Below, piece after piece: positions 1 to 26,908 of a stretch of DNA of 26,908 nt. The notes under the pieces are model-generated. The model worked only from the letters and a program-made list of their open reading frames with translations. It was not told where the DNA came from and searched no databases. Made by a program: the position numbers and the translations under genes. The stretch spans positions 1-26,908 of the forward strand of contig JBFFRO010000001.1 in the NCBI GenBank assembly GCA_041572995.1, written 5' to 3'. Within the stretch, counting starts at the first letter, position 1; each line of letters begins with the position of its first letter. The DNA is from Thiohalomonadaceae bacterium (lineage in GTDB: Bacteria; Pseudomonadota; Gammaproteobacteria; Thiohalomonadales; Thiohalomonadaceae).

Positions 1-836
1 AGGTGGAGCAGGCCTTCGAGCTCTCCGATGCCTCGGCCGAGCGTTCCGCCGCCGCCTGTACCGTGAAGCTCGACCAGGCGCCGATCATCGAGTACCTGAA
101 CTCCAACATCACCCTGCTCAAGTGGATGATCGCCAACGGTTACGAGGACAAGCGCACCCTGGGCCGCCGCATCGAGGCGATGGAGGCCTGGCTGGCCAAG
201 CCCGAGCTGATGGAGGCGGACAGTGACGCCGAGTACGCCGCCGTCATCGATATCGACCTGGCCGACATCAAGGAGCCCATCGTCGCCTGTCCCAACGACC
301 CGGACGATGTGAAGCTGCTCTCCGAGGTGGCCGGCGAGGCGGTGCAGGAGGTGTTCATCGGCTCCTGCATGACCAACATCGGTCACTACCGTGCCGCCGG
401 TAAGGTGCTGGAGGCCGACGGCGGTGCCGTGCCCACCCGCATGTGGATCGCTCCGCCGACCAAGATGGATGCCCACCAGCTGACGGAGGAGGGCTACTAC
501 TCCATCTTCGGCAGGGCCGGTGCCCGCACCGAGATGCCCGGCTGTTCGCTGTGCATGGGCAACCAGGCTCGCGTTGCCGATGGCGCCGTGGTCTTCTCCA
601 CCTCCACCCGCAACTTCCCCAACCGCCTGGGTAAGGACGCCATGGTCTACCTCGGCTCAGCCGAGCTGGCCGCCGTCACCGCGCTGATGGGCAAGCTGCC
701 GACCCCCGCTGAGTACGCCGAGAAGGTGGCCCTGCTCGACACCATGGGTGCCGACGTCTACCGCTACCTCAATTTCAATGAGATTGAGGAGTACCAGAAG
801 GTGGCGGATGAGGTGAAGATCGTCGCTGCCGGTTAA
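1..836 (+). CDS. acnB: Aconitate hydratase B, C-terminal part (5' end outside window)
   Basis: Frame open from position 3 to TAA at 836. [15 protein letters not shown], [4Fe-4S] cysteine motifs FIGSCMT and [10 protein letters not shown], and [12 protein letters not shown] are typical of AcnB. Confidence 0.96.
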
Positions 837-868
837 GGCCGGCTGCTAGACACCTCACCGGCTGAGGG

Positions 869-902
869 AAAACCCACTACCGAAAGGTGGTGGGTTTTTT
901 TA
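869..902 (+). terminator. Intrinsic terminator after acnB
   Basis: AAAACCCACTACC-GAAA-GGTGGTGGGTTTTTTT: stem with GNRA loop followed by a T tract, about 30 bp after the stop. Confidence 0.9.
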
Positions 903-983
903 TGCGTAACCCGTGGCGACGGGTTTGAAGCCACGCCACTCACCTGTGCAGCTTTGGCATGGATCATCCGCTCACCCTCCTGT

Positions 984-1052
984 TTGCACCGTTATGTATC
1001 AAATTGCACTGTTGCGTATCAGACAAGCCTGATGTTGCACCATGCTGTAGCG
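984..1052. repeat. Three imperfect 18-bp direct repeats (TTGCAC-N6-GTAxC), candidate activator-binding sites
   Basis: TTGCACCGTTATGTATCA (984-1001), TTGCACTGTTGCGTATCA (1004-1021), TTGCACCATGCTGTAGCG (1035-1052). Starts are 20 and 31 bp apart. Confidence 0.6.
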
Positions 1053-1093
1053 TGCAGGACGCGCGAAACAGCGTTAATCATGGGGTTAATGGT

Positions 1094-1109
1094 TGGCCTG
1101 CTTTTTGCC
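1094..1109 (+). promoter_or_regulatory. Putative sigma54 (-24/-12) promoter
   Basis: TGGCCTGCTTTTTGCC compared with consensus TGGCACGnnnnTTGCW: GG at 1095-1096 and GC at 1107-1108 are exactly 10 nt apart. Lies about 110 bp upstream of ATG 1219. Confidence 0.65.
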
Positions 1110-1218
1110 CTGTTTATGCATGTCGATAGGACAGGCCTTACGCACCGAAATATGGGTGCCCATAAGAGGTCATCCGCGGCAGCGAACCATCGCATTCACA
1201 GTTGATGAAAGGGAAACC

Positions 1219-1590
1219 ATGCCTACGATTTCCGGAGTTACCGATAGCCGCACCTATGCGCGCACGCTGTTGATGATGCGTCGCCTGGTCAAAGAGGAGT
1301 TTGGTGTAACCGTGCACCTGGACGAGGAGGAGGTGGCCGAGGAACTGCTGGCCTTTGCCAGCCGCTCGCGACACCACCTGTTGCGCCAGATGGCACGAGA
1401 ACTCGAGGAGCAGATGGGTGTGGTGCCTGATGCACCGGCTGCTGACAAGGAGGAGAGTGAAGCGCCAGCGGATGAAAAGGTCAGTTACTACCGCGGTGCA
1501 CCGGTAGTGAACGAGAGCAAACCGGTCGAGAGCGAGGTGGCGAGTAGCTCTGCGCCGAAACGGATCTACCGCGGGCAAGTGGTGGGGTGA
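1219..1590 (+). CDS. Hypothetical protein (123 aa) with a helical N-terminus, an acidic linker and two YRG motifs
   Basis: In frame with track ORF 1093-1590. ATG 1219 follows GAAAGGGAAACC (SD-like); the upstream extension overlaps the promoter. YYRGAPVV and IYRGQVVG near the C-terminus. Confidence 0.75.
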   Translation: MPTISGVTDSRTYARTLLMMRRLVKEEFGVTVHLDEEEVAEELLAFASRSRHHLLRQMARELEEQMGVVPDAPAADKEESEAPADEKVSYYRGAPVVNESKPVESEVASSSAPKRIYRGQVVG

Positions 1591-1803
1591 TGATGGCGCT
1601 GGCATTACGCCAGAATGTCGTCTCCTACCCAAGCGTACCGGGCGTTCCACCGTTGCTGGATAAGCATATTATTGCCAGCAAGTAGGGTAACCGGCCCGGT
1701 CCCATCCCGGCGGATGCGAAAAACTTGAACTGCGTCATGCTTTAAATAACCCTACCGGTGTTAGAGTTAAACACTTTATCAACCTGACAGACGGGGAGGG
1801 GCA

Positions 1804-4212
1804 TTGAAGCGGATTCGGTTATTTAGTGACGGCGGCCTGGGGGGGCTGGTCGTCCTTTTGGCCTTTCTCCTGTTCAATGAGTCTCCGCTGGTGGGTCTGG
1901 ATGGCCTGGCCCTGGAGCTCTCCGCCCGTACCGGCACGCCGCCGCCCGAATCGCACACTCTGATCATCACCCTCTCCGGGGCCGACGGCGGCCCCATCGT
2001 CGATCCGCTGAGCCGCCATGAGGAGCTGCTACGCCTGCTGGCCCGCCTGGAGCCGCTGCAGCCCACGGCGCTGGTGCTCAACGGCCTCTCCACCGGCGCC
2101 TCGCTCTCCCCGGCACTGCGCCAGTGGCGCGAGTCGGCGGCCCAGTGGCTGGAGCAGGGCGAGGCTTCGCCCGAGGCGGAGCGTCTGCTGGGCGGCGCGC
2201 TGGCCCTGACTGCGACCGATACTCGTCTCAGCGAGGCACTGGCGCACTTCAACCCCCGTATCTTTCTGCATGATGACAGCCAGCCTCAGGGCGAGCCCGC
2301 TGTGCTGCTGCCGTTTCCGGCCCCCAGCGAGTCGCCGTGGTTGAGTTCCCTGCCGTCCCCCTGGCAGCCCTCGTTGCAGGGGCAGGGGGCGTTGCTTGTG
2401 CAGATGAGCAAGTCCGATGTCGAGGGTCCGGCCACCCTGCGTGGTGGTGTGCGACTGTTCTATGCCGAGGAGGAGGGGGTGCGCCCGACGCTGCCGCTGC
2501 GCCTGACGGCTGCCCACCTGGGGGCCGAGCCTGAGGCGATGAGCATCGGCGCCGAGGGCGGCGTTAGCGTCGGCAACCACTACCTGCAGAGCGACGCGGC
2601 CTACCGCTTCCTGCCGCGCACCCCCGCTGCCAAGCCGCTGCAGATGCGCTCCAACGAGTTGCTGCTGGCCGATGATGCCGAGCTTGAGCGGCTGCGCTCG
2701 CGGCTGGTGTTCGTCGTCGATAGCGCGCAGCAGGCGGATAGCCTGGAGCTGGCCCGCGAGGTGGAGTCGTTGCTGGGGGTCTCGGGCTATACCACGGTGG
2801 AGTGGGCGACCTGGTCGCGCCTGGCGGCGCTGCTGCTGGTGGGCCTCACGCTGATCGTTCTGCTGCCACGTCTGGGCGTGGCGGCTGCCGCCAGCGTGGT
2901 GATGGTGGAGCTGGTCCTGCTGCTGAATGCCCAGCTGCTGCTGGTGCTGATCAACGGCGAGTGGCTACCGCTCCTCTACCCGTCGGTGGCGCTGCTCGTC
3001 GGCAGTCTGATTATCTTCTCCCGCCGCTGGCTGCAGCAGCCCTACCAGCAGCTGCAGGAACGCTACGCCGCGCTGACCCAGCAGCATGCCCGCCTGCTGC
3101 TTAACGACGGCAAGCTGGAGCCGGCCTTTGTCCAGCTGCAGCGCTGCCAGGGTAGTGAAGAGGTGCTGGCTCTGCTCTATGAGGTGGGGCTGAGCGGTGA
3201 GCAGCGTCGCCAGTTTGCCCTGGCCGAGCGGGTATTCACGCACATCGTCAGCCTGCAGGCGGACTACCGTGACGCCGCCGAACGCCAGCGTATCAATCGC
3301 GAGGCCCACGAGCGCCTGGTGTTGCCGGGGCAGTCGCTCAACAGTATGGACGCGACCATGGTGGTGGCCGGCGAGGGGCTACAGAACCCGGTGCTGGGCC
3401 GCTACCAGATCGAGAGCGAGCTGGGGCGTGGCGCCATGGGTGTGGTCTATCTGGGTTCTGACCCGAAGATTAACCGTACCGTGGCGATCAAGACCCTGGC
3501 CCTGGGCCAGGAGTTCGAGGGCGAGCAGTACACCCAGGTGCTTGAGCGCTTTATGCGCGAGGCGGAGACCGCCGGGCGCCTTAACCACCCCAATATCGTC
3601 ACCATCTACGATGTGGGTGAGGAGGAGGATCTGGCCTACATCGCCATGGACTACCTGCAGGGGGAGGGGCTGGACTACTACACTCGTCCTGAGACCCTGC
3701 TGCCGGTGAGCGAGGTGATGGGCATTATTGAGCAGGTCGCCGAGGCGCTTGACTATGCTCATGCCAATGGGGTGGTGCACCGCGATATCAAACCGGCCAA
3801 TATCATCTATAACAGAGATACCCAGGTGGCGACCGTGACCGACTTCGGTGTGGCCCACCTGGCTGACTCGAGCAAGACCAAGACTGGCACCGTGATGGGT
3901 AGCCCCTACTACATGTCGCCTGAGCAGCTGGCCGGCACCAAGGTAGACGGGCGCGCCGACCTCTTCTCCCTGGGGGTGACCTTCTTCCAGCTGCTGAGCG
4001 GCGAGCTGCCGTTCCAGGCCGACTCCATCGCCCAGCTGATGTACAAGATCACCAATAGCCGCCACCCCAGCGTGCGCAAGTTGCGCCCGGAGGTTTCGAA
4101 CTGCGGCGGACGCATCGTCAACAAGCTGTTGCAGAAAGAGCTGGGCAAGCGTTACCAGAGTGGTCAACAGGTGGTGGAAGCCCTGCAGCGCTGCCTAAAA
4201 CAAGGAAACTGA
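1804..4212 (+). CDS. Membrane Hanks-type Ser/Thr kinase with a divergent CHASE2-like sensor, 3 TM helices and a TPR-like linker
   Basis: TTG start after GGGGAGGGG. N-terminal hydrophobic anchor and three hydrophobic segments. Complete kinase motifs: GRGAMGVVY, VAIK, HRDIKPAN, DFG, GSPYYMSPEQ, DLFSLG. The CHASE2 call rests on architecture only. Confidence 0.9.
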   Translation: MKRIRLFSDGGLGGLVVLLAFLLFNESPLVGLDGLALELSARTGTPPPESHTLIITLSGADGGPIVDPLSRHEELLRLLARLEPLQPTALVLNGLSTGASLSPALRQWRESAAQWLEQGEASPEAERLLGGALALTATDTRLSEALAHFNPRIFLHDDSQPQGEPAVLLPFPAPSESPWLSSLPSPWQPSLQGQGALLVQMSKSDVEGPATLRGGVRLFYAEEEGVRPTLPLRLTAAHLGAEPEAMSIGAEGGVSVGNHYLQSDAAYRFLPRTPAAKPLQMRSNELLLADDAELERLRSRLVFVVDSAQQADSLELAREVESLLGVSGYTTVEWATWSRLAALLLVGLTLIVLLPRLGVAAAASVVMVELVLLLNAQLLLVLINGEWLPLLYPSVALLVGSLIIFSRRWLQQPYQQLQERYAALTQQHARLLLNDGKLEPAFVQLQRCQGSEEVLALLYEVGLSGEQRRQFALAERVFTHIVSLQADYRDAAERQRINREAHERLVLPGQSLNSMDATMVVAGEGLQNPVLGRYQIESELGRGAMGVVYLGSDPKINRTVAIKTLALGQEFEGEQYTQVLERFMREAETAGRLNHPNIVTIYDVGEEEDLAYIAMDYLQGEGLDYYTRPETLLPVSEVMGIIEQVAEALDYAHANGVVHRDIKPANIIYNRDTQVATVTDFGVAHLADSSKTKTGTVMGSPYYMSPEQLAGTKVDGRADLFSLGVTFFQLLSGELPFQADSIAQLMYKITNSRHPSVRKLRPEVSNCGGRIVNKLLQKELGKRYQSGQQVVEALQRCLKQGN

Positions 4213-4213
4213 T

Positions 4214-4978
4214 ATGGACGCTGACGAGCAAACTGGGCAGTACGTTGTGCGCATGGCCGGGGCCACCCATCCCGGTCGCGTCCGTGAGCATAACGAGGAT
4301 GCCATCGGCTGGGACGAAGAGCTGGGCCTGGCGGTGGTGGCCGACGGCGTCGGCGGCCACCAGGCCGGTGAGGTTGCCAGCCGCATCGTGGTGGACTCAC
4401 TGCTATCGGGCCTGCCCCCTGCGGATGAGAGTGGCGATGATGCGATTTGCGCCGCGGCGCTTCGCGAGTCGGTGGAGAAGGCCAATCGCGAGGTGTGGCA
4501 GCATGCCCAGGAGTCAGGCTTTAGCGGCATGAGCAGCACGGTGGTGGCCCTGCGGGTCTGCGGCCAGCGTGTGGTCATCGCCTATGTGGGCGACTCGCGT
4601 GTATACCGATTGCGTAACGGGCAGATGCAGCAGCTGAGTGTGGACCACTCGGTGGTACAGGAGATGATCGATAACGGTTCGCTGAGTCGTGAGGAGGCCG
4701 CGACCTCCAGCCGCCGCAACCTGATCACCCGGGCCCTCGGTCAGGCGCAGGAGGTGCAGGCGGAGGTCACCCTGACCTCGCTGAATCCCGGTGATTGTTA
4801 CCTGCTCTGCTCGGATGGCCTGAGCGACCGCCTGACCGACGAGGGCATGGGGATGATGCTGGATCGTGCCAGGGAGGGCTCACTGGAGAGCCTCGCCGAG
4901 GAACTGGTGGAGACAGCCAATACCGCCGGTGGTCAGGACAATATTGCAGTGGTACTGGTACGTGTCGACGCGCGATAA
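4214..4978 (+). CDS. PP2C/PPM-family Ser/Thr phosphatase (Stp1/PppA-like)
   Basis: THPGRVREHNED, VADGVGGH, VGDSRVY, RNLITRALG, CSDGL, GGQDNIAV. Starts 1 bp after the kinase stop, with AAGGA SD. Confidence 0.93.
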   Translation: MDADEQTGQYVVRMAGATHPGRVREHNEDAIGWDEELGLAVVADGVGGHQAGEVASRIVVDSLLSGLPPADESGDDAICAAALRESVEKANREVWQHAQESGFSGMSSTVVALRVCGQRVVIAYVGDSRVYRLRNGQMQQLSVDHSVVQEMIDNGSLSREEAATSSRRNLITRALGQAQEVQAEVTLTSLNPGDCYLLCSDGLSDRLTDEGMGMMLDRAREGSLESLAEELVETANTAGGQDNIAVVLVRVDAR

Positions 4979-5037
4979 TGCCGGTGCTGTATAGTGACTA
5001 ATAATTAAATCGACAGCGAGCCTGGAGAGGTAGCCCA

Positions 5038-5397
5038 ATGCCGTCAATCAATATCTACTACGAAGGCCAGCAGCTGCGTAGTTATGAGCTGGAAGGGGAG
5101 CGAATGACCATCGGCCGTCGCCCCGATAACGATATCGTCATTGATGATGTGGCCGTGAGCGGGCAGCATGCCGTCATCCATGTCAGCCCCGATCCCATCT
5201 TCCGCGAGCAGAACCACGTGGAGATCGAGGACAGTGGCAGCACCAACGGCACCTGGGTCAATGGCCTGGAGGTACAGCGCAAGAAACTGGTGCATGGGGA
5301 TGTCGTGCGCATGGGCAGACACGAGCTGCACTACCGCGATGAGCAGGTGGCCGGGCTGGAGCAGACGGCGATCTATATCGCTGACGACCTCACCTGA
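5038..5397 (+). CDS. Stand-alone FHA domain protein (119 aa)
   Basis: FHA signatures IGRRPDNDIV, VSGQHA and DSGSTNGTWVNG. SD-like GGAGAGG upstream. Confidence 0.92.
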   Translation: MPSINIYYEGQQLRSYELEGERMTIGRRPDNDIVIDDVAVSGQHAVIHVSPDPIFREQNHVEIEDSGSTNGTWVNGLEVQRKKLVHGDVVRMGRHELHYRDEQVAGLEQTAIYIADDLT

Positions 5398-5416
5398 TCA
5401 TCAGCGAATCGTGTGC

Positions 5417-5447
5417 AAAAAAAAGCCCCGCTCGGCGGGGCTTTTTT
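5417..5447. terminator. Bidirectional intrinsic terminator between the FHA gene and yebC
   Basis: A8-GCCCCGC-TCG-GCGGGGC-T6 between convergent genes. Confidence 0.9.
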
Positions 5448-5464
5448 ATCGTCGGGTGTAAGTG

Positions 5465-6184
5465 CTAGAACTCGGCATCGTGGTAGACGTTCTGTACGTC
5501 CTCCACATCCTCCAGCATCTCCAGGAACTTCTCCATCACCGCCACGTCCTCGCCGGAGATGGGGGTGGTGCCCTTGGGCACAAACTGGATCTCGTCCACC
5601 TCGAAGTCAATCTCGCCGAAGGCATCCAGCAGCGCCTGCTTGGCCTTGCCGTACTCGGTGTTGGGGGTGAAGACGGTGATCATGCCATCCTCGCTCTCCA
5701 CATCGCTGACATCCACATCGGCTTCCAGCAGCGCCTCCAGCACCGCATCCTCATCATCGCCCTTGAAGGCGAAGATGGCGGCGTGGTCGAACATGTGGCT
5801 GACAGTGCCCTGGGTACCCAGCTTGGCCTTGGCGCGGTTGAAGCAGGTGCGCACATCGCCGATGGTGCGGTTGGGGTTGTCGGTGAGACAGTCGACGATC
5901 ACCATGCAGCCGCCGGGGCCGAAGCCCTCGTAGCGGGCCGGGGAGTAGTCCTCGCCGACGCCGCCGTCGGCGGCCTTCTGCAGCGCCTTGTCGATGACGT
6001 GGGCGGGCACCTGGTCCTTCTTGGCGCGCTCGATCAGCCCGCGCAGCGCCAGGTTGCCGCTGGGGTCGGCGCCACCGGCTTTGGCGCAGACATAAATCTC
6101 GCGGCCGTACTTGCTGTAGACCTTGGTCTTGGCCGCGGCCGTCTTGGCCATGGACTCTTTACGGTTCTGATAGGCTCGACCCAT
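5465..6184 (-). CDS. yebC: YebC/PmpR family protein (YeeN-like subtype)
   Basis: MGRAY N-terminus, [22 protein letters not shown], and acidic C-terminus DVQNVYHD; 239 aa. Confidence 0.9.
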
Positions 6185-6449
6185 GAGGGCATTCTCCGGA
6201 TAGGCTGATGTAACTGGCGGGGGATTTTACCCTATCCGTTGCCACTCTGCTCTGTAGGTCATCGCCTAACCCTGTCGGCTATCACTTACGTGGCTGTGCA
6301 CATACGGCCTAAATCCCCGTCTTTACCCCTTGTTCGCCTTTCCCAAGCGCCGTCGCATGTCTTATGGTGTGGCTATTCCGTGCGCGCATGTGCAGCTGTT
6401 CGTGCATGGGGATGGAGACAATAAACATAACTATGGAGATACAAGGACA

Positions 6450-8237
6450 ATGAAGCCTAAACATCGTCTGCTAACCGGGGCGCTGTCGACGACGCTCCTG
6501 TTGGGCGCATGCGGTTATCCGGGGCAACAGGCGTGGCAGGATGACAAGGGGGATTACCCGCCTGATCGTAACGCCATCGCCATCGCCGATGACTGGTACG
6601 GCGATAGTGCCGAACGCATCGTCTACCTGAACCAGAACTGGAGCCCCGCCGAGAGCGACTGGTTCTACAACACCACCCAGGGTTCGGAGCTGATGCCCTA
6701 CAACCTCTTCGTTAACCTTGAGCAGGTGGAGGGTGAGGAGCTCTTTATTCAGCCCAAGCATATGGCCCGCTTCCGCTACCTACCGCAGAGACCCAGCGAG
6801 GATAATCCCGAAGGTCTGCCGGTGGGCTTCGTGCGCAATAAGAGCGCGGTGGGTCTGACCTGTGCCGCCTGTCATACCAACCAGATCAACTATCAGGGGA
6901 CCGGTATTCGCGTCGATGGCGCACCGGCGCAGGCCAATATGGTCGCCTTCCTCGAGGAGCTGGCGCAGAGCATGCGCACCACCCTGCGCGATGAGACCAA
7001 GTTCGATCGTCTGGCCAAGCGCATGCTGGGTGAGAAGGACAGCCTTGAGGCACGCCAGGTGCTGGATGAGCACCTGCGCGGCGCCTTCAACGAGGTGAGT
7101 ATCTACAACAGCCGCAACGTCACCCACACCGAGTACGGTTTCGCCCGTGTCGATGCGGTGGGACGCATCTTTAACCAGGTGCTCAAGTTCACCAATGGCA
7201 ACGATGTCTTCAACGAGCCCAATGCGCCGGTCAGTTATCCCTTCCTCTGGGATACCCCGCAGCACGACTGGGTGCAGTGGGTTGGCCTGACCTCCAATGC
7301 CAATATCGGCGCGCTGGGGCGCAATGCCGGTGAGGTGATCGGCGTCTTCGGTCAGGTTGAGGTCAAGAAGCACACCACCGTGATCGGTGCCCTGGAGGGG
7401 TATACCTCCACTGTCGATACCGGCAACCTGGTGGATATGGAAGAGGGGCTGCGCAGCCTGACCTCGCCGCAGTGGCCGCGTGACATCCTGCCCGATATCG
7501 ACGCTACCAAGGCCGCCCGCGGCGAGACCCTTTACAGCAAGAAGTGCGCGGGCTGTCACCACATCATCGATCGCAGCAATCCCAAGCGTACAGTTCGTGC
7601 GCAGATGATTGGCCTGGATATCGTCAAGACCGATCCCACCGAGATTCAGAACGCCCTGCGCAGCGCGCCGACCGGTATCCTCAGTGGGGCGATCTTCCCC
7701 GAGGCGGCCAAGATCCAGTTCGGCCTGGATGACAAGCGCTTCGGTGACAGTGCGCCCATCGTGCTGATGCTCACCGACCTGGTCGAGGGGGTGCTGGTGC
7801 GCAACGCCAAGGACTCCGCCCGCTCCGCCTATAACGCCGAGGTAAACGGCAACGGCGTGCTCAACAAGGAGAAGGAGGGTAAGCACCCGCAGGACAGTAA
7901 GGCCAACCCCTTCGCTTCGCTGGGCTCCTACAAGGCGCGTCCGCTCAATGGCATCTGGGCCACGGCTCCTTACCTGCACAACGGCTCGGTGCCCAACCTC
8001 TACTCGCTGCTGCTACCGGCAGACGAGCGGCCCAAGGCCTTTGCCGTCGGTCAGCAGGAGTACGACCCGGTACACGTGGGTTTCCGTAGCGACGTCAACG
8101 ACGAGGCGCCGTTCATCTTCCAGGTGGCGAACGATGAGGGCCCGATTACCGGTAACAGTAACCAGGGCCACGAGTTCGGCACCAAGCTGAGTGAGGATGA
8201 TCGCTGGGCGCTGGTGGAGTACCTCAAGACCCTGTAG
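6450..8237 (+). CDS. RoxA-like / di-heme cytochrome c peroxidase-like lipoprotein
   Basis: ATG 6450 after AAGGA SD. Basic N-terminus and lipobox LLLGA-C21. CAACH (6861-6875), CAGCH (7545-7559), WATAPYLHNGSVP and GNSNQGHEFG. Confidence 0.8.
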   Translation: MKPKHRLLTGALSTTLLLGACGYPGQQAWQDDKGDYPPDRNAIAIADDWYGDSAERIVYLNQNWSPAESDWFYNTTQGSELMPYNLFVNLEQVEGEELFIQPKHMARFRYLPQRPSEDNPEGLPVGFVRNKSAVGLTCAACHTNQINYQGTGIRVDGAPAQANMVAFLEELAQSMRTTLRDETKFDRLAKRMLGEKDSLEARQVLDEHLRGAFNEVSIYNSRNVTHTEYGFARVDAVGRIFNQVLKFTNGNDVFNEPNAPVSYPFLWDTPQHDWVQWVGLTSNANIGALGRNAGEVIGVFGQVEVKKHTTVIGALEGYTSTVDTGNLVDMEEGLRSLTSPQWPRDILPDIDATKAARGETLYSKKCAGCHHIIDRSNPKRTVRAQMIGLDIVKTDPTEIQNALRSAPTGILSGAIFPEAAKIQFGLDDKRFGDSAPIVLMLTDLVEGVLVRNAKDSARSAYNAEVNGNGVLNKEKEGKHPQDSKANPFASLGSYKARPLNGIWATAPYLHNGSVPNLYSLLLPADERPKAFAVGQQEYDPVHVGFRSDVNDEAPFIFQVANDEGPITGNSNQGHEFGTKLSEDDRWALVEYLKTL

Positions 8238-8252
8238 TGGTAACGGACGCGC

Positions 8253-8290
8253 GATAAAAAACGGGCCGCAATGCGGCCCGTTTTTTTATC
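8253..8290. terminator. Bidirectional intrinsic terminator
   Basis: GATAAAAAA-CGGGCCGC-AAT-GCGGCCCG-TTTTTTTATC between convergent genes. Confidence 0.92.
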
Positions 8291-8306
8291 ACTTCCTTGG
8301 CTACCC

Positions 8307-10265
8307 TCAGAACACCAGGTTGAGCATGCTCAACGAGACGATCAGGAAGAGGATGGTCATCACACCGCCGGCGCGCATGAAGTCCGGCACGCGATAACCG
8401 GCCGGGCCCATGATCAGGGCGTTCACCTGGTGGGTGGGGATGAGGAAGGAGTTGGAGGTGGCGATGGCCACGGTCAGGGCGAAGACCGCCGGGTCGGCGT
8501 CTGCACCGATGGCGATGTTGACCGCCAGCGGCACCAGCAGCACGGTGGCTCCGACGTTGGACATCACCAGGGTGAAGAAGGTGGCGAGCACGGCGATGGC
8601 CGCCTGAATCACCCAAATGGGCATGCCGCCGAGTACCGAGAGGGTCTGGTCGGCGATCCAGGCGGCGGTGCCGGAGGACTCCACGGCCAGCCCCAGCGGG
8701 ATCAGCGAGGCGAGTAGGAAGACGGTCTTCCAGCTCACCGCCTCATAGGCCTCGTCGATGGTCAGTACCTGGGTGAGGATCATGCCCATGGCGCCGGTGA
8801 GCAGGGCCACGGAGAGGCGCAGGTCGGTGAACAGCACCAGGCCCAGGGTGATGACGAAGAAGATCAGGGCGAAGGGCACCTTGTTCGGGCGCAGTTCCTC
8901 GTGCGGGTACTCGGTGGTCACCACCACGAAGTTGCGATCTTTCTCCAGGCGCGCCAGGTCGGACCAGCTGGTGTGCACCACCAGGGTGTCGCCGGCCTGC
9001 AGCGGCATCTGACGCACGCCGCCTTCGTTGGCGCTGCTGATGGTCTCACCACCGCGGTTGATGGCCAGCAGGTTTAGACCGTAGGTCTTGCGCAGCCACA
9101 GGTCACGGGCGGTCTTGCCAATGTGTGCGGAGGAGGGGGGAATCACCAGTTCGGCGATACCGGCCTTGGTCGGCACCAGCACCTCGGCGAACTGCTCCAG
9201 CTCAGCCTTGGCCTCCAGAGCGTTGGCCTCGAGGAAGGCCTTCAGGTTGGTGCTGTTGGCCAGCAGGCCAAGCACGGTACCGGGCTCGATACCGATTTCG
9301 CGGTCCACGCCGTCGGCGCCGATGCGCGGGCCGTCGCCCTTGTCCACGGCCACCACGCGCACCTTGTAGCGGGTCTCCATCTCATCCACGCTCATGCCGG
9401 AGAGCGGACTCTCGGCGGGGATGCGCACCTCGTTCAGCTCGAAGCTGTCGATGCCGTAGGTATCGGCAAAGTAGTCCATGGCGTTCTCGCCCTCGGTGCG
9501 CTCGCTCTTGTTGGCGGGCAGGACAAAACGGCCGGCGACGACGAAGTAGATGATGCCGGTGGCCACCAGCGCCAGGCCGATGGGGGTGACCGAGAACAGC
9601 GAGAAGGTCTCCATCTGCTGCGCCTCGGGCAGGGCGGTGTTGGAGGTGAGGATCAGGTCGTTGAGCAGAATCAGCGGGCTGGAACCGACCATGGTCACGG
9701 TGCCGCCGAGGATGGCGCAGAAGCCCATGGGCATCAGCAGGCGCGATAGCGGCAGGCCGGTACGTGCGGAGATGCGGCTGACCACCGGCAGGAACAGCGC
9801 CGCGGCGCCAACGTTCTGCATGAACGAGGAGATGATGCCGACGGTGCTGGAGAGGATGGGGATGATGCGTCCCTCGCTGCTGCCACCGATGCGCAGGATA
9901 AAGGCCGCCACCTGGCTCATGATGCCGGTTTTGTCGAGGCCGGCACCGATGATCATCACCGCGATGATGGAGATCACCGCGTTGGAGGCAAAGCCGTTAA
10001 AGAGGTGCTCGGCGGGAACCAGACCCTTGTCCAGTCCCATTGCTGGGGCCAGCAGATTGGTCAGGCCCAGCAGTACCATGACGGTGACCGCGGCGACGTC
10101 CACACCGACCACCTCAAAGGCAAAGAGGTAGATGGTGAAGAGCAGGATGGCGGTGACCCAGGCAATCTCGATGGTCGGTACCGCTTGTGCGGCGAACAGG
10201 GCGATGATCGCGAAGATCACTCCGGCGATCAGCGCCTTTTTGTTGGTGGCTACGAAGTCGTTCAC
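8307..10265 (-). CDS. SLC13/DASS-family permease with two central TrkA-C (RCK_C) domains
   Basis: 652 aa with hydrophobic N- and C-terminal halves. SSFMQNVGA, MSNVGATVLL and SNSFLIPTHQVN motifs. Soluble middle with repeats ...IPAESPLSG and ...IPPSSAHIG. GTG start after GGAG. Confidence 0.85.
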   Translation of the reverse strand: MNDFVATNKKALIAGVIFAIIALFAAQAVPTIEIAWVTAILLFTIYLFAFEVVGVDVAAVTVMVLLGLTNLLAPAMGLDKGLVPAEHLFNGFASNAVISIIAVMIIGAGLDKTGIMSQVAAFILRIGGSSEGRIIPILSSTVGIISSFMQNVGAAALFLPVVSRISARTGLPLSRLLMPMGFCAILGGTVTMVGSSPLILLNDLILTSNTALPEAQQMETFSLFSVTPIGLALVATGIIYFVVAGRFVLPANKSERTEGENAMDYFADTYGIDSFELNEVRIPAESPLSGMSVDEMETRYKVRVVAVDKGDGPRIGADGVDREIGIEPGTVLGLLANSTNLKAFLEANALEAKAELEQFAEVLVPTKAGIAELVIPPSSAHIGKTARDLWLRKTYGLNLLAINRGGETISSANEGGVRQMPLQAGDTLVVHTSWSDLARLEKDRNFVVVTTEYPHEELRPNKVPFALIFFVITLGLVLFTDLRLSVALLTGAMGMILTQVLTIDEAYEAVSWKTVFLLASLIPLGLAVESSGTAAWIADQTLSVLGGMPIWVIQAAIAVLATFFTLVMSNVGATVLLVPLAVNIAIGADADPAVFALTVAIATSNSFLIPTHQVNALIMGPAGYRVPDFMRAGGVMTILFLIVSLSMLNLVF

Positions 10266-10367
10266 AGGGGGTACTCCAAGTTCTAATTATGTAGTTTTAT
10301 CTTTTCGCTTCCATGGAAGGCGCAAAATGGTAGCAAATACGTCGCAGATGTGCGATGTGTGGCGTGA

Positions 10368-11312
10368 TCAGGCGCCGCGTAGCGCCTCCAGCACCCCGGC
10401 GGGGTCGGGGCGGCGTTTGGCCGTGTCGTAGCGCTCTGCGGCCTGCGGGTAATGGCGGCGCAGGTAGCCCAGCCACTGCTTCAGTCGCATGCTGGCGGTG
10501 CGCTCGCTGTACTCGCTCTCCATCATCTCGCTAAAGCGCTGCATCAGCCCCAGTAGCGCCTGCCAGTCGCCCTCGACCGCCTGGTCGGCGGCGATGGCGG
10601 CCCCCAGCCACGGATCGGAGAGGGCGCCGCGACCGATCATCAGGTCGTTGCAGCCGCTGATCTCACGACAGCGACGGGCATCCTCGACGCTCCAGATCTC
10701 ACCGTTGGCAATCAGCGGCAGCGCCACGCTTTCCCTGATGCGTGCCAGCCACTCCCAGTGGGCCGGGGCACGATAGCCCTCGGCGCGGGTACGGGCATGC
10801 ACCGTCAGCCAGTCGGCCCCGGCACTCTCGATGCCACGGGCTAGATCCAGGGTGTGGCCGGTGTCGTCATAGCCCAGGCGCATCTTGGCCGTGACCGGGG
10901 TTTCGGCTGGCACCGCGGCGCGTACCGCCTCGACGATGGCGAAAACTCGCTCGGGCTCGCGCAGCAGGGCGGCGCCGCCACCGTGGCGGTTCACGGTCTT
11001 GGCCGGACAGCCGAAGTTGAGGTCGATGCCGGGGGCGCCGAGCTCTGCCGCGCGCAGGGCATTCTCGGCCATCAGGGTGGGATCGCTGCCGAGCAGCTGC
11101 AGGTAGACCGGCTGTCCCGTGGGGGTGCGGCCGCCGTTCTTCAGTTCCGGGCAGTATTTGTGGAAGACGCGCCGCGGCAGCAGGTTACCGCTGACGCGCA
11201 CGAACTCGGTGACGCAGGCATCGAAGCCTCCCCCCGGTCCCGTCAGCGCCGTGAGCAGGGCACGCAGCTGGTGATCCAGCACCCCCTCCATGGGGGCGAG
11301 GAAGAGGCTCAT
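10368..11312 (-). CDS. dusC: tRNA-dihydrouridine synthase C
   Basis: LAPMEGV, LQLLG, DLNFGCP, VTAKMRLG, TVHART, NGEI, MIGRG and RLKQWL. Confidence 0.88.
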   Translation of the reverse strand: MSLFLAPMEGVLDHQLRALLTALTGPGGGFDACVTEFVRVSGNLLPRRVFHKYCPELKNGGRTPTGQPVYLQLLGSDPTLMAENALRAAELGAPGIDLNFGCPAKTVNRHGGGAALLREPERVFAIVEAVRAAVPAETPVTAKMRLGYDDTGHTLDLARGIESAGADWLTVHARTRAEGYRAPAHWEWLARIRESVALPLIANGEIWSVEDARRCREISGCNDLMIGRGALSDPWLGAAIAADQAVEGDWQALLGLMQRFSEMMESEYSERTASMRLKQWLGYLRRHYPQAAERYDTAKRRPDPAGVLEALRGA

Positions 11313-11938
11313 GGGGCCAGCAGGCGCCGTGCCTCGGCGATGAGGGCCGAGCGTTTGAACAACAGCTGCCAGCGGCTACCTCCGCTCTGACGCCAGAGCA
11401 CCGCCGAGCGCATGCCGGCCAGCAGCAGGGCGCGTACCTTCTCCGCCACATAGGGGTTGTTGAGATGGCCGTGGGCGCCGTTGACCATAATGCGTGGGGT
11501 GAGGGTGCTGACGCTATTGCCGTAGGTGTCGGCCAGGCGGGCGATGATATTGCTGTGAGTCAATTCGAAATGCTCGCGCTGGCGCTCGGCCTCGGCCAGC
11601 CCCTCGCTGATGGTGTTGAGCAGGTCGCGGCGCTTGCCGAGCTTGGTCTCCAGGTGGAGCAGGGCGATGGCGTAGCGGCTCACCTCAATGTTGCGCTTGG
11701 GCGCGGTGTTGGCGTCGCCACCCAGCTGGCTGACCAGCATCTCCAGGCCGGGGCGTAGGTGATCGAGGCTACCGTACACCTCCAGGGTGGTGTGCGGGTC
11801 GGTGATAAATAGGCTGCGGATCATGGTCTCGAAGGGACCGGGATCGACGCCGCCGGTACGCGCCACCTGGGCCACCTGGGTGGCGGCCTGGAAGACCCCG
11901 GCCAGGGCCAGGGTGCGGTCGGTCATGCTCTTGCTCAT
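11309..11938 (-). CDS. hflD: High frequency lysogenization protein HflD
   Basis: [46 protein letters not shown]. Overlaps mnmA by 4 bp. Confidence 0.93.
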
Positions 11939-13041
11939 TCGTTGTCGCTCTCGGTCGATTCGATCACCCCGCCACCCAGACAGCGCTCGTCGTCATAGAA
12001 GACCACCGACTGACCGGGGGTGACGGCCCGTTGCTGTTCATCGAAGCGCACCGTGCAGCGTCCGTTTTCGATGGCGGTGATGGTACATCCCTGGTCCTGC
12101 TGGCGGTAGCGCACCTTGGCCGTGCAGCTATAGGGCGCCGACGGCGCCTCGCCGCTCACCCAGTGCAGCTGTGCGGCCTGCAGCGAGCGGGAGAAGAGCA
12201 ACGGGTGATCGTGCCCCTGTACGGCGATCAACACGTTGCGCGACAGGTCTTTGGCGGCGACGAACCAGGGCTCCTCCGGGTAGCCGGGGACGCCGCCGAT
12301 GCCGAGTCCCTGACGTTGTCCCAGTGTGTAATACATCAGGCCATCGTGGCGGCCGATCAAGGTGCCCTCGGGGGTTTCGATGTCGCCGGGCTGGGCCGGT
12401 AGGTAGCGGGCGAGAAAATCCTTGAAGCGCCGCTCGCCGATAAAGCAGATGCCGGTGCTGTCTTTCTTGTCGTGGGTGACCAGACCGTGCTCCAGCGCCA
12501 GTTCGCGAACCCGTGGCTTTTCCAGTTCGCCGATGGGAAAGAGGCTGCGCGCAAGCTGCGTCTGGCCCAGGGTGTAGAGGAAGTAGCTCTGGTCCTTGTT
12601 GCGGTCGAGCCCGCGCAGCAGCAGGTAGCGGCCGGCCTGGTCGCGGCCAATGCGCGCGTAGTGACCGGTAGCGATGCGTTCGGCGCCCTGGTCCAGGGCG
12701 TGGTCGAGGAAGGCGCGGAACTTGATCTCCTGGTTGCAGAGAATGTCCGGGTTGGGGGTGCGCCCGGCCTTGTACTCGGCCAGGAAGTGCTCGAAGACCC
12801 GGTCCCAGTACTCGGCGGAGAAGTTCATCGCCAGCAGTTCCAGCCCCAGCTTCTCGCTCACTGCGCGGGCATCGCGCAGATCCTCGGTGGCGGTGCAGTA
12901 CTCCTCGGTGTCATCCTCCTCCCAGTTCTTCATGAACAGGCCGCGCACCCGGTGGCCCTGCTGCATGAGCAGCAGGGCGGCCACCGAGGAGTCGACCCCG
13001 CCGGATAGGCCGACGATGATATCCAGCGATTTATCCACCAA
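11935..13041 (-). CDS. mnmA: tRNA 2-thiouridine(34) synthase
   Basis: SGGVDS PP-loop, [42 protein letters not shown] start directly after the nudJ stop, with AGGAG SD. Confidence 0.97.
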
Positions 13042-13491
13042 TTAGAGCTCCTGCACCGTGTCCAGCGGCAGGCGCTTGCCGTGCAGGTAGTCCTCGATGC
13101 CGCGCATCACCAGCGGGCTGCGCAGGTAGTTGAGGCGCAGGCGCAGGGCGTCGAGGTCGAACCAGTGGTTGGCGAGGATATCCGGGTCGGTGGAGACTTG
13201 CGGGTCACGTGCTGAGGCCTTTCCGCAGAAGGCGGCGCGCAGGTAGGTGACGCCGTTGTGGGGGGAGCTCCAGCGGTAGATCCCCACCAGTGCCTCGGGG
13301 GTGAAGTGGCGTCCGGTCTCCTCCAGGGTCTCGCGGATCACCGCATCGATGATCGACTCGCCATCCTCGACGTGACCGGCCGGTTGGTTGAAGACAGAGT
13401 CTCCCTCCGGGGCCTCTTCCACCAGCAGGAAGCGGCCTCCCTCTTCGATGATGGCGGCGACGGTCAGGTGGGGTGTCCAGATGGTGCTCAT
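13042..13491 (-). CDS. nudJ: NUDIX hydrolase NudJ (YmfB)
   Basis: WTPHLTVAAI, FNQPAGHVEDGESIIDAVIRETLEETG Nudix box, LRSPLV. Conserved position upstream of mnmA. Confidence 0.88.
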   Translation of the reverse strand: MSTIWTPHLTVAAIIEEGGRFLLVEEAPEGDSVFNQPAGHVEDGESIIDAVIRETLEETGRHFTPEALVGIYRWSSPHNGVTYLRAAFCGKASARDPQVSTDPDILANHWFDLDALRLRLNYLRSPLVMRGIEDYLHGKRLPLDTVQEL

Positions 13492-13562
13492 GGCAGGGGC
13501 GTCGTGAATCGGTTACAAAGTGTAGCTAGGGTATCAAAACCACTGGAAGCGGACGAGAGACG

Positions 13563-14417
13563 ATGCTGAAGATTATCTGGATCCTGCTGGGACTGTTGCT
13601 GATCCTGCTGGCGTTGCTGGCGGTGGCCGAGGGGCTGGGGGGCATGGGCTTTGAGCGCCAGGCGCGGGAGAAGATGGCGCGCCTGGTGGAGCGGGCCGCC
13701 TCTGCCCCGGCCGGCACCATCGAACTGTCCGAACTGGAGGGGCTGCCCGAGCCGGTCAGTCGCTGGCTGCGTCACAGTGGGGTGGTGGGGCAGCCCCGTG
13801 CGGCTCTGGTGCGGGTGCAGCAGTCCGGGGAGTTTCGCCCCGGCGAGGATAAGCCGTGGCTGCCCTTCGAGGCGGAGCAGATCTACTCGCTGCATGAGCC
13901 GGGCTTTATCTGGCTGGCGCGGATTCGCGTTGCGCCGCTGCTCAACATCTATGTACGGGATCTCTACCTGGAGGGGCACGGCCACATGCGGGTCAAGCTG
14001 CTGGGGCTGAAGTCCCTGGCCGAGGCCGAGGGCGAGCAGCTCGATCAGGGGGCGCTGCTGCGCTTCCTCTCGGAGATTGTCTGGTTCCCTCAGGCGGCGC
14101 TGGCCGATTACATCGAGTGGAGCGCCCTGGAGGGGGATAGCGCCCGCGCCACCATCCGCTCCGGTGGCGTCGAGGCGAGTGTCGATTTCCTCTTCGATGA
14201 TGAGGGGCGGGTGAGCAAGGTCACCGCCGAGCGCTACCGGGAGGTAGAGGGGGCGTTCTCGCTGGATCACTGGGAGACCCCGCTCGATCACTACGGGCGT
14301 ATCGACGGGCGATCGCTGCCGCTAAGGGGGCGGGCCGTGTGGCACTTGCAGGGGCGGGAGTATGAGTACATCCGCCTGCGGGTGGATGCGCTGGAGATGG
14401 AGGCGGCGGGGGACTAG
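13563..14417 (+). CDS. Conserved hypothetical N-anchored protein (DUF6544-like)
   Basis: N-terminal hydrophobic helix. [14 protein letters not shown]...[28 protein letters not shown] and ERYR resemble that family as recalled. Confidence 0.7.
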
Positions 14418-15049
14418 CGTCGACGCGGGGCCGGGCGTTGGCCCGCTGAGCGAGGTTTTGACCTCGACCTGGGTTTTGAATTGGGTTTAGGCCTGGCTGG
14501 GGGCGCCTCCACCTCGATGATCCGCCACTGCCCCGGTGTCAGCCCCTCCAGTGACCATTCGCCTATGGCGGCGCGGATCAGGCGCAGGGTAGGGTGGCCG
14601 ACCGCTGCGGTCATGCGCCGCACCTGACGGTTGCGCCCCTCGCGGATGCTCAATTCGATCCAGCTATCGGGCACGCTCTTGCGCACACGGATGGGGGGGA
14701 CGCGCGGCCACAGCCCCTCGGGCTCGTCGATACGCCGGGCCTCGGCCGGGCGGGTCATACCATCTTTCAGCTCGACACCCCGGCGCAGCTGCTCCAGCGC
14801 CTCATCCGTGATCGCCCCCTCTACCTGTACCCAGTAGGTCTTGGGCTTTTTGAAGCGCGGGTCGGCGATGCGTGCCTGCAGCGGACCGTTGTCGGTGAGC
14901 AGCAGCAGCCCCTCGCTATCCCGGTCCAGGCGACCGGCGGGGTAGAGGCCCTTTTGGTCGATGTAATCGGCCAGGGTCGTGCGTCCCTCAGCGTCGGTGA
15001 ACTGGCTGAGGACATCGTAGGGCTTGTTGAACAGCAGCAGGCGGGCCAT
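14414..15049 (-). CDS. rluE: 23S rRNA pseudouridine synthase E
   Basis: [29 protein letters not shown] (catalytic Asp), [12 protein letters not shown]. Divergent from icd, as in enterobacteria. Confidence 0.9.
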
Positions 15050-15055
15050 GGGGCT

Positions 15056-15061
15056 ATTCTA
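15056..15061 (-). promoter_or_regulatory. Candidate -10 element (TAGAAT) 6 nt upstream of the rluE ATG
   Basis: Minus strand reads GGG-TAGAAT-AGCCCC-ATG, with no SD. Confidence 0.5.
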
Positions 15062-15110
15062 CCCGAGGGCCCCGGTCGCTTGGGGCTCTTTTCCCCCATT
15101 CCTGCGGAAG

Positions 15111-15119
15111 TGGTAGAAT
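15111..15119 (+). promoter_or_regulatory. Candidate extended -10 promoter for icd
   Basis: TGgTAGAAT ending 34 nt upstream of ATG 15153. Confidence 0.55.
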
Positions 15120-15152
15120 GTGCGGCTTCCTCAATTTCCCTATGGAGTGGAC

Positions 15153-16409
<1,257 letters not shown>

Positions 16410-16430
16410 ATCGGCTGGGTCTGAAACGAG

Positions 16431-16467
16431 ACGGGGCGGCACCTCACGGTGCCGCCCCGTTTTCTTT
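16431..16467. terminator. Intrinsic terminator between icd and cspD
   Basis: ACGGGGCGGCACC-TCAC-GGTGCCGCCCCGT (13-bp perfect stem) followed by TTTCTTT. Confidence 0.88.
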
Positions 16468-16485
16468 GGGGGGTGTCAGCCCGAC

Positions 16486-16722
16486 TCAGGTCGCCTCGAC
16501 ATCTGGCTCGTCCAGCGCCTTGACGTAGGAGGCGGTCAGCCCTTTGGGTCCGTAGTAGAGGGAGAACTCCACCCGCTGGCCGCGGCGCAGGCTCTTGTAG
16601 CCGTCCATGTCGATGGCGGTGTGGTGGACGAAGATCTCATCTACCCCCTCGGCCTGCTCGTCCAGGAGGATGAAGCCGAAGCCCTTATCGTTGTTAAACC
16701 ACTTGACTGTGCCCTTGGCCAT
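16486..16722 (-). CDS. cspD: Cold-shock domain protein, CspD-like
   Basis: MAKGTVKWFNNDKGFGFI (RNP1), IFVHHTAI (RNP2), MDGYKSL. Divergent from clpS, the usual cspD position. Start reassigned to ATG 16722. Confidence 0.85.
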   Translation of the reverse strand: MAKGTVKWFNNDKGFGFILLDEQAEGVDEIFVHHTAIDMDGYKSLRRGQRVEFSLYYGPKGLTASYVKALDEPDVEAT

Positions 16723-16814
16723 ACCCACATCTTTATGGAACGGTGCGCTTGAGAGCCGCAAAGGGTGAGGCAACCGATTGATTTAGTCAAGTATGCCGCC
16801 GGCCGCCGGCCCTG

Positions 16815-16823
16815 TGGTATGTT
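16815..16823 (+). promoter_or_regulatory. Candidate extended -10 promoter for clpSA
   Basis: TGgTATGTT ending 32 nt upstream of ATG 16855. Confidence 0.4.
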
Positions 16824-16854
16824 TGACCCAGAACCTGTAACGACTCGGAAGACC

Positions 16855-17181
16855 ATGGCAGAACACGAACCCCACCACGGCGACGACGATCACGACCTGG
16901 CCGTCGAGGAGAGCAAGCCCAAGCTCAAGCGCCCACCCATGTACAAGGTGCTGTTGTTAAATGACGACTTCACCCCCATGGATTTTGTAGTGCACGTGTT
17001 GGAGCAGTTCTTCCGCATCGACCGCCACAAGGCGACCCAGATTATGCTTACGGTGCACACCGAGGGGCGCGCGGTCTGCGGCATCTACAGCCGCGAGGTG
17101 GCGGAGATGAAGGTGGAACAGGTGAACGACTATTCACGCAAGCACGAACACCCCCTACTGTGCGTGATGGAGCAGGAGTGA
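16855..17181 (+). CDS. clpS: ATP-dependent Clp protease adaptor ClpS
   Basis: [33 protein letters not shown]. Start reassigned to ATG 16855. Confidence 0.96.
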
Positions 17182-17188
17182 CGCGGAT

Positions 17189-19438
17189 ATGCTGAGTAAA
17201 GAGCTGGAATTCACCATTAACCTTGCCTACAAAGAGGCGAGGGAGAACAACCACGAGTTCATGACCGTGGAACACCTGCTGCTGGCGCTGCTGGATGACC
17301 CGGTGGCACGCCCCATCCTGCGCGCCTGCGGCGCCGAGCTGGAGGAGCTGCACGCGGATCTGAGCGACTTTATCGACGCCAATACCCCGCGGCTGATGGA
17401 AGGCCAGGAGACCCAGCCCACCCTCGGCTTCCAGCGGGTACTGCAGCGGGCGGTGTTCCAGGCCTCGTCCTCCGAGCGGCCCGAGGCCACCGGTGCCAAC
17501 GCCCTGGTGGCCCTGTTCAGCGAGAAGGAGTCGCAGGCGGTCTACCTGCTGGACCAGCAGGGGGTCACCCGCCTGGATGTGGTTAACCACATCTCCCACG
17601 GTGAGGAGGCCGATTTTGATGACCGGCGTGCCGAGCCCAGCGAGGGCGGCAACAACGGCGAGGCCCAGGAGAGCCCGCTGGAGGCCTACGCCACCAATCT
17701 CAACGAGGAGGCGGCCAAGGGCCGCATCGACCCGCTCATCGGTCGTAAGGACGAGCTGGAGCGCACCCTGCAGGTGCTCTGCCGCCGGCGCAAGAACAAC
17801 CCGCTGCTGGTGGGTGAGGCGGGGGTCGGCAAGACCGCCCTGGCAGAGGGGCTGGCACGCAAGATTGTCGAGGGCGAGGTGCCTGAGGTGCTGGCCGATG
17901 CCGAGGTCTACGCCCTGGATATGGGCGCGCTGGTGGCCGGCACCAAGTACCGCGGTGACTTCGAGAAGCGCCTCAAGGCGCTGCTCAAGGCGCTCAAGCA
18001 GCAGACCAACGCCATCCTCTTTATCGATGAGATTCATACCATCATCGGTGCCGGCTCTACCTCCGGCGGCAGCATGGACGCCTCCAACCTGCTGAAACCG
18101 GCACTGGCTGCCGGCGATCTCAAGTGCGTGGGCTCCACCACCTACCAGGAGTACCGCGGCATCTTCGAGAAGGACCATGCCCTGGCCCGTCGCTTCCAGA
18201 AGATCGACGTGCCCGAGCCGAGTGTGGCCGAGACGATTCAGATCCTCGAGGGGCTCAAGTCCCGCTTCGAGGAGCACCACGAGGTGAAGTTCACCCGCCC
18301 GGCACTGCGCCATGCGGTGGAGTTGGCCGAGCGCTATATCAACGAGCGCCACCTGCCGGACAAGGCGGTGGACGTGATCGACGAGGCGGGTGCTGCGCAG
18401 CGGCTGCTGGCCCCCTCCAAGCGCAAAAAGACCATCGGCGTGAAGGAGGTCGAGGCGGTGGTGGCCAAGATAGCGCGCATCCCGCCGAAGACCGTCTCCA
18501 GCTCCGACAAGGAGAACCTGCGCAACCTGGAGCGTGACCTGAAACTGATGATCTACGGTCAGGACCCGGCCATCGACGCGCTCTCGACCGCGATCAAGAT
18601 GTCCCGCTCCGGACTTGGCAGCGAGCAGAAGCCGATCGGCTCCTTCCTGTTTGCCGGTCCCACTGGCGTGGGCAAGACCGAGGTAACCCGCCAGCTGGCC
18701 AAGATCATGGGCATCGAGCTGATTCGCTTCGATATGTCCGAGTACATGGAGCGCCACACCGTCTCCCGCCTCATCGGTGCACCGCCCGGCTATGTCGGCT
18801 ACGACCAGGGTGGTTTGCTCACCGACGCGGTCAACAAGCACCCGCATGCCGTGGTGCTGCTGGATGAGATCGAGAAGGCCCACCCGGAGGTCTTTAACCT
18901 GCTGTTGCAGGTGATGGACCACGGCACGCTGACCGATAATAACGGTCGCAAGGCGGATTTCCGCAACGTGATCCTGGTGATGACCACCAATGCCGGGGCC
19001 GAGCAGATGGCACGCCGCTCCATCGGCTTCGCGCCGCAGGACCACACCACCGACGGTATGGAGGCGCTGAACAAGCTCTTCACACCAGAGTTCCGCAACC
19101 GCCTGGATGCCATCATTCAGTTCCAGCCGCTGGGCGATGATACCGTTGGCCACGTGGTGGACAAGTTCCTGCTGGAGCTTGAGGCGCAGCTGGAGGCCAA
19201 GGGTGTTTCCATCGAGCTCGACGAGGCGGCCCGTGCCTGGCTGGCCGAGCGCGGCTACGATAAGGCGATGGGGGCCCGCCCCATGGCCCGCCTGATCCGC
19301 GAGCGCCTGAAGAAGCCGATGGCCGAGGAGTTGCTGTTCGGTCGCCTGGAGAATGGCGGCAGTGTGCGGGTGACCGCGAAGGACGGGGAGCTGGCCTTCG
19401 AGTTCGTGGGCAGCGACGAGCCGGTGACGGTGGATTAG
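17189..19438 (+). CDS. clpA: ATP-dependent Clp protease ATP-binding subunit ClpA
   Basis: [13 protein letters not shown], Walker A GEAGVGKT and [28 protein letters not shown] loop; 749 aa, no ClpB-type middle domain. Confidence 0.97.
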
Positions 19439-19460
19439 TTCTCCGGCGGACGGCTGAGCG

Positions 19461-19495
19461 AAAACGCCCGTCCCCCGTGAGGGGGCGGGCGTTTT
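19461..19495. terminator. Bidirectional intrinsic terminator between clpA and infA
   Basis: AAAACGCCCG(T)CCCCC-GTGA-GGGGGCGGGCGTTTT. Confidence 0.88.
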
Positions 19496-19519
19496 GTTTA
19501 TCCGCTGGCGGGAATGCCC

Positions 19520-19738
19520 TTAGCGGGCGCGGAAGGTGATGCGACCCTTGGTCAGGTCGTAGGGGGTCAGGGAGACCGTCACCTTGTCACCGGTGAGAAT
19601 GCGGATATAGTGTTTACGCATCTTGCCGGAGATGTGTGCAGTGACCACGTGGCCGTTCTCCAGCTCAACGCGGAACATGGTGTTCGGCAGGGTCTCGATG
19701 ACCGTGCCTTCCATCTCAATGCCTTCTTCTTTAGCCAT
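19520..19738 (-). CDS. infA: Translation initiation factor IF-1
   Basis: [30 protein letters not shown]...[15 protein letters not shown]; 72 aa. Confidence 0.99.
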
Positions 19739-19880
19739 GCCTTACTCTTGTTGATCCCTTGGCGCGGTCTGCGCGGGCAAGGGGTGATAAAGGATCCGAA
19801 AGCGAATTCAGCGCGCGATCATACCTGAGCGGAGGGGCCGGGCATAGCCCCCCCATGGGGATACTTTCCAGCAGCGGGCC

Positions 19881-20108
19881 CTAGCCGATGTGGCGGCGGG
19901 CCGCCTCGCACCAGGCGACGTGCGGGTGCGAGACCTCATCGCTAATCACCAACTCCATTCCCAGCAGCCGGTGCAGATCTTCCACCCGCATCGCCTCAAG
20001 CTGGTTGCGCAGCGAACGCATCTGCAATGGGCTGAGGTAGAGCAGGTTGGGGGCAATGCCGTGTTCCTTGCGGAACTCGGTGAACAGGCGATAGATGAAG
20101 CTGAGCAT
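19881..20108 (-). CDS. Hypothetical protein, 75 aa
   Basis: ATG 20108 has a strong SD, AAGGAGG. A TATACT -10-like element lies at 20190-20185. The ORF fills the infA-bpt gap. Confidence 0.75.
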   Translation of the reverse strand: MLSFIYRLFTEFRKEHGIAPNLLYLSPLQMRSLRNQLEAMRVEDLHRLLGMELVISDEVSHPHVAWCEAARRHIG

Positions 20109-20213
20109 ATCAACCTCCTTCGCTTTCGAGGGGACACCCTTTATAGCGGCCGCCCTCAGCAAAGCTTTAGGGGCCGCTAATACCAGTATAGATGAGGGTG
20201 GGGTGCCTGGAGT

Positions 20214-21077
20214 TCAATCCAGGCCGAGGTCGAGATCCAGCAGGCTGAGGTCCAGCTCCGCCTCCTGGTAGAGCTCCAGGTCTTCCCAGCGGCCGTTGTT
20301 GAGGTGCTCCAGCGGTTTGAAACGGCGTTTGTAGCTCATCTTCGGGCAGTCGCCGATCCAGTAGCCGAGGTAGAGGTGAGGCAGACCTCGCAGGCGGCAC
20401 TGCTCGATCTGGCTGAGAACGGCAAAGCTGCCCAGTCCGCGGCGGCGCTCCTCGGGTTCGAAGAAGGTGTAGACCGCCGAGAGGCCGTAGTCGAGGACAT
20501 CGGTGATGGCCACTGCCAGCAGACGTCCACCGCGAGCGGCACTTTCGCGGAATTCGATAAATTCGCAGCGCCCCAGACCATCGACGAGAAAGTCGCGGTA
20601 ACGCTCCGGGTCGCGGTTGTCCATCACATCGCCACTGTGGCGATGCGCCTGGTAGCGGCAGTAGAGCTCGAAGTGCTCCTCATCGAAGGCCGCCTCGCGG
20701 ATGTGCAGCTCTAGGTCGGCGTTGGCCTTGATGCAACGGCGCTGGCTGCGGTCAGGTTTGAACTGTTCCACCGGAATGCGCACCGCGCGGCAGGCCTCGC
20801 AGTCCGGGCAGCGTGGCGCGTAGACGTGATGGCCGCTACGGCGAAAGCCCATCTCCACCAGTGCCGAGTAACTGGAGATGTCCATGGGCTGGATATCGAC
20901 GCTGACCTTCTCTTCGGCCTCCTCACTGTGCGGGTCCAGTGCCTTGGGGCCGCCCGGCACCGCCACCAGGAACTGGGCGGTGGGGCCGTCCAGATAGTTG
21001 CAGGGGTGGGGCACGCTGAGGCCGAACTTCATGTCGGCGGGCAGGCGCTCCAGTGGGGCCTGGTCCGGATGCTTCAT
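20214..21077 (-). CDS. bpt: Aspartate/glutamate leucyltransferase (ATE-like, Bpt)
   Basis: [47 protein letters not shown]. Overlaps aat by 4 bp. Confidence 0.9.
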
Positions 21078-21811
21078 GGTGTATCCCCCTCGATGTCCCA
21101 GGGGCCGGGGAGGGTGGGATCATCACCGTACTCGTCCAGCAGCGCCTCGAAGCGGGGGCGGGGCAGGGTTTCGGCCCCCAGGCTCATCAGGTGGCCGGTG
21201 GCCTGCTGACAGTCGATGAGGCCGAAGCCGTGGGCCTTGAGCCATTCCACCAGACGGACCAGGGCCACCTTGGAGGCATCACGCTGGCGGCTGAACATCG
21301 ACTCGCCGAAGAAGACCCGGCCGATGGCGATGCCATAGAGGCCACCGACCAGTTCCCCCTCATGCCAAACCTCCACCGAGTGGGCGTGACCGAGGCGGTG
21401 CATCTCGCAGTAGGCCGCGCGCATTTCCTCGGTGATCCAGGTACCCGCTTCGCCCTCGGCCAGCTCTTCCTGTCGTGGTGCGGCGCAGGCGTCGATTACC
21501 TGCTCGAAGGCGGTATCCAGGGTGGCCGTGTAGCCGCGATTGCGCAGGCTTTTGCCCAGGCTGCGGCTCACCTTCAACTTGTCGGGAAAGAGCACTGCGC
21601 GCGGCTCCGGGCTCCACCAGAGGATGGGCTGATCATCGCTATACCAGGGGAAGATACCCCGGCGGTAGGCGGCCAGCAGCCAGGACGGTGAAAGCGCACC
21701 ACCCACCCCCAGCAGCCCGTCGGGGTCGCGACAGGCATACTCGGTAGGCGGGAATAGCGGCGGCCCCTCCGGCTCCAGCCAGAACGGCCCCTCGGGGCTT
21801 GGGTGACTCAT
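21074..21811 (-). CDS. aat: Leucyl/phenylalanyl-tRNA-protein transferase
   Basis: [61 protein letters not shown]. Start reassigned to ATG 21811; the longer ORF overlaps the upstream gene. Confidence 0.95.
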
Positions 21812-21849
21812 GGGGCTATTGCACCATTGGCGATTGTACGGATGCAAGG

Positions 21850-22989
21850 TCAGGTGCCGCGGAATGGCAAATGGCCACGCATCTCCTCGGCGTACTCCCG
21901 AATTGCCTGCTCCTCGCGCTCGCAGTAACCGGCCACCGCTGCGGCGAAGTCGGCCTCGCGCAGCCAGTGGGCGGAGCGGGTGAGGCTGGGTTCGAAGCCG
22001 CGCCACACTTTGTGCTCGCCTTGGGCGCCGGGTTCGAATCGCTGTAGACCCTCACGCAGGCAGTAGTCGATCCCCTGGTAGTAGCAGAGCTCAAAGTGCA
22101 GGTCGTCAAAGTGCTCATCACACCCCCAGTGGCGGCCGTAGAGGGTGTCGTCTGAGCGTAGCGAAAGGGCGCCGGCAACCGTACGGCCTTCATGCTCGGC
22201 CAGCATCAGCACCAGCGCCTCGGGCATGGCCTCGGCCAGGTGGACAAAGAAGGGCAGGGTGAGGGTGGCGTGGCCGCCGCGCCGCTCGAAGGTGTCTCGG
22301 TAGAAGCGGTGGAAGTGGAACCAGTCCGCCTCGCTGGCACTGTGACCGTCCATAACCCGTACCGTGACGCCATGCTCCTGCACCCGTCGCCGCTCGCGCC
22401 GCAGTTGCTTGCGGCGCTTGCTGCTGAAGTCATCGAGAAAGGCCTCGAAGTCTCCCCAGCCGCGATTGTGCCAGTGGAACTGCACATCATATCGCAGGGC
22501 CAGTTGCTCCCCCTGGCAGAAGTCGGCATCACCCTCATCGAGAAATAGCAGGTGTAGCGAGGAGAGCGCCTCTTTTTCGGCCATCGCCGTGGCAGCCTGC
22601 AGCAGGGCGCGGCGGGCGGTCTCTTTGTCCTCGTCGCTGTGGATGAGGAAGCGCGGACCGGTGACCGGCGAGTAGGGCACGGCGCTGACTAGCTTGGGGT
22701 AGTAGCTGCGCCCGCTACGGGCATAGGCGTCGGCCCAGCTCCAGTCGAAGACCAGCTCGCCGTAGCTGTTCTCCTTGAGGTACAGCGGCAGGGCGCCGGT
22801 GAGCCGACCTGCATCGTCGCGCAGCAGCAGGTGGCGTGGGTGCCAGCCCCACTTCTCACCCACGCAGCCGTGGGCCTCCAGGCCGGCGAGAAACTCATGG
22901 CGCAGAAAGGGGTTACGAATGCCGCCGCCGAGTGCGTTCCACTCGGCGGCGGGGATCTCGGCCAGGGACTGACAGATGGTGACGGGCAT
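21850..22989 (-). CDS. FemAB-like tandem GNAT protein (COG3146/DUF482 type)
   Basis: [72 protein letters not shown]. The alternative start is GTG 22995. Confidence 0.88.
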
Positions 22990-23027
22990 AGCCACCAGTA
23001 TGGGGGCGAACAGCGGGGATTTCAGCC

Positions 23028-25022
23028 CTAGTCGGACAGTCGCTCACCACGTTTGATCTGCCACCAGCTAAGCGCCTTGAGGGCCCTGAAGCGCTTGCGC
23101 TCCTCTTTCAGTTCGGGGCGGATGGGGCGTTTCTGTCCCGCCAGCGCGTAGTGTCGGTAGCGCTCACGGTCAGTGGCAATGAAGTCCCGGCCGATGAGGT
23201 ACTGCCAGCCGAGAGCGCTTTTCCGTTCCGTGTTCAGCAGGTCGACGCCGTAGTGACTGTAGCGGAAGCCTTTCTCTGCGCTCAGTTCCACCAGGGTGGG
23301 GATGATGTCGATGTGGCTGCCGGGGGCGTCGCGGATGCCGCTCTCATCAAGGAACTCCGGGCCGTAGAGAATGAACGGCACGGCGTTGTGCTGGGCCAGG
23401 TCATCACCGGGGAAGTTGATGCTGAGGCGGGCGGTGTGATCGCCGGTGAGGGCGAAGAGCGTGCCGGGCAGGCGTTTTTCCGCCTCGCGTACGAAGCGAC
23501 CCGCTTCACGATCGGTGTACCAGAGGTGGCCGAGCACCTCCAGGGTTCCCGGCTTGGTCGCTTTAAGCGGTTCGGGTAGCGCCTTGATGGGGAAGCCGAG
23601 TGCATCCAGGTCCAGGTCGTAGGGGGGATGGTTGCTGGTGGTGAGGATGAGGTTGAAGCTCGGCTTCTCGTCATCGAGATTCTCAAGGATGAAGTCGAAC
23701 AGGCGCGCATCATCCACCCCCCACTCGTTGGTCCCGGAGCCATCGGCACCCATGTGGCCACCGCCGTAGATCTCGTCGAAGCCCTGGCGTTGGGCAAAAC
23801 TGTCGAGACGCTGCCAGCTGAGGTAACCGCCGTAGTAGAAGCGGGTGGTGTAGCCCATGCGCTGGAACAGTGTGGCGATGGACCCGGGGTAGGGGCGGGT
23901 GGCGCTGGTTTCATAATTGATGTTGAGCCCGGCATCGGGGAAACCGGTGACCAGGGCGTTCATCGAACCGATGGTGCCGCTGGAGGCGGGCAGGAAGTTG
24001 GGGAAGTAGAGCCCCTTCTCCGCCAGTGGCTGCAGCCCCGGACTGAAGCCCAGCTCGCGGTAGGGAGGCATGAGCACCCAGCCGCTGTGGCTCTCCATCA
24101 GCAGCAGGAAGATGTGGCGAGGACGTCGCTTGCCGTGGCCCCGTGCCTCGCTGCTCAGCCCCTCGGCAATATTGTCGCCTGCGTAATGGGGCAGGCCACG
24201 CTCCTTGCGCACCGTGGCCAGTGCGCTACGCAGGTTGCCCTCGGGCCAGATGTGCTTCAGGGCGCTACCGGTCTCCAGCTCCAGGCGGGCCTTGACCGTG
24301 TAGAAGAGTGCAGAGAAGGGGTTCAGCACGGTGCGATTGAGGTACATGTCCTCGACCACGAAGGCGTGCTTGAGACGCATCGGTTCGCCCCAGAGGGTGC
24401 CACCGCGGGCCATGGCGGTGAAGAAAATGAACAGCATCAGCAGTGACAGGCTGTGGCGCGGCAGGCGCCCGCTCCACTGGGGGGTGAATTCCAGCCAGCG
24501 TCGCAGCAGTCGCCATAGCGGCCAGATCACCACCGCCAGCAGGACGGTGAAAACGATCGGGTGGTACTCCTTCCAGATGGTGATCAGTACTGCCCGGGTG
24601 TCATCGTGGATGATGCCGAAGATATGGATATCGAACTGGTCACCGTAGACGTAAAAGAAGACCATGTCGGCGCCGATGAGCGGTACGCCGATAAGGAGGT
24701 AGAAGTAGGCGAAGGTCAGGCGCAGGCGTCGCACCCAGGCTAGCGCCGAGGGCCTGGCCAGGGCCAGCAGGAGGGCCGCGAGAACCACCGGCAGGACCCA
24801 GACGGCGGCGATGGCAATGTCGTAGCGCAGCCCCATGCCGAGCACCTTCAGCAGGGTCACGCTGTCACTACTGGGGGCGAGTTGTTCGTGGAATGTGCTG
24901 ATGAGTAGCAGCCGGAACAGCTGCAGGCTGATGACGATGAACAGCCAGAGTTGCAGGTCACGGCCCCACTGTCCAAGCAGGGCGTGCCAGCGGTCGGGGT
25001 ATTGTTCTGACGGCCGCTCCAT
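23028..25022 (-). CDS. LTA-synthase-family membrane phosphotransferase/sulfatase
   Basis: About five N-terminal TM segments (LRYD motif). The soluble domain has LLMES, SGT, TTSNHPPY and TGDH metal/catalytic motifs. GGAG SD. Confidence 0.85.
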   Translation of the reverse strand: MERPSEQYPDRWHALLGQWGRDLQLWLFIVISLQLFRLLLISTFHEQLAPSSDSVTLLKVLGMGLRYDIAIAAVWVLPVVLAALLLALARPSALAWVRRLRLTFAYFYLLIGVPLIGADMVFFYVYGDQFDIHIFGIIHDDTRAVLITIWKEYHPIVFTVLLAVVIWPLWRLLRRWLEFTPQWSGRLPRHSLSLLMLFIFFTAMARGGTLWGEPMRLKHAFVVEDMYLNRTVLNPFSALFYTVKARLELETGSALKHIWPEGNLRSALATVRKERGLPHYAGDNIAEGLSSEARGHGKRRPRHIFLLLMESHSGWVLMPPYRELGFSPGLQPLAEKGLYFPNFLPASSGTIGSMNALVTGFPDAGLNINYETSATRPYPGSIATLFQRMGYTTRFYYGGYLSWQRLDSFAQRQGFDEIYGGGHMGADGSGTNEWGVDDARLFDFILENLDDEKPSFNLILTTSNHPPYDLDLDALGFPIKALPEPLKATKPGTLEVLGHLWYTDREAGRFVREAEKRLPGTLFALTGDHTARLSINFPGDDLAQHNAVPFILYGPEFLDESGIRDAPGSHIDIIPTLVELSAEKGFRYSHYGVDLLNTERKSALGWQYLIGRDFIATDRERYRHYALAGQKRPIRPELKEERKRFRALKALSWWQIKRGERLSD

Positions 25023-25044
25023 GGCTCGTGCTCCCGGTGGAGGC

Positions 25045-26091
<1,047 letters not shown>

Positions 26092-26128
26092 CTAATACTA
26101 CGGAATGGAGCCGGGAGGGTAAAGCGTA

Positions 26129-26908
26129 ATGCGTATCGGTATTCCGCGTGAGGTGAAGACCCTGGAAGGACGGGTCGGTCTGGTGCCCGAGGCGGCGGCT
26201 GAACTGGTTCATGCCGGTCACCAGGTGCTGGTCGAGCAGGGCGCAGGAGAGGCCAGCGGTTACCCCGATGAGGCCTATGCCGCCCTGGGGGTGGAGGTGG
26301 TCGCCGATGCCGATGTCCTCTACGGCGAGGCGCAGCTCATCATTAAGGTGAAGGAGCCGCAGCCGCAGGAGTTTAAGCGCCTGCGCGCCGAGCATTGCCT
26401 CTTCTGCTACCTGCACCTGGCCGCCGAGCCGGTGGTGGCCCGTGCGCTGCTGGATATCGGCCTCACCGCCGTGGCCTTCGAGACCGTCGCCGAGGGGCAC
26501 GCGCTGCCGCTGCTGGCGCCGATGTCGGATATCGCCGGGCGCATCGCCGTGCACAACGGCACCCGCCTGCTGCAGCGCCCGGCCGGCGGCAAGGGCTTGC
26601 TCCTTGGCGGCCTGCCGGCGGCCGAGCGCGGCCACGTGGTGATCATCGGTGGTGGCACGGTGGGCGGCAACGCCGCTGCCATGGCCGCAGCCATGGGCGC
26701 CCGGGTGACGGTCTTCGACCGCATCCGCGACAGGCTGAGCGCATTGCGTGGCCTGGGGGCCAATGTCACCGCGCTCTACCCCTACGCCCAGGCCATCGAC
26801 GAGGCGGTACGCTCGGCCGACCTGCTGATCGGCGCGGTGCTGATCCCCGGCGCCAGGGCCCCGCACCTGGTCTCCGCCGCGCAGGTGGCGAGCATGGAGC
26901 CGGGCTCG
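26129..26908 (+). CDS. ald: Alanine dehydrogenase, N-terminal part (runs off the window; not in the ORF track)
   Basis: Manual translation: MRIGIPREVKTLEGRVGLVP, KVKEP, YLHLA, PLLAPMSDIAG, GKGLLLGG, IIGGGTVG, ADLLIGAVLIPGARAP. GGAGG SD upstream. Confidence 0.93.
   Translation, partial: MRIGIPREVKTLEGRVGLVPEAAAELVHAGHQVLVEQGAGEASGYPDEAYAALGVEVVADADVLYGEAQLIIKVKEPQPQEFKRLRAEHCLFCYLHLAAEPVVARALLDIGLTAVAFETVAEGHALPLLAPMSDIAGRIAVHNGTRLLQRPAGGKGLLLGGLPAAERGHVVIIGGGTVGGNAAAMAAAMGARVTVFDRIRDRLSALRGLGANVTALYPYAQAIDEAVRSADLLIGAVLIPGARAPHLVSAAQVASMEPGS

Follow-up and report, generated by a model that had tools for sequence, protein, structure and literature searches.

A predicted FemX-like tandem-GNAT transferase of the PF04339/COG3146 family encoded near genes of the ClpS–ClpAP N-degron pathway

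Results

Three transferase genes face clpS and clpA

The window (the whole 26,908-nucleotide stretch of Thiohalomonadaceae DNA that was analyzed) carries a minus-strand row of genes in which a member of the PF04339/COG3146 family, aat, and bpt follow one another (Table 1). ORF coordinates and Pfam and NCBIfam matches agree with the sequence-only reading that the three genes are consecutive and co-oriented: 38 bp separate the COG3146 stop (21850) from the aat ATG (21811), and aat and bpt share 4 bp (ATGA) at the stop of the one and the start of the other. The clpS and clpA genes are convergent with this row. The interval from the clpA end to the bpt end, put at under 1 kb in the same reading, measured 776 bp and contains infA and a 75-aa ORF, neither of which figures in that reading.

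Table 1. Genes and ORFs at the locus, with window coordinates
Feature	Coordinates	Strand	Evidence and remarks
trxB, thioredoxin reductase	25045..26028	-	TIGR01292, 391 bits
Sulfatase-family membrane protein (LtaS/OpgB-like)	23028..25022	-	PF00884; between trxB and COG3146
PF04339/COG3146 FemAB_like gene	21850..22995	-	Pfam, 485.6 bits (cut-off 27), profile positions 1–368 of 369; predicted tandem-GNAT, FemX-like transferase
aat, leucyl/phenylalanyl-tRNA–protein transferase	21074..21811	-	TIGR00667, 207 bits (cut-off 143.6); PF03588, 253.7 bits
bpt, bacterial Ate-type leucyltransferase	20214..21077	-	NF002341, 289 bits (cut-off 252); PF04376 and PF04377
75-aa ORF between bpt and infA	19881..20108	-	ORF call
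infA, translation initiation factor IF-1	19520..19738	-	72-aa ORF; final gene in the minus-strand row
clpA, AAA+ unfoldase of ClpAP	17189..19438	+	Clp_N, AAA, AAA_2, and ClpB_D2-small domains
clpS, N-degron recognition adaptor	16765..17181	+	PF02617, 123 bits; start codon uncertain

The COG3146 gene is present as one copy in the genome. Its longest ORF encodes 381 aa from a GTG at 22995, and the database call (P0001) is a protein of 379 aa starting from the ATG at 22989. The start of aat was taken from the sequence itself, and the N terminus of Bpt may be shorter than that of the 287-aa ORF. Scanning the minus strand from trxB to bpt for consensus terminators gave none, with counts at chance level. 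The 75-aa ORF matched no Pfam or NCBIfam model and had a same-position tblastn match in 8 of 60 gammaproteobacterial loci; for infA, same-position matches of 72 to 94% identity were found in 31 of the 60. The sulfatase-family gene, a candidate partner under a lipid or envelope reading, was dropped, since none of the 60 related loci carries it.

COG3146 is not a direct homolog of Aat or Bpt

Two modifying enzymes have been described for the bacterial N-degron pathway: Aat, which acts on N-terminal Arg and Lys, and Bpt, which acts on Asp and Glu. We know of no activity for the PF04339/COG3146 family (FemAB_like, formerly DUF482), which databases name “GNAT family N-acetyltransferase” or “acyl-CoA N-acyltransferase.” The window protein spans nearly the whole PF04339 profile, and its two neighbors match the Aat and Bpt family models (Table 1). 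Each of the three products has at most a weak match to PF13480 (GNAT), that of the COG3146 protein being 2.6e-17. The latter protein matched neither the Aat models (PF03588 and TIGR00667) nor the Bpt/Ate models (PF04376 and PF04377), and hhalign gave probabilities of 0.2% against the aat alignment and 0.3% against the bpt alignment. With both values below 1%, direct homology to either neighbor was rejected. The earlier proposal that all three enzymes have a common fold held at the level of fold and clan, with no relationship of COG3146 to its two neighbors in profile–profile comparison; only COG3146 is a two-domain, FemX-like protein. What COG3146 shares with Aat and Bpt, besides clan and fold, is a place in the gene row, whose spacing in gammaproteobacteria is operon-like, and the association with clpS–clpA. 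Bpt in addition carries the Tyr-Lys catalytic pair and a basic helix. COG3146 differs from both neighbors in being about 140 residues longer and in having a full second GNAT domain, in contrast to their small N-terminal domains.

The predicted structure groups with aminoacyl-tRNA-dependent enzymes

The AlphaFold (AF2) model of the COG3146 protein had a pLDDT of 94.6 and a pTM of 0.92. The best 22 VIA-align matches to this model were all aminoacyl-tRNA-dependent enzymes (Z 21.7–17.0), among them FemX (21.7), Sba18/Sbb17 (19.9), FemA (19.7), and the MprF C-domains (17–18.5). CoA-dependent tandem GNATs scored below every one of these enzymes, at Z 14 to 16 with a highest value of 15.8, and the Foldseek ranking agreed with this order. 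The comparison, which had been suggested along with the aminoacyl-tRNA proposal, thus places the model with the Fem/MprF enzymes. Weak sequence matches were found to FemX (E 0.09) and Sba18 (E 0.03).

FemX, the best structural match with about 300 residues aligned, represents the FemABX group of peptidoglycan aminoacyl-tRNA transferases (Weissella viridescens FemX, 4ii9 and 1ne9; Staphylococcus aureus FemA, 1lrz, and FemX, 6snr), which shares with COG3146 a pair of tandem GNAT-like domains. In both proteins, a basic helix opens the second domain; COG3146 also has an invariant lysine near its C terminus that may correspond to Lys305 of FemX. COG3146 differs from FemX in sequence (12–17% identity, no PF02388 match) and is without the coiled-coil arm of FemA. 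Unlike FemABX, it occurs in Gram-negative bacteria and plants without branched peptidoglycan, and its gene lies near clpS, clpA, aat, and bpt, not among genes for the cell wall. Sba18/Sbb17 (9wqw, 9wqx, and 9wqy) and the MprF C-domains (4v34–4v36 and 5vrv) align over about 268 residues with rmsd 3.3 to 3.6, and Sba18 is the best PDB match by sequence. Both groups use aminoacyl-tRNA, the former as peptide synthases and the latter as aminoacyl-phosphatidylglycerol synthases. Their substrates are an antibiotic intermediate or a lipid of the membrane, and their genes are found in biosynthetic clusters or fused to a flippase. COG3146, by contrast, is a stand-alone, mostly single-copy, and highly conserved gene of the housekeeping type.

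GNAT-fold aminoacyl-tRNA transferases are marked by a positively charged, tRNA-binding helix and by a catalytic lysine that follows an aromatic residue, as in the pairs F304-K305 of FemX and Y303-K304 of Ate1 (PMC9351520). In the COG3146 model, a basic helix occupies the domain junction (residues 190–205); there is no variation at R193, K194, and E199 and almost none at R200. This helix may contact tRNA. K327 is invariant within the motif GEHKxxRGF in three alignments (A1, A2, and A5) and, like K305 of FemX, stands some 31 residues short of the point where the FemX-aligned range ends; the residue before it is His rather than Phe or Tyr. The proposed match of the two lysines is one of position and conservation. 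In acyl-CoA-dependent GNATs, motif A (Q/R-x-x-G-x-G/A), located between strand 4 and helix 3, binds the CoA pyrophosphate. Inspection by eye found this motif neither after the strand at residues 282 to 290 nor at the corresponding place in the first domain. The fold ranking and the two sequence hallmarks suggest that the donor of COG3146 is probably aminoacyl-tRNA.

Linkage to aat in gammaproteobacteria

In 46 of 60 gammaproteobacterial families, aat lies within 10 kb of COG3146, in most cases as the next gene downstream. The estimated COG3146-to-aat gap has a median of 10 bp and is at most 30 bp in 31 of 44 cases; the corresponding medians are −2 bp for aat to bpt, 100 bp for trxB to COG3146, and 83 bp for bpt to infA. 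The usual upstream neighbor is trxB (36 of 60 loci), and trxB, ftsK, lolA, rarA, serS, and infA are retained about as often as aat, in about 60% of loci. Because the region is broadly syntenic, much of the aat linkage could be inherited, and by itself this linkage is weak evidence. COG3146 occurs with aat and without trxB in 11 loci, and the reverse is seen in one. Linkage is missing in many lineages, Burkholderiales, Sphingomonas, and Alteromonas among them.

Linkage to clpS and clpA in other classes and phyla

COG3146 is convergent with clpA–clpS in 8 of 20 alphaproteobacterial families (class assigned by named loci), and only one of these loci has aat within 10 kb. It is divergent from clpS in four loci of a Myxococcota-like clade (L186, L188, L190, and L195) and, within the Oligoflexus phylum, in a single genome (G612, locus L262). 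In two unrelated metagenome lineages, PF04339, clpS, and clpA form a tight operon, with gaps of 6 and 1 bp in L203 and with a 15 bp gap followed by a 4 bp overlap in L242. The PF04339 proteins from these clpS-adjacent loci are only 33 to 45% identical to one another. The three clpS layouts can be interconverted by local inversions and therefore need not represent independent gains. The company of clpS–clpA in other layouts is stronger evidence than the gammaproteobacterial linkage to aat. The remaining 21 of the 22 Oligoflexus-phylum loci examined, L262 being the exception, had no such linkage and no conserved neighbor. Same-strand partners in alphaproteobacteria include RidA/YjgF-like, GDPD, and HIT genes, which encode small-molecule enzymes; among the loci examined, no metabolic-pathway gene was a conserved neighbor across lineages. 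Neighborhood statistics, a check suggested along with the original observation, support a link between COG3146 and N-degron genes: in gammaproteobacteria its linkage to aat and bpt is operon-like, and it adjoins clpS–clpA in at least three further layouts in other classes and phyla.

Distribution, fusions, and earlier predictions

Of the 300 genomes sampled from the class, 162 carry PF04339, as do 94 of 221 in a phylum sample that includes the same class, or roughly half of sampled Pseudomonadota. The family also occurs in one other phylum (about 29%), in one cyanobacterial control genome, and in plants. In the class, aat is present in 157 of the 162 PF04339-positive genomes versus 51 of the 138 others, and all five positive genomes without aat have ClpS. 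ClpS was likewise found in 35 of 35 PF04339-positive genomes of the Oligoflexus phylum versus 68 of 86 others. These co-occurrences are confounded by genome reduction and relatedness. PF04339 is retained in two reduced genomes, of 0.9 and 1.2 Mb, where no aat was detected.

The only fusion that looks real joins PF04339 to an M20 amidohydrolase/peptidase (P0291). In P0300, where a trxB fragment, PF04339, and aat are joined, the domains match only weakly and in part, and the protein appears to be a read-through across three neighboring genes, not a fusion. Long proteins from algae and plants were assumed to be gene-model mergers. A plant homolog is reported in the chloroplast stroma (PMC3531887). 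A text search of the plant study that names the family acyl-CoA N-acyltransferase returned no match for “enzyme activity.”

We found no paper in the searchable literature that links PF04339/COG3146 to the N-degron pathway; a mention is still possible in a 2009 article by Iyer et al. (Mol Biosyst), which reportedly treats GNAT-type peptide ligases. The suspicion that the link had already been published was not borne out by this search, which yielded only a comparative-genomics prediction of a “pterin-dependent enzyme” that its own authors list as invalidated (PMC3223725). No pterin carbinolamine dehydratase gene adjoined COG3146 in the loci examined, and the pterin link was rejected.

Discussion

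On the evidence from fold and neighborhood, we judge it about as likely as not that PF04339/COG3146 is an aminoacyl-tRNA-dependent, Fem/MprF-type transferase working in or with the ClpS–ClpAP N-degron pathway. According to this proposal, the soluble two-domain protein would accept an aminoacyl group from aminoacyl-tRNA and, in its most likely role, would serve as a third aminoacyl-tRNA–protein transferase, marking N termini (or another protein amine) that neither Aat nor Bpt serves. The gene neighborhoods argue for the tie to ClpS/ClpAP; the protein acceptor and the amino acid transferred are our guess. Because COG3146 adjoins the ClpS and ClpA genes in several distant groups and layouts, the family makes a good candidate for an enzyme that the pathway still lacks, and a small-molecule acceptor is possible too. 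The aminoacyl-tRNA transferase interpretation originally drawn from the window is partly supported.

Rather unlikely, though the best placed of the alternatives, is a COG3146 enzyme that depends on aminoacyl-tRNA (or aminoacyl-adenylate) and modifies a small metabolite or the head group of a lipid, in the manner of FemX, Sba18/Sbb17, VlmA, and MprF, its proximity to aat, bpt, and clpSA then reflecting shared ancestry of the region or shared regulation rather than a part in proteolysis. The closest structural relatives all modify small molecules or lipids and not proteins, and the alphaproteobacterial RidA/YjgF-like, GDPD, and HIT partners, the M20 fusion, the retention of PF04339 in reduced genomes where no aat was detected, and the stromal plant homolog (PMC3531887) point the same way. 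Such an acceptor leaves unexplained the tight PF04339–clpS–clpA operons of two distant lineages (gaps 1–15 bp), the two further cases of divergence from clpS, and the operon-like spacing with aat and bpt. Nor does COG3146 have a metabolic-pathway neighbor that is conserved across lineages in the loci examined.

It is improbable that the neighborhood is a functionless remnant of an ancestral gene order in a housekeeping region that rearranges slowly. The retention of unrelated genes around COG3146 and the loss of linkage in many orders and most Oligoflexus-phylum genomes would fit this explanation, but the spacing to aat is operon-like and that to trxB is not, aat is kept without trxB far more often than the opposite (11 loci versus 1), and adjacency to clpS persists when the orientation changes and tightens into an operon among proteins of only 33 to 45% identity. 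Least probable is an ordinary acyl-CoA-dependent N-acyltransferase acting, for example, on protein N termini or a metabolite, as the PF13480 match, the database names, and the still clear structural matches to CoA-dependent tandem GNATs might imply: all aminoacyl-tRNA-dependent enzymes outrank the latter, neither domain shows the CoA pyrophosphate-binding motif by eye, the basic junction helix and invariant lysine are features that have been described as peculiar to tRNA-dependent enzymes (PMC9351520), and the plant study using the name mentions no enzyme activity in a text search.

Returning to the transferase of the ClpS–ClpAP pathway, we consider it possible, though short of probable, that COG3146 makes ClpS-recognized N termini on substrates beyond those of Aat and Bpt and, through its plant homologs (At2g23390), represents a missing transferase of a chloroplast N-degron pathway. 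If COG3146 is indeed an aminoacyl-tRNA transferase feeding ClpS/ClpAP, the large annotation “GNAT family N-acetyltransferase” would be wrong, and the family would add a new branch to the rules that govern protein half-life in bacteria and perhaps in plastids.

Conservation of the COG3146–aat pair among gammaproteobacteria

COG3146 (PF04339) is a single-copy gene in its source assembly (2.09 Mb in 402 contigs, an estimated 93% complete; the window is contig 1) and lies in a minus-strand row from trxB to infA, toward which the plus-strand clpS and clpA genes point. The 38-bp gap between COG3146 and aat and the 4-bp ATGA overlap of aat with bpt, both described in the sequence-only reading, agree with the window sequence. 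Family models align with the bpt ORF only beyond about residue 24–53, and its true start may be Met16; with that start, the overlap would vanish.

Features of the window and of a recurrent alphaproteobacterial cluster, with gammaproteobacterial neighbor counts
Feature	Coordinates	Strand	Description	Loci with a match within 10 kb of PF04339
trxB	26028–25045	minus		36/60 (upstream)
Sulfatase-family membrane protein	25022–23028	minus	664 aa; sulfatase domain, weak LtaS/OpgB-like matches	0/60
COG3146 (PF04339, FemAB_like)	22995–21850	minus	485.6 bits, cut-off 27	
aat	21811–21074	minus		46/60 (mostly directly downstream, same strand)
bpt	21077–20214	minus	ORF of 287 aa	28/60
75-aa ORF	20108–19881	minus	between bpt and infA	
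infA	19738–19520	minus		31/60
clpS	16765–17181	plus		26/60 (clpA and clpS)
clpA	17189–19438	plus		26/60 (clpA and clpS)
RidA/YjgF-like–GDPD–PF04339–HIT cluster	L076:8933–11061		similar in loci L087, L093, L096, L109, L140	

PF04339 was present in 178 of 300 gammaproteobacterial genomes sampled evenly across families, with E below 1e-30 for 162 matches. Neighbors were counted by tblastn with the window proteins in the 20-kb surroundings of 60 matches, drawn from separate families and chosen solely for sufficient flanking sequence. These neighborhood statistics, which the sequence-only reading had proposed, place aat near COG3146 in most families and, outside the class, find clpS adjacent in further layouts. 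The sulfatase-family gene occupies its position between trxB and COG3146 in none of the 60 loci, and thus represents a local, lineage-specific insertion into a conserved row. The 75-aa ORF, which has no Pfam or NCBIfam match, is probably a real small gene, because tblastn matches of 39 to 51% identity occur at the same position in eight of the 60 loci.

Beyond trxB, ftsK, lolA, rarA, and serS are conserved neighbors in roughly 30 to 60% of the loci, so COG3146 lies in a slowly rearranging housekeeping region; gene order shared inside one class mostly reflects inheritance. Two internal controls, gap size and neighbor retention, still set COG3146–aat apart from this surrounding synteny. Estimated spacing is operon-like from COG3146 to aat (median 10 bp; 31 of 44 gaps ≤30 bp, with several 1- or 4-bp overlaps) and from aat to bpt (median −2 bp), unlike the wider trxB–COG3146 and bpt–infA intervals (medians 100 and 83 bp). 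Moreover, aat is retained beside COG3146 without trxB in 11 loci, and trxB without aat in one.

Among named genomes, most Lysobacterales loci keep trxB–COG3146–aat, usually followed by infA and convergent clpA; Burkholderiales, Sphingomonas, Alteromonas, Colwellia, and others have no N-degron gene link at the PF04339 locus. In L013, from a genome (G164) of the window's own family, an insertion of about 2.5 kb separates aat from bpt, with COG3146 and aat still adjacent. PF04339 is divergent from nadE-glnB in four Burkholderiales loci (L110, L128, L142, L158), lies downstream of a UbiA prenyltransferase gene in several Cellvibrionales/SAR86-type loci, and frequently neighbors DUF938 elsewhere; none of these neighbors is kept across lineages.

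Adjacency of PF04339 to clpS in other lineages

The other class of the phylum, identified as alphaproteobacteria from named loci, was sampled in 20 families, and aat lies within 10 kb of COG3146 in only one locus there. Convergent clpA-clpS is found in eight of the 20, from 56 bp to 2.6 kb from the COG3146 3′ end, and the COG3146–clpA pairing is kept in named genomes of Rhizobium, Agrobacterium, Brucella, SAR116, and Rhodospirillaceae. The same-strand partners here are RidA/YjgF-like (PF14588), GDPD, and HIT genes, which with PF04339 form a recurrent cluster in the order RidA/YjgF-like, GDPD, PF04339, HIT, followed by convergent clpA-clpS. HIT proteins hydrolyze aminoacyl-adenylates, and this neighbor hints at aminoacyl chemistry.

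Two further layouts came to light in metagenomes scanned with seeds from the Myxococcota/SAR324-like branch of the family. In L203 and L242, PF04339 is co-directional with and immediately 5′ of clpS-clpA (successive gaps of 6 and 1 bp in L203; a 15-bp gap, then a 4-bp overlap in L242). In L186, L188, L190, and L195, clpS-clpA runs divergently from the PF04339 start; L186 and L188, the best resolved of the four, have about 100 to 150 bp between PF04339 and clpS. The divergent layout recurs at L262, in an Oligoflexus-phylum genome (G612). Except inside the L186 group, identity among the PF04339 proteins from these loci is only 33 to 45%; cluster mates of the L242 proteins carry the MAG labels Thermodesulfobacteriota and Phycisphaerae. 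One 2.2-kb NCBI contig carries ClpS and the GNAT gene with neighboring accessions. The layouts can be interconverted by local inversions, which implies that the pairing was gained more than once or has outlasted rearrangement for a very long time; in both cases, PF04339–clpS adjacency is kept and, in two lineages, is tightened to an operon. In 21 Oligoflexus-phylum loci (L102, L162–L181), we found neither an N-degron link nor any other conserved PF04339 neighbor.

Across the gammaproteobacterial genomes, aat occurs in 157 of 162 PF04339-positive genomes versus 51 of 138 others; these tallies include G039, G141, and G296 (flagged unpublished), from which no locus was drawn. All five PF04339-positive genomes without an aat match encode ClpS. 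In the Oligoflexus phylum, ClpS is found in 35/35 PF04339-positive genomes versus 68/86 others. Because genome reduction and relatedness confound such counts, we regard them simply as consistent with an N-degron link. Of the five gammaproteobacterial genomes without an aat match, two are strongly reduced, G040 at 0.9 Mb and G250 (L045) at 1.2 Mb, yet keep PF04339 and ClpS, so the PF04339 gene can apparently work in the absence of Aat and is not easily lost.

Structural relatives of COG3146

Two GNAT-like domains are present in an AlphaFold model (pLDDT 94.6, pTM 0.92) based on 40 homologues. The structural comparison suggested by the sequence-only reading, made with Foldseek and VIA-align, puts aminoacyl-tRNA-dependent enzymes at the top: FemX of Weissella (Z 21.7), the Sba18/Sbb17 peptide synthases (Z 19.9), FemA (Z 19.7), and MprF C-terminal domains (Z 17–18.5), above the first CoA-dependent tandem GNAT (Z 15.8). 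The description of COG3146, Aat, and Bpt as three FemAB-fold transferases holds as to fold but goes no further, since profile comparison of COG3146 with Aat and with Bpt found no relationship.

GNAT-fold aminoacyl-tRNA transferases share a tRNA-binding basic helix, described as absent from other GNATs, and a catalytic Lys preceded by an aromatic residue (Kim et al., PMC9351520). Where its two domains join, COG3146 carries a basic helix (residues 190–205, [13 protein letters not shown]) with invariant R193 and K194; an invariant K327 within GEHKxxRGF, positioned as expected from the FemX alignment range, is a candidate equivalent of the catalytic Lys. The only convincing domain fusion is P0291 (797 aa, five member sequences), in which a full PF04339 domain (539 bits) precedes a C-terminal M20 peptidase/amidohydrolase.

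The suggestion in the sequence-only reading that the link may already have been noted finds no support in full-text literature searches: no paper was found that connects the N-degron pathway with COG3146, DUF482, or PF04339. Gerdes et al. 2011 (PMC3223725) report a predicted pterin-dependent enzyme and give the prediction as invalidated. A cotton study names the plant homologue acyl-CoA N-acyltransferase, with no occurrence of "enzyme activity" in its text, and a proteomics paper places At2g23390 among chloroplast stromal proteins. Plant PF04339 proteins group with the alphaproteobacterial branch in the family tree.

Candidate functions

The main rival, rather unlikely in our judgment, is that COG3146 modifies a small-molecule acceptor; it draws on the alphaproteobacterial RidA/YjgF-like, GDPD, and HIT neighbors, the M20 fusion, the chemistry of the structural relatives, every one of which uses a small-molecule or lipid acceptor, and the persistence of the gene in genomes with no aat found. 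That the neighborhood is meaningless synteny is improbable, given the operon-like spacing and selective retention of aat. A CoA-dependent acyltransferase is more improbable still: no Q/RxxGxG/A CoA-binding motif was seen in the protein.

The best-supported explanation, to which we give about an even chance, is that COG3146 would act as an aminoacyl-tRNA-dependent transferase alongside ClpS/ClpAP. In the simplest specific version, which we hold tentatively, its transfer would generate N-degrons, making COG3146 the third such transferase.
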